Positions 1 through 64,000 of a DNA stretch of 64,000 nt are shown one piece after another. Numbering within the stretch: the first letter of the stretch is position 1; each line of letters starts with the position of its first letter. The notes under the pieces are model-generated. The model saw nothing but the letters and a program-made list of their open reading frames with translations. It had not been told where the DNA came from and did not search any database. Location of the stretch: positions 459,365 to 523,364 of the forward strand of contig JAYNIM010000001.1 of assembly GCA_038109055.1 (NCBI GenBank), read 5' to 3'. This DNA is from a bacterium (GTDB lineage: Bacteria > Margulisbacteria > Marinamargulisbacteria > GCA-2716485 > JAYNIM01). The translations under genes and the position numbers were made by a program.

Positions 1-229
1 TTATATTGGGCAATAATTCATCTTCAACGAGTTCTAATGGAATTTGATGATGAACCAAAGTATTATCCGACAGAATTTCTTGTATAGTATAGCCATACTC
101 CTTCTCCAAATGTGTTCCTGTTACTAATAGTTCAAATCTATTACCTGAATTTTCTGCTTCATTTATTACTTCCTTAAGTAATCCATAGTCAGCTCTTGTA
201 CTAGTAACAATAATAACTTTATTTGACAT
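1..229 (-). CDS. neuC: UDP/GDP-sugar 2-epimerase (hydrolysing), NeuC/LegG family; 5' part only, runs off window
   Basis: My translation from ATG at 229: MSNKVIIVTSTRADYGLLK...ELLVTGTHLEKEYGYTIQEI, the NeuC N-terminal pattern; follows neuB and the nucleotidyltransferase. Confidence 0.85.
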   Translation of the reverse strand, partial: MSNKVIIVTSTRADYGLLKEVINEAENSGNRFELLVTGTHLEKEYGYTIQEILSDNTLVHHQIPLELVEDELLPNI

Positions 230-1316
230 CTTTTGCATTGATTCGCTTAACATATTCATTATATTCATCAATTTGTCCTAAGTCTGTCCATGAATTTTCT
301 GAAATCGGAAAACTTTTTACACTATTCTTTTCTAGAATTACACGTTCTATTAAACTAGTCATATCAAAATATTGATCTTTTGGTATAAAATCCAGCACTT
401 TTTTATTTAAAACATAAAAGCCTATATTTACTAATAAATCTATCTCTGGTTTTTCAGAAATTTTTTTTACTATTCCACTTTTTTTAATATCAACTACACC
501 ATATGGAATTTTAAAATGTTTTAAAGATGAAACACTTGTAATTAGATTATTCTCTGATTCATGAAAATCAACAAGTTCCTTAATGTTAAAATCAGTAAAT
601 ATATCACAGTTAGTCACTATGAATGTATCTGACAGTTTATTTGTAATCAAATTAAGAGAACCAGCTGTGCCCAAAGGTTTATTTTCTTGAAAAAATATTG
701 AATTTTTATTAAATGTGTCAGTTTGAAAAAATGATCTTATTAAATCTGCCTTATAATTAAGCGATACAAAAAATTGATCGCACCCATATGTATAAAGCTT
801 ATTCATAATATGTTTAATCATTGGTTTCCTATTAATAGGAATTAATGGCTTTGGAATAATATCAGTATAAGGCGCCATTCTAGTTCCCTTACCACCAGCC
901 ATAATAACAGCTGGACATAACTTAGAATGTTTTTCTTGAAATATAGAATCTTTAAAACAATCATCCCAAAAAATACAATCTACAACTTCTTTGTCTTTGT
1001 TTAAAACGGGCACCCCTTCTAACCTTTGATTTATAAGAACTTTTTTAACTTCGTGCATTGATGATTCGTCTATCTTATTTAAATGAAGATTATGAACTTT
1101 TGGATTTTTATTCATAATCCTTACTATTTTTTCATCTAATGTTTTGCCGTCCAATAGTTCTCGTCTAATATCTCCGTCAGTAACTACACCAACTAACTTT
1201 TTCTTATTCATGACAAGAATCATTTTTTTTCCTGCCTTATCCATGATTCTCCAAGCAGATTTAATACTATTTGTTTCTTCGCAAAATAAATCTTTCAATC
1301 TTCTGTGGTTTTTCAT
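219..1316 (-). CDS. CBS-domain sugar-phosphate nucleotidyltransferase (PtmE/LegX-like)
   Basis: N-terminal CBS pair (GVVTDGDIRR), then MAGGKGTRM...IPKPLIPI nucleotidyltransferase motif; leg cluster context. Confidence 0.88.
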   Translation of the reverse strand: MKNHRRLKDLFCEETNSIKSAWRIMDKAGKKMILVMNKKKLVGVVTDGDIRRELLDGKTLDEKIVRIMNKNPKVHNLHLNKIDESSMHEVKKVLINQRLEGVPVLNKDKEVVDCIFWDDCFKDSIFQEKHSKLCPAVIMAGGKGTRMAPYTDIIPKPLIPINRKPMIKHIMNKLYTYGCDQFFVSLNYKADLIRSFFQTDTFNKNSIFFQENKPLGTAGSLNLITNKLSDTFIVTNCDIFTDFNIKELVDFHESENNLITSVSSLKHFKIPYGVVDIKKSGIVKKISEKPEIDLLVNIGFYVLNKKVLDFIPKDQYFDMTSLIERVILEKNSVKSFPISENSWTDLGQIDEYNEYVKRINAKDVK

Positions 1317-2332
1317 GATATTTCAGGATTAATTAATTGATCTTCTTCATAAAACTTATCTGCTTTAATTCCAATTACTTTATCCCATTGCATTGGACTA
1401 AGCCCTGTTCCTGGTCGTTTACATATTAAATTATCTTCAGTAAACACTTCTCCTTTCTTAATGCGTCTTTTTGCCACAATACTTTTACGAACAATATTAA
1501 TATTTTTAAGTTCAGATTTAGCTGGCTGCTTCACCCCGTTACCCATAGCCTTTTCAACTTCTCTTATAGCCTTGACCATCTGTTCTAATTCATCAGGCTC
1601 CAGAGATGCTTGATGATCTGGACCTGGTAATGTTTTATCAAGTGTAAAGTGTTTTTCAATAATAGTTGCACCCATGGCTACGGCTGCTATTGGCACTGTG
1701 ATTCCTGATGTATGATCTGAATATCCGACAGGCAACCCAAACTCTTTTTTTAAGGTTTCTATGGCCTTTAAATTAACATCTTCAAATGGACAGGGATATT
1801 CGCTTGTGCAGTGAAGTAATGATAAATGTGATCGATCAAGCCCTGATTTAAACAAAAAATTTATGGCAAATTCAATTTCTTTCAGTGTGCACATTCCGGT
1901 AGAAAGTATCGTCTTTTTATTTAATTGACCTATTTTTCTTAAATAAGGTATATGCGTAATCTCTCCAGATGGTATTTTACATATTGGAAGTTTTAATTGA
2001 TTTAAATAGTCAATACTCTCACAGTCAAACGGTGATGATAAAAATAAAATATCTTTTTGCTTGCAATAGTCGATTAATTCAAGATGCATGTCATGAGTTA
2101 ATTCTAACTTCAATAACATATCAAATTGACTTTCTGAAGAAGACGTTTTTTGGTTTTGATAAGCTGCTTTTTGTGCGTCTAATGACGCTAATGTCTCCGC
2201 TTTAAATGTTTGGAATTTTATCGCATCTACCTCTGCTATGACTGCTAAATCAATGAGTTTTTTTGCTAATGATACGTCACTATTATGGTTTACACCTGCT
2301 TCAGCGATGATAAATGTGCGTTTATTACTCAA
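1313..2332 (-). CDS. neuB: N-acetylneuraminate/legionaminate synthase (NeuB/LegI)
   Basis: FIIAEAGVNHN, KFQTF, GYSDHT, IEKHFTLD, C-terminal SAF domain (KRPGTG). Confidence 0.95.
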   Translation of the reverse strand: MSNKRTFIIAEAGVNHNSDVSLAKKLIDLAVIAEVDAIKFQTFKAETLASLDAQKAAYQNQKTSSSESQFDMLLKLELTHDMHLELIDYCKQKDILFLSSPFDCESIDYLNQLKLPICKIPSGEITHIPYLRKIGQLNKKTILSTGMCTLKEIEFAINFLFKSGLDRSHLSLLHCTSEYPCPFEDVNLKAIETLKKEFGLPVGYSDHTSGITVPIAAVAMGATIIEKHFTLDKTLPGPDHQASLEPDELEQMVKAIREVEKAMGNGVKQPAKSELKNINIVRKSIVAKRRIKKGEVFTEDNLICKRPGTGLSPMQWDKVIGIKADKFYEEDQLINPEIS

Positions 2333-3215
2333 ACCTATCTCCTACTTTAAATTTAGCATCGTAAGAGTAGTCTACTATGTTTATGAATGTATCTTTTGTT
2401 TTGACTAAAAAACTATTGCTATCTTTATATAAAATTGTTCCTGGTACACCAATATATGATTTTGCCCCTTTTACTTCTATTGCTTTATTAATTTTCATTT
2501 CCTTACTCTTTAAGAAAGCTCTAGCTTCAGGACCTGGTCTGCATATCGCCCTGATAAAATTAAAAAGTTGTCTACTAGACTGATTCCAATTAATTTTTTC
2601 GTCTCCAATAATTCTTGCTGAACAATAAAAGCCAATGGGATCAATGTCATTCTGCTTTAATCTTGGAACAGGTCCTGATTTAAAAAATTCTAAGGTTTCA
2701 TAAAGTGCAATAGCACATTCTTTATGTGCGACTCTTAATAAAGAGCTGTAATCATCCTGATCCGTAATTTCAAATGTTTTCTGTAATATTATATCACCAG
2801 TATCTACCCCCTCATCCATATAATGGACCGTTATTCCAAACTCCATCTCATCATTTATAAGTGCCCAATTTAAAATATTTCTTCCCCTGTAGTAGGGGAG
2901 TTTACCGGCATGACAATTAATTGTTTTTAAACGAGGTAAATTAATAATTTGATTTTTAAAAATTTGATTAAACGACATTGATACATACAAATCACAATTA
3001 TACCCTTTAATTACTGAAATAAACTCTTGCGAATTTATATCTTGATGCTTTAAATACGCTATATTGTATTGTTCTGAATATTTTTTTAACGTTTCATCTT
3101 TAGTATCATATCTAACACATATAAATTTTATGTTTAAATACTTATCTTTTATAATTTTCTCAAATGCCCGATGGCTCCAAGGTCCATCAGCAAAATAGCC
3201 TATATTTATTAACAT
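2325..3215 (-). CDS. Sugar N-formyltransferase (Fmt-like)
   Basis: INCHAGKLPYYRGRNILNWALIN, GITVHYMDEGVDTGDII formyltransferase motifs; overlaps legC and neuB. Confidence 0.85.
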   Translation of the reverse strand: MLINIGYFADGPWSHRAFEKIIKDKYLNIKFICVRYDTKDETLKKYSEQYNIAYLKHQDINSQEFISVIKGYNCDLYVSMSFNQIFKNQIINLPRLKTINCHAGKLPYYRGRNILNWALINDEMEFGITVHYMDEGVDTGDIILQKTFEITDQDDYSSLLRVAHKECAIALYETLEFFKSGPVPRLKQNDIDPIGFYCSARIIGDEKINWNQSSRQLFNFIRAICRPGPEARAFLKSKEMKINKAIEVKGAKSYIGVPGTILYKDSNSFLVKTKDTFINIVDYSYDAKFKVGDRFE

Positions 3216-4369
3216 AAAACAACTGAGCTGGGTATATTAACCAATTTTAAAGCAAAATCTTTTGAATTCATTAATTCACTTTTGTAACAATCACTAAACA
3301 TCTCCAACTGACACATCAACTCCCAACACGGCCTTGTCATTACACCTTGTTTATTTGTCATCTCTAAAAAGATATCACGACTTTCCTGATCATTAAACAA
3401 TACTGTTTGTAGCCAATAATTAGACCTCGTATTATCTGGTTCTTGCACACATTTTATATCAAGGTCATCAAACAACGCTTGGTATGTTTTTGCTAGTTCA
3501 CGTTTTATATTAATTAATTGATCTAGGTGTTCCATTTGAGCACAGCCTAATGCGGCATTAATATTAGGCATCCGATAATTATAGCCTATTTCATCATGAA
3601 CATAATCCCATTGATGAGGTACTTTTGCAGTGGTTGTTAAATGTTTGGCTCGTTTTGCTAAATACTCATCATCCGTCACAATCATCCCTCCCCCACCTGT
3701 GGTAACTATTTTGTTGCCATTAAAACTAAATACACCCAGCTTACCAAACGTGCCTGTATGTTTATTTTTATATAAACTCCCTAAAGACTCGGCAGAATCC
3801 TCTACGACCGGTATATCAAATTGGTCACAAACATCGACTATTTTATCTATCTCTACTGGATGGCCAAAGGTATGCATGGGCACACAGGCTTTGATGATTT
3901 TATTGGTATGGATATTTAGTAAGCCTTGGGCTGTTTTTTTTGTTGATGATTTTAAAAAAATTTCGAGTTTTTCTGGGCACATCCCTAATGTGTGTTGAGA
4001 AATATCTATAAACACTGGGTCTGCGCCACAATATTTTATGGCATTACAGGTAGCAACAAAGGTTAGAGGCTGTGTAATTACTTCTGTATTTTCTTCTACT
4101 CCGGCTAACAATAAAGCGATATGTAAAGCAGCAGTCCCATTCACCGTTGCAATCGCAAACTTAACACCTGTATAGCTTGCTATCATGTGCTCAAACTGAT
4201 CGACATACTTCCCTACTGATGAAACAAACGTTGAGTCAATGCAATCAGCTAAGTATTTTTTTTCATTTCCATTAAAACTTGGTTCATGCAATGGGATAAA
4301 ATCTTTATTTGGAAACTGATCCCGTATAAAATCAATAATCACCTGACACTGATCTAGAAAACTAGACAT
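3209..4369 (-). CDS. legC: LegC-family PLP aminotransferase
   Basis: IPLHEP, STFVSSVG, SFNGNKIVTTGGGG, YNYRMPNINAALG; start placed at ATG 4369 overlapping the legB stop. Confidence 0.9.
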   Translation of the reverse strand: MSSFLDQCQVIIDFIRDQFPNKDFIPLHEPSFNGNEKKYLADCIDSTFVSSVGKYVDQFEHMIASYTGVKFAIATVNGTAALHIALLLAGVEENTEVITQPLTFVATCNAIKYCGADPVFIDISQHTLGMCPEKLEIFLKSSTKKTAQGLLNIHTNKIIKACVPMHTFGHPVEIDKIVDVCDQFDIPVVEDSAESLGSLYKNKHTGTFGKLGVFSFNGNKIVTTGGGGMIVTDDEYLAKRAKHLTTTAKVPHQWDYVHDEIGYNYRMPNINAALGCAQMEHLDQLINIKRELAKTYQALFDDLDIKCVQEPDNTRSNYWLQTVLFNDQESRDIFLEMTNKQGVMTRPCWELMCQLEMFSDCYKSELMNSKDFALKLVNIPSSVVLC

Positions 4370-5348
4370 TGTATATATGTGACTTATAAGAAGCTCTATT
4401 TGAATCAACTTTAAACCATTCAATGGTTTCTTTTAATCCATCAATTAACGATATTGAGGGTGCCCAGTTTAAAAGCTGTTTACATTTTTCCGCTGAGCCT
4501 AACAATTGATTCACTTCACTTTTTTCAGGTCGTAACCTTTCTTCCTTTGAAATAACTTTTGCCTTAGGATTTATTTCATTAATTATTAATTGAGCTAAAT
4601 CACCTATAGAAATATCATTTTGAGTTGCTATATTCACGTCTTTTCCCAGTGTTTTTCTGGTTTGAGAAATTCTAAAAAAACCTTCTATCGTATCCTTAAC
4701 ATAAACTAAATCACGAGTTGGACTAATAGCCCCTAATTCTATTACTTCTTTCCCGTCTAAAAGTTGTGTGATAATTGTTGGGATAACGGCTCTGGCTGAC
4801 TGGCGAGGCCCATAAGTATTGAAAGGTCTAACAATGGTTACAGGTAAATCAAAACTACGATAAAACGACTCTGTCATACAATCTGCGGCGATTTTAGTCG
4901 CTGAATAAGGAGACTGAGGTTGTCTAGGATGCGTTTCGGAAATAGGCGTTTCAAGTGCTGTACCGTATACTTCAGATGTTGATGTAACCAACACACGTTC
5001 AGTGCCTAATTCCCTGGCTGTTTGAAGGATATTTAATGTACCTTTCACATTCGTATCTACATAAGAATCTGGTGAATGATAACTAAAAGGTATGCCAATT
5101 AACGCAGCTAAATGATACACAATATCCATTCCTTTCAGGGCTTCTTTAACCCCATTTGGATCTCGAATATCTCCTGAAAAAGTTTCGATGTTATCTAACT
5201 GATTTTTATCAAGTTTATCAAGCCAGCCCCAAGAATTAAATGAATTGTAAAAAACAAACGCACGAACAACAAAGCCTTTCTCTAAGAGATGTTCAACCAA
5301 GTGAGACCCTATAAATCCGTCTGCTCCTGTAACTAATACTTTTTTCAT
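4362..5348 (-). CDS. legB: NAD-dependent nucleotide-sugar 4,6-dehydratase LegB
   Basis: VTGADGFIGSHL, YNSFNSWGWLD, TSTSEVYG, YSATK, NTYGPRQSARAVIPT. Confidence 0.92.
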   Translation of the reverse strand: MKKVLVTGADGFIGSHLVEHLLEKGFVVRAFVFYNSFNSWGWLDKLDKNQLDNIETFSGDIRDPNGVKEALKGMDIVYHLAALIGIPFSYHSPDSYVDTNVKGTLNILQTARELGTERVLVTSTSEVYGTALETPISETHPRQPQSPYSATKIAADCMTESFYRSFDLPVTIVRPFNTYGPRQSARAVIPTIITQLLDGKEVIELGAISPTRDLVYVKDTIEGFFRISQTRKTLGKDVNIATQNDISIGDLAQLIINEINPKAKVISKEERLRPEKSEVNQLLGSAEKCKQLLNWAPSISLIDGLKETIEWFKVDSNRASYKSHIYNV

Positions 5349-5425
5349 TTTTGTACCTCTATAAAACCTTCTTGTTTCAACTTGTATTAAGTTACACTAA
5401 TAAGTCCTTATTGTGAAGAAATGAT

Positions 5426-6622
5426 TCAATTAATATAGCTAGTCCTATCTATCAGATTAATTACATACTCTGCCAATGCAAACGCGCAGGTAAATGCAGG
5501 ACTCACTGCGTTTAAGATATGTGTCGTATTTTTTTTACACTCTACAATAAAATCCATCTCCAACTTTTTTGTTTGCTTATTAAACAGCTGTGCACGAATC
5601 CCTGGAGGACTTAGCTCGAAACTTTTGGAATCAAAATGAGCTAGTTTTAATGCCTCGTTGATCAGATACGGCTTCCAATATTTTGGGAACTCTTGTTTAG
5701 CGATTGTTCTAAACTGGGAATAATTATGTATAAACATTGATGTTTCTAAACGCATAATTTCTATGGCCTCTTTAAGATTAAAGTGGCTTAATCCGCTATA
5801 GTGCTCTCTCCAAAAGGCAGGAATAGCTGTCGGCCCTATCTTAATTTTCCCTTCTGCTGTTTTGGTAAAATGAACCCCTAAAAATGGATTCAAAAGATTT
5901 GGAACAGGATAAATATTGGTGTTCAGTCTTTGTTCACCCTTATACGTTAAATAAATCCCTTTAAAAGGGATCATTGTGTACTGATGTCCTACATCACACA
6001 TATGAGCGATTTTATCGGCAAACATACCCGCACAATTAATCAGTCTTTTAAAGCAATACGTCTCTTTTTGAGAGATTACTTGATCGTCTTTTATCTCTCT
6101 AACTTTATTCCCTGTTTTTATCTCAACCCCTTGCTTCGCTAGTAATTCTTTTAAATGCAGACATACTTTCACAGGGTTTACCGCCGCTGTATTAGGCGAA
6201 TACAAGGCTTTTTGTACTGTTTTCATACGAGGTTCAATCTCCTTTGCTTCTGCTTCATCAACTAAACGAACATCAACACCATTTTTTAAGCCTCTATCAT
6301 ATAAAGTCTTTAATGTTGCAACATCGGCTGTGTTCGTTGCCACAACGAGCTTCCCATCATTGGCAATAGAAATATTTTGTGATTGGCAAAATGCCTTCAT
6401 TGCAGCATTTCCCTGCACACAAAAACGCGCTTTTAGACTATTATCTGTATAATAAAAACCAGCGTGGAGAATACCACTATTCCTACCACTGGCATGCATG
6501 GCAACTTCAGCTTCTTTTTCTAGGATAACTATTTTTGAATCTGGGTATTTTTTTTTTAGCTCATACGCTATCGTCAAGCCGATAATACCTGCTCCAACGA
6601 TTAAATAATCATACTTAGTCAT
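5426..6622 (-). CDS. lhgO: L-2-hydroxyglutarate oxidase-family FAD oxidoreductase
   Basis: GAGIIG, HASGRNSGILHAG, IYPVP..PFLGVHFT, GIRAQ, NAVSPAFT. Confidence 0.85.
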   Translation of the reverse strand: MTKYDYLIVGAGIIGLTIAYELKKKYPDSKIVILEKEAEVAMHASGRNSGILHAGFYYTDNSLKARFCVQGNAAMKAFCQSQNISIANDGKLVVATNTADVATLKTLYDRGLKNGVDVRLVDEAEAKEIEPRMKTVQKALYSPNTAAVNPVKVCLHLKELLAKQGVEIKTGNKVREIKDDQVISQKETYCFKRLINCAGMFADKIAHMCDVGHQYTMIPFKGIYLTYKGEQRLNTNIYPVPNLLNPFLGVHFTKTAEGKIKIGPTAIPAFWREHYSGLSHFNLKEAIEIMRLETSMFIHNYSQFRTIAKQEFPKYWKPYLINEALKLAHFDSKSFELSPPGIRAQLFNKQTKKLEMDFIVECKKNTTHILNAVSPAFTCAFALAEYVINLIDRTSYIN

Positions 6623-6801
6623 TGCTTGATTTTACAATTTATAAATTTTACTAAATTTACAACTGATATTTCTCTAAATTATCATATTTCATCACTGATG
6701 AGAATTTTAAATCATGACAAATTTCACTAGCGCGTGACCCACCTTCGTGTTATTTTTTTGTGCTTAGATAGTAGAGTTGCTCTTTTTTAGTTATACTTAA
6801 A

Positions 6802-7662
6802 ATGATGATAACTTCAATCTTAACGTTACTAAGACCTCATCACTATATAAAGAATTCATTTATATTTCTTCCTCTTTTTTTTGGATTAAAAGTATTTGAG
6901 CTTCATCTTATCTATCAACTGTTGCTTTCTTTTATTGGTTTTTCATCAATCGCAAGTGCTGTATATATTTTTAACGATACACTGGATATAAAGTTAGATC
7001 AAAATCATCCTATTAAAAAATATCGTCCCTTGGCTTCAGGTTCTGTTCCTCTTAAATTGGCTTTTTTCTTGGCAACTCTTCTTTTACTTTTTGGGTTTAG
7101 TATTGCAATTTTCCAACAAATCGCTTTCATTTTTCTTTTTTATGTGCTGCTTAATATTGTCTATTCGCTCAAACTTAAACATATTCCTATTATTGATGTG
7201 TTTATTATTGCAATAGGATTTGTCATTCGTTTATTCATTGGCGCAACTGTCACTAGCGTTGAATTATCGATATGGATTGTCATTATGACATTTTTACTTG
7301 CACTTTTTTTAGCTTTCTCTAAACGAAAATGTGACTTAGTTAGTTTAAAAGGAACCTCCAATGCCCGACCTGTTCTTGTATCATACAATCACGAATTTTT
7401 AAGTACTTGCATGGCTATTATGGCCTCTGTGGTCATTGTATCTTATATCATGTACACAACCTCTTCCTCAGTTCTTGCTAGTACAAATTCTGACTATGTT
7501 TATTTCACTAGTATTTTTGTATTATTTGGGATTTTAAGATACCTTAGCATCACTTATTTTGAAAAAACTACAGATAACCCAACTAAGATTCTCCTACATG
7601 ATATATGGTTACAGCTTAGTATTATTGGATGGCTGATTAGTTTTGCAGTTATGTTATATTAA
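6802..7662 (+). CDS. Decaprenyl-phosphate phosphoribosyltransferase (UbiA family)
   Basis: LRPHHYIKN, YIFNDTLDIKLDQNHPIKKYRPLASG, YSLKLKH; multi-TM; coupled to dprE1-like gene. Confidence 0.9.
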   Translation: MMITSILTLLRPHHYIKNSFIFLPLFFGLKVFELHLIYQLLLSFIGFSSIASAVYIFNDTLDIKLDQNHPIKKYRPLASGSVPLKLAFFLATLLLLFGFSIAIFQQIAFIFLFYVLLNIVYSLKLKHIPIIDVFIIAIGFVIRLFIGATVTSVELSIWIVIMTFLLALFLAFSKRKCDLVSLKGTSNARPVLVSYNHEFLSTCMAIMASVVIVSYIMYTTSSSVLASTNSDYVYFTSIFVLFGILRYLSITYFEKTTDNPTKILLHDIWLQLSIIGWLISFAVMLY

Positions 7663-8996
7663 TGGACACGATATCTAACTGGGGAAATACCCCTAAAATC
7701 CGTGCGTCATTAATTCCCTTTCATCAATTCGATCAACTTAGAGAAGTGATTCATCATACTCAACATGTCATTCCTAGAGGTATGGGTCGTTGTTATGGAG
7801 ACAGCTCCCTCAACGCCACCATTATTTCAACAACAGAATTTAATCAAATTACAACATTTGATTCACAAAGGGGTGTCATCATTTGCCAATCAGGGGTTAC
7901 GCTTGACACTATTTTAAAAAAAATCATTCCTGCAGGATGGTTTTTGCCTGTAACTCCTGGTACTAAATATGTAACATTAGGCGGAGCTGTTGCTGCAAAT
8001 GTTCATGGAAAGAATCATCATGTTCATGGCTCGTTATCACAGCACATCTTGTATTTTGATCTCTTGATGTCAGATGGAAAGATCGTGAGATGTTCAAAAA
8101 ATGACCTTTCTGATTTATTTTATATGACCTGTGGAGGTATGGGCCTAACAGGCGTTATTATCAACATAGCTATGCAGCTGATCCCTATTAAGTCTTCCTA
8201 TATTCGACAAAAAACAGTTCGTGCAAAGAATCTTGATGCCATTATGACCCTTTTTGACTCTCATCATCATTGGACGTATTCTGTCGCATGGATTGATTGC
8301 TTAGCAAAGGGCTCATCTCTTGGACGATCCATCCTCATGCTTGGGGAACATGCTCATGAAAATGAGCTGACAGAGTTACACTCTGAACCGCTATTAACAT
8401 ACTCCTGTAAACGTAAAAAAAGGATTCCTTTTTTTCTACCTAACGGTTTCTTAAACACTTGGACTGTTCGGCTGTTTAATACAGTATACTTTCATATGAG
8501 TCCTAAATCAGACGCTACGAAAATTGTTGATTATGATTCTTTCTTTTATCCTTTGGATCATATTCATGATTGGAATAAATGCTACGGGAAACAAGGCTTT
8601 ACCCAATATCAATGTGTATTTCCATTGAATACTAGTAGAGACGGTCTTAGAAAAATATTGGAGAGGATATCTCAATCTGGCCAAGGATCATTTTTGGCAG
8701 TATTAAAACGATTTGGAAATGAATCCCTACCAGGATTATCTTTTCCAATGGAAGGGTATACACTTGCTCTTGACTTCCCAATGACACCTAAAACATGTCT
8801 TCTAATGGATAAATTAGATACTATCGTCAACACATATAATGGTCGCTTATACTTGGCTAAAGACTCTAGAATGAGTGCCGATTTTTTTAAATCCACCTAT
8901 AAAGATTTTGATCAGTTTGTTTCACTTAAAAAGAATATCGATGCTAGAAAGCTCTTTGAATCTCTGCAATCGAGACGATTACATATCAACTCCTGA
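7662..8996 (+). CDS. DprE1-like FAD oxidoreductase (polyprenylphosphoryl-ribose 2'-oxidase)
   Basis: RGMGRCYGDSS, PVTPGTKYVTLGGAVAANVHGKNHH, YSVAWID, FFYPLD, YLAKDSR. Confidence 0.9.
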   Translation: MDTISNWGNTPKIRASLIPFHQFDQLREVIHHTQHVIPRGMGRCYGDSSLNATIISTTEFNQITTFDSQRGVIICQSGVTLDTILKKIIPAGWFLPVTPGTKYVTLGGAVAANVHGKNHHVHGSLSQHILYFDLLMSDGKIVRCSKNDLSDLFYMTCGGMGLTGVIINIAMQLIPIKSSYIRQKTVRAKNLDAIMTLFDSHHHWTYSVAWIDCLAKGSSLGRSILMLGEHAHENELTELHSEPLLTYSCKRKKRIPFFLPNGFLNTWTVRLFNTVYFHMSPKSDATKIVDYDSFFYPLDHIHDWNKCYGKQGFTQYQCVFPLNTSRDGLRKILERISQSGQGSFLAVLKRFGNESLPGLSFPMEGYTLALDFPMTPKTCLLMDKLDTIVNTYNGRLYLAKDSRMSADFFKSTYKDFDQFVSLKKNIDARKLFESLQSRRLHINS

Positions 8997-9105
8997 GTAT
9001 ACGTGAAATGCGGTTATCACATCGCAATTTATGATTTTTTTTTCAGTAAGACTCTGATTATTAAATTTTGCTTTATATTCTGACTATATGCCATAATCAG
9101 AAATC

Positions 9106-9840
9106 ATGAAATCAGTGTTAATATTGGGTTCTACGTCAGATATTGGGCATGCACTTTCTCAGACATATTTGCAAAATGGATACTCTGTTATTCTTGCAGC
9201 TAGGAATAAAACCAGATTGGAACAGCAAAGAAAGACTTTTAAGACATATTTTCCAGAGCACGCTATTCATACTGTTTTATTTGACGGATGCACGTTTGAT
9301 TCTCATGAAGCGACTTATACTAAACTAAGCCCAAAACCTGATGGTGTTATTACAGTAATGGGGTATTTAGGCGAGCAAAAAGTCTCCGAATTATCATTCA
9401 AAGAAACCCAAGCCGTCATTAACTCTAACTATCTGGGAAATATCTCTATATTGAATATTATCGCAAATGATTTTGAAAAAAGGGGGCATGGATTTATTGT
9501 GGGAGTCAGTTCCGTAGCGGCTGATCGAGGCCGAAAAAGTAATTATATCTATGGTTCAGCAAAAGCTGGATTTACGGCCTATTTAAGTGGTTTACGAAAT
9601 CGATTGTATGTCTCGAATGTTCATGTATTGACTGTACACCCAGGTTTTGTAGACACTAAAATGACACAGCATCTATCGTTACCCCGTCACTTAACTACTA
9701 CACCTAATCATGTTGCAGAAGCTATTTATAACGCTCAAGCTAGTAAAAGAAATGTATTGTACGTCAAATGGACGTGGAAATATATTATGTTAATCATTAG
9801 AAACATACCTGAATTTTTATTTAAAAGACTTAGCTTATGA
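9106..9840 (+). CDS. DprE2-like short-chain dehydrogenase
   Basis: ILGSTSDIG, SSVAADRGRKSNYIYGSAKAG, PGFVDTKMT. Confidence 0.88.
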   Translation: MKSVLILGSTSDIGHALSQTYLQNGYSVILAARNKTRLEQQRKTFKTYFPEHAIHTVLFDGCTFDSHEATYTKLSPKPDGVITVMGYLGEQKVSELSFKETQAVINSNYLGNISILNIIANDFEKRGHGFIVGVSSVAADRGRKSNYIYGSAKAGFTAYLSGLRNRLYVSNVHVLTVHPGFVDTKMTQHLSLPRHLTTTPNHVAEAIYNAQASKRNVLYVKWTWKYIMLIIRNIPEFLFKRLSL

Positions 9841-10038
9841 ATATGTTTCCAGCAAAATTTAATAAATTCATCGATCGTTTAAACTTTAACCTGATTCTTT
9901 ACTAGAGCTTTATAAAAAGCTATACGTTTATCATATACTAAATTGGATGACATAGATCTTATTATTTAAAAAGAAATTACCTTATTAGTTAATTTACTGT
10001 AGACCTAGAAAGATCATAATCGGCTTTTTCTTCACTTT

Positions 10039-11625
10039 TTAACGTTGCGCCGTAACTCGAATCGCGTCTACTTCTACTACCTTCCCCTCTTCCATACGAT
10101 ATTGCTTCCCACTCTTCGCACAAGTCAACAACTCTTCTTTGTCAAACTCCAGCTTTTTCCCACCTTCCGATACCCATCCCACAACGCGTGCAGGATTACC
10201 TACTACAAGTGCAAAATTGGGCACGTCTTTGGTAACAACAGCTCCTGCGCCCACCATACAAAAGCGACCCAAAGTAACCCCACATACAATAGTGGCATTA
10301 GCACCGATAGAAGCGCCTTCTTTAACCAGTGTTTTAACATAGTATTTTGACTCTGCCTGCGGATATTTACTTCTGGGCATATTAATATTAGTAAAGACCA
10401 TAGAGGGCCCACAAAACACGTAATCTTGAAGTTCAACTCCTTCGTACACTGAGACGTTGTTCTGAATCTTGCAGTGATTTCCTATTTTGACGTTTGTTCC
10501 AATATTTACATTTTGACCTAAAATGCAGTTTTTGCCGATCTCGGCATTTGCTAAAATATTGCTAAAATTCCAAATGGCTGTTCCCTTACCTATTTTGGCA
10601 GAGTCATGTACACAGACTGTTGAATGAATCTTTCGTTCAGTATTTACGTTGGTATTTTTGATACTACTTTTATTCTCTAAGGTATCTTGTGCTTGTTCGA
10701 GTACCTCTAAAACATCCACTCCTTTTCTGCCAGAAATCACCTCATTTTTTTCTTTTCCACGAATACAGTCGATAAAATGTTGTAATTCAGCTTCCAACGG
10801 TTGTTTTTCTTCGTAAGAAAGTACTTCTGTGGCTCCTTCACGTTTGACTGGTTCTCCTTGTACCCAATCGATACCTTTTTCGTAAAAAAGCAACTCTTTT
10901 TTAGGGGTACTATCTTCATACACAAACATCCCCTTATCCCCAATAACAACCAATCGATGTTCTTTAAATGGATGTAACCAGCTTACGAAGCTATGCGCCA
11001 CGATATTATCGGGGTATTTTAGGCAGGTAATGGTTGTATCATGAATCCCTGGTTGTAAAAATGCGCCCCCTCTACTCTCAATGTCTTCTGGCTTTTTGTC
11101 GGTAAAATATTGAAAAATTGACAGATCATGTGGCGCAAAGCTCCATAGGCTATTCTCCTCTTTTCTCACCGTCCCTAAATTTAAACGGTTGCTATACATG
11201 TATTGTAATTTTCCGATCCGCCCTTCTAGCATCTCTTTTTTAATTTTTTGAATCGCCGGATGAAATAAAAGCAAATGCCCTGTCATTAACACCTGTTTTT
11301 TGCTGTCTGCTAGCGCACACAATTCTTTTGCTTCCTGGCTATTTAAGGTAATAGGCTTTTCGACTAAGACTGGTTTTGATGCAGTTAAGCAGGTTTTTGC
11401 AATCGTATAATGATGTTCTGCTGGTACTGCAACCACATACGCATCATAATCAAGAGCCCCTTCCTCCTCTATATGATTAAAAACATTGCAATCTGGATAA
11501 TCTGATTGAATTTTTTCTATGTTTTTTCTGCTATTGTCTATCACTGCAGCTAAACTACCCATTGAAGACAATGTTTTTATATGATTTCTCCCCCAACGTC
11601 CTGCACCAATGACTGCTATTTTCAT
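10039..11625 (-). CDS. Fused Gfo/Idh/MocA oxidoreductase + hexapeptide N-acetyltransferase (WbpB-WbpD/WlbA-WlbB-like)
   Basis: GAGRWG and VEKP in N-terminal part; C-terminal left-handed beta-helix with IQNNVSVYEGV, CGPSMVFTN, GANATIVCG, VGNPAR. Confidence 0.88.
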   Translation of the reverse strand: MKIAVIGAGRWGRNHIKTLSSMGSLAAVIDNSRKNIEKIQSDYPDCNVFNHIEEEGALDYDAYVVAVPAEHHYTIAKTCLTASKPVLVEKPITLNSQEAKELCALADSKKQVLMTGHLLLFHPAIQKIKKEMLEGRIGKLQYMYSNRLNLGTVRKEENSLWSFAPHDLSIFQYFTDKKPEDIESRGGAFLQPGIHDTTITCLKYPDNIVAHSFVSWLHPFKEHRLVVIGDKGMFVYEDSTPKKELLFYEKGIDWVQGEPVKREGATEVLSYEEKQPLEAELQHFIDCIRGKEKNEVISGRKGVDVLEVLEQAQDTLENKSSIKNTNVNTERKIHSTVCVHDSAKIGKGTAIWNFSNILANAEIGKNCILGQNVNIGTNVKIGNHCKIQNNVSVYEGVELQDYVFCGPSMVFTNINMPRSKYPQAESKYYVKTLVKEGASIGANATIVCGVTLGRFCMVGAGAVVTKDVPNFALVVGNPARVVGWVSEGGKKLEFDKEELLTCAKSGKQYRMEEGKVVEVDAIRVTAQR

Positions 11626-11653
11626 GCCTTATATCCTACAGGCTTTAATTTTG

Positions 11654-12268
11654 TTAGGCAATTATTTTGGCTAATGTCTTTATAATTAACCTCATATCTA
11701 CTCGGAATGAAAGTTCTCTTTTGTATCGTTTGCTTAACTTAATTTTTTGGGGAAGTACCTCAGTGATGTAGCCCTGTTCTTTATCCTTGAACGTAGCTAG
11801 AATGGCTTCTTCGTCTACATACTCTAATGTTGCAAAATCTGTGATTCCAGGCTTAATTTCTAGTATTTCTTCATACTCCTTTTTAAATTTCTCTATGTAT
11901 TTTTTAACTTCAGGACGGGGACCTACTATCGCCATGTCTCCCTTTACTACATTCATGAGTTGAGGCAACTCATCCAGCTTAATACGCCTTAATAGCGTCC
12001 CCATCTTTGTTAATCGTGGATCATTTTTGTGTGTAATTAACGCCCCCATTTGGTCCGCATTAATTTTCATGCTACGAAATTTTAACATCGTAAAGGGTTT
12101 ATTCTCTTTACCTATTCGTTCTTGTGTATAAAATATGGGTCCTTTCGAGTCTAGTTTAATTAAAATAGCGACTATTACAAATAGCGGTGTTAAAAAGGCA
12201 AGTGCCAAGGTGGCTAAAAAAAAATCAATACAGGGCTTTAGGCTATGCTGATACAGTTTCTTTGACAT
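11654..12268 (-). CDS. Initiating sugar-phosphate transferase (Bac_transf family)
   Basis: KFRSM, DPRLTKMG..LRRIKLDELPQL, VGPRPEV, KPGIT. Confidence 0.92.
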   Translation of the reverse strand: MSKKLYQHSLKPCIDFFLATLALAFLTPLFVIVAILIKLDSKGPIFYTQERIGKENKPFTMLKFRSMKINADQMGALITHKNDPRLTKMGTLLRRIKLDELPQLMNVVKGDMAIVGPRPEVKKYIEKFKKEYEEILEIKPGITDFATLEYVDEEAILATFKDKEQGYITEVLPQKIKLSKRYKRELSFRVDMRLIIKTLAKIIA

Positions 12269-13373
12269 GGCTTTTAACCGTTTGGATAATGTAATCTTGA
12301 TCCTTTTGGCTTAATCCTGGCCATATCGGCAATGACAGGGAATGTTGGTAGTTTTTTTCAGCTACCGGATAGGCTCTCTTGTCCCATTTGAACTTTTCTT
12401 GATAATAATGATGATGATAAATAGGAATAAAATGGACCGCATAACCAATATTATTTTTCTCTAGTTTTTGGATCAATCCATCACGGTCTTGAATTTTAAT
12501 CACAAATAAATGCCACGAAGAGCGACAATTTTTTGGTACCTCTAAATATTGAATAGGCAAGGTCTCAAAGGCCTTGATGTAACGAAGAGCTAATTCCCTT
12601 CGCATTTGATTCATCCAATCTAATTTTTTAAGTTGTACTAAACCTAATGCTGCATTCATATCTGTCATATTGTATTTAAAGCCCATATCTAATACCTCGT
12701 AATGCCAGCTCCCTTTATTTGAATAACGTCGCCAGGCTTCTCGACTCATGCCATGTAAGCGACTGACCATCATTTTGTCCGCCCATTTTTTATTGTTGGT
12801 ACAAATCATCCCTCCTTCACCCGTAGTCATGGTTTTGGTCGCGTAAAAAGAAAAGACCGTAATGTCACCAATACTGCCAATTTTTTGATTTTCATAACTT
12901 GATGGTAAGGCATGCGCAGCATCTTCGATAATTAATAGTTTATGTTTTTTTGCTATCGCTTTTAGTGCGGTCATATCACAGGGAATCCCTGCAAAATGAA
13001 CCGGCATAATCGCTTTTGTTTTAGGGGTAATAAGTGCTTCAATTTTTGAGACATCTATTGTTTGTGTATTTGCGTTAATATCACATAAAACAGGTTTAGC
13101 GTGCAAGTAGGCGACCACTTCAGCTGTAGCCACAAAGGTTGTGGTTGGTAAAATCACTTCATCGTCAGGTTGTAGATTAATGGCTTTAAGTGCTAGATGT
13201 AAACCTGCTGTTGCAGAATTTACAGACACCGTATATTTACAGCCTATATAATTTTTAAAACTTTTTTCAAAATCAATGGTTATAGGTCCCATGGTTAACC
13301 ATCCTGAACGCAGCGTTTCGCTAACGACCTTTATCTCTTCTTCAGTAATGTGAGGTTTATGAAATTTGATCAT
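12243..13373 (-). CDS. DegT/DnrJ/EryC1/StrS aminotransferase
   Basis: SGWLTMGP, EDAAHA, FSFYATKTMTTGEGG, GFKYNMTD. Confidence 0.92.
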   Translation of the reverse strand: MIKFHKPHITEEEIKVVSETLRSGWLTMGPITIDFEKSFKNYIGCKYTVSVNSATAGLHLALKAINLQPDDEVILPTTTFVATAEVVAYLHAKPVLCDINANTQTIDVSKIEALITPKTKAIMPVHFAGIPCDMTALKAIAKKHKLLIIEDAAHALPSSYENQKIGSIGDITVFSFYATKTMTTGEGGMICTNNKKWADKMMVSRLHGMSREAWRRYSNKGSWHYEVLDMGFKYNMTDMNAALGLVQLKKLDWMNQMRRELALRYIKAFETLPIQYLEVPKNCRSSWHLFVIKIQDRDGLIQKLEKNNIGYAVHFIPIYHHHYYQEKFKWDKRAYPVAEKNYQHSLSLPIWPGLSQKDQDYIIQTVKSHVKETVSA

Positions 13374-13540
13374 TATTATTATTTTAAAGTTTATTGATTA
13401 ATACTTAAAGAGACAAATGAAAATAACAACAATTTACTTTTTAGTTGTTTCATTTCTTATTTATTTTTGTGATAATTTAATTTATAAAATCTTTAAGCAA
13501 AACATCAAATCTTCATTTTTTTTCATTTATATTTGTCACT

Positions 13541-13963
13541 TTGTTAATCATTACTTCTATGCTTATTTGGCAATCCTATAAACGATATGATGTCAATAAA
13601 GTTCCTCAAGATTGTTTTAAATATCTTAAAATATGTCAGTTTGACTCACTTATTCCAGATAAAAATGGTTCTAAAAATCCGTTTACTTACAGAATTTTAG
13701 TTCCATTTATTGTAAAATCTGTACATTGGTTACCTCCATACCCTGGAATTATTAACTCTGATCTATCTTTTACACAAAAACATTTTTTCTTTCATTTTAA
13801 ATGTGTTAATTATTTTTTTATTTTATTTTTCTTTTCACAAACTTTGGGATTAGGTTCAGGTAATGGAGGACGGATCATTTCTTTTGCTTATATTATTATT
13901 CTCCATTATATTGCATTTTTATATTCAATGTATGAAAATTTATTTATTAAAGAAAACTCTTGA
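13541..13963 (+). pseudogene. Probable internally deleted membrane-protein gene
   Basis: 140 aa with TTG start and NPFTYRILVP segment; C-terminus homologous to an orphan fragment at 15712-15891; short hydrophobic stub MKITTIYFLVVFISYLFL* at 13417 upstream. Confidence 0.45.
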
Positions 13964-14037
13964 TTGTATCTTTACAGTCAGACTATCTTTTTTTAATCTT
14001 TCATAATATTTTTGTTTAATTTAGACTATACATTGTA

Positions 14038-14961
14038 GTGATGAAAATATGCACAATCCTTCTTCCTGTTTATAATGAAAATGACAACCTTCCTAGTTTG
14101 TTAGAACTTATTAAGTGTCAGTTTAATAAAATACCACTGTGGTCATATTCTGTGCTCATTGTAAATGATGGGAGTGATATGACTACCAAATCTTTAATTC
14201 AAGATCTTTCATCTTCACATGAAAATATCAGTTCCATTCATTTTATTCGAAACTTTGGCCACCAGGCTGCTTTGCAGGCAGGTATCTTACATGCTAAAGG
14301 TGATGCCATTGTTATGATGGACTCTGACTTGCAACACTGCCCCTCTTATATCCCCAAAATGCTCCAATACTTTGACGAAGGTTACGAATATGTACAAATG
14401 GTAAGAAATGAATCCACAACTGGCATTAAGGGTTTTTTATCTAAAAATTTTTATCGCATCTTTAATCAAATTTCAGATATTAAACTTATTCCCAACGCTC
14501 CTGATTTTCGTTTAATTTCACCTCGTGTCCAATCATTGTTCAACTCTATTCAACATAAACAAAAAGTTCTTCGAGTGATTCCATCACTTTTTAACATTGA
14601 ATTCAAATGTATTGCTTATAAAGAACTGGATCGTTTTGCTGGTTCCAGCAAGTATAACACAATCAAATCAGCTCGTTTTGCAATGAATATTTTGTTTAAT
14701 TTTAGTACGTTACCCCTTAATGTTATTTTTCTTTTTGGTGTCAGTTTGGCACTACTAAGTTTTTTTGCAGGAGCAACATCCATACTATTGAAAATTATTT
14801 TTGGGCCTCTTATTGTTCCAGGATATACAGATATAATTTGTAGCATCCTTTTTTTAAGTGGCACTATCTTAGGATCTGTTGGAATTATTGGCCGTTATTT
14901 AATTGTTATCATAAAAGAACTCCATGGCTACCCTACGTATATTATTGATGAAGATGCATAA
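14038..14961 (+). CDS. GT2 polyprenol-phosphate glycosyltransferase (GtrB/ArnC-like)
   Basis: LPVYNE, VNDGS, RNFGHQAAL, MDSDLQH, DFRLI, two C-terminal TM helices. Confidence 0.9.
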   Translation: MMKICTILLPVYNENDNLPSLLELIKCQFNKIPLWSYSVLIVNDGSDMTTKSLIQDLSSSHENISSIHFIRNFGHQAALQAGILHAKGDAIVMMDSDLQHCPSYIPKMLQYFDEGYEYVQMVRNESTTGIKGFLSKNFYRIFNQISDIKLIPNAPDFRLISPRVQSLFNSIQHKQKVLRVIPSLFNIEFKCIAYKELDRFAGSSKYNTIKSARFAMNILFNFSTLPLNVIFLFGVSLALLSFFAGATSILLKIIFGPLIVPGYTDIICSILFLSGTILGSVGIIGRYLIVIIKELHGYPTYIIDEDA

Positions 14962-15724
14962 AATAAAGTCATTGATTTCAATTACTGCAGATGATTATGG
15001 CTTACATCCGTCTATAAATAAGGCAATTATTTCTTGTGCTAAACAAGAGGCTCTTCAACGTATTTCTGTATGTGCTAACGGATCTTATATCGATTGGGAC
15101 TGCCTAAAAACGCTTCAAACAAACGGCCTGCACATTGGTGCTCATATCACACTTGTGGGTGAAAAATGGCATACTCGGCCCTATTTCTTTACGTCATGGC
15201 GCTCCTTTATTTTCCGATTATTTTTTTCCCCTTCTACATTTATTGAAAAACTTCAAAAAGAAATTCAATGGCAACTGGATCAATTCACTTGCCATGGGCT
15301 TAAAATCAACCACATTGATAGTCATCAACATGTGCATGTTTTGCCAAAACTTTGGCCTATTTTTTATAGATTAGCACTACGCAATCATATCCCAGCGATT
15401 CGTATTCCCTATGTACCCTCTTTTGCTTCCTTGAAACTTTCTTTTTCTCATCTTTTCTTGCAAGTTCTATCATTGTATCGTAAACGAACTTGCGCATTAG
15501 CTCATACCCCTTGTCTTGGTATTGCACATAGTGGTCGAAATACAGCTAAAACCTTTTCACGTGAATGTCGACATGTGACTCAACAAACAGAATTTATCCT
15601 GCATCCTGGAGATGACAATAGGGCCTTAAATGAACATTATCCTTCTTGGAGATTTGATTGGGAAGGAGAACTGTCTCTCATACATTATTGTCTATCTTTA
15701 CCTTTTGCTAAATCTTTTTTATAG
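14954..15724 (+). CDS. ChbG/HpnK (YdjC) family deacetylase
   Basis: ITADDYG, GAHITL, HIDSHQHVH, EFILHPG. Confidence 0.88.
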   Translation: MHKIKSLISITADDYGLHPSINKAIISCAKQEALQRISVCANGSYIDWDCLKTLQTNGLHIGAHITLVGEKWHTRPYFFTSWRSFIFRLFFSPSTFIEKLQKEIQWQLDQFTCHGLKINHIDSHQHVHVLPKLWPIFYRLALRNHIPAIRIPYVPSFASLKLSFSHLFLQVLSLYRKRTCALAHTPCLGIAHSGRNTAKTFSRECRHVTQQTEFILHPGDDNRALNEHYPSWRFDWEGELSLIHYCLSLPFAKSFL

Positions 15725-15891
15725 TCTCTAGTATATATACAAGTCTTTTCTTGTTTTCCTTTTTTTTTCTTTTTTCCCCAACTTTAGGTCTCGAATCTAG
15801 CCATGCTGCTCGTATCGTTTTGTTTTCTTATATTGTTATGCTGCCTTGTATCACCTTCATTTATTCTCTACTTAAATATATCTTTTTATAA
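15712..15891 (+). pseudogene. Orphan C-terminal fragment of a membrane protein, paralogous to the 13541-13963 C-terminus
   Basis: Reads ...FFLFSPTLGLESSHAARIVLFSYIVMLPCITFIYSLLKYIFL*, versus FFFSQTLGLGSGNGGRIISFAYIIILHYIAFLYSMYENLF; bounded upstream by a stop at 15709-15711. Confidence 0.6.
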
Positions 15892-15966
15892 ATGCTGAAT
15901 AGATTTTCTATTCAAATTTCATGCAAGCTAGTGCTGTCTTTTTCGCATTCTATGCATGAGTCGTGA

Positions 15967-16197
15967 CTTTCATATCTCTTAACTCAGTGTTCTTCCTTTA
16001 TTACAAAAGAGAGTCGAATTCTTGATTATGGTTGTAGTAGCGATTTTCTGTCTTACTTACTTCATAAAAATCATACTTGTAATGGTTCTTTTGTTTTAGT
16101 TGATAGGTATGAACTATCGCTTTTTCTAACGGATTTTTATTTAATATGTTATTTATTTATGTTTCACGGCTTTTTAAATGTAGCCACTTTCATTTGA
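15967..16197 (+). pseudogene. Remnant of a class I SAM-dependent methyltransferase
   Basis: Stop-to-stop frame LSYLLTQCSSFITKESRILDYGCSSDFLSYLL... with a degenerate motif I (LDYGCxxG) and no upstream start. Confidence 0.5.
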
Positions 16198-16390
16198 ATC
16201 ACCTATCGGATTATACTGGAGCCAGCAGTTTAGCTGTATCTAAATCTCTTTATTTGGCTTCGTTTTATCCCAACTTTTTTATACCCAAACAGTGATTTTC
16301 TGTTGTATTAGATAATAGCTAACGATTCTCTCTAATAACGTTTACTATCATTATTCATGGACTTTCTCTTATGACATGTGTTTATCAATA

Positions 16391-17146
16391 TCAACGTTTT
16401 AATTTGACTAAACACAGCACCTTCAGAAAGGCTAACCCATTCACAACCTTTCTTGGCAAGAAACTTATTATCTTTTTACGTATTTTATATGGCATTGTTG
16501 AAAAATCTTTTATGTTACTACCTGATGACACTTTATATTTTTCTAGTTGTAAGGTTACTTTTTTATTTACAGATTTATGAATGTATAACAGTATATTATT
16601 TCTATAATAATACTCCACTCTTTTGTCATTAATAATGTACGGGCGAATACAGTCATACGCTTCGAAGTTATGTTTTTGAAACAACTCAAACCAATAACTC
16701 AATGGTTGTTCGTTAATATGATGCGTGCCTCCTTGACCAGGCACTGCTGCTGAAAAAAGAACCACCTTTCCATGCCTAATTATATTTTGAATAAAAATAG
16801 CTGCAGATTCTAAGGGCAAATGTTCTGCTACTTCTAATGATTGAACAAGATCAAATTGTTTATTCAATACGATTTCTTTTGATAAATCATGTGTTACATA
16901 TGCGTCTGGATCTATCATTAATGTATCGTTCAAGGCTCTGGCATTATCTATTCCTACAACTTCTTTCACGCCTCTTTTCTCCCAATTCTTAAGCCAAACA
17001 CCCGTCCCACAACCAATATCTAATACAGACCTTAACTCACATCCATTCATTTTTTTAATTAAAAGATCTTCTACGACTTCTGCGGATTTATTGCTATACG
17101 TGTTGATTCTTTTGAAAAATGTTTCGCTATATCTTTCTTTTTTCAT
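16391..17146 (-). CDS. Class I SAM-dependent methyltransferase
   Basis: SVLDIGCGTGVWL, FDLVQSLEVAEHL, FSAAVPGQGGTHHINEQ. Confidence 0.9.
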   Translation of the reverse strand: MKKERYSETFFKRINTYSNKSAEVVEDLLIKKMNGCELRSVLDIGCGTGVWLKNWEKRGVKEVVGIDNARALNDTLMIDPDAYVTHDLSKEIVLNKQFDLVQSLEVAEHLPLESAAIFIQNIIRHGKVVLFSAAVPGQGGTHHINEQPLSYWFELFQKHNFEAYDCIRPYIINDKRVEYYYRNNILLYIHKSVNKKVTLQLEKYKVSSGSNIKDFSTMPYKIRKKIISFLPRKVVNGLAFLKVLCLVKLKR

Positions 17147-17162
17147 TGGTCATTATGGTATC

Positions 17163-18665
17163 ATGTTTTTTGTGAATTTTTTTCTTTTATTATTTTTTAA
17201 TATCCTTTACCTTTCACTTTATTTTTTAAGACTTGATTCCATTCCAATGATTGCTATAGACGAAGGTTGGAACGCTGTTCATGCTTATGATCAGTGGGGA
17301 AAAAATCCTTTCCCTCTTCATTCAACCCTTATTTCTCAGATTTTCCCTCTTTATTACATACTACTTGCTTTTAGTTTTTTATTTTTTGATATCTCTCTTT
17401 TTACAGTTAGATCTATTGCTATTTTAATTGGTCTTGTTGGCTTTAATGGGTTCTTTTTTCTCTTGTCACGCTTCATATCATCTAAGCGCCTTCTTTCAAT
17501 TGGAATGATTCTGTTTCTATTTCATAATGTCTTTATTGTTACGTTTCGTTGGGGTCGATTGGAATTTTTAGTCACAACTCTGATGATTTGGTCTGTTTAT
17601 TTTTTAGTCAAAGCTATACAATCCAAACACTATTATCATCTCTTTTTTACGGGCTTACTGGTGGGGTTAATGGTCTTTACACACCCCTTCGCTACAGCGT
17701 TTGTTCTTTCAATACTCCTCGTTTTGTGGAGATTCCCTATAAACACACGAAAAAGTTATCTCTATTTCGTTGGTGGTGGAGGTATTGTTTTATTTCTTAT
17801 GGTGCTTAAAGGATTCACCTGGGATCTTATTTTTATACAAAATCATTTTTTCTCAATTATGTTTGAACGCACCTCTTTTCATAAAGCTACCCCCTCCTTG
17901 TTTTATCAATTCTATGATTTTTTTCGTGCTTACTGTCTTGGCCTTAAGCGCGTATATATTTTATTTTTTGAAATTGGCATTATTATTTTTTCGTTCTTTC
18001 GATATCGAAAGGATCCTCTACTTTCTAATTTGTCCCTTATTTCTTTTTTCACCTTTATCCAGTTTCTCCTTATCTTACACCCCTTTCGTGCTCGATATAT
18101 GGGAATTGTAATTGTAATATCTATTTTACTAGCTGTTGTTGGTCTTCTAAAGGAAAAAGTTTTACTAAAAAAATTTTTATTCGTTTTTGTATTTCTTTAT
18201 TTTTCAAATAATCTTATGGGCGATTTATATTTTCTATATATTCATAAAAACAACACTCCTTATTCTATTATTACTAAGGAACTAACAACCGAGATACCTT
18301 TAGGCTCCAAAATTGTGGCGCCTGTTCAATTTTGGCTTGCTTTACATGAGTATTATACGATCACGGAAATACATGATGCGATATCGATCAATCAACAAAA
18401 GCCCTCCCTTTCTGTCTACCTCAATAACAGTGACTATTTTATCTATAGTCCTTACTTCCTGGTTAATATATCACCTACATCAGGGACTATTCCAGTACGT
18501 GTTGATTTATCACAAGATCATTTTAACCTTGGTCTTAAAAAAGCCACACAAAATCCTCAATGGACGCTGCATAAAACTATTGATGCAATCCCCTATGACA
18601 AAATCTTTATCTATAAACGAGTAGTCCCTATCAGTGATCCTAGGTCTTCTAAGGGTGCCAAATAA
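17163..18665 (+). CDS. GT-C (ArnT/PMT, GT39/83-like) membrane glycosyltransferase
   Basis: Early DE motif (AIDEGW) after TM1, about 11-13 hydrophobic segments, soluble C-terminal domain; start moved to ATG 17163 to avoid overlap with the divergent gene. Confidence 0.7.
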   Translation: MFFVNFFLLLFFNILYLSLYFLRLDSIPMIAIDEGWNAVHAYDQWGKNPFPLHSTLISQIFPLYYILLAFSFLFFDISLFTVRSIAILIGLVGFNGFFFLLSRFISSKRLLSIGMILFLFHNVFIVTFRWGRLEFLVTTLMIWSVYFLVKAIQSKHYYHLFFTGLLVGLMVFTHPFATAFVLSILLVLWRFPINTRKSYLYFVGGGGIVLFLMVLKGFTWDLIFIQNHFFSIMFERTSFHKATPSLFYQFYDFFRAYCLGLKRVYILFFEIGIIIFSFFRYRKDPLLSNLSLISFFTFIQFLLILHPFRARYMGIVIVISILLAVVGLLKEKVLLKKFLFVFVFLYFSNNLMGDLYFLYIHKNNTPYSIITKELTTEIPLGSKIVAPVQFWLALHEYYTITEIHDAISINQQKPSLSVYLNNSDYFIYSPYFLVNISPTSGTIPVRVDLSQDHFNLGLKKATQNPQWTLHKTIDAIPYDKIFIYKRVVPISDPRSSKGAK

Positions 18666-18690
18666 ATATAAATACGCTATAGTTTAGCTT

Positions 18691-20589
18691 ATGAAGTCGT
18701 TACTTAACGTCCTTTTCAGTATTTCTACGAAACTAAAAATTAGTATCCTTGTTTGTCTTGATTTTATCTTTAATAGTTTTTCTTTTTTTCTTTCATTTAC
18801 CTTGTTACAAGGGCTATTTTTATTTTCTTCATTCCAGCATTTTTTGATTATTATGGCGTTATCTGCTCTTATTAAATCTTCATTTTATGCGTATTTTAGG
18901 GTGTATCATTTTTTATGGCGTTATGCATCGGTTAAAGAATTTTTATCTTTGCTTAAAAGTTCGTTACTTAGTTCGTTAGTACTTGGATGTTTTTTATTAG
19001 CTTGGTCTAAAGGTGCTGTTCCTGTACCTGTCCTACTTTTAGATTTTTTTATCACGCTCTCTTTAACTGGTTATTTGCGCGTTTTTATGCGTCTAATTCG
19101 AGATTTTAATCGTAAATGGGGTAGCAAAACAAAGCGTAAACGTGTCTTGATTCTTGGTGCAGGTGAGATTGGAAGTCGTATCGCCAGAGAAATTACTCAA
19201 TTTTATCTTAATGATTATGATATTATTGGTTTTTTAGATGATGATCCTAATAAACTGAAACAGCTTATTTATCACAAAAAAATCTTGGGCACTCTGAATG
19301 ATCTAGAATCTGTATGTCAAACTTTTTTGCCTAACGAACTTATTATTGCCTTACCCTCTATTTCTAGGTCTCGTTTCCAAGAAGTTGTTCACTCCTGTCA
19401 ATCTACAGGCGTTGCATTTCGTTCTACACCGGGACTATCGGCCCTAATTGAAAGCAAAGGGATTACAAATCAATTAAAAGAAGTTGAACTTGATGACCTT
19501 TTGTTACGTTCAGAAATCAAGATGGATCTTGAGCATACACGTTCTTTTTATTCTGGAAAGCGAATTTTAGTGACAGGGGCTGCAGGTTCTATTGGTTCTG
19601 AAATTTGTAGACAGCTTTATAAGTATCTTAATTGTGATATTATTTTACTTGATCATAATGAAAATGCATTATTTGAACTTACTCAAGAGTTGTCCTCCAA
19701 ACCTAATAAGACCATCTCTTTTATTGTTGCAGACATAAAAGATCGTGCGCGATTAGAACATATTTTCAAAATATATCAACCTCACATTTTGTTGCACGCT
19801 GCGGCCCATAAACATGTCCCCTTGATGGAACAGCATCCCTATGAAGCTATCCAAAACAATATTTTAGGTACTCAACATTTGATTGAACTTAGTATACAAT
19901 TTAAGCTCTCACATTTTTTACTCATCTCCACAGACAAAGCTGTACGTCCCAGTAGCTGCATGGGAGCCTCAAAGCGTGCCTGTGAAATGCTTTTACAAAT
20001 TTATTCTGAACATAACAGTGTTTGTAAGTTTTTTGCTGTACGTTTTGGGAATGTTTTAGGATCTAATGGTAGTGTTATCCCATTATTTAAAAAGCAAATC
20101 AAACATGGTGGCCCCCTAACAGTAACGTCTCCTGAAATGACTCGTTATTTTATGACAATTCCAGAAGCTGTCTCATTGGTATTACAAACCGGACCTATTG
20201 CCAAAGGGAGAGATATTTTTATTCTTGATATGGGAAAACCTGTCAAGATTATTGATTTGGCCAAACAAATCATTTCACTTTCTGGATTGATTTTAGATAA
20301 AGATATTGAAATAAAAATTATAGGTCCACGTCCTGGAGAAAAACTGCATGAAGAACTATATTTTGATTCTAAACTTTGTAAGAAAACTGTCATTTCTAAA
20401 ATTTTTGTTAAGCAACATTTTCCTTTTGATTTAGACTTAGCACAGACTTCTATTCAGCAACTTATCACACAGCCTGTCTCTACGTCATCTCTTGCCTTAA
20501 AGCAACAGTTATTTGATATTGTTAATCATTGTACTCCCTTAGCTAAAACTGGCTTTCTTTCTTCTATACAATTAAAAACTGATGCTTGA
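18691..20589 (+). CDS. Membrane-anchored nucleotide-sugar 4,6-dehydratase (CapD/PglF/WbpM)
   Basis: N-terminal TMs, VTGAAGSIGSE, HAAAHKHVPLME, STDKAV, RFGNVLGSNGSV, MTRYFMTIPEA. Confidence 0.93.
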   Translation: MKSLLNVLFSISTKLKISILVCLDFIFNSFSFFLSFTLLQGLFLFSSFQHFLIIMALSALIKSSFYAYFRVYHFLWRYASVKEFLSLLKSSLLSSLVLGCFLLAWSKGAVPVPVLLLDFFITLSLTGYLRVFMRLIRDFNRKWGSKTKRKRVLILGAGEIGSRIAREITQFYLNDYDIIGFLDDDPNKLKQLIYHKKILGTLNDLESVCQTFLPNELIIALPSISRSRFQEVVHSCQSTGVAFRSTPGLSALIESKGITNQLKEVELDDLLLRSEIKMDLEHTRSFYSGKRILVTGAAGSIGSEICRQLYKYLNCDIILLDHNENALFELTQELSSKPNKTISFIVADIKDRARLEHIFKIYQPHILLHAAAHKHVPLMEQHPYEAIQNNILGTQHLIELSIQFKLSHFLLISTDKAVRPSSCMGASKRACEMLLQIYSEHNSVCKFFAVRFGNVLGSNGSVIPLFKKQIKHGGPLTVTSPEMTRYFMTIPEAVSLVLQTGPIAKGRDIFILDMGKPVKIIDLAKQIISLSGLILDKDIEIKIIGPRPGEKLHEELYFDSKLCKKTVISKIFVKQHFPFDLDLAQTSIQQLITQPVSTSSLALKQQLFDIVNHCTPLAKTGFLSSIQLKTDA

Positions 20590-20640
20590 CGTTGTCGTAA
20601 TTTTCTAGTCGATACTTTATTTTTTTGCTATACTTTTTCT

Positions 20641-21780
20641 GTGCATAATACAGTTAAAGATATTACAAGTGTTCCTTTATTAGATTTAAATACAGAGTAT
20701 GAGCCAATAGCTGATCAAGTTCTATCTGCTATTAAGACTGTTTATGAACATAAGCAGTTTATTAATGGGCCTGAAGTTTATGAGTTAGAACACGCTATCG
20801 CTTCGTATTGTGGGAGCCGTCATGCGGTGGGCTGCTCTTCTGGCACAGATGCCTTGCTACTATCTTTGATGTCTTTGGGGATTGGCAGCGGAGATGAGGT
20901 TATTACTACAACGTTTTCATTTTTTGCTACGGCTGGTTCTATTGCCAGAACAGGGGCTACCCCTGTTTTTGTTGATGTCAATCCACAAACTTTTAATATT
21001 GATCCTTCATTAATTGAAGCTAAAATCACCTCTAAAACCAAGGCGATTATGCCTGTTCATCTTTTTGGTCAAATGGCAGATATGGACCCTATCATGGCTA
21101 TTGCAAAAAAACATCATCTTTTTGTTATTGAGGATGCCGCTCAGGCCATTGGTGCTTCTTATACAAATGCTGATGGAGTCACAAAAAAAGCGGGTACAGT
21201 CGGAGATATTGGTTGCTTTTCTTTTTTTCCTAGTAAAAATTTGGGTTGTATGGGTGATGGGGGTATTGTGACATGTCATGATGATAGCTTAGCTGAGCAG
21301 CTAAATGTGATTAAAAATCATGGCTCTAAACCCAAATATTACCACTCTTTTGTTGGGGGTAATTTTAGGTTAGATACCCTACAGGCTGCGGTTTTAAATG
21401 TAAAATTACCTTATCTTAATGATCATCATAAAAAAAGACAGGAAAATGCCCTTTTTTATAATTCTCAACTTTCAGACTTACAGATACCCTTTGTCTTGGA
21501 CACACATTCTTCTATTTATAACCAATATACGCTCAATCTCTCAAACCGTGATAAGGTTATTTCTTCCTTAAATGATGCAAATATTGGGTCTTGTATTTAT
21601 TATCCTGTTCCTTTACATCTCCAACAATGCTTTGCTCACTTAGGGTATAAAAAAGGAGACTGCCCTATTGCTGAAACACTTTGCGATAACGTATTATCTA
21701 TCCCTATTTTTTCAGGTTTAACTACAGAGCATTTGGATTATGTTGTCACCCACTTGCGTGAGGCTATTAGCACGCATTAA
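20641..21780 (+). CDS. DegT-family aminotransferase (WbpE/WlbC-like)
   Basis: SSGTDAL, EDAAQAIG, SFFPSKNLGCMGDGG, GGNFRLDTLQAA. Confidence 0.9.
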   Translation: MHNTVKDITSVPLLDLNTEYEPIADQVLSAIKTVYEHKQFINGPEVYELEHAIASYCGSRHAVGCSSGTDALLLSLMSLGIGSGDEVITTTFSFFATAGSIARTGATPVFVDVNPQTFNIDPSLIEAKITSKTKAIMPVHLFGQMADMDPIMAIAKKHHLFVIEDAAQAIGASYTNADGVTKKAGTVGDIGCFSFFPSKNLGCMGDGGIVTCHDDSLAEQLNVIKNHGSKPKYYHSFVGGNFRLDTLQAAVLNVKLPYLNDHHKKRQENALFYNSQLSDLQIPFVLDTHSSIYNQYTLNLSNRDKVISSLNDANIGSCIYYPVPLHLQQCFAHLGYKKGDCPIAETLCDNVLSIPIFSGLTTEHLDYVVTHLREAISTH

Positions 21781-21804
21781 TTTAGCCGTTATAGGCTAGT
21801 AGTT

Positions 21805-22788
21805 ATGTATATTTTGGGCATTGAAAGTTCCTGTGACGAAACTGCGGTGGCTGTTGTAAAAGATGGTAATCAGGTACTAAGTAATTGTGTCTATTCCCAA
21901 ATAAACGCCCATAAAACCAAGGGAGGGGTGGTTCCTGACCTTGCTTCTCGCCTTCACTGTAAACATATCAACCCTCTTATCGAAAAAAGTTTACATGATG
22001 CAAATCTTGAATGGTCTAACCTTGATGCAATTGCTGTTACTCAAGGTCCTGGTTTAGAAGCCTCTCTTTTGGTCGGTATTTCTGCAGCTAAAACATTGGC
22101 TCACTGCTGTCAGTTACCGTTAATCCCTGTCAATCATTTACATGGTCATATATATGCTCACTTTTTAAGTGTAACTCCGCCCAGCTTCCCGTTTATTACC
22201 TTGTTGGTATCTGGAGGAAATACTCTTTTGTGTCTTGTAAAAAACCATTATGATTTTGACTTAATTGGCGCTACTCGTGATGATGCCGCTGGTGAAGCTT
22301 TTGATAAAATTGGGCGTTATTTAGGACTGGGCTACCCTGCAGGTCCTAAAATTGAACGACTTGCAAACCATGCCTCTGACCTCAAAATCCCTTTTCCTAA
22401 ACCTATGCTTCATGATGGTCTGGATTTCAGTTTTTCTGGCTTAAAAACAGCGGTTATGACCTATATTGATCAAAACCCTGATGTTGCTAAAGAAGATATT
22501 TGTTCGAATGTACAAAGTACAATTATAGAACTTTTATTTCATAAAAGTCTGAGTGCTTGTAAACAGTATGATTGCTTTAATTTGGCAATTACTGGGGGTG
22601 TCGCGGCTAATCAAACATTGTCTACTTATTTTAGCGATCACTGCAAAACTGAAGGGTTATCCTTTTTTGGCCTTCCTCGAAATTTATGTACAGATAATGC
22701 TGCTATGATTGCAACTGCTGCTTATTATAAAGCTACCTTTACAACATTTAACTCAAGCTGTGAAGTAAATCCTAGTTTGACACTATGA
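21805..22788 (+). CDS. tsaD: tRNA N6-adenosine threonylcarbamoyltransferase
   Basis: ILGIESSCDET, GGVVP, NHLHGH, DDAAGEAFDK, FSFSGLKT, CTDNAAMIA. Confidence 0.96.
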   Translation: MYILGIESSCDETAVAVVKDGNQVLSNCVYSQINAHKTKGGVVPDLASRLHCKHINPLIEKSLHDANLEWSNLDAIAVTQGPGLEASLLVGISAAKTLAHCCQLPLIPVNHLHGHIYAHFLSVTPPSFPFITLLVSGGNTLLCLVKNHYDFDLIGATRDDAAGEAFDKIGRYLGLGYPAGPKIERLANHASDLKIPFPKPMLHDGLDFSFSGLKTAVMTYIDQNPDVAKEDICSNVQSTIIELLFHKSLSACKQYDCFNLAITGGVAANQTLSTYFSDHCKTEGLSFFGLPRNLCTDNAAMIATAAYYKATFTTFNSSCEVNPSLTL

Positions 22789-24119
22789 ACATTAATTTAA
22801 AGGTTAATCTTGCGCAAAAACTAACATTATCTCAGTCTTTACACCCTTCTCTTCTTCAAAAATTTAAAATACTTCAATACTCTTACCATGATTTGCAACG
22901 TAGTATTGAAGAAAGTTGTCAGGATAATATTATGTTGGATATCACTGATAACTATATTCCAATAAAAAGTAGTCAACTTTCATATTCTAACCATGATGAA
23001 GATGTTCGTTCTCTGGCTATTTCTGATTTAGAACCTGTATCATTAGAGGATTATTTACTCAAACAAGTCAAACTTATTGGGCTTCCTTTATCTGATTTTC
23101 GTGTGATTTCTTTTTTAATCCATTCGCTAGATGAACGTGGTTATTTTACTGATTTTTCTGCTATTGAGAAGAAGGCTCTTGATCGATTTTCACTTTCAAA
23201 ACGCAAATTATTATCTTTGTTAAAAATTTTACAGAATCTAGAACCCGATGGCGTAGGGGCTAGATCGTTATCTGAATGTTTGGCTCTTCAAGTTGAGCAT
23301 TATAACTTTGAGGATCCCTCATTAAAAAAGCCTATCTTGGCTGTTGTTAAACATCATTTACAGGCTATTTCTGAGAAAAAGTTTAAATCCGTTGCTATAT
23401 CATTATCGCTTCCTGAAAATGGCATTATCGCTATTGCTGATTTTATCAAGCAAAACTTGGACCCTAGTCCCTGTTCGAAATTCATTCAATCTCATACAAG
23501 CTATATACGACCGTCATTTAAAGTAGAATTAAGTAATAATCAATTAAAACTGCTTAATTTAGAAACTAGCTCCGGGCCTACTCTTTCCCTTTCTTCTCGT
23601 TATCAACACCTGTTAAATGAGGCCAAAGGAGATGCTTCTGCAACCGTATTTCTTACTCAACAACTGAAGAAAGCCAAGGAACTTATTTCTGCGATCAATC
23701 ATCGCGAAGATCACTTAAACAAACTAGTCAAAACCTTACTTTCTAAACAAGAGGCTGCTTTTCGACATGGCCTAGCGTATTTAACACCTTTATCTCAAAA
23801 ATCCTTATCTCAGGAGCTCTCATTATCTCCGTCTATGATATCCCGAACCTTAAGTCAAAAATATGTTGAGACTCCATTTGGACTTTTATCTTTAAGACAA
23901 TTTTGTCCCCGTAATTATTTTGGATTTACAAAAGAACGCTTTTTGCAAGTTATCAAACATGTCCTTGAAGAATTTCCTAGAGCAAGTGATCAACAAATTT
24001 CGCGCACCTTGATAGAAAGAGGTATCTCAATCGCACGTCGTACAATTGCTAAATATCGCCATGAATTAGCGATCCCTGCTCGTTTTATGGCAGTTCCTCG
24101 TTCATCATCATCGCTATGA
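22785..24119 (+). CDS. rpoN: RNA polymerase sigma-54 factor
   Basis: LDERGY, LEPDGVGARSLSECLALQ, RpoN box ARRTIAKYR. Confidence 0.92.
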   Translation: MNINLKVNLAQKLTLSQSLHPSLLQKFKILQYSYHDLQRSIEESCQDNIMLDITDNYIPIKSSQLSYSNHDEDVRSLAISDLEPVSLEDYLLKQVKLIGLPLSDFRVISFLIHSLDERGYFTDFSAIEKKALDRFSLSKRKLLSLLKILQNLEPDGVGARSLSECLALQVEHYNFEDPSLKKPILAVVKHHLQAISEKKFKSVAISLSLPENGIIAIADFIKQNLDPSPCSKFIQSHTSYIRPSFKVELSNNQLKLLNLETSSGPTLSLSSRYQHLLNEAKGDASATVFLTQQLKKAKELISAINHREDHLNKLVKTLLSKQEAAFRHGLAYLTPLSQKSLSQELSLSPSMISRTLSQKYVETPFGLLSLRQFCPRNYFGFTKERFLQVIKHVLEEFPRASDQQISRTLIERGISIARRTIAKYRHELAIPARFMAVPRSSSSL

Positions 24120-24155
24120 CTTCATAATCTAGTATGCGTTAACTTTTATGTCGCT

Positions 24156-24872
24156 TTATGTTCTTTCAAATATATCTGTCATACTTTCCAGATATGCTAA
24201 ATCTTGTGGCCAGGTACATTTGATATTTTGTCTTTCACCTTGCACAACATGTACCTTAATTCCAGCCTTTTCAACGAGCTGTGCCTCATCACTTAATAAG
24301 CTTAACTCTCTATTAGATCCCGCTTTTTTATAACAATCCTTCAATAAGGAACTATCAAAACACTGTGGTGTTTGAATAGCACATAGTTGATCTCTATTGA
24401 CGGTATTGAGGACTAACTTTTCTTTATTAACTTGTTTGATGGTATCTACCACAGAAATACCTGGAATGACTGCTTGATGCGTATCTGAGGCCTGTAATAT
24501 TCGTTCGATTAAGACCAATGATATCGCTGGTCTAGCTGCATCATGTATCATGATTTTATCACAGGATTCACCTGCCTTCTCAACAGCCTTTTGAACGGAT
24601 AAAAAACGGGTTTTATCTCCTAATATAACCTGAGTTTTTGGTACCTGAGCTGTTGTTTTTATCATACTTGTTAAATATGTTTTTATCTCTTTCTCATTGT
24701 GCTCATTACAGGTGATGATTATTTTTGTAATTAGCTGAGGATACTTAACAGATAATTTATAAAATACAGTCAGACTATGTGCAAATAACGGTTTTCCTTT
24801 CAACATGACCATGGCTTTGTCCTGACCAAAGCGCTGTCCGGTTCCAGCAGCCGTAATGACGACTGCAATCAT
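24156..24872 (-). CDS. ispD: 2-C-methyl-D-erythritol 4-phosphate cytidylyltransferase
   Basis: AAGTGQRFG..K, IHDAARP, VDTIK, QTPQCF, NIKCT; ATGA overlap with trpA stop gives start 24872. Confidence 0.93.
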   Translation of the reverse strand: MIAVVITAAGTGQRFGQDKAMVMLKGKPLFAHSLTVFYKLSVKYPQLITKIIITCNEHNEKEIKTYLTSMIKTTAQVPKTQVILGDKTRFLSVQKAVEKAGESCDKIMIHDAARPAISLVLIERILQASDTHQAVIPGISVVDTIKQVNKEKLVLNTVNRDQLCAIQTPQCFDSSLLKDCYKKAGSNRELSLLSDEAQLVEKAGIKVHVVQGERQNIKCTWPQDLAYLESMTDIFERT

Positions 24873-25648
24873 GGTTGTAAGTTCAAGAGTTCGTTTCTTA
24901 GTGCACGCAATTGTGTTTGTGGACACTGCTTGTTTTGAGCTAAAAACCGCACAAAATAAGACCCGACTATGGCGGCATCTGCTATCTGACAAACCTCTTG
25001 AACCTGCTGTTTACTACTAATCCCAAACCCTATTGCTACAGGTATATCCTTTATTGCTTTTATAGCAGCTACCTGTGTAGCTAAGGTATCTGATAACGTT
25101 GCTTGCTCGCCAGTCACACCTACCCTAGACATGAGATACACAAAGCCCGTGCTTGCTTCTACGATTTGTTTTAATCTCTCTTTGCTACATAAAGGAGAGA
25201 CTAAAAAAATAAGATCTACGCTATTTTTCTTTGCTGCCTTAATATAGCGATCTGCTGTGTCTGGATTTAGATCTGGCACTATAAGACCTGCTAAGTGATG
25301 GGCATTTGCAGCTTCAAAAAAGGCCTCTATTCCATAGCGAAAAACTAAATTTGCTGCTGCCATAAATATCAAGGGAACGTCGCTAGATGTTGCTAATTTT
25401 GATACCAGTCTAAGTGCCATGTCTACACTCATATCTGGGGCCTCCTCTAGTGCTCGATGATGTGAGGCTTGAATGATAGGTCCATCCGCAATTGGATCAG
25501 AAAAAGGGAGGCCAATTTCTATGGCACTTACATCAGCGTTTATGGCTTCTTGAATAATGTGTTCTGTTTGTTCAAGTGATGGATCCCCGCAAGTAAAATA
25601 TGGAATCAACCCTTGTTTTTCTTTTAATCGTTGTTCTAGTTTAGACAT
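24869..25648 (-). CDS. trpA: Tryptophan synthase alpha chain
   Basis: [41 protein letters not shown]. Confidence 0.96.
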
Positions 25649-26807
25649 GGGACGCAGTAATTGACCTTAAGTCTTTATCTCCTCTACCGGATAAATTAAT
25701 CACGATTAGGTTATTTTTAAGTTCAGTTTTGAAAAGATAAGCAAAAGCATGCGCTGTTTCTAAAGCGGGTATAATCCCTTCTAATTGAGATAATTCTTTG
25801 CAAGCTGCCACGGCTTCCTTATCAGTTATTGCTGCTACTTTTATACGTTTCGTATCATATAACTGACACAATTCAGGACCGACCCCTGGATAATCTAAAC
25901 CCGCTGAAATTGAATGAGCTATTTGGATCTGACCAGTTTTGCTTTGCAGTATTTTATTTAATGACCCATGCAAAATACCTTTAATTCCTTTAGATAATGA
26001 TGCTGCATGTGCGTTAGAGTCTAAGCCTTCTCCAGCTGCTTCGACCGCAATTAAGTCTATCTCCTTATGCGGGATAAAGGGGTAAAAGATTCCCATTGCG
26101 TTTGATCCACCACCAACACAGGCAATAATTTTATCTGGCAAACGTCCTTCATAGGCGCGTATTTGCTCGATTGTTTCATCCCCAATAATGCGTTGAAAAT
26201 CTCTTACTATGGTTGGGAATGGATGTGGGCCCAATACTGACCCCATACAATAATGACTCGTTTCTACATGCTCAATCCAATAGCGCATAGCCTCGGTTGT
26301 CGCTTCTTTTAATGTTTCTGAACCGAACTCTACTTTTCTTACATCAGCGCCTAATAATTGCATACGTTGTACGTTAAGTGCTTGCCGTTTGTAATCTACT
26401 GCCCCCATAAATATGATCGCCTTCACCCCTAAGTTTGCTGCGGCTGTGGCAGTTGCTACGCCGTGTTGCCCTGCCCCTGTTTCTGCTATAATGTATTTTT
26501 TACCTAGTTCTTTTGCTAATAATACTTGTCCCACCGTATTGTTTATTTTATGGGCGCCTGTATGTGCTAGGTCTTCTCGTTTAAGATAGACTGACGCCTG
26601 GTATTTTTCGCTTAAATTTTTAGCTTTATACAGAGGGGTTGGCCTTCCTACAAAATCACTCAAATATTTTTTTAGCTCTTGTTGAAATTTAGGCTCTTTC
26701 TTTTTCTTGTTATAAGCCGCTTCAATGTCATTTAATGCTGACACTAAGGTATCAGGTACAAAGGCGCCTCCATATGGACCGAAATACCCCTTGTTTTTAT
26801 CTGTCAT
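25641..26807 (-). CDS. trpB: Tryptophan synthase beta chain
   Basis: [44 protein letters not shown]. Confidence 0.97.
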
Positions 26808-27589
26808 AATAAGGACTTAATTTCATCTATATGTGTTTTTGTATGTTCGTAGCCTAGTTCAATAAGTCTCTTACCCCGTCTAACATTAAAAGACGTAAAA
26901 CGCTCCGTAACAGGGTATAAAACTATATCGGCTTCTTTAGCTAAATAGCTTGAAATACTATTAAGTAAAATATCTAAACCTCGATCTACTAATGTTGCGA
27001 CATTATGTGGTAGGGTTTTAATCGTAATTTTGGGAATAACATCTACCCCTATGACAATATCTGCCCCCATCTCTTTTACAACATTACAAGGTAAATTAAA
27101 GGCTGCACCACCATCAAAATAATAAACCCCATTAATTTCTGTTGGTTCATAAATTCCGGGAAAAGAAGTACTTGCTCTTACTGCAAGTCCAATTTCTAAT
27201 TCTGGATCCGTTAATTTTACCCCTTTACCCGTTAAAATATCAGTGACTAAGATACTTATGGGTATTTTAAAATCTTTTATTCTTTTCTTACCAATATATT
27301 TTTCTAGTAGTTCTTGAATTGGTTTTGATGATACGAGACTTCTCCGTGATAGTTTGAACCTAGAAAAATTACTCCAAGTAAGATTACTGCCTATTTCCAC
27401 TATTTTATCGATATCAATACCTGCACCGTATAATGACGCAACAACAGATCCTGCACTTGTAGCAGCGATATAATCAATTGGTATTTTATGTTCTAATAAT
27501 GCTTTAATGACACCTACATGCGCGATTCCTCTTGCAGCGCCACCCCCAAGTGCGACCCCTACAGTTTTCCTTTTTTTATTAGCTGTCAT
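26804..27589 (-). CDS. Patatin-like phospholipase (RssA/NTE family)
   Basis: [13 protein letters not shown] nucleophile elbow, DGG. Confidence 0.9.
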
Positions 27590-27600
27590 TTCAACTAGTG

Positions 27601-28899
27601 TTAGTTAACTAATTTACGTTCTCTGTCTTCCTCTGTCCCTTCTTGAGACTCTTTTTGATTTTCTCGCTTTATTTGCTTAATACTTAAACCAATTTTCTGT
27701 TCATCTGGTATCATTTTAATAATTTTTGCCTCTAAAACATCATCTTCTTTGGCAAAAGATTGAATATCTTGAATATGATCTTGGCTCAACTCAGAAATAT
27801 GGATCAATCCTTCTAAATGTTCTTCCAGTTCTACAAATATCCCAAAGTTTACGATACGTGTTACTTTTACTTGGACAACCTGTCCTAACTCATATTTCTG
27901 AGCAGCCTCCACCCAAGGGTCAGGTTGTAACTGCTTTACACCTAAGGAAATTCTGCCTGTTGTTTTGTTAACCCCTAAAATAAATACATCTAACTCTTCC
28001 CCAATATTTACTAGTTCAGAGGGATGATTAATACGTGACCAAGACAATTCAGAAATATGTACTAATCCTTCGATACCTCCTACATCAACAAAGACACCAA
28101 AATCTTTAATACTTGTCACTTTTCCTACTCGAATTTGTCCCATTTCAAAAGAGTCTAAGTCAACGGCTACTTTTTCTACCGTAGTATTTTCAGCTTGTTT
28201 GTGAGAGAAAATTATTTTTCTTCTTTTTCTATCTGCTTGTAAAGGTATTACCCTTAATGTTTTATTTTTAAAATCTCCCAGCTCTTGCTCTGCGTCTAAT
28301 TGTACCTGTGACGCAGGAATAAACCCTTTAATTTCCTCGTAGGAAGCAACCAATCCGCCTTTAACGCTAGAATTAACGATAATTTCTACAGTAGTTCGAT
28401 GTTTCATTGCGTCTAATAATGTTTCCCAATTTTCTTCGTATAACGCTTTTTTTCTTGAAAGCATTGTGCAGCCTTCTTTATTTTCTAATTTTTCAATGTA
28501 TACGCTCAACTCTTCACCAGGCATTAATTTTTTTGCTAATGACTGCCCAACTTCACTCATGGGTACAAATCCTTCAGACTTATAATTTATATCTAAGAAT
28601 ATTCCACTTTTTTCAATTTTTGTAATTACCCCTTTGATGATATCTCCTTCTTGATAATCAATAACGGTTTGTTCAATTTGTTGTTCAAATAAATTTTCTT
28701 TCGCTATTTTCTCTTTGACTATATCTGTTTTGACTTGTTTTTTAGGTTTTGTTTTTGTTTCTTTTTCTGTACTAGTTTCATCTAAATTAAGACTTTTTTC
28801 AAACTCAGATACCGCTCCTATTTTGGTTGGTTTAAACTCTTCCTTTTGGACAAAATCAAATGTTTCGTCTTCCTGTATTTGCTTGTTATCTTTGTCCAT
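27601..28899 (-). CDS. rpsA: 30S ribosomal protein S1 (four S1 domains plus charged N-terminal extension)
   Basis: Four S1 repeats, e.g. FGVFVDVGGIEGLVHISELSW and FGIFVELEEHLEGLIHISELS; GGAG RBS upstream. Confidence 0.92.
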   Translation of the reverse strand: MDKDNKQIQEDETFDFVQKEEFKPTKIGAVSEFEKSLNLDETSTEKETKTKPKKQVKTDIVKEKIAKENLFEQQIEQTVIDYQEGDIIKGVITKIEKSGIFLDINYKSEGFVPMSEVGQSLAKKLMPGEELSVYIEKLENKEGCTMLSRKKALYEENWETLLDAMKHRTTVEIIVNSSVKGGLVASYEEIKGFIPASQVQLDAEQELGDFKNKTLRVIPLQADRKRRKIIFSHKQAENTTVEKVAVDLDSFEMGQIRVGKVTSIKDFGVFVDVGGIEGLVHISELSWSRINHPSELVNIGEELDVFILGVNKTTGRISLGVKQLQPDPWVEAAQKYELGQVVQVKVTRIVNFGIFVELEEHLEGLIHISELSQDHIQDIQSFAKEDDVLEAKIIKMIPDEQKIGLSIKQIKRENQKESQEGTEEDRERKLVN

Positions 28900-29021
28900 T
28901 TTATGCTCCTATAAGATCCATTAAAATCCTAAAAAAATCTTTTAATCTCATATATTAACATTTTTTTTATTAGTTGCCTACAATGTAGTGTATTTAGATT
29001 TCTTGATTGTTGAAACAATCT

Positions 29022-29762
29022 CTATCTATGCGTTTTTATATCATTATAAGTTTTTATTTCATTATAATTCCTAAGTATATCTTCTATGTACTTTTTTGTT
29101 TTAGGGTCTACGCCTGTCTTTTTTACCCCAGTAAACCCTTTGTAGTAAGATGCCAATGCCATATATATATTTTCTTTATTATCTGTTCCCTTTTTATTTG
29201 TTTGTATATTCTTATCTTTTATCTGCCATTTCTGTATCATTTTACTTAAATATGTGACTGTCCCTTTTACATTTTGCTTTATATTAAATGAATTATTAAT
29301 ATCTAAATCTTTCTTATTAAAATCTTTAATTTGCCCCAAACCTTTTGCACCTGTCTTACTAATTGCATTTCGGTTAAAACTAGATTCTCGAGCAATAAGT
29401 GCAGCTGACATTTTTGGATCTATTCCCGACTTTTTGCTATATCTTGTTATGTATAATGCGATTAATTTAGCTTCTTCTTTGTCTTTTAATTTATATTTTT
29501 TATAGATGTAATTGTAAATTGCATTATAATCTTGCTGTTCTTTTCTATTACTAAATTTTATATTTTTTGTTAACTCTGCTTCTTTTTTTGCATGATACCC
29601 CTGTCTTTGCTGTTCATTAATGTAGCTTAATTTCCTATGTTTAAATGTTTCTACTTGTCCTTTTTTTTGTTTTTTAGACTCCTTTGTCCCTGCTACTTTT
29701 CCACTTTGATTGATGATTAATACAAATGAAAGTGCTACAATGGGGATAACAAATCCGCTCAT
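29022..29762 (-). CDS. SLT-domain lytic transglycosylase with N-terminal anchor
   Basis: ALIARESSFN (catalytic Glu), GAKGLGQ, ALASYYKG, TKKYIEDI. Confidence 0.85.
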   Translation of the reverse strand: MSGFVIPIVALSFVLIINQSGKVAGTKESKKQKKGQVETFKHRKLSYINEQQRQGYHAKKEAELTKNIKFSNRKEQQDYNAIYNYIYKKYKLKDKEEAKLIALYITRYSKKSGIDPKMSAALIARESSFNRNAISKTGAKGLGQIKDFNKKDLDINNSFNIKQNVKGTVTYLSKMIQKWQIKDKNIQTNKKGTDNKENIYMALASYYKGFTGVKKTGVDPKTKKYIEDILRNYNEIKTYNDIKTHR

Positions 29763-31456
29763 GTTTCTTGCAGTACTCTCATTATTTCTTTTTGATCCCC
29801 ATGTTTTTTGATTGATGTTTCACGGTAGCAGTATTCAAATGTTTGCTTTTCTAGGAACCCCTTCCCCACAATAATTTGCAATGGAATCCCAATCAAGTCT
29901 GCATCTTTAAATTTCACACCTGCTGATATATGTCGATCATCGATTAATATATCCATCTTTTTTTCTATGCATATTTTATATAATTCCTCTGCTGCCTGAC
30001 ATAAGGTTTCATTTTTCATGGAAGTAATAATAATGACTGCTTGAAAGGGTGCTATCGCTTTGGGCCAGATGATGCCTTTTTCGTCGTGAGATTGTTCAAT
30101 TGCAGCAGCTACAGTTCTCCCGATACCTATACCGTAGCACCCCATCTGTACCGGCTGTTGTTTTGCCTCTTTATCTAAAAAGCTTGCGTGTAATTTTTGA
30201 GCATATATACTGCCTAATTTAAATATATGACCGACTTCAATACCACGATGAAACGTCAATGTACTCTCTTTTTTGAAGGGAGAGTTTTCTCCTTCCACAG
30301 GAAAACGTAAATCTGCATAGTGCTGAATATTTAATTGTTCCCGTGTGATGTTTGTATAATGATACTCCTTTTCGTTAGCACCTATGAGCATTTTGGTCAT
30401 TGTTTTAATAGAGAAATCAGCAATTAAAGGAATATTTTGTGGAAATTTATACGGACCTAAATAACCACAGTCTAACCCAACTATATTTTTAATTTCTTTG
30501 TCTGTTGCTAAACGAAGATGCGTGGCTTTCAAGAATTTTTTTAGTTTGATCTCATTGATTTGATGATCACCTCTTACTAAGACTGCCTTTGCTTGTTCAT
30601 CACTCATGTATACCAGTAATTTTACGCACTCATTTGCTGCATATTGTAATTTTTTACTCAGCTCTTCGATGCTTGTTATACCAGGCGTGTGATGTTTCGT
30701 TACTTTTATATTTTTATCGCTTATTGCTGTTTGAGGTTCAGGAAAAGAAAATGCTTCACGATTACAACTTATGTTGCTTGCTTTACACGTTACAATGGCA
30801 TCTTCCCCATTTTTTGCCAATACCATAAATTCTGCGGAGTCTGATCCGCCTATAGTACCGGAATCTGCTGTCACGACCGAAAATTTAAGCTGACATCTCT
30901 TAAATATCTTTTCGTAGATATCTCTCATTTTTTCATAATATCTATTTAAATCCTCTTTACTCTCATGAAAACTATAGGCATCTTTCATCACAAACTCCCG
31001 TCCCCGCATTAAGCCGAAACGAGGCCTCACTTCATCTCTAAATTTAGTGGTAATTTGATACAAACATAGCGGTAATTGTTTGTAGGATTTTAGGTTCTGA
31101 GCAATCAAATCAGTGACGACTTCTTCATGTGTTGGACCCAAGCAATACTCGTTTTCCTGTCTGTCTTTAAATCTTAAAAGTTCCTTACCATATTTATCCC
31201 AACGTTCTGACTTCTTCCAAAGGCTTGAGGGACATACCATTGGCATCATGAGTTCTTGTGCGTTGCCTTTGCTTAACTCTTCACGCACAATTTGTTCAAC
31301 CTTTTTGCATACCTTAAGTCCTAAGGGCAATAAGGTATAAATTCCCGATGCAAGCTTTTTAATAAACCCAGCTCTTTGAAGAAGTTGGTGACTTATAACG
31401 TCAGCGTCTTTTGGTACTTCTTTAAGGGTTGGACAAAATAAGTTTGAAAATCTCAT
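29759..31456 (-). CDS. proS: Proline--tRNA ligase
   Basis: SHQLLQRAG, GPTHEE, KFRDEVRPRFGLMRGREF, editing insertion, GCYGIG. Confidence 0.97.
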   Translation of the reverse strand: MRFSNLFCPTLKEVPKDADVISHQLLQRAGFIKKLASGIYTLLPLGLKVCKKVEQIVREELSKGNAQELMMPMVCPSSLWKKSERWDKYGKELLRFKDRQENEYCLGPTHEEVVTDLIAQNLKSYKQLPLCLYQITTKFRDEVRPRFGLMRGREFVMKDAYSFHESKEDLNRYYEKMRDIYEKIFKRCQLKFSVVTADSGTIGGSDSAEFMVLAKNGEDAIVTCKASNISCNREAFSFPEPQTAISDKNIKVTKHHTPGITSIEELSKKLQYAANECVKLLVYMSDEQAKAVLVRGDHQINEIKLKKFLKATHLRLATDKEIKNIVGLDCGYLGPYKFPQNIPLIADFSIKTMTKMLIGANEKEYHYTNITREQLNIQHYADLRFPVEGENSPFKKESTLTFHRGIEVGHIFKLGSIYAQKLHASFLDKEAKQQPVQMGCYGIGIGRTVAAAIEQSHDEKGIIWPKAIAPFQAVIIITSMKNETLCQAAEELYKICIEKKMDILIDDRHISAGVKFKDADLIGIPLQIIVGKGFLEKQTFEYCYRETSIKKHGDQKEIMRVLQET

Positions 31457-31543
31457 GATATTCAAATTCTAGCAAATTGTTGTCGAATTTTCGATTGTCC
31501 GTCACAATATAGAATTATATTATGTTGTTAAGTAGTTTCTTTT

Positions 31544-32794
31544 ATGTCTCTTAAAGTTTCACGTGGTACTCAAGATTTCCTCCCTAGGTCCTGCAAAAAG
31601 TTAGACTTCATACTTAGAAAGGCAAGAGCCGTTTTTGAACACTATGCCTTTCAAGAAATTTCAACACCTATTTTTGAAAATACGGCTGTATTTATGCAAG
31701 GTATTGGTGAAGATACAGATATTATCCAAAAAGAAATGTATACCTTCCAAGACAAAGGACAGCGTTCGCTTACCTTGAGACCTGAAGGTACGGCAGCTGT
31801 TGTCCGAGCCTGCATTGAACATCGTTTATTGACTTCTTCCCAAAAATTGTTTTATGTAGGTCCTTTTTTTCGTTATGAACGCCCACAAGCAGGTCGTTAT
31901 CGGCAGTTTCATCAGATTGGTGCTGAATATCTGGGAGAGTCAAGTCCCTATGCAGATGCTGAACTTATTATTTTGGCTTATCGTTTATTTTCTTCCTTAG
32001 GTTTAAAAGATCTTCATATTTCGATTAACACCATTGGTGACTCTTCCTCTCGTCCCGCAATCTGTGCCCTTATCCGCGATTTTTTTACCCCCTATCATTC
32101 TCAGCTTTCAGCACATGTACAGCAATTGTTACGTCAAAATCCTTTACGAATTCTGGATAGTAAAGATCCTTTTATACAAACATGTTTAGAGCGTTTTTCA
32201 GGATTTCAATCTTGTTTAAATAAAGAAAGTCTCACACATTATCAATGCGTTTTATCGTTACTAGATTTAGAAAAAATTCCATATAAAGAGACCCCTTTCT
32301 TGGTTCGTGGGCTTGATTATTATACGCATACAACCTTTGAAATTTGTTCAGAACAGTTGGGTGCTCAGTCTGCTATTTGTGGAGGTGGTCGCTATGATCA
32401 TCTTGTTGAAAAACTGAAGGGTCCTGCAACCCCGGCGGTTGGCTTTGCTTTTGGTCTTGAACGTTTATTAACTATCCTTGATCAGGAAAATTCCTTCAAA
32501 ATAGATACAAAACCTTTGGTCGTCTTTATTCCCTTGGGTATAGAGGCAGAACAGTCTTGTTTTTCATATATGGAGCAGTGCCGAAAAGCAGGTATAGCTT
32601 GTCATCGCTTTTTAGGGCTTACAAAACTCTCTCAACACTTGAAACACGCACATAATCTTAACGCGACGGCATGTGTTATTATTGGAGAGAATGAATTACA
32701 AACTCAACAGTTTTTATTTAAACATATGGATAGTGGTGAGCAGTCTCATATCCCCATCGATCAACTTATTTCTACGATGGAGGCAATGAAGTGA
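31544..32794 (+). CDS. hisS: Histidine--tRNA ligase
   Basis: RGTQD, LRPEGTA, FRYERPQAGRYRQF, LVRGLDYY, GGGRYD. Confidence 0.97.
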   Translation: MSLKVSRGTQDFLPRSCKKLDFILRKARAVFEHYAFQEISTPIFENTAVFMQGIGEDTDIIQKEMYTFQDKGQRSLTLRPEGTAAVVRACIEHRLLTSSQKLFYVGPFFRYERPQAGRYRQFHQIGAEYLGESSPYADAELIILAYRLFSSLGLKDLHISINTIGDSSSRPAICALIRDFFTPYHSQLSAHVQQLLRQNPLRILDSKDPFIQTCLERFSGFQSCLNKESLTHYQCVLSLLDLEKIPYKETPFLVRGLDYYTHTTFEICSEQLGAQSAICGGGRYDHLVEKLKGPATPAVGFAFGLERLLTILDQENSFKIDTKPLVVFIPLGIEAEQSCFSYMEQCRKAGIACHRFLGLTKLSQHLKHAHNLNATACVIIGENELQTQQFLFKHMDSGEQSHIPIDQLISTMEAMK

Positions 32795-33516
32795 GTGATT
32801 TTCATATCATCCCTGCTATTGATTTGTATAACGGGCGTGTTGTTCGTTTAACTCAAGGCAATTACGATGAATGTGAAACCTTTGACTTAGACCCAGTTGT
32901 TCTAGCTAAACGTTTTGAAAAAGCAGGCGCGAAACGTATTCATATTGTTGATTTAAATGGTGCAAAAGAAGGCCACCTTGTTAATGCGTCTGTTATTACT
33001 CAGATCCGTCGCTCGGTTGACTGTGAAATTGAATTAGGTGGGGGTATTAGAAATCAAAAAAGTATCGACTTATTGTTTGATTTGGGTATCAACTATGTGA
33101 TATTAGGGTCTCTTTTAATAAAAGATATGGAAGAAAGTCAGCGTTTGATCTCTGATTATCCTGGGCGTATTATAGCAGGTTTAGATGCGAAAGATGATGT
33201 CATTGCAGTTGAAGGCTGGCGTGAGTCAAGTTCATCTACAGTTGATTCAGTGGTAAAACGTCTAAATAAACTCCCTCTTTCTGCCATTATCTATACTGAT
33301 ATTGCTAAGGATGGCATGCTTAGTGGTCCCAACTTCTCTGCTATAGAATCACTTTTACCCAAAAGCAACGCACCTATTATTGCCTCTGGTGGTGTTCATA
33401 CTTTAAAGGATATCGAGCAATTGGCTCACTATTATTCAAAAGGCCTTTTTGGATGTATTATTGGAAAAGCGATTCTCAAAAACACGCTATCATTAACGTC
33501 TATATTTTCATTATGA
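32791..33516 (+). CDS. hisA: ProFAR isomerase
   Basis: IPAIDL..GRVVRLTQG, HIVDLNGA, GGGIR, TDIAKDGMLSGPN, ASGG. Confidence 0.96.
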   Translation: MSDFHIIPAIDLYNGRVVRLTQGNYDECETFDLDPVVLAKRFEKAGAKRIHIVDLNGAKEGHLVNASVITQIRRSVDCEIELGGGIRNQKSIDLLFDLGINYVILGSLLIKDMEESQRLISDYPGRIIAGLDAKDDVIAVEGWRESSSSTVDSVVKRLNKLPLSAIIYTDIAKDGMLSGPNFSAIESLLPKSNAPIIASGGVHTLKDIEQLAHYYSKGLFGCIIGKAILKNTLSLTSIFSL

Positions 33517-34187
33517 TAAAAAAAATATTCACAACCATTGAAACGAAAAATGAGAACCTTATATTAGAGTCTATTTTAGAACATTCACGTCTTGATGGTG
33601 AAGAACTCTGTCTCTTAAAAAAGATTATAGATTTGTCGTCTCATTACCCTCTAAATGAGCTTGAATCTCTCTACTCTAATATATGTAAAATAAACGCTGA
33701 CGCTAAAGATATATTTAAACATATATACAATAAAATAAAACAATACTCTGTTGATAATCGCAAAGGTGTTGAGATTTTACATCTTCATCTAAAAGTAGAA
33801 CAAACATCTGCGTATATTCTTAAAAGTGCTCAACATATTTTAATATATACACGGCTTGAGCAACAATACCCCAAGCAAATTTTTGATAGATTGACCACTT
33901 TATGCGAACTGATATCTACGATGCACCTTTATTTTAATCTTAGTTTAGAAAAATACAGTCAAAATAAATACTGCACTTCTGAATATATTTCTAAAATAAT
34001 AGATGTCGAAATATTAGTTCGTAATCACCATTTGGAAAGTTTACAGTTTGTGCTCGAACATGCGAATAAAAATACGCTTCCTCTAGGTAGTATAAGATGT
34101 CTTGAAAATCTTCTTAGCGGGCTTGAAGATATAGCTTCTGTCATTTTTGAATCGACGGTAGCACTTGAATGCTTATTACTAAACTAA
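33513..34187 (+). CDS. Hypothetical all-helical protein, weakly DUF47/PhoU-like
   Basis: ATGA overlap with hisA; helical two-repeat pattern; family call is tentative. Confidence 0.45.
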   Translation: MIKKIFTTIETKNENLILESILEHSRLDGEELCLLKKIIDLSSHYPLNELESLYSNICKINADAKDIFKHIYNKIKQYSVDNRKGVEILHLHLKVEQTSAYILKSAQHILIYTRLEQQYPKQIFDRLTTLCELISTMHLYFNLSLEKYSQNKYCTSEYISKIIDVEILVRNHHLESLQFVLEHANKNTLPLGSIRCLENLLSGLEDIASVIFESTVALECLLLN

Positions 34188-34687
34188 GATTGTCTAGGCA
34201 CTACTTTTTTATCTTCAGTTTCGTTTGGATTAAAGTTAAATTTTATTTTGTTCCTTTTTTATTGATATTTGTTGCCCTGAATCAACTTTATCTTTCTACG
34301 TTTAAGCACTTAACTGTGTGGAAAGGTGCTGGTTTTGGCATGTTTTCTGATTTATCCCATAGATTTAATAAAACCTATGCTTTTACAGACTTTCAAAAAG
34401 TTCCTATTAAAATTCCCAAAAAATATCACGATGATATTCGTGTTTTAAAAAAAATGCCTAGTTCATATGTAACAAACTATCTAAGAAAGAATTTTAAAGA
34501 GTATTCCTGGATGTTAGCACCAAAGCGCGATAGAAATAATCATTTAACACTTTGGGCGGTATCTTCTCCACAGTTATTGACATCAGTATCCACAATTTCT
34601 GTTACTGGCTTCGAATTCGAACTTTGGTCTATTCGTTTTGATTCGGCTAATTGTAGAGTAATACCTTTTCTACTTCATAAAGGTTAA
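34169..34687 (+). CDS. Hypothetical membrane-anchored protein (WKGAGFGMFS motif)
   Basis: 172-aa ORF with N-terminal hydrophobic stretch; fills the gap to the convergent nqrF. Confidence 0.6.
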   Translation: MLITKLRLSRHYFFIFSFVWIKVKFYFVPFLLIFVALNQLYLSTFKHLTVWKGAGFGMFSDLSHRFNKTYAFTDFQKVPIKIPKKYHDDIRVLKKMPSSYVTNYLRKNFKEYSWMLAPKRDRNNHLTLWAVSSPQLLTSVSTISVTGFEFELWSIRFDSANCRVIPFLLHKG

Positions 34688-34709
34688 ATTTAAATCTACC
34701 TTTTTATTT

Positions 34710-35933
34710 TTATCCACCGAAATCATCGAAGGCTATCATTTCTTGCTCTACACCCAATTCATCAAGCATTTTAAACACTGCATCATTCATCATTGGCGGG
34801 CCACAAAGGTAGTATTCAATATCTCCTGGATCATCATGTTTTTTTAAATAATTTTCTAGCAATACATTATGAATAAATCCAGTATACCCAGTCCAATTAT
34901 CTTCTTTTTGTGGATCTGATAATGCTACATAATAATTAAAGTTTTTATTCGTTTTTTCTAATTCCTTAAACTCATCATCGTAAAACATTTCTCTTGCAGA
35001 TCTTGCACCATACCAAAAGGTCATTTTTCTATCTGTTTTAATACGCTTTAATTGATCAAAAATATGACTTCTCATTGGTGCCATACCTGCACCACCCCCA
35101 ATAAAACACATTTCACGTTTTGTTTCTTTAGCGAAAAACTCTCCATAAGGTCCAGAAAGGGTTACCTTATCACCTGGTTTGAGATTAAAAATATAAGAAG
35201 ATCCGATTCCAGCTGGAATACCGTCTGAACCAGGTGGAGGTGAGGCAATTCTTACGTTTAAATAGACGACCCCTTTTTCCTCTGGATAGTTAGCCATGGA
35301 GTAGGCTCTAAACACCTCCTCTTCATTGGAGGCCTCTATATCAAATAATTTAAAGTTCTCCCAATCTTTCCTATATTCCTTTTCTACATCAAATTCACTG
35401 TAGGAGAGTTTATATGGAGGTATATAAATTTGTATATATCCACCGGCTCTAAAATCTAAATCTAAATTATCGGGCATTTTAACTCTTAGTTCTTTTATAA
35501 AAGTGGCTACATTTTCATTAGAGATAACCTCACACTCAAATTTTTTAATACTAAATATTTCATCTGGAATTTTTATTTTTAGATTGTTTTTTATTTTAAT
35601 TTGACAACCCAAACGTACATTCTCTTTTCTTTCTTTAAGTGAAAGATGAGGTATCTCTGTTGGTAATACCTCTCCCCCACCTTCTATTACTTGAAGTTTA
35701 CACATGGCGCAACTGCCACCGCCACCGCAAGCAGATGGTAAAAATATCCCTTCATCAGATAATGCTGTTAGTAAATTTGTACCTGACGGAACAGTAGGAC
35801 TTTTTTCTTTGTCATTATTTATTAAAACTTCACAATCACTGGTCTCTACAACATATTTTTCAACCACATATAATATTGTTACCAAAATCATAATGATCGA
35901 TGTAAAAATAAGAATTGCACCTAAATATATCAT
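34710..35933 (-). CDS. nqrF: Na+-NQR subunit F
   Basis: [12 protein letters not shown] 2Fe-2S, RAYSMAN FAD motif, [19 protein letters not shown]-terminal DDFGG. Confidence 0.97.
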
Positions 35934-35940
35934 AAAAACC

Positions 35941-36552
35941 TCATGTTAATTTTATTCCTGCAAATGCCATAAACGCCATGGCAATTAAGCCTGTTGTGAT
36001 CATATTTATTGCAAACCCAGATAAACCTTTTGGTAATTGTGCATATTTTAATTTCTGTAATACGGCAGCCATGGCCATAATGGCTAAGTACCATCCTATC
36101 CCTGAACTAATCCCAAACACAGTTGCTTCAGCAAAATTATATTTTCGAGCCTCCATAAAAAGAGATGTCCCTAAAATTGCACAATTTACTGTAATTAAGG
36201 GAAGAAAAATACCTAATGCAGCATATAGTGCCGGTAAATAACGATCTAATACCATTTCAACCATTTGTACCATTGCCGCAATCGTTGCAATGAAGGTAAT
36301 GAAAACCAAATAACTTAGATCTACATCTGGTAATCCCGCCCAAGAAAGTGCCCCTGGTTTTAGAAGATATTCATTAATCACCCAATTCATTGGTGTTGTA
36401 ATTGTTAAGACAAAAATGACTGCAATACCTACGCTGGAGGCTGTTTTAATGTTTTTGGCGAGGGCTAAATACGTACACATGCCCAAGAAAAGAGATAATA
36501 ATATATTGTTAATAAAGATAGATTCCAGTGCTAAACTAATGAGTTCTTTCAT
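35941..36552 (-). CDS. nqrE: Na+-NQR subunit E
   Basis: [24 protein letters not shown]; position between nqrD and nqrF. Confidence 0.95.
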
Positions 36553-36555
36553 GTC

Positions 36556-37206
36556 TTATTGTTCCTTATTTGTTAATATATTTTGTAACCAAACTAACAG
36601 GCCTATGACAATAAATACTCCTGGGGCTACTAACATTAATCCCATATTTTCATATCCAGCATCATAAAATGATTGAGGAATAACGGCTAATCCAGCTAAA
36701 GTCCCCGAGCCTAAAACTTCTCTAAATAAAGATACAACGATTAATATATAACCATAACCTATTCCATTTCCAAGCCCATCTAAAAAAGATAACCACGGTG
36801 TATTTCCGCTTGCAAATGCTTCAGCACGCCCTAGAATAATACAGTTTGTAATAATCAATCCAACAAAAACTGAAAGTTGTTTACTCAGATCATACATAAA
36901 GGCTTTTAAAAACTGATCTGCAACAATGACCAATGATGAAATAACAACCATCATCACAATGATACGAATATTTCTTGGTATATAATCTCGTAACAAAGAG
37001 ATAGCTACATTTGAAAAAGCTAATACAAAGGTCATGGCTAAAAACATAACTGTTGCAGGTATCACCTGCGTTGTAACTGCTAAGGATGAACAAATGCCTA
37101 ATATTGCAACTGAAATTGGATTGGCCTTAATAATAGGCTCTGTAAACGTTTTGTACGATGGGGATTTAATAATTGATTTTATGAATGGGTTTTTAACTAA
37201 GGACAT
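36556..37206 (-). CDS. nqrD: Na+-NQR subunit D
   Basis: LGICSSLAVT, SKQLSVFVGLIITNCIILGRAEAFA. Confidence 0.95.
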   Translation of the reverse strand: MSLVKNPFIKSIIKSPSYKTFTEPIIKANPISVAILGICSSLAVTTQVIPATVMFLAMTFVLAFSNVAISLLRDYIPRNIRIIVMMVVISSLVIVADQFLKAFMYDLSKQLSVFVGLIITNCIILGRAEAFASGNTPWLSFLDGLGNGIGYGYILIVVSLFREVLGSGTLAGLAVIPQSFYDAGYENMGLMLVAPGVFIVIGLLVWLQNILTNKEQ

Positions 37207-37209
37207 CGC

Positions 37210-37899
37210 TTATCTCTCTCTTAATTTTTTTGATAATATATCATATTTTTTCAATTCCGCTTTCAAATCTCTTTCCAAGCCTTTACTGGTAATAGTAGCG
37301 CCACTCATTCCGTCAATAGAATACGATAACTCAGACTTTTTATATGTATCCTTTGCTTTCCCTTTTGCAATTTGAATAGAGGTAAACTGATTTTCTTTAT
37401 TGACTATTTGTTTACGTTGGAATTGTTTCTGAAACCATTCTTTTTCTACTTCACCGCCTAATCCTGGTGTTTCGCCATGCTTAAATACGGTTAGTCCAAC
37501 AACTGTTTTTCCATCGCCTTCCAAGGCAATAATGCCATGAATCCAGCTCCATAATCCATAGGCCTTAAACGGTATAGCATATTTTTCAATACGATTATTT
37601 ATCTCAATAATAAAGAGAGGTAATGCCCCTTCAAACACTGTTGATTTCACCTCTCCAGTTTTCATGTCCAAATAGGTATTTTTAACGTTTTTACTGTAAA
37701 GTTGAACAACAGCTTCATTTTTAAGTTTTTGTCCCCCTTTGATTAAACCCAATGCTTTTAAAATATTTTTTTGCTTATCAATTTTGATATTTAATTCTTG
37801 TCGTTCTTTCAACCCGTTTGCTGCCAATGAAAGCAATACACTTACGATCACGCACATTATTAAGGCAAATAAAAATGAATTTATTTTTTTAGATGACAT
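37210..37899 (-). CDS. nqrC: Na+-NQR subunit C
   Basis: GLWS, HGETPGLGGE, FMN site DGMSGATITSKG. Confidence 0.95.
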   Translation of the reverse strand: MSSKKINSFLFALIMCVIVSVLLSLAANGLKERQELNIKIDKQKNILKALGLIKGGQKLKNEAVVQLYSKNVKNTYLDMKTGEVKSTVFEGALPLFIIEINNRIEKYAIPFKAYGLWSWIHGIIALEGDGKTVVGLTVFKHGETPGLGGEVEKEWFQKQFQRKQIVNKENQFTSIQIAKGKAKDTYKKSELSYSIDGMSGATITSKGLERDLKAELKKYDILSKKLRER

Positions 37900-39073
37900 T
37901 TGGGATACGCTTTTTTAATTTCCGTTGCAATATGATGTGATCTATTAATGGGGCAAATACATTCATCAGTAAGATAGCTAGCATCCATCCTTCCGGATAT
38001 GCTGGATTAACCACACGAATGATCATCCCCATGCTACCAATTAAAAGGCCATAAACCCACTTTGATTCTTCCAGATCTGGGGCAGAAACTGGGTCTGTTG
38101 CCATAAATACTGTTGCAAATGCAAAACTCCCCATATATATTTGCCAAAAAGGTCCTATATGATAAAAAGGAAGACTGTCTGGACCAGAACAAAGATTAAA
38201 TAACAAGACTGTTCCAATTGCACCTATTAAAGAGCCTAACATAATTCGCCAGGACCCAATTTTTGTTAGCAATAAAAGACCTGCTCCAAGTAATACACAA
38301 AAAACAGAGGTTTCTCCAATGCTTCCTGGAATAAGTCCAAAAAACAATTTATATAAAGTAAAGCCGGCCTCTTTTAATGTATTCATAACATTTGAGCCTA
38401 TGGATGTTTGTGCTGCAACTGCCAGAGCTGTTGCTCCACTATATCCGTCAATTAGTTTTTCTTTTGCTACTGGTAAGGCTGTCCATACCTCTCCACTAAT
38501 TTGCACTGGATAGGTAAAAAATACAAAGGCACGTGCCGTCAGTGCTGGATTTAAAAAATTGCGGCCTGTCCCACCAAACACTTCTTTACCTATTACCACA
38601 CCAAATGTAATACCTAAGGCAACCTGCCAGAGAGGCAAATTAGGTGGACATGTTAATGGAAATAATAAGCCAGTCACTAAAAAGCCTTCATTAATTTCAT
38701 GTTTTCTCACTACGGCAAATAACGTTTCCCATAAACCACCTATTGTGTAAGAAACTAATATAATAGGGACAACATATCGTGCACCTGTCAAAAATACAGA
38801 TATAAAATCAAGGTTCCATCCAGCTGCTAAATGAGCCTGATATCCTGCGTTATATATTCCAAAAAGTGTACAAGGGATTAAGGCCAAAACAACGATAATC
38901 ATGTAGCGTTTTGTATCAATAGCATCTCGGATGTGGGTCTGATTCTTTGTGACTAATTTTGTGCTGACAAGAAATGATTCCAGTGCTTCAAATAAGGGAT
39001 AAAATCGCTCTAATTTTGACCCCTTTGCAAATAATGCTTCTTGCTTTTTTAACAGTGATATTACTAACTTCAT
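37889..39073 (-). CDS. nqrB: Na+-NQR subunit B
   Basis: HIRDAIDTKR, KEVFGGTGRNFLNPAL, FMN site DGYSGAT, MATDPVS, NPAYPEG. Confidence 0.96.
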   Translation of the reverse strand: MKLVISLLKKQEALFAKGSKLERFYPLFEALESFLVSTKLVTKNQTHIRDAIDTKRYMIIVVLALIPCTLFGIYNAGYQAHLAAGWNLDFISVFLTGARYVVPIILVSYTIGGLWETLFAVVRKHEINEGFLVTGLLFPLTCPPNLPLWQVALGITFGVVIGKEVFGGTGRNFLNPALTARAFVFFTYPVQISGEVWTALPVAKEKLIDGYSGATALAVAAQTSIGSNVMNTLKEAGFTLYKLFFGLIPGSIGETSVFCVLLGAGLLLLTKIGSWRIMLGSLIGAIGTVLLFNLCSGPDSLPFYHIGPFWQIYMGSFAFATVFMATDPVSAPDLEESKWVYGLLIGSMGMIIRVVNPAYPEGWMLAILLMNVFAPLIDHIILQRKLKKRIPNVI

Positions 39074-40419
39074 GAAAGCGCCTCTCGTGCTAACTTTTGT
39101 TTAGCTTCTGAAATAATATGATCAATATCTATTTTTGACGGACATACATAGGTGCATAGGCCTGCATCTACGTAATCCAATAACCCAAGTGCGATACTTT
39201 CTTCAATATCTCCTGCCTTAATACTTTTCATCAATAATTGAGGATAAATACCTGTAGGGCATACAGTTGCACAATACCCGCATGCAATACATGAACGATC
39301 GCCTCCATTTAAACTGCTTGTTATATTTTGAGGTGTATTAGGTATTAATGCAGATAAGTAAGCATTAGATATTGTTGCCTTGTTCAAACCACCTCTCATC
39401 CAGGTTAATAATTCTGGATCAGAGCCTTCTTGTATGATATTTAATGAAAACTCATTGTAGCCCAAAAATCCTTTTTGACCGGCATTCCTTCCTGTTAATA
39501 ACCCTCCTGCTACATAACGCATATTATCTATTTTCTTTCTATCTTCATCTATTTGACTTAAAGCTATACCTTCTCTTGTTTTTATATGGCAAGGAGATGT
39601 TGCTAATGGACCGCCTATTGTGATGATCCTTTCTATTGGATATTTACCTGTTTTACATAAAGCGCCTAAGCGGGCAACATTTAATCCTGTAATTCCCCAT
39701 GATTTATTATCTTTACTACTTGTTTTGTTGTAATACAGAAAAATACCTGGATTATTGCTGGGATAGTCCCCACATAACTCGTGCGTTAAGTAACCTGACA
39801 ATCTCTTTTCTATTTCTTTATTTCCTTCTTTATAGCCAACAAATACGTTATTATTGGCTATTTTTTTTAATAGTTCTAAGCCTAATTTTAGTTCCTCTTC
39901 ATAGGCTTTGACGTACACTTCAGACTGAGGCATAAATGCCTCATCATTATCTATTGTGACATAAATTGCAGGGGGGACATCCTCTGGTTTTGGTATATTT
40001 TTAAATGGATAGGCCTGTAACAATGGCCATAGGCCTGCGGACAATAGATACTCTACTAGTTTATTTCGATCTTCTTTTTGAATCTCTTTTGAAGAATAGG
40101 TATTAAAACTTTCTTCTTTCTCAACCTTATCTTTAGTGATAATGACGGCATCTAGTGCACGGCGCTTTCCATATATAATTTCTTTAATCTTTCCAGAAAC
40201 AGGTGAACAAAACTGAATACGAGGATCTTGTTTATCAAAAAAAATGGGTGTCCCAATTTTAACAGAATCGCCCTCTTTAACATGCAATTTTGGTTTAATT
40301 AAACTTATACTACTGGGCATCACAGCAAACTCAAGGCCATCTTTAACCTCTTTTAAATTCAAAGAAGGCTTACCCTTTATTTTCACATTGTACGTGTTTT
40401 TTACAATTATTTTTTTCAT
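39070..40419 (-). CDS. nqrA: Na+-NQR subunit A
   Basis: KPKLHVKEGDSVKIGTPIF.DK, SPVSG, first gene of nqr operon; C-terminal LCTYVCPSK. Confidence 0.9.
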   Translation of the reverse strand: MKKIIVKNTYNVKIKGKPSLNLKEVKDGLEFAVMPSSISLIKPKLHVKEGDSVKIGTPIFFDKQDPRIQFCSPVSGKIKEIIYGKRRALDAVIITKDKVEKEESFNTYSSKEIQKEDRNKLVEYLLSAGLWPLLQAYPFKNIPKPEDVPPAIYVTIDNDEAFMPQSEVYVKAYEEELKLGLELLKKIANNNVFVGYKEGNKEIEKRLSGYLTHELCGDYPSNNPGIFLYYNKTSSKDNKSWGITGLNVARLGALCKTGKYPIERIITIGGPLATSPCHIKTREGIALSQIDEDRKKIDNMRYVAGGLLTGRNAGQKGFLGYNEFSLNIIQEGSDPELLTWMRGGLNKATISNAYLSALIPNTPQNITSSLNGGDRSCIACGYCATVCPTGIYPQLLMKSIKAGDIEESIALGLLDYVDAGLCTYVCPSKIDIDHIISEAKQKLAREALS

Positions 40420-40460
40420 TGCTTTGTTACTTGTATAGGAGTTTACTTAAAAAGTTTTTT

Positions 40461-41495
40461 TTATTCAAGCAAAGTTTCTCCTAATTGTCCGCAAGCTGCT
40501 GCAATATCCTGACCTTTTTTGTACCTAATTGTCACATCTACCCCTGATTCTTCTACTTGCTTCTGTAGCTGTCTTAATTTTTTTATTGATAGTTCTTTGA
40601 AGGGGATTTTAGGATGTGGGTTTAAATTAATTAAATTGACTTTTGCATTTAGATACTTTGCTAAATTGATCAAAAGCTTTATATCTAAAGGCGTATCATT
40701 GACATTTTCTAGTAGTGTATATTCTAAGGTTAATTTTCTATTATGCTGTTGTTGATATTGCCATAGAACCCGTGAAAACTCCAAAATTGGAAATCGTTTT
40801 TCTATTGGCATGAGTCTTAGCCTTTTCTTGGGGTCTACGGAGCCCACTGAAAATGCAATATTCAACACTTCATTCTCTTTCATTAAGCGCTTAATTCCTG
40901 GCTGATATCCTGCAGTAGACACCGTTATTTTTCGTTTACTAATATTCAGTCCCCATTCCGCACTTATAGCATGGATTGCCGGAAGTACTTGATCATAATT
41001 TAATAAAGGCTCTCCCATCCCCATAAATACAATATTGGTAATAGGATACCCGATATTATTTGCCACAAGGACTTGTGCAATAATCTCTTCTTTTGTTAGT
41101 TGTCTTTTAAACCCTACTATACCGGTCACACAAAACTTACAATCTAAAGGGCAACCGCATTGTGATGATACACATAATGTGTTGTAATTTTTTTCTTTGA
41201 GAACGACGGTTTCTAAACGTTGTCCATCTTGACACTTAAAGTATAATTTAATGGCATTCTCTTCTTTTGATTTTATTTTCTCGATTAAATGTAACGGCTC
41301 GAACTCTATATTTTCTTCTAATATCTGTCTATTTTCTTCAGAAATATTTGAAAAATCTTTGGTTTTATATTGATACTTTTTATATATCCAATCCATGAGT
41401 TGCTTGGCGACAAATTTTTTCATGTCTAATGCTGTGACTAGTTTTTCTAGCTCTTCTTTCGTTTTTCCTAAAATTGATATCTTTTTTGTCTTCAT
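40461..41495 (-). CDS. rlmN: Dual-specificity rRNA/tRNA methyltransferase (radical SAM)
   Basis: CVSSQCGCPLDCKFC, MGMGEP, DIAAACGQL. Confidence 0.95.
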   Translation of the reverse strand: MKTKKISILGKTKEELEKLVTALDMKKFVAKQLMDWIYKKYQYKTKDFSNISEENRQILEENIEFEPLHLIEKIKSKEENAIKLYFKCQDGQRLETVVLKEKNYNTLCVSSQCGCPLDCKFCVTGIVGFKRQLTKEEIIAQVLVANNIGYPITNIVFMGMGEPLLNYDQVLPAIHAISAEWGLNISKRKITVSTAGYQPGIKRLMKENEVLNIAFSVGSVDPKKRLRLMPIEKRFPILEFSRVLWQYQQQHNRKLTLEYTLLENVNDTPLDIKLLINLAKYLNAKVNLINLNPHPKIPFKELSIKKLRQLQKQVEESGVDVTIRYKKGQDIAAACGQLGETLLE

Positions 41496-41540
41496 TATTT
41501 ATGTTTCATCTATGCTTGTTTTTGGGTATATTAGGTAATA

Positions 41541-42560
41541 ATGGAACAAGAATTACGTCACTTAAAACAAGAATTGGCTCTTATTAGTGATGAGTCAAAA
41601 ACGTATTTCAAACTCATCTTGCAACAATTATCTCGAATTGCACACTTAAACCCTAACGATAAATATCTTAAGCTTTTATCTAGTAATCTACAAGAATATG
41701 CCGACTCTATCGATGTTTTTCAACCTTATCACAATTATCCAAAAGTATGTTTGTTTGGATCTGCACGAACGTCTGCCAACACTCTTCTTTATCAGTTATC
41801 TGAGTCTATTTCTAAGCAATTAAGTGATGCTGGCTTTATGATTATCACAGGTGCGGGTCCTGGTATTATGGAAGCTGGAAATAAAGGGGCTCAAGACCAG
41901 GGTTTTGGGCTTAATATTTTGCTTCCTTTTGAGCAAGAGTCTAATCCGTTTATTCGAGATAGTGATAAACTTGTCTCTTATAAATATTTCTTTCTTCGAA
42001 AACTTATGTTTGTTAAAGAATCTCAGGCGACTGTCTTGTTTCCGGGAGGCTTTGGCACTTTTGATGAGGCCTTTGAGCTTTTAACATTAATACAAACAGG
42101 CCGAACATCCCCACGCCCCATTGTTCTTTTTGATGAGCCTGGAAGTATCTACTGGAAAAGGTGGATTGAACTTTTTTATGAGCAACTTTTGGATACACAC
42201 TATATCTCAAAAGATGATCTCTTATTATTTCAGCATTTTCAATCTATTACTCCTGCTGTTAATTATATTCAGACATTTTATCGCGTTTATCATTCTATCC
42301 GTTACCTTGATGACTATAGTATTATTTATCTTAATTGCACACTATCTTTGGATTTTGTTGCATCATTGAATGAACAGTTTTCGCATATTCTTACCGAAGG
42401 TCACTTTAGCTATCATAAAGCTGATCACAACCCATGTCCCCTTGATTCTACGTCTCCTACTCCTTGCTTAACCTTTTCTTTTGATAAAAAACAATTTAGC
42501 ACACTGGTCTTGTTGATTGATGCGTTAAATAAATTTGACTCGTCTCCCAGAAATTCTTGA
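41541..42560 (+). CDS. LOG family nucleotide phosphoribohydrolase (long form)
   Basis: FGSART, TGAGPGIMEAGN, FFLRKLMF, PGGFGTFDE. Confidence 0.9.
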   Translation: MEQELRHLKQELALISDESKTYFKLILQQLSRIAHLNPNDKYLKLLSSNLQEYADSIDVFQPYHNYPKVCLFGSARTSANTLLYQLSESISKQLSDAGFMIITGAGPGIMEAGNKGAQDQGFGLNILLPFEQESNPFIRDSDKLVSYKYFFLRKLMFVKESQATVLFPGGFGTFDEAFELLTLIQTGRTSPRPIVLFDEPGSIYWKRWIELFYEQLLDTHYISKDDLLLFQHFQSITPAVNYIQTFYRVYHSIRYLDDYSIIYLNCTLSLDFVASLNEQFSHILTEGHFSYHKADHNPCPLDSTSPTPCLTFSFDKKQFSTLVLLIDALNKFDSSPRNS

Positions 42561-42671
42561 GTATCTCTTTCTCTACCTTTTTCATTGATCTTTGTCTCTT
42601 ATTTTTAATTTGACGCTTGTTTTATTTAGTGGTAAATATTTATTTGATGATGTTCACTGTTAAATATAGCT

Positions 42672-43274
42672 ATGTTTGAGTTATTCACTAAAGGTGGCCC
42701 AATCATGTGGGTATTGCTTGTGTGTTCAATGTTAGGCAGTTATATTGTTTTTTATAAATTATTCTATTTCATTTTTCAAAATATTTCGTACACAAAAGTA
42801 CGATCTGATGTTCAACGTATTATTAAAAATAATCAACCTGACGTTGCTATTGCTCAACTTCAGGGTCGCAATAATGTCTTAAAGAATGCTGCAGCAGAAG
42901 CGATTAAATCTGTACACCTATCTAGAGATAATCTTCATGATTCCCTACGTACCTATCTCTTAGAGCATGTTTCCAAACTAGAACGTCACATGCCTATTTT
43001 GTCTAGTTTAATTACGATCACACCTATTTTGGGACTGATGGGAACTGTTTTAGGTCTTATGCATATTTTCCAGGTGATATCTGGTGGTGGTATCGGCAAC
43101 ACAGAAGCCTTGTCTTTAGGTATAGCAGAAGCGCTCATTACGACCGTTGCTGGCCTTGCAATTGCTGTCCCTCTTATTGTGATGAATCATTACTTACAGC
43201 ATCGTATTGAAGCACTTGCTCTTCAAATTGAGCGTATATTTCTAGATACTGTTCACTTTTGTAAACAGATCTAA
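42672..43274 (+). CDS. exbB: MotA/TolQ/ExbB proton channel protein
   Basis: GGPIMW, TPILGLMGTVLG, GIAEALITTVAGLAIAVP. Confidence 0.9.
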   Translation: MFELFTKGGPIMWVLLVCSMLGSYIVFYKLFYFIFQNISYTKVRSDVQRIIKNNQPDVAIAQLQGRNNVLKNAAAEAIKSVHLSRDNLHDSLRTYLLEHVSKLERHMPILSSLITITPILGLMGTVLGLMHIFQVISGGGIGNTEALSLGIAEALITTVAGLAIAVPLIVMNHYLQHRIEALALQIERIFLDTVHFCKQI

Positions 43275-43684
43275 TGTCGTTACACTATCCCACTTATAAA
43301 AAGCATCGACTTGAGCCTCGCATTGAGTTGGCTCCCCTTATCGATATTATTTTTGTGTTGCTTATTTTTTTTGCTGTTTCAAGTAGTCTTATTTTAAAAA
43401 ATCAAGGTATTTCTCTTTTATTACCTAAGGCTAAAAGTGTCTCTACTCACAAAAATGAACTTATTGTTCATATCGATCAGCAACGTCGTATTTTTTTTAA
43501 TAAGAACGCCATTTCACACAAAGGCTTTAACTCTGAGCTTCGTGATATGATCAAACAATCTCCTAAACTTCAGGTTATTCTACGAGCAGATCGAGAAACC
43601 CCTTACCACTTTGTTATCAATGTCTTGGACCAGATACGTTTAGCTGGGTGTTATGATATTGTTTTAGCTGCTGAAAAACCTTAA
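43274..43684 (+). CDS. exbD: ExbD/TolR protein
   Basis: IELAPLIDIIFVLLIFF (conserved Asp), ILRADRETPY. Confidence 0.9.
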   Translation: MSLHYPTYKKHRLEPRIELAPLIDIIFVLLIFFAVSSSLILKNQGISLLLPKAKSVSTHKNELIVHIDQQRRIFFNKNAISHKGFNSELRDMIKQSPKLQVILRADRETPYHFVINVLDQIRLAGCYDIVLAAEKP

Positions 43685-43687
43685 TTT

Positions 43688-44197
43688 ATGTTAAAAATTA
43701 TTGCTATTTTTTTTACCATTGGCTTGCATCTTTTGCTTTTTTTTATTTCAATCCCTCAACGATTTATGACTAAAGATGTTGCGGTTAATCATGTCCCTAT
43801 TCTTCTGCCTGTTACCTTGGTTTCCGAACAGAAACAACCACTTTTGCTTCTTGCAGATTCTGAATCACCTAAGCAGGTGAAAGTCAAAGAAAAAAAGAAA
43901 ATTAAACCTACTCAATTACCAGGAGATCGTAAATTTGCAACTATTTCCAAAAAAGTTCGCCCTGTTTATCCGAAAAAAGCCCTTAATTATGACTGGAAGG
44001 GTAAGATTGTTGTTCAAGCTACTATTAATCCTAAAGGAAAAGTCAGTCATATTAAAATTTTGAAGTCAACAGGCTATACAATTTTAGATCAATCTTTTGT
44101 TCGGACTGTCATGCAGTATTATGTATTTAAACCAAAGCGTGTCATGGGCAAAAATGTCTCGTCTTTTTTAAAATTGAGCTATGATTTTGACCTTTAA
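43688..44197 (+). CDS. tonB: Short TonB/TolA-family energy transducer
   Basis: TM with conserved His (IGLHLL), PVYPKKA...KGKIVVQATI, KSTGYTILD. Confidence 0.82.
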   Translation: MLKIIAIFFTIGLHLLLFFISIPQRFMTKDVAVNHVPILLPVTLVSEQKQPLLLLADSESPKQVKVKEKKKIKPTQLPGDRKFATISKKVRPVYPKKALNYDWKGKIVVQATINPKGKVSHIKILKSTGYTILDQSFVRTVMQYYVFKPKRVMGKNVSSFLKLSYDFDL

Positions 44198-46121
44198 ATC
44201 TTTGTGTCTTTTCTTTCTCGTGACATTTACTTCATTTCTTTTTGCAAAGGAAATCCCTTCTCCACTCATGCTTCAAAATGAATTCATTAAACTTATTGTT
44301 AATCAGGATCCAATTAATATAGGGCGCTTTGCTATTGAAACTAGTCAAGGTGATCCAAAAAATAAACGCGATGATGAAAAGCCCTTAATCTTTGGGCGTC
44401 CTTATCCTTGGACCTCCTACACCACAATCTATCTAGATGGTAAAATCTATATTTTTGGTGGTAAGAACCCTAAATATCAAAAGCGTAGTTCTGAAAATTT
44501 GCACTTTGGTCAGGTTATACATCAGACAATTGAAAACAATCAGATTATTACAGTTTGTCGTTTTGATGATTTATCTGTCACCCAACGTTTGTATTTTTTT
44601 CGACATCCAAACTCAAAGGTGTTTGATACCGCTATGCTTCATTATGAGGTTCATAATCTTGGATCTAAGAAACACCGTGTAGGGTTAAGAGTGATGTTAG
44701 ATACCATGTTGGGGTCTAATGATGCAGCACCTTTTCGTTTTGGCTCATCTGTTATTACATCTGAAAAACAATTTCACAAAAAAGATTTTTTTAATTACTG
44801 GCAAACATTTGATAATTTAAAATCCCCTACAATTATTGCACAGGGCACGGTCCTTTTAGACAATCCTAATTTTATTGTTCCAGATCGTATTTTACTTTCG
44901 AATTGGGGACATTTGGTGGCTAATCCTTGGAAGGAAAACTATAAAAAAGAGCGTAGCTTTATACGGCAAGGTGAATTAGAACAAGACACGGCCTTGGCGT
45001 TGTATTGGGACCCTAGCACCTTGTCAGCGAATGAAACCAGGCACTACCAAACGCTTTATGGACTGGGCGGGGTTAATCTCAATGCGGGAGAACTTACCTT
45101 AGGAATGAGTGCCCCTAAACAACTTAATCAATTACAGAAAAAACCTTTTCTTATCATGGCCTATTTACTTAATGCGGGAGGTTATGATTCTTATGACACG
45201 AGCATTTCTATTCAACTCCCTGAAGGTTTTTCCTTAGTTAAAGGTAAACTTCAACATTCTCTTGGTTTATTAAAAGCAAATGATACCTATCAATTTCCTC
45301 TTCAACTCTCTATTAAACCTAAACTTATCAAGACAGGCGCCCAACTTGTGACTTTTTCTGTTCAATCAAAAAGTTTGGAAGATAATAGTTTAACTCAATC
45401 TATTAACGTTTTATCTCCTAGCCCAGCTAAAATCAATTTATCTATGCAAAAACAAATTTATCAACCTGATTCCGTGGTTTTTGTTCCTGTAAAATTAAGC
45501 ATTCAAAATACCAGTCCTTTTCCTCTTGAGCATGTTACCTGTCAAATTCAACCCAATAAAGGTCATTTTACCATTCCAAATTTTGAAATTCCTAGTAAAT
45601 CTATTTTCTTGGCTCCGTATGCAAGTAAAGACATTAACTGGCTCTTATCTTTAGCTCCTAGTCAACGTAATCATGCTGAATTATTTGTCAAAGTAGACTC
45701 TAGCTTTGATACCAACTATCTTTATGCACGTGCTGATGTCTTTAAACATGATGCTTCTTTTGTTTTTCGAATGAGTGCAGAGGATGTCAAAATTCATGAC
45801 TATTTTTTTCTAGAGTTTCAGCTACCTCAACGACTTTTGGATCAAAATCCCCGTATTGAGATTGATTTTCCTGAGCATTTGATTGAACTGTTACGATTTA
45901 ATGTTCCTTCTTTCCTTCATGATCAACATCAATCTCGTTATTATCAACGTGCTCCTTCTCGATTGATGTTTGACCTTCGTTCTTTTGACAAATTGCCAAA
46001 CAGAATCATTTTTCGTTTGCATTTTAAGGCAAAACAAAAGGGGTATTCCAGCTTACGTATCTATAATCACGGACATTTAATTAAGTCTCAACCTATATTA
46101 ATTAATGATGCTATGTTATGA
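44181..46121 (+). CDS. Exported beta-rich protein of unknown function
   Basis: Signal peptide ending SFLFA; beta-sandwich-like segments (ISIQLPEGFSLVKG); overlaps tonB and the SLH gene. Confidence 0.7.
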   Translation: MILTFKSLCLFFLVTFTSFLFAKEIPSPLMLQNEFIKLIVNQDPINIGRFAIETSQGDPKNKRDDEKPLIFGRPYPWTSYTTIYLDGKIYIFGGKNPKYQKRSSENLHFGQVIHQTIENNQIITVCRFDDLSVTQRLYFFRHPNSKVFDTAMLHYEVHNLGSKKHRVGLRVMLDTMLGSNDAAPFRFGSSVITSEKQFHKKDFFNYWQTFDNLKSPTIIAQGTVLLDNPNFIVPDRILLSNWGHLVANPWKENYKKERSFIRQGELEQDTALALYWDPSTLSANETRHYQTLYGLGGVNLNAGELTLGMSAPKQLNQLQKKPFLIMAYLLNAGGYDSYDTSISIQLPEGFSLVKGKLQHSLGLLKANDTYQFPLQLSIKPKLIKTGAQLVTFSVQSKSLEDNSLTQSINVLSPSPAKINLSMQKQIYQPDSVVFVPVKLSIQNTSPFPLEHVTCQIQPNKGHFTIPNFEIPSKSIFLAPYASKDINWLLSLAPSQRNHAELFVKVDSSFDTNYLYARADVFKHDASFVFRMSAEDVKIHDYFFLEFQLPQRLLDQNPRIEIDFPEHLIELLRFNVPSFLHDQHQSRYYQRAPSRLMFDLRSFDKLPNRIIFRLHFKAKQKGYSSLRIYNHGHLIKSQPILINDAML

Positions 46122-46615
46122 TTTCGAAGATGTTTATAAGGTTATTTTTGTGTATTTATATCTTACTTTTGTGTCATTTTGTTCATGCGTTCAAAATCAA
46201 TGATTTAAACTCTTCTGATCCAGCGTATAATGCCGTTAAATCATCTATTGATAACGGTTATTTATCTCTTTATAAGAATCGTACCTTTCAAGGAAAACGG
46301 CCAGTTACCCGAAAAGAGATGGCTATTCTTATCGAGCGTTTACTCACCCGTAAAGAAAATTCAACTCTAGACTCAGACAAAATCCAAGACTTGTCTCATT
46401 TGTCAGAAAATTTCAAGCCACTTCTTTCTAATCTTCAGGAAGAATATGATCTCTTACAGGGGCTCTTTTTTGGCATTCAAGAAGAAAATATTGCGCTACA
46501 TCGTGATGTATCTGTCTTGCAAGACAAACATCGAAGCCAAGAGCTTAAATTAAAGCGTCAGCAATTATGGATTTATGCGCTATGTGGTTTTTCGATGCTT
46601 AATCTTTTTCTTTAA
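46118..46615 (+). CDS. SLH-domain / coiled-coil protein with C-terminal hydrophobic anchor
   Basis: Signal peptide ending FVHA; SLH motif AYNAVKSSIDNGYL...TFQGKRPVTRKEMA; heptad region; tail WIYALCGFSMLNLFL. Confidence 0.8.
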   Translation: MISKMFIRLFLCIYILLLCHFVHAFKINDLNSSDPAYNAVKSSIDNGYLSLYKNRTFQGKRPVTRKEMAILIERLLTRKENSTLDSDKIQDLSHLSENFKPLLSNLQEEYDLLQGLFFGIQEENIALHRDVSVLQDKHRSQELKLKRQQLWIYALCGFSMLNLFL

Positions 46616-47418
46616 TGTCTGCTTTTGTTACATCCTATTTAAAGGAGGTTTTAGACACATGGATTGCTAAAAATCACCTCCGTAATGGTCTTTTATTCTA
46701 TGGGTCTACCTCAGGCTTCCCTAATAAAGTGGCCAATTATTTTATACAGGCTTACTTCTCTTCTTCTACCTTCTCCCTTGATACAAATCCTGACTTTTTA
46801 CATATCTATTCTGAAAAACAAATTAAAATTGATCATATTCGTCACATTCTAGATCGTGTACGTTATGGTCCAACGCAGCACGAAAGCATGATTGTTTTTA
46901 TTGAACATTTAGAACGTCTCACCATTGAAGCCTCTAATGCCTTACTTAAGACTCTTGAAACACCTCCTAAACATGTTTATTTTCTAAGTAGTAGTCATTT
47001 ATTTTCGTCATTATTGCCAACTATTACGTCTCGTTGTCAGCCTATTTACTGCCCCTCACTGACCTATGACCAGTTGTTTAGCGCTGTAAATATGACTGTC
47101 TCTGAGATTAGTTCTACCTCAACTTATGAAGACTTACTTAAACTTGCCTGTGGTGTGGATCATCCGTCATACTGTTCTTTTCATGACTTTTTACACTTTT
47201 CTTTGTCGAAGCGTTTTGCTTTCTTTCACCAATATATTGATACTAAAGAAACCTTTACGACCCTTTTATATCACTGGCTTTCTGAACTTTCTACAGATCA
47301 AACCTATCGCTATCTTTCTTTAAGTAAACTTTTAAGAGAAACATTAACCCGTTTAACTCATCACGTTAACCTTAAACTTCAATTTGATTCATTTATTAGT
47401 CAATTACCTATCACGTAG
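46615..47418 (+). CDS. holB: DNA polymerase III delta' subunit (divergent)
   Basis: NPDF, IKIDHIR, EASNALLKTLETPP, LLPTITSRCQ. Confidence 0.85.
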   Translation: MSAFVTSYLKEVLDTWIAKNHLRNGLLFYGSTSGFPNKVANYFIQAYFSSSTFSLDTNPDFLHIYSEKQIKIDHIRHILDRVRYGPTQHESMIVFIEHLERLTIEASNALLKTLETPPKHVYFLSSSHLFSSLLPTITSRCQPIYCPSLTYDQLFSAVNMTVSEISSTSTYEDLLKLACGVDHPSYCSFHDFLHFSLSKRFAFFHQYIDTKETFTTLLYHWLSELSTDQTYRYLSLSKLLRETLTRLTHHVNLKLQFDSFISQLPIT

Positions 47419-47480
47419 ACATAAATATTGATTTTCATTTTTCACTGCTTGATCATTTATGCTATATTTGAGTTATATTT

Positions 47481-47493
47481 TAGAAGGAGGTGA
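47481..47493 (+). promoter_or_regulatory. Strong Shine-Dalgarno sequence for rpsU
   Basis: AGAAGGAGGTGA just upstream of the GTG start at 47500. Confidence 0.75.
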
Positions 47494-47499
47494 CTGTAA

Positions 47500-47700
47500 G
47501 TGACCGAAGATAATGCTAAACAAAGTGAACGTAAGCAAGTTGATAGTCTTAATAGAAAATTAGGGAAATTTAAACGAGACTCTAAAACTAAACTCATAAA
47601 TTTACGTAAAAAAATGTATTATGAGAAACCTTCAGATTTAAAAAAACAGCGTTTTGCTGATGCTCAACGTCGTACCCGTTCTCAACAACGTGAAGATTAA
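47500..47700 (+). CDS. rpsU: 30S ribosomal protein S21
   Basis: 66 aa, basic, L.KFKR and YYEKPS motifs; strong RBS. Confidence 0.85.
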   Translation: MTEDNAKQSERKQVDSLNRKLGKFKRDSKTKLINLRKKMYYEKPSDLKKQRFADAQRRTRSQQRED

Positions 47701-50103
47701 TTGACTACAACATTTTTTACGCCTCATTCTTTAAGCAAAGCAGCCCTATTTCAAAGTGCTTTGCTTAAGATTGATCGGCATAATATTCATAGTTCTTGTG
47801 ATGATTTATATCAATTTATCACTCAATACCCTCAGCAATCTGTAGATGTATTCATTTATTTATATGAGCGTTTTAATGCGACTCAAAATAATTATTTACG
47901 TTTTTTAATTGCTAAGCTTTATTTTAAATTAGAGCAGTACTCTATGGCCTTTCTTGAATTAAAAATATTGTTAGAGCGAAAAGATATCGCTTCTGCAGCT
48001 TATCCACTTTTATTTCAATTGTATGAAAAAGGTTTATTTAAATCTGAAATTATTAGCATTTTTGAATTGTCGCATCGTGATGATCGTGACGAGTCTTTTT
48101 TGTTGGATTATTTACCTAAACTATATGTTGAAGATAAAAAATTTGACGAGTTAATTTCTTTCTATACGGAATTAATTCATATTTCGCCTAATGATCTTCA
48201 TTTGCAAGACAAATTGGCGTCAGCTTACCTGCGTGTCTCTCGTTATGAAGACGCCATTTCAACTTACACAGCTATTTTTTCTAGTAACTCTGAATGGCGA
48301 TATAAAGTAATTCCTCAAATTGAATCTTTTGTTAATGAACATTCGGATCTATTTTCTATGCGCTACTTTTTAATTGATCTTTATATTAAACAGTGCCTTC
48401 CTGATAAAGCCCTTGCTTCTTTATCCTTACTTAACTCTGAATCTTCGAAGCATGCTGAAAAAGGCCTAGAGTATTGTAAACATATTATGGATATTTATCC
48501 GAATCATTTTAATACCCTCGTATTTTCAGCTGAGCTTTATTATAAACTGGATCGTTATACTGAATCTGTTACGGTTTTAACATCAGCATTTGCTCTTAAT
48601 TCTGACAATCATCTTGTTATTCTTACCTTGTTAAAAAAAATACTTTCCCAAGAACCATCGCAAGTTTCCGCAAAACTTTTGTTATGTGATATTTATTTTA
48701 AGCAAAATAATTTGTCTTCTTACGTTCACATTCTTACTGAGCTTATTGAGAGTGAATACCCGGATCTAAACGAACTTCATTCTCGTATTAATAAACTCAA
48801 ATCTGATGATAAGAGGGCGCTTAAATTGAAAGCCTTAATTTATTTATACCAAGGTGATGCACGCTGTTTAAGCATCTGTGAATCATTAAATGACTCCTCC
48901 ATGTCGTTTGATATCTCTGTTATTGTTCTTCGATATTATTTCAAAAAAAATATGCTTTCTAAGGTCAAAGATACTCTAAAGGAATTGTTACTAGCTTCTC
49001 CATTTTCCTATGATCTTCATGATTATATCAAACAACTGCATCATTCTGCGATTCGAAATGATATTCAAATACTTAAACGTCATCAACCTAATGTTCAAAG
49101 TAACCGTCTTTCATTTCGTTTAGGATTACTTCACTTGCGTCAGGAAAATGTATTGACTGCCATTGATTGTTTTCAACATGTTTCTTCAGAACATGTGCTT
49201 TATCAAAAATCAAATGCTTTGCTTGGACGTTGTTTTTTTGAAATTGGTCGTTTTGATCTTGCACAGCAAATTTTTCAACGTTTAATGATTCACTGTAAAA
49301 AGTCATCTCGATTTTTTACTAATCAAATTAGGTTTTCTAATGCTTGTAGCCAGATACTTAATGGTAATCTGCAAAGTGGTATACGCTTACTTGAGCAAAT
49401 TTATGCATCTCAAGTAACCTTTCCATGTTTACAAAATATGCTTTCTTATTATAAGAGTTTTCATTTTGATGATGGGCGTAGTCCTTTTCTTACGGCTTTT
49501 TATTTTAAAGATCGTTTTTTCCCTTGCACATTTTATCATTCTTCTATTTTTGATCACTATGAAGATAGTTCTAAAAACGCCTGTTTATTTACGCTTAACT
49601 ATAAAGCCATGCAGCATATTTTATCGTCTCATTATCAACTTGCAAGAGTTGAATTTATATCTATACTACAACAAGCCCCGTCTTATGTGCCTGCAAAATT
49701 CAATCTTTGTCTGCTTAATATTTTGATGGATAATATTCCTGATGCTCAACGCTTGTTAGACACTCTTCGTGATTATAAAAACCTTGAAGTTCTTGCGTCG
49801 CTTTTTCAAAGTTTTATTGATCTAAAAAAAAATAAAATTTCTTCAGCTTTAACGTCGTTAAAAGATCTAGCTTCTTCCTTTCAAACTCCAGAATACTTTT
49901 TACATTATAGTAGTTGTTTTTTGCTTAACAAGGATATTTCTGCTAGTCTTTCCCCATTAAAAGATAGTTGTAATGTTGCAATTCTGTTTCCTTTTATTCA
50001 ACGATTACATGCTTACTTAGAAATTAACTCATTGGATATTACATATTGGTTGTCTCCTTTATCTTTTTCCTTTAACAGTCTTCTTAAGCGTTTTTATACA
50101 TAA
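47701..50103 (+). CDS. Tetratricopeptide-repeat protein
   Basis: 800 aa with repeated TPR-like helices (LASAYLRVSRYEDAI, LGRCFFEIGRFDLA, AKFNLCLL). Confidence 0.8.
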   Translation: MTTTFFTPHSLSKAALFQSALLKIDRHNIHSSCDDLYQFITQYPQQSVDVFIYLYERFNATQNNYLRFLIAKLYFKLEQYSMAFLELKILLERKDIASAAYPLLFQLYEKGLFKSEIISIFELSHRDDRDESFLLDYLPKLYVEDKKFDELISFYTELIHISPNDLHLQDKLASAYLRVSRYEDAISTYTAIFSSNSEWRYKVIPQIESFVNEHSDLFSMRYFLIDLYIKQCLPDKALASLSLLNSESSKHAEKGLEYCKHIMDIYPNHFNTLVFSAELYYKLDRYTESVTVLTSAFALNSDNHLVILTLLKKILSQEPSQVSAKLLLCDIYFKQNNLSSYVHILTELIESEYPDLNELHSRINKLKSDDKRALKLKALIYLYQGDARCLSICESLNDSSMSFDISVIVLRYYFKKNMLSKVKDTLKELLLASPFSYDLHDYIKQLHHSAIRNDIQILKRHQPNVQSNRLSFRLGLLHLRQENVLTAIDCFQHVSSEHVLYQKSNALLGRCFFEIGRFDLAQQIFQRLMIHCKKSSRFFTNQIRFSNACSQILNGNLQSGIRLLEQIYASQVTFPCLQNMLSYYKSFHFDDGRSPFLTAFYFKDRFFPCTFYHSSIFDHYEDSSKNACLFTLNYKAMQHILSSHYQLARVEFISILQQAPSYVPAKFNLCLLNILMDNIPDAQRLLDTLRDYKNLEVLASLFQSFIDLKKNKISSALTSLKDLASSFQTPEYFLHYSSCFLLNKDISASLSPLKDSCNVAILFPFIQRLHAYLEINSLDITYWLSPLSFSFNSLLKRFYT

Positions 50104-50115
50104 AATTTTTATTTC

Positions 50116-51546
50116 ATGTTTATGTCATTAAAACTAATGCCTATTCTATGTCATAGATTCGGCCTCTTTCATCATATATTACTATTTCGTTTAAGCTATA
50201 TGTCTTTTTTTATGCTCCCCTGTCTATCAGCCTTTTTGTTATTTATCCCTTTTATTCTTCCCTCTTTATTCTATCTCCAATATCTTGCATTTCTTCCTTT
50301 ATTTTATTTGCTTTCTTTTAGTAAATCTCGCTGTATTTTTGTTATTATATTTATATTCCTTTTTGCTTATTTGGCTTTACATCATTTATGGTTCTTTTTT
50401 CTTTCTCCCTGGATCCCTGTTTTTTATATTTTTATTTTTTATTTTTTTTATATTTTATCTTTAGCTCTTATTTTTTCTTTGCTGCTGTTTTTCTTACTTT
50501 ATTGTAGAAAGACCTTTTTATTTTTTATCCCTTTTTGGATATTTTTTGAGTGGGTCTGTGAGCATGTTTTTTTAAATCCTAGTTTATATCTTGCATACGC
50601 TCAAGGAAAAAATTTATTTTTTAGTCAATGGGCCTCAATACTTCCTCTGCCTTTATTTGCTTTTATTATTTTATTGCTTAATCTCCTTTTATTTTTTCTT
50701 TTCTCTGCACATCACATTAAATTAAGCGTTTGTATGATCCTTTGTGTACTATTTTTTATGCATGCTCCTGGTTTTATCAGACTACAAAATCAACCCCTTA
50801 TTAAAGATTATATCTCGGTTGTTGCGATACATGCCCAACATAGTCAACATCAACGTTTAGACCCTAATTTATCCCTGATGAACTTTCACGATTATCTTAG
50901 CTTGAGTCGTTCTATTTTAGATCAACAATCCGCTAATTTACTTATTTGGCCAGAAACTTCTACATCTTATTTTGTGATTGACGATCCTAGTATTAAGGAA
51001 ACGCTTCAGTCTTTCTGTCTACGCTATTCCTGTGATCTAGTTTTGGGTAGCAAGCACGTCGATAATGACTTATATTTTAATGGCGCTGCACATTTTCATT
51101 CAACTCAAAAAACACCTAATTTTGTTAATAAACATCGCCTTATGCCTATTGGTGAGTACTGGCCCTTTCCCTTTTTCACTACACGTTATCAACAACTTTT
51201 TTCAGTGCACAGCTATACAGCAACTGATTCTATTAAGCTATTTTCTATTTCTAACTACCCTATTGCTCTTGCTATATGTTTAGATGCCAGTTCTGTCTCT
51301 TTATTCCAATCTTTTAAACATCAAGGGGCTGTGGCAGCAATTGTTTTGGCTAATCTTGCTTGGTTTGAAGATCCATTTATCAAAGAACGGTTTTTTAGGT
51401 TCTGCCAATTTCGTGCCATTCAAATGGGTAAATCTCTTTATGTGTTGGCAAATTATGGCCGCTCAGCCTTATTCAACCCTTTTGGTCAAGCATCTATTGT
51501 TTCAGAGGACCGTTTTTCTCATCGCTTCCTTATGCCAATTTACTAA
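50116..51546 (+). CDS. lnt: Apolipoprotein N-acyltransferase
   Basis: N-terminal TMs; nitrilase triad LIWPETS, KHRLMPIGEYWP, AICLD; N.AWF; exact start uncertain. Confidence 0.85.
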   Translation: MFMSLKLMPILCHRFGLFHHILLFRLSYMSFFMLPCLSAFLLFIPFILPSLFYLQYLAFLPLFYLLSFSKSRCIFVIIFIFLFAYLALHHLWFFFLSPWIPVFYIFIFYFFYILSLALIFSLLLFFLLYCRKTFLFFIPFWIFFEWVCEHVFLNPSLYLAYAQGKNLFFSQWASILPLPLFAFIILLLNLLLFFLFSAHHIKLSVCMILCVLFFMHAPGFIRLQNQPLIKDYISVVAIHAQHSQHQRLDPNLSLMNFHDYLSLSRSILDQQSANLLIWPETSTSYFVIDDPSIKETLQSFCLRYSCDLVLGSKHVDNDLYFNGAAHFHSTQKTPNFVNKHRLMPIGEYWPFPFFTTRYQQLFSVHSYTATDSIKLFSISNYPIALAICLDASSVSLFQSFKHQGAVAAIVLANLAWFEDPFIKERFFRFCQFRAIQMGKSLYVLANYGRSALFNPFGQASIVSEDRFSHRFLMPIY

Positions 51547-51551
51547 AAAAT

Positions 51552-52364
51552 CTATGTGCTTGTAGTTGTTAAATCAAATTCTTCATCTAATGATTCTAAT
51601 GAAATTGGATCTGCATCTAAAAAATCATTTTCTTCAAATAAATCTTCTTCAATACTATTTTCTATTAATTCCTCATTTGTACCTTTGATACTTTGCATAT
51701 TCTTTGTTTCTGTAAGCTTATTTAATTCTGTTGTGCTTTGAAAACTATCCTTACGTTCTTTATTTTGATAGGATTCTTCTCTGTTATTACTTTCTTCTTT
51801 GCTACCTACCTCTATCTCATCGTTTTCATAAAATTGCATATATAATGCGTTGAATATACTTTCATCTAAAGGCGTGTTTTTTACTTTAGTATTTAGTATT
51901 CTTGATTTTTCATTTTCAGAGTAATGTTTTAGAATATTTTCTTGTTCTTGAAGGTCTAATTTAGTCAAAAAAAAGGCGATTGTTTGTACCTGTTCATTTT
52001 TTAATATCTCGGCAATTTCACTGTAGCTTCTCTGTGACCTGTCTGGATGACTATCTGCTACCTCTAACAGGTCATCATCTTCTTCCGAAGTTTTTTCTTC
52101 TTCCTCTTCTTCCTCTATGTCATTTAAAAAATTGTCTTCCTGTATAAGACTCATATCTTCTGGTTGCTCTAGTGTAATATGATCTACTTCTTCAATAAAT
52201 TCTGCTATTAATTGGTTTAGCTCTTTTTGAGATGGCATTGGAGGTTGTTCTATTTTTAACAACCTAGTTAAAGTATCTTGCCGCATGTGCTTTAAAACAG
52301 CCTCTGCTTGATTACCTAAAACAGATACTATAACCTTTGCTTTTATATGATTTTCTAGTGTCAC
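51552..52364 (-). CDS. fliG: Truncated FliG homolog (N and M domains plus acidic tail)
   Basis: KAKVIVSVLGNQAEAVLKHM (FliG-N); EILKNEQVQTIAFFL (EHPQ-like, FliG-M); directly after fliF. Confidence 0.75.
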   Translation of the reverse strand: MTLENHIKAKVIVSVLGNQAEAVLKHMRQDTLTRLLKIEQPPMPSQKELNQLIAEFIEEVDHITLEQPEDMSLIQEDNFLNDIEEEEEEEKTSEEDDDLLEVADSHPDRSQRSYSEIAEILKNEQVQTIAFFLTKLDLQEQENILKHYSENEKSRILNTKVKNTPLDESIFNALYMQFYENDEIEVGSKEESNNREESYQNKERKDSFQSTTELNKLTETKNMQSIKGTNEELIENSIEEDLFEENDFLDADPISLESLDEEFDLTTTST

Positions 52365-53854
52365 GTAAGTACCTCTTCTTTTAATAATTCTTCTAGAGCA
52401 GCTGCTATATGTTCTGGGTTTGATGTTGCTTTTTTCTTTAAGTCATCTATATTTCTTTCTTTTTGAATCTCTTCTTTTAGTTGTTCAAATTTAGTGACTT
52501 CGTTTTGCTTTTTATTCAAAGAGCTACTGCCCTTTTTTCTTGACTTTAAGAAAAAATAAACCAAAGTTAAGCCCATAGACAACATGCCTATAACACCCCA
52601 ACTTTCAAAATATTCAAAGATAGTTTTACTTTCATCTTTATAAAAAGGGGCTTTATTAAGAAAAATAATATCACGCCCATCTTGATAGCCTATAATTGCG
52701 GCTATGGTAGAAAACACCTCTATTTTTTTTGCATCATCCAGCACAATATCTTCGTTATATTCATCGACTATTATACTCACCGTTGTTCGTTTAATTTCGG
52801 CACTGTTACCGTCTTTTGATGCAGTAATTTCTGCATTTGCAGCTACCTTAAATGAATTTCTAGGAAAAACTCCAGCCAATTGTTTATTAATTTTACTTAA
52901 TATATTATTTTCAAAATTTTCTTTTATTGTGAACCATTGTTTAATATTCTCAAAATTTGGAAGTATTGGCTGCAATTCTTTTATTTCATCTGATTTTTCT
53001 TCTTTCTTTTTATCTAAGAGTCTATCTTTCTCAAAGACTTTTATTTTTTGTTCATTTTTTATTTCATCTAAAATACCATAGGACAACTCAGTTCCTTGTG
53101 TGTCTACAACTGTTATATTTTTAAGACTTAAGCTTTCTACGGCTTTTGCGACGAGCTGCATAATACTATAAACCATGGTTGTGGTTAATGTTTTACCAGG
53201 TGTTTTTCTAACCAAAATACTTGCTGTTACTGGGGGCTGTTTTGATATAAATAGACGCTCTTTAGGCATTACAATTTGAACTTTAGCATCTTCGATCATT
53301 TCCAAACTTGTAATGACTTTTTCGAGTTCTCCAGACAAGGCTCTTAAATAACGTACTTTCTTATCAAATTCTGTGACGCCTAAAGTTTGAGTATTGTCTA
53401 ATAACTCATAGCCTTTAACAGCACCTGAAGGCAAGCCCTTTGTTGCGAGTAATACCTTTGCAGTTTCTAATTTTTTACTATCGACTGATAAACTAAAATT
53501 CTTTCCTTTTTGTGCCAAGGTAAATGAAATATTTGCAAAGCTTAATTCTTTAATGACTTGTGAGACTTGTGTCGCTGGTAATTGTGGGTATAGAACCAGG
53601 TATTTTATTTTCTTATCCCGCTTGGTTTTTTTCTTTGTTTGAGATTGTGCCTCATTTTTCCCCTTATTTCCCTCTAACCCAATGTCATCATTATCTAAAT
53701 TAACATAAAATAATAGGCCTCCTATTATTAAGGCTGTCATAATAATGGCAGCCATCCATATATTTTTTTTATGAAATAACCTAGATGTTTTATCTTGTGT
53801 TAAGTTATTTAAATCTTCTTCTAAATCATCAATTATCAAATTTTCTTCTGCCAT
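52361..53854 (-). CDS. fliF: Flagellar MS-ring protein FliF (divergent)
   Basis: GLPSGAVKGYELLD, GVTEFD...RALSGELEKVI, AKVQIVMPKERLF, PVTASI, two TM helices. Confidence 0.92.
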   Translation of the reverse strand: MAEENLIIDDLEEDLNNLTQDKTSRLFHKKNIWMAAIIMTALIIGGLLFYVNLDNDDIGLEGNKGKNEAQSQTKKKTKRDKKIKYLVLYPQLPATQVSQVIKELSFANISFTLAQKGKNFSLSVDSKKLETAKVLLATKGLPSGAVKGYELLDNTQTLGVTEFDKKVRYLRALSGELEKVITSLEMIEDAKVQIVMPKERLFISKQPPVTASILVRKTPGKTLTTTMVYSIMQLVAKAVESLSLKNITVVDTQGTELSYGILDEIKNEQKIKVFEKDRLLDKKKEEKSDEIKELQPILPNFENIKQWFTIKENFENNILSKINKQLAGVFPRNSFKVAANAEITASKDGNSAEIKRTTVSIIVDEYNEDIVLDDAKKIEVFSTIAAIIGYQDGRDIIFLNKAPFYKDESKTIFEYFESWGVIGMLSMGLTLVYFFLKSRKKGSSSLNKKQNEVTKFEQLKEEIQKERNIDDLKKKATSNPEHIAAALEELLKEEVLT

Positions 53855-53860
53855 AACTAC

Positions 53861-54439
53861 CTAAATTTGCATTGATATTAATTCTTTGAATGTTTGAGAT
53901 GCAGTTGAAATAACCGTGGTTGCAAAGCTTATTGCTAAGTTTAATTTTGTCGTTTCAATCGATACCTCCTCGATTGATACTTTCCCTTCTACATATTTTT
54001 GCATAAGGTCATTTACTCTAAATTCTAACTGGCTAACACTGTTTAATGATTTAACGGCTTGTTCACTAAAATACTGAAAAGGTGTGATCTCTAGTGCATG
54101 GTCAAAATTTAAATATTCTAATTTTTCCTCTTCTTTCGTTTCTGCATCAAATAGCTCTTTTGTTCTTTTTTTTCTATCTTGAATTGTTAAATTTGGATCA
54201 TTTGCAGTTGCTGCTTGTGCAATTAAGACATGTTGATTTAAGTTAATTGGGTTATTTTGTATTGTTACTTGTGGTAGTGGATTTTTTTCCTGAGTTTTAT
54301 TATCCATTATTCCATCTAACAATAACTTAAACTCATTTTTTATTTCTGGTTTTACGATATTTTGCGCAAAGGATGTTGCTGATGTTGTGGGGTTTACGTT
54401 GTTAAGAGGGTTTATATTAAGGGGACTTATATTACTCAT
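53861..54439 (-). CDS. fliE: FliE homolog with long N-terminal extension
   Basis: C-terminal FliE pattern YVEGKVSIEEVSI...FKELISMQI; between flgC and fliF. Confidence 0.78.
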   Translation of the reverse strand: MSNISPLNINPLNNVNPTTSATSFAQNIVKPEIKNEFKLLLDGIMDNKTQEKNPLPQVTIQNNPINLNQHVLIAQAATANDPNLTIQDRKKRTKELFDAETKEEEKLEYLNFDHALEITPFQYFSEQAVKSLNSVSQLEFRVNDLMQKYVEGKVSIEEVSIETTKLNLAISFATTVISTASQTFKELISMQI

Positions 54440-54440
54440 A

Positions 54441-54896
54441 TTATTTCATTAACTCTATTGCACTTTGATACATTGATTTGCTAACTTTTAATGCGGTTAT
54501 GTTTGCCTCATATACGGCCTCTGTAAATGTTAATGTCATCATCTCATTAGGCAGATTAACATTTGGATAATAAAAATAACCATTTTCATCCGCTTGAGGT
54601 GCGGCTGGATCAAAATAACGCCCGAAAGGTTCTGTACTTCTTTTTATTCCAGTTACTTTTACCCCGTCTTTAAATTTTTCTAGTTGAATATATTTCTTTT
54701 GATAAGGTAATCCTGTTTCTTCGTCTTTTAAAGTATTTAAGTTTGCAACATTTTCTGCGATAATCATCATTTTTGTTCTCTGTGCTAAAATCCCCGATAT
54801 ATTTATAGAAAATGAATCATCTAAATTTGAAACTGCATAGACTGAGTATGATACGTATACTGTTATTATACATATAATTGCCGTTATTCTATTCAT
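54441..54896 (-). CDS. flgC: Basal-body rod protein FlgC with N-terminal signal-like sequence
   Basis: SGILAQRTKMMIIAENVANLNT, PYQKK, FDPAAPQADENGY..YPNVN..EM, YEAN. Confidence 0.9.
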   Translation of the reverse strand: MNRITAIICIITVYVSYSVYAVSNLDDSFSINISGILAQRTKMMIIAENVANLNTLKDEETGLPYQKKYIQLEKFKDGVKVTGIKRSTEPFGRYFDPAAPQADENGYFYYPNVNLPNEMMTLTFTEAVYEANITALKVSKSMYQSAIELMK

Positions 54897-55309
54897 TATT
54901 GTTTACCTAGTGTCACTACTTTTCTTAAATTCTCTACGCGTTTTTTATAAAGTGTATATAACGCTTGTTGCCGTTTGTTGTTTTCTGCAATTTTTCCCAT
55001 AAAATGTTCTATCATTACTTTCGAAAAGTATGCTTTATCTTCTGTTTCAACATTAAACAAGCGCTCTAATTCGGCTCTATCTTCTGGTAATAAAATTGGC
55101 CTAAATTTTGGTGTTGTGGCATTTGCTATGTTGTATGAATATATCGCATGTTTTTGGTTACTATATTTTATAGCACGCTCTAATACCATCCCTGTTGAAT
55201 CTTCAAGTATATGTCCTTTTGTTTTACTTTTTGCTATATCTAGTTTTTGTGCTAGTAAGGACGTAGTTAAACTTATAAATATAGCTATTACCAGTATTCT
55301 CGCTATCAT
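54896..55309 (-). CDS. flgB: Basal-body rod protein FlgB with N-terminal signal-like sequence
   Basis: LERAI...NIANATTPKFR rod motif; precedes flgC. Confidence 0.78.
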   Translation of the reverse strand: MIARILVIAIFISLTTSLLAQKLDIAKSKTKGHILEDSTGMVLERAIKYSNQKHAIYSYNIANATTPKFRPILLPEDRAELERLFNVETEDKAYFSKVMIEHFMGKIAENNKRQQALYTLYKKRVENLRKVVTLGKQ

Positions 55310-55318
55310 ATTTTTTGT

Positions 55319-56044
55319 TTATATATAAATATCTTTTTCTTCTAATTCTAAATATCTCTTAATTAATTTTAACGCTTCCATATGGACTCTGCAAACTTTG
55401 CTTTTGGACACCTTTAATTTCTCTGCAACTTCGTTTTGTTTCATGTTACTTTGATAAATTAATTGTATAACTTCTTTCTTAGCTGATTCTAATTTATTCA
55501 CAATATTCCATATATTTGTTGTACTTTCAATATACGCTTCTTCTATATCTCTTCCACACGTATTGGCGGTAGAAAATTTCTCTAAATCGTTGGTATTTAG
55601 TAGATAGGATACGGATGACTGTGTCACGATCTCATTTAATGTTTTTTCAAAACTTTGTCTATTTGCTTTATTTTTATCGTCGAGTATATTCTCCGTAATC
55701 TCCATCATTTTTTCTTGTATATTTTCTCTATATCTTGCGTATTCAGCAGGATTCTTTTGTTTCCATTCCAACCTCAAATTATCCATTATCTGACCTTGAA
55801 TACGATAATATGCGTAGGTTTTAAAATTAGATTCTTTTTTTTCTTTGTATTGCACTTTCGCTTTAATCAAGCCTTCAATACCCCAACTGATTAAATCCTC
55901 TTTTTCAACACCTGAAGGTATTTTAGACTTCATAAATATTTTACTCGCAACTCCTTTAACTAGAATTAAATGGTCATCGATAAATGCTTGTGATACTTGC
56001 TGTTGTAATATCTCTTCTTTGCTATTCATATTTATGTTAGTCAA
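55319..56044 (-). CDS. fliA: FliA/WhiG-like (sigma-28 family) sigma factor
   Basis: EDLISWGIEGL, FKTYAYYRIQGQIMDNLR (region 2), QNEVAEKLKVSKSKVCRVH (region 4). Confidence 0.8.
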   Translation of the reverse strand: MTNINMNSKEEILQQQVSQAFIDDHLILVKGVASKIFMKSKIPSGVEKEDLISWGIEGLIKAKVQYKEKKESNFKTYAYYRIQGQIMDNLRLEWKQKNPAEYARYRENIQEKMMEITENILDDKNKANRQSFEKTLNEIVTQSSVSYLLNTNDLEKFSTANTCGRDIEEAYIESTTNIWNIVNKLESAKKEVIQLIYQSNMKQNEVAEKLKVSKSKVCRVHMEALKLIKRYLELEEKDIYI

Positions 56045-56672
56045 TTAATTTTTGTTTTGTTTTGTGTATATATATGATATCTCTTTCTTCATTATAATCT
56101 ATAGTATCAGATACGATTAAAAAAACAGATTCTTCTATTTTTTCATCTAAACTATTCTCTTGTGCTAATATACTTATACTCTTTTTTTGAATAGTGCTAT
56201 TATTTTTATTTAACTCTACTCTTGAGACTATTCTAAAGGATTTTTCTGGGAATGCTTCTCTCAACTTTCTTTTTACTCTATTGGATAAATTGTTTTCTAT
56301 ATGTTCTTTCCGTGAGAGTGATGCATCTTTGGGCAAAAATTTTTCCTCAAACTTTAATAAATCCATTTTTGCAAGTTTATCTGCCATTTCTTTAGCTAGC
56401 AGATCATTGATCATGTCACTTTGTGTCACATCTATATAATCGATATCTTCATCTATAAATATTTCCATTTTTTTAAAAGCAGGTTCCGTTAAAATCTTCT
56501 TGATAAAAAAAGACTGCATAAACTGGACTGCTTCTTTTCTTGTTCTGGGTTTTTTATTATTATACAAACTTGAAGAATAATGATTAGCCGCTAATGGTAT
56601 TCCTTCGTAACTCATTGATGGAATAGCATAACTAATAGCAATAATACCTATAATTATTATAATTTTGTTCAA
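56037..56672 (-). CDS. FlgJ rod-binding-like domain fused to a FliF RBM3-like domain, with signal-like N-terminus
   Basis: flgJ position after flgI; KEAVQFMQSFFIKKIL...DMINDLLAKEMADKLAK resembles the rod-binding domain; C-terminal ~90 aa align with this window's FliF. Confidence 0.65.
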   Translation of the reverse strand: MNKIIIIIGIIAISYAIPSMSYEGIPLAANHYSSSLYNNKKPRTRKEAVQFMQSFFIKKILTEPAFKKMEIFIDEDIDYIDVTQSDMINDLLAKEMADKLAKMDLLKFEEKFLPKDASLSRKEHIENNLSNRVKRKLREAFPEKSFRIVSRVELNKNNSTIQKKSISILAQENSLDEKIEESVFLIVSDTIDYNEERDIIYIHKTKQKLID

Positions 56673-57727
56673 ATGATTTCAATGTTTGCTATCAGTGCGC
56701 CTGCTTCTTTTAGTGCTTGTATAATTGAAATTAAATCTCTTGGAGAAGCACCAATTTCATTTAAAGTATCTACTAAGCTTGATAGTGTTTCGTTTGATTT
56801 TAAATATACTAACTTTTTCTTCTCTTCATCAATTTCTAACTGATTTTGCTGATCTGATATTGCACCTGCTTGTGGTTCTGTAATTCGAATAGATACAGCC
56901 CCATGTGTCAAGGCTACAGGGCTTAAACGCACCATTTCTCCAATTACAATGGTACCTGTTCTTTCATTAATGACAATTTTTGCTGATTGGTCAGGCTTTA
57001 CTGAAATATTTTCTAATTTTGCAATGGTACTAATTAAATTTGCTGAATTCAAATCTGTTAATGGTATTTTAATTTGTCTAGCATCTAATGCTTTTGCACC
57101 TAAAAAGCCCTCATCATGGATGGCATTAACTGCACGATCTATAGTTATAAAATTTGAATCATTTAAAACAATGGAGATATTGTGCACATCTGTAAAGGTG
57201 ACGGGAACTTCTTTTTCTACAATGGCCCCATCTGTGATAATTCCAACTGTTGGTTTGTTTTTAGCATACATAATGGTACTTGAACGCTGTGCTGCACCTC
57301 CCACTACAACCGAACCTTGGCCAACAGCATAAACTCTCATATCAGCACCTTTCAAGGGGGTCATCAATAAGGTACCTCCATCTAAACTAGATGCATCTCC
57401 GAGTGCTGATACCGTTAGTGAAATCCGTTGTCCTGACTTTACAAATGCGGGTAGGGTTGCTGTCACCATCACGGCTGCCGTGTTTCGTATATTACCAACA
57501 CTACCTACTTGTACACCCATTTTAACTAATAAATTTCTCAGTGCAGTTGGTGTAAAAAAGGTATTTCGACTGTCACCAGTACTTTTCAATCCAACCACTA
57601 AGCCAAATCCAATTAATTGGTTATCTCTCATTTCTACAATTTTTGAAATATCTTTTAACCTTACTTCTACAGCAAAGCTTGCTGTAGTAAAGCTAAATAA
57701 TACTAGTAGTAACAATGCTCGTTTCAT
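56669..57727 (-). CDS. flgI: Flagellar P-ring protein
   Basis: RLKDI, RDNQLIGFGLVVGL..TGD, AAVMVTATLP, INERTGTIVIG, DLISIIQALKEAGAL. Confidence 0.96.
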   Translation of the reverse strand: MKRALLLLVLFSFTTASFAVEVRLKDISKIVEMRDNQLIGFGLVVGLKSTGDSRNTFFTPTALRNLLVKMGVQVGSVGNIRNTAAVMVTATLPAFVKSGQRISLTVSALGDASSLDGGTLLMTPLKGADMRVYAVGQGSVVVGGAAQRSSTIMYAKNKPTVGIITDGAIVEKEVPVTFTDVHNISIVLNDSNFITIDRAVNAIHDEGFLGAKALDARQIKIPLTDLNSANLISTIAKLENISVKPDQSAKIVINERTGTIVIGEMVRLSPVALTHGAVSIRITEPQAGAISDQQNQLEIDEEKKKLVYLKSNETLSSLVDTLNEIGASPRDLISIIQALKEAGALIANIEII

Positions 57728-57729
57728 TT

Positions 57730-58338
57730 TTAAAATACCCAATTAAATATCCTACTTATTATTCCTGGATTCTGCTTGGCTGCAACTGGTCCCCCTCTAC
57801 CGCTTACTGAAACCTCAGCTTTTGCAATTTGATACGAAAAAATAGTATTCTTTGGAGTCACATCTGCAGGCCGCACAATCCCAGATACTCGAATAGTTTC
57901 GATGTCATGATTCACTTTAACCTTGTGTTCTCCCACTACAAATAAATTCCCGCTCTTTAACACTTCTGTCACAATTGCCGTTATAATTGCCTTTACGTTG
58001 CTTTTTCTCGTCGTTTGTCCATTGCCTTGATATCTATCACCCCCGCCTATAGAGATATCTCGTTTTTTCCTCACTCGTTCATTGCCTAATAAATTAGCCA
58101 CTTGATCCCAATTGTCTGCAAGTGATGAGGTTAGTGAGGTTGTTTTTCCTGAAGAGGTGCTCGCCTGTTGTACAGCGGAGGTGGATTCGGATACGTAGAT
58201 AGTAACGATATCCCCCACTGAAATTCTTCGTCGCGATGGTTGGTATATGCCTTCACTATAGGTTCTCCATAATGAATCTGCCCCAATAGATGTTGTTACT
58301 AAGATTAATAAACTAATCAATATAAATATTTTTTTCAT
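57730..58338 (-). CDS. flgH: Flagellar L-ring protein (no lipobox Cys)
   Basis: VGDIVTI.VSE, VTEVLKSGNLFVVGEH, SGIVRPADV..NTI.S.QIA, C-terminal PGIISRIFNWVF. Confidence 0.92.
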   Translation of the reverse strand: MKKIFILISLLILVTTSIGADSLWRTYSEGIYQPSRRRISVGDIVTIYVSESTSAVQQASTSSGKTTSLTSSLADNWDQVANLLGNERVRKKRDISIGGGDRYQGNGQTTRKSNVKAIITAIVTEVLKSGNLFVVGEHKVKVNHDIETIRVSGIVRPADVTPKNTIFSYQIAKAEVSVSGRGGPVAAKQNPGIISRIFNWVF

Positions 58339-59050
58339 CTATCACTTTTCCTTTTAATCGTTTTAGTGTTGATAATTTTGATGTTACCGGTATGTACCCA
58401 CCTATTTGACCATCCGCTAATGCTTGTCCATCAACTTTTATTTGCCCCCATTTTTTATTTATTAAAATTGATATAGGATCACCTTTTTGTATTGCTGGTT
58501 TTTCTTCTATGGCTAAATAATGTACCTGTGTATTTTTAGGAATACTACGTTTTGCTATTTTTCCTATCATTTCTTCCTTAGTAAATATATAATTCTGCAG
58601 GGTTGATAATTTTGAATAAATTAATTTTTCTTTCATGATTAAATCAGACTCTGTAATCATTTTACCTCGTTGAATCAAGTGCTTTGTGACAGGCATTTTT
58701 GTGGTTGCTTCTATTTTTAATAAAAGGGTCTGTCTTTCTAGAAGAGTCCCCTGCCGGTCATAGAAAAAAATCGGCTGTATTTGAGTCCCCAGTAAATCGT
58801 TGATTTTAGGGTCTGGACATTTAAAATAACTGGCTTTTTCAGGTATATCTAATTTTGTTAAATCAATTTTGAATGTCATTTTAAAGGTCATTAATTCTGC
58901 ATTTATATTTCCCAGAACATGCTCTAATTTTTGTCGATAGACAGTTCTGACTTCTTTTTTGATATCTGCTAGACTCACCGCAGCATGAATCGTATTTATC
59001 GCTAGACTCACAATCAAACTAATAATAAAAAAAAGCCTACTTAATGTCAC
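58313..59050 (-). CDS. flgA: P-ring assembly chaperone FlgA
   Basis: Signal peptide, SAF-like region, IQKGDPISI, GQALADGQIGGYIPV; between flgG and flgH. Confidence 0.85.
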   Translation of the reverse strand: MTLSRLFFIISLIVSLAINTIHAAVSLADIKKEVRTVYRQKLEHVLGNINAELMTFKMTFKIDLTKLDIPEKASYFKCPDPKINDLLGTQIQPIFFYDRQGTLLERQTLLLKIEATTKMPVTKHLIQRGKMITESDLIMKEKLIYSKLSTLQNYIFTKEEMIGKIAKRSIPKNTQVHYLAIEEKPAIQKGDPISILINKKWGQIKVDGQALADGQIGGYIPVTSKLSTLKRLKGKVIDEKNIYID

Positions 59051-59834
59051 TTCCAGCCTTTAGCATATCATCGGATGCTTTCATTGCTTTAATAACCGTT
59101 TCAAAGGAACGTTGACACATCAGCATTTCCATCATTTCAGAGATAATATCTACATTTGAAAATTCCAATGATCGTTGCCTGATAGACCCCATGCCCTGTT
59201 CACCCGGTATAATTAATTGTGGATCCCCAGAGCTTTCTGTTTCTTGCATTAAATTTTGGCCAATATCTTTTAAACCTTCTGGATTCATAAACTTTGCTAA
59301 GACCATCTGTCCAATTTCTTGTTGTTGAGTATCTCCATCTAATAAGGCAAAAATTCGGCCTTCTTGATTCACAATAATTTCTCTTGCTTCTAAAGGGATA
59401 GTTAATGGTGGATCTAAGGGATGTCCGCTAGAATTTAATACTCTTCCTTGACTGTCTACATGAAAATTTCCTGCTCGACTATAAGCGGCGCTTCCATCTG
59501 GCAATTGAAACTGAAACATACCATTCCCTTCGATTGCCATATCCATTTGCCTGTTTGTTACTTCGATTGTTCCAGTACTAAAGTTCTTTGTAATACCCAC
59601 GAACCGAACACCTTGACCAAACTCGATATATTTTTTTCTACGTTTGCTGCTACCTGTTTCTTCATCAGACTCCGTCACAGCTCTTTCAAAAATTAATGGA
59701 AACAAACTTTCCATCTCTAAGCGTCTTTCCTTATATCCTGGTGTTTGTGCATTTGAGATATTATTTGTAATAACCTGCATTTTTCGTTGAAACGAATATA
59801 ATGCTGATTTTGCCATATGTAATTGAGATAACAT
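59037..59834 (-). CDS. flgG: Distal rod protein FlgG
   Basis: NNISNAQTPGYK, GQGVR, DMAIEGNGMFQ, YSRAGNF, LEFSNVDIISEM; AAGGAG RBS. Confidence 0.92.
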   Translation of the reverse strand: MLSQLHMAKSALYSFQRKMQVITNNISNAQTPGYKERRLEMESLFPLIFERAVTESDEETGSSKRRKKYIEFGQGVRFVGITKNFSTGTIEVTNRQMDMAIEGNGMFQFQLPDGSAAYSRAGNFHVDSQGRVLNSSGHPLDPPLTIPLEAREIIVNQEGRIFALLDGDTQQQEIGQMVLAKFMNPEGLKDIGQNLMQETESSGDPQLIIPGEQGMGSIRQRSLEFSNVDIISEMMEMLMCQRSFETVIKAMKASDDMLKAGSDIK

Positions 59835-59852
59835 AATTAAACTCCTTTTATT

Positions 59853-60659
59853 TTAATTTGGTGCGGCAATTTGTGTCGCTGTATTGGCTGATCGTGCCAA
59901 TACTTTAAGAACCTTTGCATTTGATTGATACCCATTTGTTGCATAGGTTATATCTCCTACTAAGGCTTTTACTACATTATTTTCTTCTATATGACCTTGT
60001 ACAACTTTATAGTACTCAACCCCACTCAAAATTTCAGCCTCTTCTACTAGTACAAATACGGATCCATTCAGTGAATTGAGCTTTTGCATTTCTTTATAGG
60101 AGGCAAATACCGCTACTTTTATACGATCTACTTCTTCACCATCTACGTATATCATTCCAGATCGTGACACAACAACATCGCCTTTAGGCAAGTATATTGG
60201 CCCTTTATCACCTAATACGGGATAATTTCCGGCAACAGTGACTAAACGGTCACTCCCATCTCTCGTGAAGCGCCCATCTCGGGTATAACCCAGAGTTGTT
60301 TTTAATTGTATAACAAAAAAACCTTTACTCATCGCATCTATGTAAAAATCTAATGGTCTATGTGTTTCAACGACCGGACCTGCTCGCCAACGATAAAAAG
60401 GAATGGCATCTATTCGTTTCTCTCCATTCTTATCAATCATTCTTGAATTAAACGCGCCTGTTTCGATAAAGCCTGGTGTGTTTACATTCATGGTGTAAAA
60501 CAACCAATTACTCCACTGAATTTGAAAAGCCCTCATTGCTTGCATACTTCCATTAGCGGCAATATCTTGAATCTCACCATAATCCTCATAAGAAGAAAGG
60601 TTACTCGTTATGATAAGTAGACATACTATCAAGGTCTTTATTTTATTAATACCGTTCAT
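59853..60659 (-). CDS. flgF: Rod protein FlgF-like with N-terminal signal-like sequence
   Basis: NVNTPGF, ETHRPLDFYI, YTRDGRF, G.PVLG, QGHIEENNV; precedes flgG. Confidence 0.82.
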   Translation of the reverse strand: MNGINKIKTLIVCLLIITSNLSSYEDYGEIQDIAANGSMQAMRAFQIQWSNWLFYTMNVNTPGFIETGAFNSRMIDKNGEKRIDAIPFYRWRAGPVVETHRPLDFYIDAMSKGFFVIQLKTTLGYTRDGRFTRDGSDRLVTVAGNYPVLGDKGPIYLPKGDVVVSRSGMIYVDGEEVDRIKVAVFASYKEMQKLNSLNGSVFVLVEEAEILSGVEYYKVVQGHIEENNVVKALVGDITYATNGYQSNAKVLKVLARSANTATQIAAPN

Positions 60660-60674
60660 TTATCTCTATTCTCA

Positions 60675-61046
60675 TTATTTTCTTTTTAGTTTCTTATTAA
60701 TCTTATTTCGTTTATCCGATAATTTTTCAAGTTGATACGCAAAGGCTAACACCTCTGCTATTATAGCATATAATTTTGATGGTATATGTTGATTCAATTC
60801 TAATTTAGACAACAAATTACTTAATACGGGATCTTCATACAGAGGTATTTTGTGATCTTCTGCAATATGTAAAATCATTTCAGCAATTGAGGCTTTACCA
60901 GATGCAACGATTTTTGGGGCCTTGTCTTTTTCAATATCATATTTTATTGCGACTGCTTTTAACTTTTCTTTTTTGGGTAGATTTAACTGATCAATACGTT
61001 TCTTAAAGTTGATCTTATGTTTCTTCTGATTCTCGTTTGCCATCAT
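60675..61046 (-). CDS. Stand-alone FlhB C-terminal-domain protein (EscU/YscU/HrcU family)
   Basis: KAVAIKYD...APKIVASG...IAEMI...IPLYED..L...L...IP..LY.IIAEVLAF; no TM domain. Confidence 0.9.
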   Translation of the reverse strand: MMANENQKKHKINFKKRIDQLNLPKKEKLKAVAIKYDIEKDKAPKIVASGKASIAEMILHIAEDHKIPLYEDPVLSNLLSKLELNQHIPSKLYAIIAEVLAFAYQLEKLSDKRNKINKKLKRK

Positions 61047-62260
61047 GCCTCTGTACTAATATGTGTTAACCTATCTAAATCAAAATTTGGACATAACAAT
61101 TCTTTTACCGGGATCTTTTTATCCATATATTTCACACCTTTAACTTTATAGTTAATGGCTTCCATTTGCTTTATTAAATCTGGAACCAAACTTGAAATTA
61201 TCCGTTTTGTTTCTCCGTCTTTGCTATTAAACGTATATATTAGCGTATTCTCTATGACATTGATCACAATACTTAATTCCCCAATATTTTCTGTTTCAAA
61301 CTTAATGATCATGGTTGTTTTATCTTCATTTATCTGTGAGTTTTGTTTATTATTTCGTTTTTGAATGAGGATATCCATATTATTTACTGGCGAGGCTAAT
61401 AAATTTGGTATTTGCCAAAAATGAAACAAGTCTGCCTTAATCATAAACTGTGACTCTTTGGATAAGACCAAATAAGCTAAACTATGATCAATATATTTTT
61501 CTAGTGATTTTTGCGTTTTCTCAAAAACTTCTTTGAGGCTTTGTTGTTGATATACATCTTTTATTTGAGTCAGTATTTTTTTATCCATCCCTTTTAGAAG
61601 ACTCAAAAACAGTTTCGACTCTTTCATTAACCCAACATATTTTTCAACTTTAAAATTCAGCATGTTCTTTTTATCAAATCTGTAAAATTGTAACTTCTCA
61701 TCTATTGCCGCTACTATCGCCGCTAAATGTTGCGTAAAAGCAGGACTCAATCCATCCTTAGAGGCGTGCATCGCTGCTTGTAATGCTTGTAAGTTTTGCT
61801 GTAATTGTTTGACTGTCCCTGTTAAATCTAATTCATTTGATAAAAATTGTTTTAACACAGAAATACTTTTACCGTTCCCTTTTAAATTTTTAGCAATTGA
61901 TAAGACGATAGACTCTAAATCCTTTGATGACGTCTTTCCTTTCATCAAATTATCAATTATTTCAAAATAATCTTGATTCAAAGGAACTCCATAAGAAAGC
62001 ATCGTCATGCCAATCCTCATATTATCAACATTGGGACTCTTACCAAAACTTAAGAGTTGATTCATGATGTCATCTTTCGAATAGGGCTGTCGTTTACTTT
62101 CTGTTTTTTTTGTTGTTGAACGCACATCTTCTGATTGTGCTGTATGAATAGATGATACATTCGTTTCGTGACTTGTCTTTGATAGGGATCTACTTTGAGA
62201 TTCCTCCGGAAGCTTGGGAGGTTGCGCACGATGTGATGAACCGGGAACTGATAAATTCAT
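61043..62260 (-). CDS. FliK-like protein (C-terminal hook-length-control-type domain)
   Basis: Low-complexity N-terminus; C-terminal IIKFETENIGELSIVI...TFNS...L.KQMEAINYKV; coupled to the FlhB-like gene. Confidence 0.65.
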   Translation of the reverse strand: MNLSVPGSSHRAQPPKLPEESQSRSLSKTSHETNVSSIHTAQSEDVRSTTKKTESKRQPYSKDDIMNQLLSFGKSPNVDNMRIGMTMLSYGVPLNQDYFEIIDNLMKGKTSSKDLESIVLSIAKNLKGNGKSISVLKQFLSNELDLTGTVKQLQQNLQALQAAMHASKDGLSPAFTQHLAAIVAAIDEKLQFYRFDKKNMLNFKVEKYVGLMKESKLFLSLLKGMDKKILTQIKDVYQQQSLKEVFEKTQKSLEKYIDHSLAYLVLSKESQFMIKADLFHFWQIPNLLASPVNNMDILIQKRNNKQNSQINEDKTTMIIKFETENIGELSIVINVIENTLIYTFNSKDGETKRIISSLVPDLIKQMEAINYKVKGVKYMDKKIPVKELLCPNFDLDRLTHISTEA

Positions 62261-62322
62261 AGTTGGTACCTTCTTTTAGTATATCATATTCCTGTATAAA
62301 AACTAAAAAAAAGGTTCTGAAA

Positions 62323-63171
62323 CTACGAAATTAATTTCTGATAACCTTCTGCGATACGTAATGTCAGATGTTTTGACTTTAGTTGTGGATAGCCCTTCAC
62401 ATGTTGAATAGAGACAACACCTCTTAAGGCATTTGTCAAAAATATTTCGTCAAAGTCATTTAACTCTGATAGTGTTACGGGCCTTAGGATAATCTCTATA
62501 TTTAATTTATCTTGGTTATTTAGCAAGAACTGGCGAGTGACGCCTGTTAAGACGCAATTCGATTTAGGGGTTATCACTTGTTGCCCCTTAATAAAGAATA
62601 AGTTTGCTAAGGCTGTTTCTAAAATATAGTTGTCTGCATCATACAATAGGACATCATCATAATCTTCTTCACTAAAGCGCAATTCCAACCAATTTTTCAT
62701 CCATGCCATGGTTTTTAAACAATCTAATGGCGTCCGTTGAAACGATTCTTGCTTTACGTCCAATTTGATTCCATCTTTTAAACTTTCTTTTTCATAAGGC
62801 CGTAATACCATAAGGAGCATTGGCTTTTGTTCACTTTTTTTAACCAGTAATCCCGAACGGTTCCCTGCACTTAAGTAGATATTTAACACAGCTTCTTTAG
62901 CCTTGTTCTTTTTAATAAGAACGTCTACAGCTTCGCATATTGCGTCTTGATCCCAGTTGATATTGATATCGAGCATTAAACTACTGCGACGTAATCGTGT
63001 ACAGTGATCTCTGATAAGTCTTGGCCGACCTTCTTTCACTAAAATACTTTCAAAAAGGCCGTAACCATATAAAAAACCCATATCTAAATATGGAAAGCCG
63101 AGACTTTCTTGAGGTTTAGTTTCTAAATTGACTGATACATAGGGGTAAACGTCTTGTTTTATTTGTTCCAT
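62323..63171 (-). CDS. Class IV PLP aminotransferase (PabC/IlvE family)
   Basis: DMGFLYGYGLFESI, LKT (PLP Lys), ETALANLF, LTGVTR, FLTNALRG. Confidence 0.9.
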   Translation of the reverse strand: MEQIKQDVYPYVSVNLETKPQESLGFPYLDMGFLYGYGLFESILVKEGRPRLIRDHCTRLRRSSLMLDININWDQDAICEAVDVLIKKNKAKEAVLNIYLSAGNRSGLLVKKSEQKPMLLMVLRPYEKESLKDGIKLDVKQESFQRTPLDCLKTMAWMKNWLELRFSEEDYDDVLLYDADNYILETALANLFFIKGQQVITPKSNCVLTGVTRQFLLNNQDKLNIEIILRPVTLSELNDFDEIFLTNALRGVVSIQHVKGYPQLKSKHLTLRIAEGYQKLIS

Positions 63172-63199
63172 TGTGTGGCAAGTATACCTCTTTTTCTTG

Positions 63200-64000
63200 T
63201 TATTTGTCTAATTTTAACACCGATAAAAAGGCTTCTTTTGGAACCTCAACAGACCCAATTTGTTTCATTTTCTTTTTGCCTTTTTTTTGTTTTTCTAATA
63301 ATTTCCGTTTTCTGGAAATATCTCCTCCATAACATTTTGCTGTGACATTTTTTCGCATCGCAGAGATGGTTTCACGACAGATTACTTTTGCACCAATAGC
63401 CGCTTGTAAAGGGACTTCGAACATTTGTCGTGGGATCAATGTCTTGAGTTTTTCTACAATTTTTCGCCCCAGAGTTTCGGCATTTTGCGCGTGACAAATA
63501 AATGATAACGCATCAACGGGTTCGGCTTTGATCAAAATATCAACCTTGACGAGTTTCGTTTCGACATACCCTTTAAAGCTATAATCCATACTGGCATAGC
63601 CTTTTGTGGCTGATTTCAGTCTGTCAAAAAAGGCATGAATGAGTTCGTTTAAGGGTATATCAACATGCAGTACTTGTCGCGTTCCATCTAAAAGTTCTGA
63701 TTTTTTGTACAGGCCTCTGTTCTCTTTAACCAAGTCGTTTACAACCCCCAAATAATTATTGGGCGTGACGATTGCCAGCTCCATCAAGGGTTCTTTCATG
63801 GTTTCAATCTCTGTTACCTGCGGAAATTGACTTGGATTTTCTACTTTGATGAGCGTCCCATCTGTTTTTCTGATTTCATAGGTGACGTTTGGGGCGGTGA
63901 TAATTAGTTCGATTCCAAACTCGCGTTGGATACGCTCTTGGGTAATTTCCATATGTAGTAGACCTAAAAACCCACAACGAAAACCAAAGCCCAAGGCCTG
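63200..64000 (-). CDS. lepA: Elongation factor 4, 3' part (gene begins beyond window)
   Basis: [50 protein letters not shown]. Confidence 0.97.

Follow-up and report, generated by a model that had tools for sequence, protein, structure and literature searches.

Predicted Sec signal peptides on proximal rod and FlgJ-like proteins of a flagellum-derived type III system in Margulisbacteria

Background

In the accepted view, axial proteins of the flagellum pass along the type III channel and are assembled at its tip. A flagellar-type locus in which several rod proteins appear to begin with a Sec signal peptide raises the question of which route these subunits take and how they would reach the rod. 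Such a locus lies in a 64,000-nucleotide window (positions 459,365 to 523,364 of contig JAYNIM010000001.1, assembly GCA_038109055.1) from an uncultured, marine member of the Marinamargulisbacteria. The phylum is poorly known and stands next to the Cyanobacteria. One of its members lives as a symbiont inside cells of Trichoplax (PMC6784892), and the main text of PMC6349859 makes no mention of flagella or secretion.

Results and discussion

Signal-peptide-like N-termini of rod proteins

All genes given here with coordinates lie on the minus strand (-). We identified predicted signal peptides in FlgC (54441..54896, 151 aa; Sec/SPI signal at residues 1-21, 54834-54896), FlgB (54896..55309, 137 aa; residues 1-20, 55250-55309), a FlgF-like protein (59853..60659, 268 aa; residues 1-23, 60591-60659) and a FlgJ-like rod-binding protein (56037..56672, 211 aa; about residues 1-21). 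The N-termini quoted for these four proteins in the initial annotation all match the sequence; each has an n-region with a net charge of +1 or +2, and FlgB, FlgF and the FlgJ-like protein pass a permissive small-residue rule at positions -3 and -1. A peptide of this n-h-c type would be taken by SecA/SRP, and the genome encodes SecY and signal peptidase I (LepB). Three ordinary Sec substrates of the same cluster, FlgI (P ring, 56669..57742), FlgH (L ring, 57730..58338) and FlgA (P-ring chaperone, 58313..59050), served as positive controls and the distal rod protein FlgG (59037..59834) as internal control. Neither FlgG, nor the hook, nor FliE (53861..54439), which has a long polar N-terminal extension, carries a signal peptide.

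Signals were scored with a home-made n/h/c test on orthologues within the class (Marinamargulisbacteria-like). It was passed by 40 of 44 FlgC, 37 of 43 FlgB, 34 of 36 FlgF and 28 of 40 FlgJ-like proteins, rates similar to those of FlgI, FlgH and FlgA, and by 0/43 each of FlgG and FliE, in agreement with the initial annotation. FliG failed as a negative control, with 21 false positives among 59 sequences, and inspection by eye restored 16 rows and overruled one ahead of the tree and motif counts given below. Database homologues of FlgC with independently called starts passed in 102 of 120 cases, most of the 18 misses beginning inside the h-region or without a basic residue. A genome-wide excess of signals was ruled out, 238 of 1467 proxy ORFs passing (16 %, membrane proteins included). 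Aligned across orthologues, the extensions are kept in kind, not in sequence. The N-terminus of a second flgF paralogue is also signal-like as judged by eye, and the protein in the FlgD slot forms a fifth signal-bearing case besides FlgB, FlgC, FlgF and the FlgJ-like protein.

Profile matches place the start of the family models 25-35 residues into FlgC, FlgB and FlgF: position 3 of TIGR01395 falls at FlgC residue 28, position 4 of TIGR01396 at FlgB residue 39 and position 7 of NF009280 at FlgF residue 33, and the FlgG match begins at model position 1-2. FlgC reaches 102.6 bits against a TIGR01395 cut-off of 102.1, and E values are 2e-5 for FlgB (TIGR01396) and 2.5e-23 for FlgF (TIGR02490), the latter having strongly diverged helices and no Flg_bb_rod or Flg_bbr_C match. 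The FlgJ-like protein, encoded after flgI, is a probable rod cap whose identity as FlgJ is weak; it has no muramidase domain, its C-terminal extension occurs only in this genome, and neither a fold search (no match at E ≤ 0.001) nor a PDB profile search (no FlgJ match) recovered FlgJ. Of 41 aligned family members, 10 match the rod-binding domain PF10135 at E ≤ 0.1, with a best E value of 9e-6; the window protein gives no match.

Loss of a gate-recognition-motif-like segment

The published type III signal combines a few small non-polar residues with a gate motif, which in rod subunits exported early lies about 30 or more residues from the N-terminus. Hydrophobic residues at the N-terminus are required in early substrates (PMC8983047). 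Generalising the pattern FxxxPhi from Salmonella FlgD 36-FLTLL-40, we found it in 38/38 signal-less FlgC versus 0/63 signal-bearing FlgC, in 13/14 versus 3/36 FlgF and in 47/48 versus 7/44 FlgB, while FlgG keeps it in 66 of 68 cases, including the window protein; in FlgC of the window the segment is deleted. These counts are anchored by position, looser windows giving 29/44 for FlgB by catching the F of a PGF motif, and nine signal-less FlgB, 3 FlgF and 3 FlgG rows were left out as unanchorable; like the signal and collar counts, they come from related genomes and are not independent. Of 13 FlgD-slot proteins without a signal, 8 have FxxxPhi at residues 32-48, a position adjoining the gate motif at residues 36-40 of Salmonella FlgD (PMC8983047). 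The segment resembles a type III gate-recognition motif and likely docks rod proteins at the export gate, although we infer its equivalence to the Salmonella motif from pattern and position alone, and its loss may be structural because it lies within the structural Dc/L-stretch region.

FlgC cleavage site and the FliF collar

Cleavage of FlgC is predicted at the canonical start-Met column or no more than a few residues away from it. Among signal-less FlgC an ATG lies near the usual start in 34/38 and an ATG or GTG exactly on the start column in 36/38 (read from the listing), whereas signal-bearing FlgC have an ATG within 4 codons in 10/63 (a script count that includes one mis-anchored row, L090) and exactly on the column in 2/63, with A-Q or A-D junctions there instead. 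Cleavage at the predicted site would restore a normal N-terminus. A structural model of FlgC superposes on Salmonella proximal-rod chains with a TM score of 0.88 by target and an rmsd of 1.7-1.8 Å, and matches 7CG0 in Foldseek with an E value of 1.7e-11; the mature protein keeps the rod fold of D0 helices and beta domain.

The proximal rod normally sits inside a collar of FliF (PMC11673145; 10.1101/2020.12.05.413195). The window FliF (MS ring, 52361..53854) is without the beta-collar insertion in RBM3, having 26 residues where flagellar FliF has 86-103. Measured from the alignment (3 rows skipped, 2 mis-anchored; an earlier regex measure had skipped 58 rows), the collar spans 86-103 aa in 11/11 flagellar FliF versus 18-57 in 68/70 FliF of this system. 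Families f38-f50, which have no signals, are without the collar too, so its loss is at most permissive.

Route of the signal-bearing proteins

Rerouting to Sec, as the initial annotation proposed, is supported by extensions that are kept in kind, by a cleavage site that would give FlgC back its N-terminus and by the loss of the gate-motif-like segment where a signal is present. From these sequence features, Sec export of FlgB, FlgC, FlgF and the FlgJ-like protein is likely, as are their cleavage by signal peptidase I and their incorporation into the rod from the periplasmic side. The rod in question belongs to a type III machine of flagellar descent that has no filament.

The missing FliF collar also lends itself to an explanation that we regard as unlikely, in which FlgB, FlgC and FlgF are exported by Sec and cleaved but lie outside the rod core, surrounding a FliE-FlgG tube in the periplasm as a collar, adaptor or chaperone that takes over from the lost FliF collar. 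It would accommodate the divergence of the FlgF helices, the duplication of FlgF (all copies examined are signal-like) and a FlgB about 35 residues shorter than its flagellar counterpart. Several features point back to the rod, however: both D0 helices are still present in FlgC, which can be superposed on rod chains of Salmonella, its predicted cleavage site restores a normal N-terminus, and gene order is kept.

The start codons bear on a second, very improbable alternative, dual routing or wrong starts, whereby short forms from internal starts would use the type III route and the long forms would be minor products or annotation artefacts. Internal ATG codons occur at codon 41 of FlgB and codons 39 and 42 of FlgF, and the FlgJ-like gene has starts at codons 20 and 52; several FlgB orthologues keep a Met at the usual start, and the 7 of 44 signal-bearing FlgB with FxxxPhi fit this reading. 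Most of the annotated gene boundaries proved right, with flgB and flgC overlapping in TAATG at 54894-54898 and flgB beginning 9 bp after the gene for a fliA-like sigma factor (55319..56044). The ATGA overlap given for the FlgJ-like gene and flgI needed correction, the actual start being a TTG at 56672 and the overlap TTGA; this start is the least secure of the four because further in-frame starts are present at codons 20, 36 and 52 and there is no obvious Shine-Dalgarno site. Against short forms, flgC has no ATG, GTG or TTG between codon 1 and codon 43, as the initial annotation had noted of its region before the core, and the hydrophobic frame has stayed open in some 40 genomes despite their divergence, whereas in most signal-less relatives a stop follows after only a few codons. 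The short forms would, moreover, lack the gate-motif-like segment.

Still less probable are uncleaved anchors that would hold parts of the proximal rod at the inner membrane, next to the export gate. In the AlphaFold model a single unbroken helix (residues 2-51) takes in both the extension and the D0 helix, as an anchor would have it, and membrane anchoring had been entertained initially alongside Sec export. Hydropathy disfavours it: the rod and cap extensions have 9-residue Kyte-Doolittle (KD) medians of 2.8-3.1, but their best 19-residue medians are 1.7-1.9, like the 1.9-2.1 of FlgI, FlgA and FlgH and unlike the 2.99 of the FliF anchor, and a 19-residue value ≥ 2.5 is reached by 1/165 extensions versus 58/73 FliF anchors. 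By this measure the hydrophobic stretches do not reach the length of a membrane anchor; small-residue -3/-1 sites lie at the mature boundary, and FlgF and the cap are far from the membrane. Least probable of all, an altered type III signal that still sends the proteins through the gate would suit the intact gate and the hydrophobic requirement of early substrates, but the published signal includes the gate motif, lost here, and an n-h-c peptide would go to SecA/SRP.

Stepwise gain of signals

The gains appear to have been stepwise and repeated. The signals were initially thought to have arisen four times independently; on a 78-tip tree repetition stands for FlgB (five steps) and the FlgJ-like protein (three gains), whereas FlgC and FlgF show one gain each, on the same branch, with weak support (0.32). 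Five divergent signal-bearing FlgC representatives (P0134, P0137, P0138, P0149 and P0238) share 39-55 % identity with their nearest loci.

A filament-less machine

Type III export genes are intact in this genome (FlhA/FlhB/FliOPQR/FliHIJ), and the cluster also encodes a stand-alone FlhB C-terminal-like protein (60675..61046) and a FliK-like protein with a Flg_hook domain at its C-terminus (61043..62260). FlhA is present in 135/146 genomes of the phylum and 49/55 of the class; with the export set complete here, a lost type III gate was rejected as an explanation for the Sec signals. We found no flagellin and no FlgK match over the cut-off in this metagenome-assembled genome (MAG, 93 % complete), and flagellin in 1/55 genomes of the class (MAGs). 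The hook-like protein is short (287 aa), and candidates beside its gene for needle, translocon or effector proteins had no Pfam match. FliG (51552..52364) matches the N domain (below cut-off) and the M domain, with no match to the torque domain FliG_C, and three MotAB pairs are encoded in separate modules. The system thus retains an export gate, an ATPase complex, L/P rings and stators of a motility flagellum, with no flagellin filament, FlgK junction, beta-collar MS ring or FliG torque domain detected. In 13 genomes it occurs alongside a true flagellum. Taken as a whole, the machine probably does not rotate and serves as a conduit for secretion. An injectisome would have a secretin outer ring replacing the L/P rings; here FlgH, FlgI and FlgA are encoded in the cluster, and three secretin genes lie elsewhere in the genome.

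Assembly with Sec-delivered subunits could proceed as follows. FliE would exit through the gate and seed the rod; without the collar, about 16 FlgB/C/F sites would face the periplasm, and mature subunits with a near-normal N-terminus could therefore dock from outside. A Sec-delivered cap would bind the rod tip, and FlgG and the hook, keeping the channel route, would grow under it and through the P/L rings. Collar loss would have come first, since signal-less relatives are without it too, followed by the route switch of FlgC and FlgF and then, repeatedly, of FlgB, the FlgJ-like protein and the FlgD-slot protein.

Comparison with known systems

Buchnera filament-less basal bodies and flagellum-derived injectisomes keep the type III gate and ATPase, have lost the filament and build only part of their axial structure via the gate; to our knowledge neither has Sec-routed rod subunits, and the system described here differs in keeping L/P rings and a short hook. 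With the ordinary flagellar rod it shares protein families, gene neighbourhood, the FlgC fold and signal-less FliE and FlgG, but it differs in the cleavable-type signals on FlgB, FlgC, FlgF and the FlgJ-like protein, the lost gate-motif-like segment, the absent FliF collar and a FlgJ-like protein without muramidase. Sec-exported FlgA, FlgH and FlgI (and FliP) have n-h-c signals and hydropathy like those of the rod proteins here (for Sec export of FlgH and FlgI see PMC11673145), yet they form rings or act as chaperones around the rod, whereas here axial, channel-lining subunits bear the signal. In the polar motor of Vibrio, FlrP carries a Sec signal and reaches the proximal rod, to which it binds, from the periplasm (10.64898/2025.12.04.692373); it is an accessory leucine-rich-repeat protein outside the rod, whereas here the signals are on rod subunits themselves. 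In Salmonella a spontaneous fusion of the FlgA signal diverted a flagellar reporter to Sec (PMC13344023). We found no report in the literature of Sec signals on flagellar rod subunits; the FxxxPhi loss, the collar-less FliF, the intact export genes without flagellin or FlgK, and the stepwise gains with the FlgD-slot case are also new here.

Conclusions

More tentatively, and with doubt somewhat the heavier, a secretion machine without collar or filament may be common to the whole phylum Margulisbacteria, having arisen from the flagellum independently of injectisomes. In it, one subunit after another would have exchanged its type III docking motif for a Sec signal in repeated events, first FlgC and FlgF and later FlgB, the rod cap and the hook cap; the inner rod and the two caps would be built from outside, and the channel would serve FliE, FlgG, the short hook and secreted cargo. 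A Sec-built inner rod, if true, would break a textbook rule, and if a lineage in nature does send rod subunits through Sec, export route and assembly would be separable. Orthologues can be paired so that one bears a signal and the other does not, in some cases as the flagellar and second-system copies of a single genome; such pairs would let nature itself test the gate-recognition-motif model and the idea that the MS-ring collar forces inside-out assembly. The findings point to an undescribed flagellum-derived export machine in this phylum.

Sec-type signals on rod proteins

The filament-less, flagellum-derived cluster occupies positions 51552-62260 on the minus strand in the order fliK-like, flhB-C-like, flgF, flgG, flgA, flgH, flgI, flgJ-like, fliA, flgB, flgC, fliE, fliF, fliG, in a genome of 1.82 Mb that is 93% complete. 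On recheck the N-termini of FlgC, FlgB, FlgF and FlgJ-like given in the initial annotation were correct, as was its statement that FlgC has no other Met ahead of its conserved core (no alternative start lies before codon 43); the flgJ-like gene keeps the N-terminus quoted, although its overlapping start codon is TTG and not the ATG claimed. Potential internal starts lie at codon 41 of FlgB (ATG), codons 39 and 42 (ATG) and 10 (TTG) of FlgF, and codons 20 and 52 of FlgJ-like (ATG). The first 25-35 residues of FlgC, FlgB and FlgF precede their family-model matches, and FlgG is matched from residue 1-5 onwards. Within the cluster, FlgJ-like has a C-terminal extension found in this genome alone (56037-56350) in which Foldseek detects a weak likeness (E 2.8e-3, rmsd 15 A) to the ring-building motif of FliF RBM3; FliE (53861-54439) has a polar N-terminal extension, long in most class members (frames of 157-270 aa, against 105-131 aa for outer lineages); and at 60675-62260 a stand-alone FlhB C-terminal protein adjoins the FliK-like gene.

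FlgC was present in 137 of 146 phylum genomes and the same gene cluster was found phylum-wide. Of the 54 genomes besides this one in the Marinamargulisbacteria-like class, 43 are covered by the 80 regions that we fetched; 22 of 30 small loci were also used (8 duplicates were left out). Signals were scored with a home-written n/h/c test permitting any in-frame upstream start, which 238 of 1467 proxy-proteome ORFs pass as background. Within the class it was passed by FlgC (40/44), FlgB (37/43), FlgF (34/36) and FlgJ-like (28/40), and by the Sec controls FlgI (38/40), FlgH (36/38) and FlgA (32/37). FlgG and FliE, reported earlier to lack signal peptides, indeed gave 0/43 each, and there were no passes for FliA (0/39), FlhB-C (0/30) and FliK-like (0/30); FliG passes (3/36 in the class, 21/59 overall) are false positives. 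For later counts 16 rows were rescued and 1 overruled by eye. Tandem duplicates of flgG at eight loci (L055, L063, L066, L079-L081, L086, L087) lack signals, and those of flgF at two (L049, L072) bear them on both copies. An unlinked second flgF paralogue (contig C1:261928-262737, L143), present in several genomes of the order, has a signal-like N-terminus by eye, as do five relatives.

In families f38-f50 the test was passed by FlgC in 0/26, FlgB in 0/26 and FlgF in 1/14, the single pass, from an upstream frame, being rejected by eye. Two systems coexist in each of thirteen flagellated genomes (G057-G069); signals occurred in 0/12 FlgC and 0/12 FlgB of the flagellar copies fetched, and in 13/13 FlgC and 0/13 FlgB of the second system. 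As a guess, f38-f50 may be WOR-1/Saganbacteria and G057-G068 Termititenax-like. Among database FlgC homologues 102/120 passed; of the top 150 among 7611 representative matches 21 passed, including the false positive P0203, and the remainder mostly start at the normal position. Five signal-bearing representatives (P0134, P0137, P0138, P0149, P0238) have 39-55% identity to the nearest fetched loci and may lie outside Margulisbacteria.

The gene between fliK-like and fliM in outer lineages is FlgD-like, with an FlgD Tudor match of 6e-6 in 1/6 and a weak one in another, and the class protein in this slot matches it weakly (hhalign 52%, E 1.4e-4, 41 columns). A signal-like N-terminus occurs in 4 of the 11 class loci holding it, this genome included (C2:197090-197716; L138:11093-11716), three by the n/h/c test and one (L163) by visual inspection, starting from an internal Met; it adds a fifth case to the four, though weakly identified as FlgD. 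A probable second FliK-like gene, judged by position, lies in the export cluster (C2:197713-198348), its relatives matching Flg_hook.

Probably cleavable signals and loss of a gate-motif-like segment

The initial annotation had allowed for membrane anchoring of these proteins, a reading made unlikely by both hydropathy and alignment. Median best 19-residue hydropathy was 1.93 for FlgC, 1.85 for FlgB, 1.72 for FlgF and 1.82 for FlgJ-like, in the range of FlgH/A/I (1.87-2.09), vs 2.99 for the FliF anchor. In an NxAN-anchored alignment the start Met of signal-less FlgC lines up either with the small-residue site of signal-bearing FlgC (A|DVF type) or with the residue following that site (A|Q-SLDDA type); ATG is retained in the Met column by only 2/63 signal-bearing FlgC. 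The rod/cap N-termini appear to be of the cleavable type, and cleavage is probable; the genome encodes SecY and LepB.

Rod and hook subunits are described as docking on FlhB by a gate-recognition motif (36-FLTLL-40 in FlgD) situated at least 30 residues from the N-terminus (Bryant et al., PMC8983047). Generalised here as FxxxPhi and scored at the matching position, it was present in 38/38 FlgC without a signal vs 0/63 with one, 13/14 vs 3/36 FlgF (3 unanchored rows left out) and 47/48 vs 7/44 FlgB (9 unanchored signal-less rows left out), these counts coming from related, non-independent genomes. The linker in signal-bearing FlgC is shortened from 16-27 to 6-8 residues in 58/63, the other 5 being of normal length with the pattern lost. 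FlgG retains FxxxPhi in 66/68 (3 unanchored rows left out), and hook-like proteins keep the F in the 18 rows displayed. In the FlgD slot the FxxxPhi pattern occurs in 0/4 signal-bearing proteins (first 40 mature residues) and 8/13 signal-less ones, at residues 32-48. The segment presumably corresponds to the Salmonella gate-recognition motif; the region is also structural (Dc/L-stretch, PMC11673145).

A filament-less, collar-less machine

FlhA, FlhB, FliR, FliQ, FliP, FliO, FliN, FliM-like, FliH, FliI and FliJ are intact and encoded elsewhere in the genome; FlhA was found in 135/146 genomes, and all 13 flagellated genomes gave at least 2 matches. Flagellin was found in 15/146 phylum and 1/55 class genomes, FlgK gave no match above the cut-off, and no C-terminal torque domain was detected in the cluster FliG. 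The hook-like protein (267-302 aa) lacks a signal in 17 loci, and its gene precedes fliM in outer lineages. The Salmonella proximal rod, described as 6 FliE, 5 FlgB, 6 FlgC and 5 FlgF, is enclosed by the FliF beta-collar (PMC11673145; 10.1101/2020.12.05.413195), which the cluster's FliF lacks: its RBM3 strands lie 86-103 residues apart in 11/11 FliF of flagella, vs 18-57 in 68/70 of the filament-less system (2 rows mis-anchored, 3 skipped). The collar is missing from signal-less lineages too.

Elsewhere in the genome MotA/MotB occur in three separate modules (C1:38152-42006, L140; C2:122379-127259, L141; C2:148011-152051, L142), each of which also encodes a protein with FliG_C; TPR proteins adjoin them. 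Two have a FliF-like neighbour (one a weak Pfam match, one by eye), and in the third a protein of 475 aa, signal-like at its N-terminus, has FliG_C at its end; the modules may generate rotation or force with no link to the rod cluster. At C8:72214-79533 (L139) the short hook-like gene is preceded by five genes that have no Pfam match (136, 172, 876, 273 and 596 aa), an order retained in several class genomes; their products may be type III substrates or replace the tip or filament. Large proteins of 1602 and 1129 aa with low-complexity N-termini (C8:59811-64619 and C1:256436-259825), the end of one resembling a Ser/Thr kinase domain by eye, are possible secreted cargo.

Gain of signals and proposed export route

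For six concatenated proteins (FastTree, 78 tips, flagellar FliF/FlgC as root), parsimony gave 1 step for FlgC, 1 for FlgF (28 tips without score), 5 for FlgB (7 gains if irreversible) and 3 for FlgJ-like (38 without score), the branch joining signal-bearing lineages having a support of just 0.32. The earlier proposal of four independent events calls for some adjustment, FlgC and FlgF each requiring a single gain on one shared branch. Signal states are nested: where FlgC, FlgF and FlgB were all scored, 14 loci have none, 6 C+F, 2 C+F+B and 28 all four.

The sequences themselves show the signals, the loss of motif and collar, and the gene content. We consider it most likely, with reasonable confidence, that the signal-bearing rod proteins would be exported by Sec, cleaved and docked from the periplasm onto the collar-less basal body, while FliE, FlgG and the hook would retain type III export; incorporation into the rod and a secretion role for the machine are suggested. 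The main rival, rather improbable in our judgement, is that the exported proteins now lie outside the rod lattice. The FlgC model, with a pLDDT of 91.5, resembles proximal-rod chains of Salmonella (E 1.7e-11; TM 0.88 by target; rmsd 1.8 A).

Full-text searches of an open-access library, as distinct from subscription papers, turned up neither rod proteins with Sec signals nor this system; no description appeared in passages of PMC6784892 or in a term search of PMC6349859. An FlgA signal fused by deletions to a flagellar reporter is described as giving Sec export (PMC13344023). In Vibrio the Sec-signal protein described on the rod is an accessory (10.64898/2025.12.04.692373), whereas here the rod proteins themselves bear the signal. 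The Sec-type signals on rod parts are real, conserved and plainly contrary to the textbook rule.

Follow-up and report, generated by a model that had tools for sequence, protein, structure and literature searches.

Classical FlgJ exits through the flagellar export gate. In Salmonella and E. coli, FlgJ has a two-domain layout, in which an N-terminal half that scaffolds the rod is joined to a glucosaminidase, while single-domain FlgJ proteins are widespread in many groups (PMC8517470). The ring-building motif RBM3 of Salmonella FliF comprises 211 residues with its beta-collar; the beta-collar houses the proximal rod, and the subunits of the S-ring pack by hydrophobic contacts (PMC11739650). Isolated Salmonella RBM3, collar included, self-associates and forms rings, and SpoIIIAG, a homologue of RBM3, uses such a motif outside FliF (PMC8786727). 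Finally, Buchnera retains basal-body and export genes in basal bodies that carry no filament (PMC8109811).

The locus described here lies in a window of 64,000 nucleotides (the whole stretch of DNA that was analyzed), which is part of the genome of an uncultured aquatic marinamargulisbacterium (G000; 1.8 Mb, 93% complete); a homologue of the N-terminal half of the fusion protein (P0013) also bears the name of a Marinamargulisbacteria protein. The window contains a basal-body operon with fliK-like, flhB-C-like, flgF-like, flgG, flgA, flgH, flgI, the fusion gene, fliA, flgB-like, flgC, fliE, fliF, and short fliG genes (Table 1). The flgB-like gene has no matching Pfam hit and is named by position only. 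The open reading frame (ORF) of the fusion gene shares 4 bases with flgI and 8 with fliA. Its product is a real and apparently undescribed combination of a FlgJ-like domain with an RBM3, limited to one species-level cluster. Both halves are known flagellar parts. The earlier note on this DNA knew of no fusion of a rod cap to RBM3, and no FlgJ-RBM3 fusion turned up in searches of the open-access literature. The main texts of two papers on Margulisbacteria (PMC6349859, PMC6784892) hold no passage on flagella.

Table 1. Coordinates of the fusion gene, its parts, and its operon, in positions of the window
Feature	Position	Strand	Basis or remark
Fusion gene, 211 aa, intact ORF	56037..56672	-	flgJ position, between flgI and fliA
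N-terminus resembling a signal peptide (residues ~1-21), Sec export predicted	56610..56672	-	Hydropathy rule only
FlgJ-like helical domain, residues 41-113, without muramidase	56334..56552	-	Family profile match, E 1.3e-30
Short linker, residues 114-120	56313..56333	-	Coincides with the end, or the start of a short tail, of close relatives' genes
Diverged collar-less FliF RBM3 (S-ring) copy, residues 121-206	56055..56312	-	Alignment, profile, model
RBM3 (residues 311-401) of the FliF in the same operon, probable donor	52652..52924	-	Top pairwise score, tree sister
fliF, 497 aa, RBM1-RBM2 (YscJ_FliF) and collar-less RBM3	52361..53854	-	Pfam
flgI (P-ring), upstream neighbor	56669..57742	-	Pfam FlgI, E 4e-107
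fliA-like sigma factor, downstream neighbor	55319..56044	-	Pfam Sigma70_r2 and r4
Basal-body operon hosting the fusion gene	51552..62260	-	ORFs and Pfam

The fusion protein itself matches neither Pfam PF10135 (Rod-binding) nor the NCBIfam FlgJ models. The whole protein has no match to any Pfam family at E up to 1, muramidase and glucosaminidase included, in agreement with the absence of a muramidase that had been read from the sequence earlier. Among 137 homologues of its N-terminal half, Rod-binding is matched by 23 (E up to 0.05; best, 6.7e−6) and is the only Pfam family matched by more than one of them. TIGR02541 is matched by 10 of the 137 (E up to 0.1), and the five recurring NCBIfam matches of the family are all named FlgJ or peptidoglycan hydrolase. 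The gene stands directly after flgH-flgI both in the window and at all 24 relatives' loci read in context. The model of the N-half is helical (pLDDT 77), and its Foldseek comparison with solved folds gave two rows, both with E over 8. A hydrophobic, signal-peptide-like start is present, by a hydropathy rule, in all 25 family rows (best 10-residue mean in the fusion protein, 3.74). By the same rule, the FlgB-, FlgC-, and FlgF-like proteins (54441-55309, 59853-60659) start with a hydrophobic stretch, and FlgG and FliE do not. These weak but recurring family hits suggest that the N-half is a single-domain FlgJ-like protein bearing a predicted signal peptide, and they bear out the earlier assignment, made from the flgJ position, of a FlgJ-like N-half.

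The N-half resembles single-domain FlgJ (PF10135; e.g., FlgJ of Borrelia) in its place after flgH-flgI, in its short helical domain without a glycoside hydrolase, and in its weak recurring family matches. It differs from single-domain FlgJ in the signal-peptide-like start throughout the family and in the RBM3 copy, which is found in this species only. Because single-domain FlgJ is widespread (PMC8517470) and is the norm in the relatives, the missing muramidase is ordinary. The fusion protein shares with dual-domain FlgJ the two-domain layout with a rod-scaffolding type of N-half, but its second domain is a predicted ring-building motif and not a glucosaminidase.

Residues 122-204 of the fusion protein align with residues 311-401 of the FliF encoded in the same operon (BLASTP; 27 of 91 residues identical, 30%; E 9e−12). 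This is the only significant alignment to FliF, it covers neither RBM1-RBM2 nor the two membrane helices and the FliG-binding tail, and the fusion protein has no YscJ_FliF match. None of 2000 shuffles reaches the Smith-Waterman score of 137 (shuffles, 42.5 ± 6.8; maximum, 101). A profile of the FliF RBM3 of 27 relatives, from which both the fusion protein and the FliF of this genome were left out, matches residues 121-206 of the fusion protein (E 5.1e−12), and hhalign gives a probability of 95.7 for the fused copy against FliF RBM3. The earlier note had estimated about 30% identity by eye over residues ~122-207 and had proposed a comparison with shuffled sequences. The identity and the significance hold, as does the start of the range, but the alignment stops at 204-206. 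Pfam YscJ_FliF_C (PF08345) is matched by 28 of the 29 alignment rows at E up to 1 (best, 1.6e−6), the fused copy being the sole row without a match.

The AlphaFold2 model of the C-half, which was guided by FliF rows, has an alpha-beta-beta-alpha-beta fold (pLDDT 87.7; H5-30 E36-44 E51-61 H67-80 E89-95). As had been expected earlier, the 14 best Foldseek matches of this FliF-guided model are FliF RBM3 rings, with TM-scores by query of 0.75-0.80 in 13 of the 14 and of 0.66 in the remaining one. An unguided single-sequence Atlas model is poor (pLDDT 0.43); its top row is a SpoIIIAF-domain cluster (TM 0.61), under the tool's bar. Where the beta-collar would lie, between the first two strands, the C-half model has only a 6-residue turn, and the RBM3 of the genome's own FliF is collar-less as well, at ~95 residues. 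Both copies are thus collar-less, as the earlier note had it. The core of the domain is complete in the fused copy, and the only deletions are two of 4 residues each, in loops. Alignment, profile, and model together identify the C-half as a second, collar-less copy of FliF RBM3. It resembles FliF RBM3 (PF08345; e.g., PDB 8ZDT and 6SD3) in predicted fold and in its identity to the operon's FliF. Unlike FliF, it comes without beta-collar, RBM1-RBM2, transmembrane helices, and FliG-binding tail, it is joined to a FlgJ-like domain, and it lies below Pfam detection. Like SpoIIIAG and SpoIIIAF, it would be a ring-building motif used outside FliF, but the copy is far closer to the FliF of its lineage, and ring formation is here only hypothetical.

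Could the fusion be an assembly artefact, or a read-through of two separate genes? Among the contigs listed, none spans the whole stretch, and the well-covered runs come from one study. However, a second strain (P0005, P0006) has the same fusion in the same frame and at the same 211-aa length with 10 amino acid substitutions, which rules out an assembly error. The junction is crossed, without differences, by a run X2 contig (56176-56389) that derives from a different sample of that study. The DNA of the copy is far from that of fliF (codon-aligned identity, 0.62, 0.60, and 0.50), and the synonymous sites of the two are saturated (same codon at 15 of 27 shared residues, 15.5 expected); therefore, the gene is no chimera with the genome's own fliF. 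Moreover, no separate gene for an RBM3 lies between flgJ and fliA in relatives. The second strain, the bridging contig, and the divergence from fliF largely refute an artefact or read-through, which we regard as extremely improbable.

The origin of the copy most likely lies in a duplication of the RBM3 of the genome's own fliF. Among 28 orthologous RBM3 domains, own FliF has the top pairwise score (128 versus 105 for the next), and the two other FliF-like genes of the genome score 52 and 40, near chance. The copy and own FliF are sisters in the full tree of 29 rows (support, 29/96) and in a tree without three long rows, L012, L015, and L061 (support, 100/98). A domain taken from another lineage's fliF or from an unsampled paralogue, or one that has since taken on some other binding role, apart from the MS ring, seems to us quite improbable. 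The weak bootstrap of the full tree speaks for a foreign donor, as do two distant FliF rows that are nearly as good as own FliF (shuffle-corrected z, 16.0 and 14.3 versus 18.0), and residues that are rare and shared with the copy do not single out own FliF (9, versus 11 in L012 and 11 in L015). Against it stand the top score, the sister grouping without the long rows, the near-chance scores of the genome's other FliF-like genes, and a codon-position G+C content like that of fliF RBM3 (third position, 0.18 versus 0.19).

After the duplication, the copy probably diverged fast. Its branch is very long in both trees (1.99 without the three long rows, 4.41 with all 29), and that of own FliF is long too. 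Of 26 positions that are conserved in 85% or more of the FliF rows, 11 are identical in the copy, 6 are similar, and 9 are non-conservatively changed or lost (manual grouping), the changes including two glycines to acidic residues, whereas own FliF keeps 23 of the 26. The synonymous distance between strains was estimated from run X4 contigs that share five N-terminal substitutions with P0005, as a proxy for the strain's DNA over the copy (11 changes at 144 sites, one of them counted from a codon with a double change). The copy has 4 amino acid changes between strains versus ~16 under neutral expectation (ratio, 0.25; binomial test, P = 0.011; P = 0.15 with the synonymous rate at its lower bound), and the FlgJ core has 1 versus ~14. 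This indirect estimate suggests that the copy is under weak purifying selection, with which function and mere folding are both compatible.

To place the fusion among relatives, we used 24 relatives' genes that could be read in context, drawn from 30 loci of 61 genomes. All 24 are short (108-170 aa), unfused, and directly followed by fliA. Relatives' proteins end in C-terminal tails of freely varying length. Of the homologues, the three nearest (51-59% identity) are likewise short and unfused, as is the gene of locus L100; therefore, the RBM3 was gained after the split from them. Among the 146 genomes of the phylum, the N-half profile matches 89 and the RBM3 profile 131, with a second near-full RBM3 match in G000 only. 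Other extra RBM3 matches are partial in a paralogue of G000, weak in G011 (a FliF-like paralogue) and in G009, and split into two parts of one frame in G100. Of 150 listed family representatives out of 175, from a collection of 1.84 billion proteins, only the fusion protein exceeds 187 aa, and among 179 stored proteins, RBM3 is found only in the fusion protein, its strain copies, and FliF. Among those searched, with incomplete genomes and thin sampling of the family, the fusion occurs in a single species-level cluster.

The closest unfused homologue (P0053, 59% identity) carries a source label that assigns it to a Picozoa data set, which may hint at protist association or co-sampling. Two single records join the FlgJ-like domain to FlgI (P0022) and to a sigma-70 domain (P0028); these are probably frameshift read-throughs of neighboring genes.

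A collar-less RBM3 is common to all 28 aligned FliF rows; the missing collar and the missing muramidase are lineage-wide traits and not features of the fusion. The genome encodes FlhA, FlhB, FliP, FliQ, FliR, FliN, and FliI, and searches of it for flagellin and FlgD gave no match. Across the class, Flagellin_N is found in 1 of 55 genomes and in none of the 18 high-quality ones, while basal-body genes are near-universal. The FliG of the operon (51552-52364) has weak matches to the N and M domains, an acidic insert and tail, and no FliG_C match. In keeping basal-body and export genes without a flagellin match, the genome resembles Buchnera (PMC8109811), but it differs in its collar-less FliF, its FliG without a FliG_C match, and its rod-like proteins with signal-peptide-like starts. 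Because the filament-less, flagellum-derived machine and the collar-less FliF are class-wide, the fusion is a local addition. Being found in one cluster only, while a short FlgJ suffices in relatives that share the collar-less FliF, it is no general part of the machine.

What might the copy do? Our preferred reading, held tentatively, is that it serves as a tether or adaptor, docking the FlgJ-like domain to the MS ring. The N-terminal hydrophobic stretch would route the fusion protein via Sec to the periplasm, as in the FlgB-, FlgC-, and FlgF-like proteins, and the FlgJ-like half would bind rod subunits. The RBM3 half would fold, reuse its inherited RBM3-RBM3 surface, and lie on the FliF S-ring or occupy a few of its positions, so that the docked protein would keep its rod-binding half close to the growing rod. 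Since a beta-collar is missing from this FliF, the tether would assist in positioning Sec-delivered rod subunits at the ring. The fusion protein would be an accessory of one lineage, on which the machine does not depend. Homology and fold of the RBM3 are supported by sequence, profile, and FliF-guided model, the core is complete and has an identical or similar residue at 17 of the 26 conserved positions, the copy changes less between strains than expected (P = 0.011), and the signal-peptide-like start would put it in the compartment of the S-ring. Self-association of isolated Salmonella RBM3 (PMC8786727) and the housing of the proximal rod by the beta-collar (PMC11739650) are in line with docking, but the self-assembling construct contains the collar. 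Other points weigh against the tether: the fusion is missing in the 24 in-context relatives and the closest homologues, although these share the collar-less FliF; 9 of 26 conserved positions are eroded; the branch is very long; the selection signal is non-significant at the lower synonymous bound; and neither the bootstrap of 29 nor the rare residues single out own FliF. In addition, the C-half model was guided by FliF sequences, and the N-half itself matches no FlgJ model and no solved fold.

The narrow range and the eroded conservation make it nearly as likely that the copy is a folded passenger, that is, a piece of fliF copied by chance onto the end of flgJ, tolerated, and constrained only to fold and not to interfere, while the FlgJ-like half works as in relatives. 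Its occurrence in one species-level cluster among 150 listed family representatives and 146 genomes fits a passenger, as do the long branch with its lost conserved positions, the freely varying tails of relatives, and the other chance-looking joins to neighbors in the family (P0022, P0028). A passenger would not be expected to cover the whole domain core with just two short loop deletions, to have kept its frame until the synonymous sites were saturated, or to show about a quarter of the neutral changes between strains. Another alternative is a second periplasmic ring, in which fused RBM3 domains would polymerize above the S-ring and turn the FlgJ-like domains inward round the rod as a replacement collar. 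Such a ring was the main proposal of the earlier note, beside a subunit that co-assembles with the MS ring and holds the rod. The retained RBM fold (by model), the collar-less FliF, the rings formed by isolated Salmonella RBM3, and the homology of RBM3 to SpoIIIAG (PMC8786727) are compatible with it, and fast divergence would stop the copy from mixing with FliF. Yet an S-ring is built from 33-34 subunits around an inner diameter of 142-146 Å (PMC11739650), which would poorly fit a small tip-cap domain on a 7-residue linker; the collar strands that stabilize the Salmonella ring are absent here, conserved positions are eroded, and the RBM3 profile found no relative with such a ring in 146 genomes. 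We consider a second ring unlikely. Somewhat less doubtful is a broader proposal, that the lineage rebuilt a lost collar in a filament-less machine whose rod parts come by Sec, with the duplicated S-ring domain either stacking on the MS ring or polymerizing above it and presenting rod-binding FlgJ domains inward.

If the copy does bind the MS ring, the fusion would be a dated natural example of how accessory rings originate in flagellar and type III machines, with an RBM duplicated and attached to an axial chaperone. If the collar was rebuilt, a new ring component would have been caught soon after its origin by domain duplication. The narrow range of the fusion limits its general weight. The class-wide machine, with no flagellin in 54 of 55 genomes, a collar-less FliF, and separate FliF-FliG-MotAB modules, is probably the larger story.

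Other flagellar loci of this genome were observed alongside. A second FliF-like gene (319 aa; L092:5153-10248, G000:C1:38153-43248) has no RBM1-RBM2 match and a partial RBM3 followed by a long insert; after it come genes for a FliG with FliG_C, MotA, MotB, a 168-aa protein, and a TPR protein. A third FliF-like gene (483 aa; L098:10380-17491, G000:C2) has YscJ_FliF_C only and belongs to an operon with MotA, MotB, a full FliG, a 224-aa gene, and two TPR proteins, which looks like a stand-alone rotor-stator module; a similar operon is present in G011 (L093). Just upstream of this module lie five secreted-looking genes (L098:4430-10299), of which three were scanned and have no Pfam match; by eye, they resemble a chaperone-usher pilus locus. 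Two FlgE/F/G D1-domain genes lie beyond the operon (L101:4929-5738, G000:C1:261929-262738; and G000:C8:72661-72813), the one in L101 being a FlgF-like paralogue with a hydrophobic N-terminus. The export gate is encoded at L099:7903-18380 (flhA, flhB, fliR, fliQ, fliP, fliN, and a ParA/MinD-type ATPase), and fliI is found at L102:4278-6945 with FliH- and FliJ-like neighbors, named by position and look.
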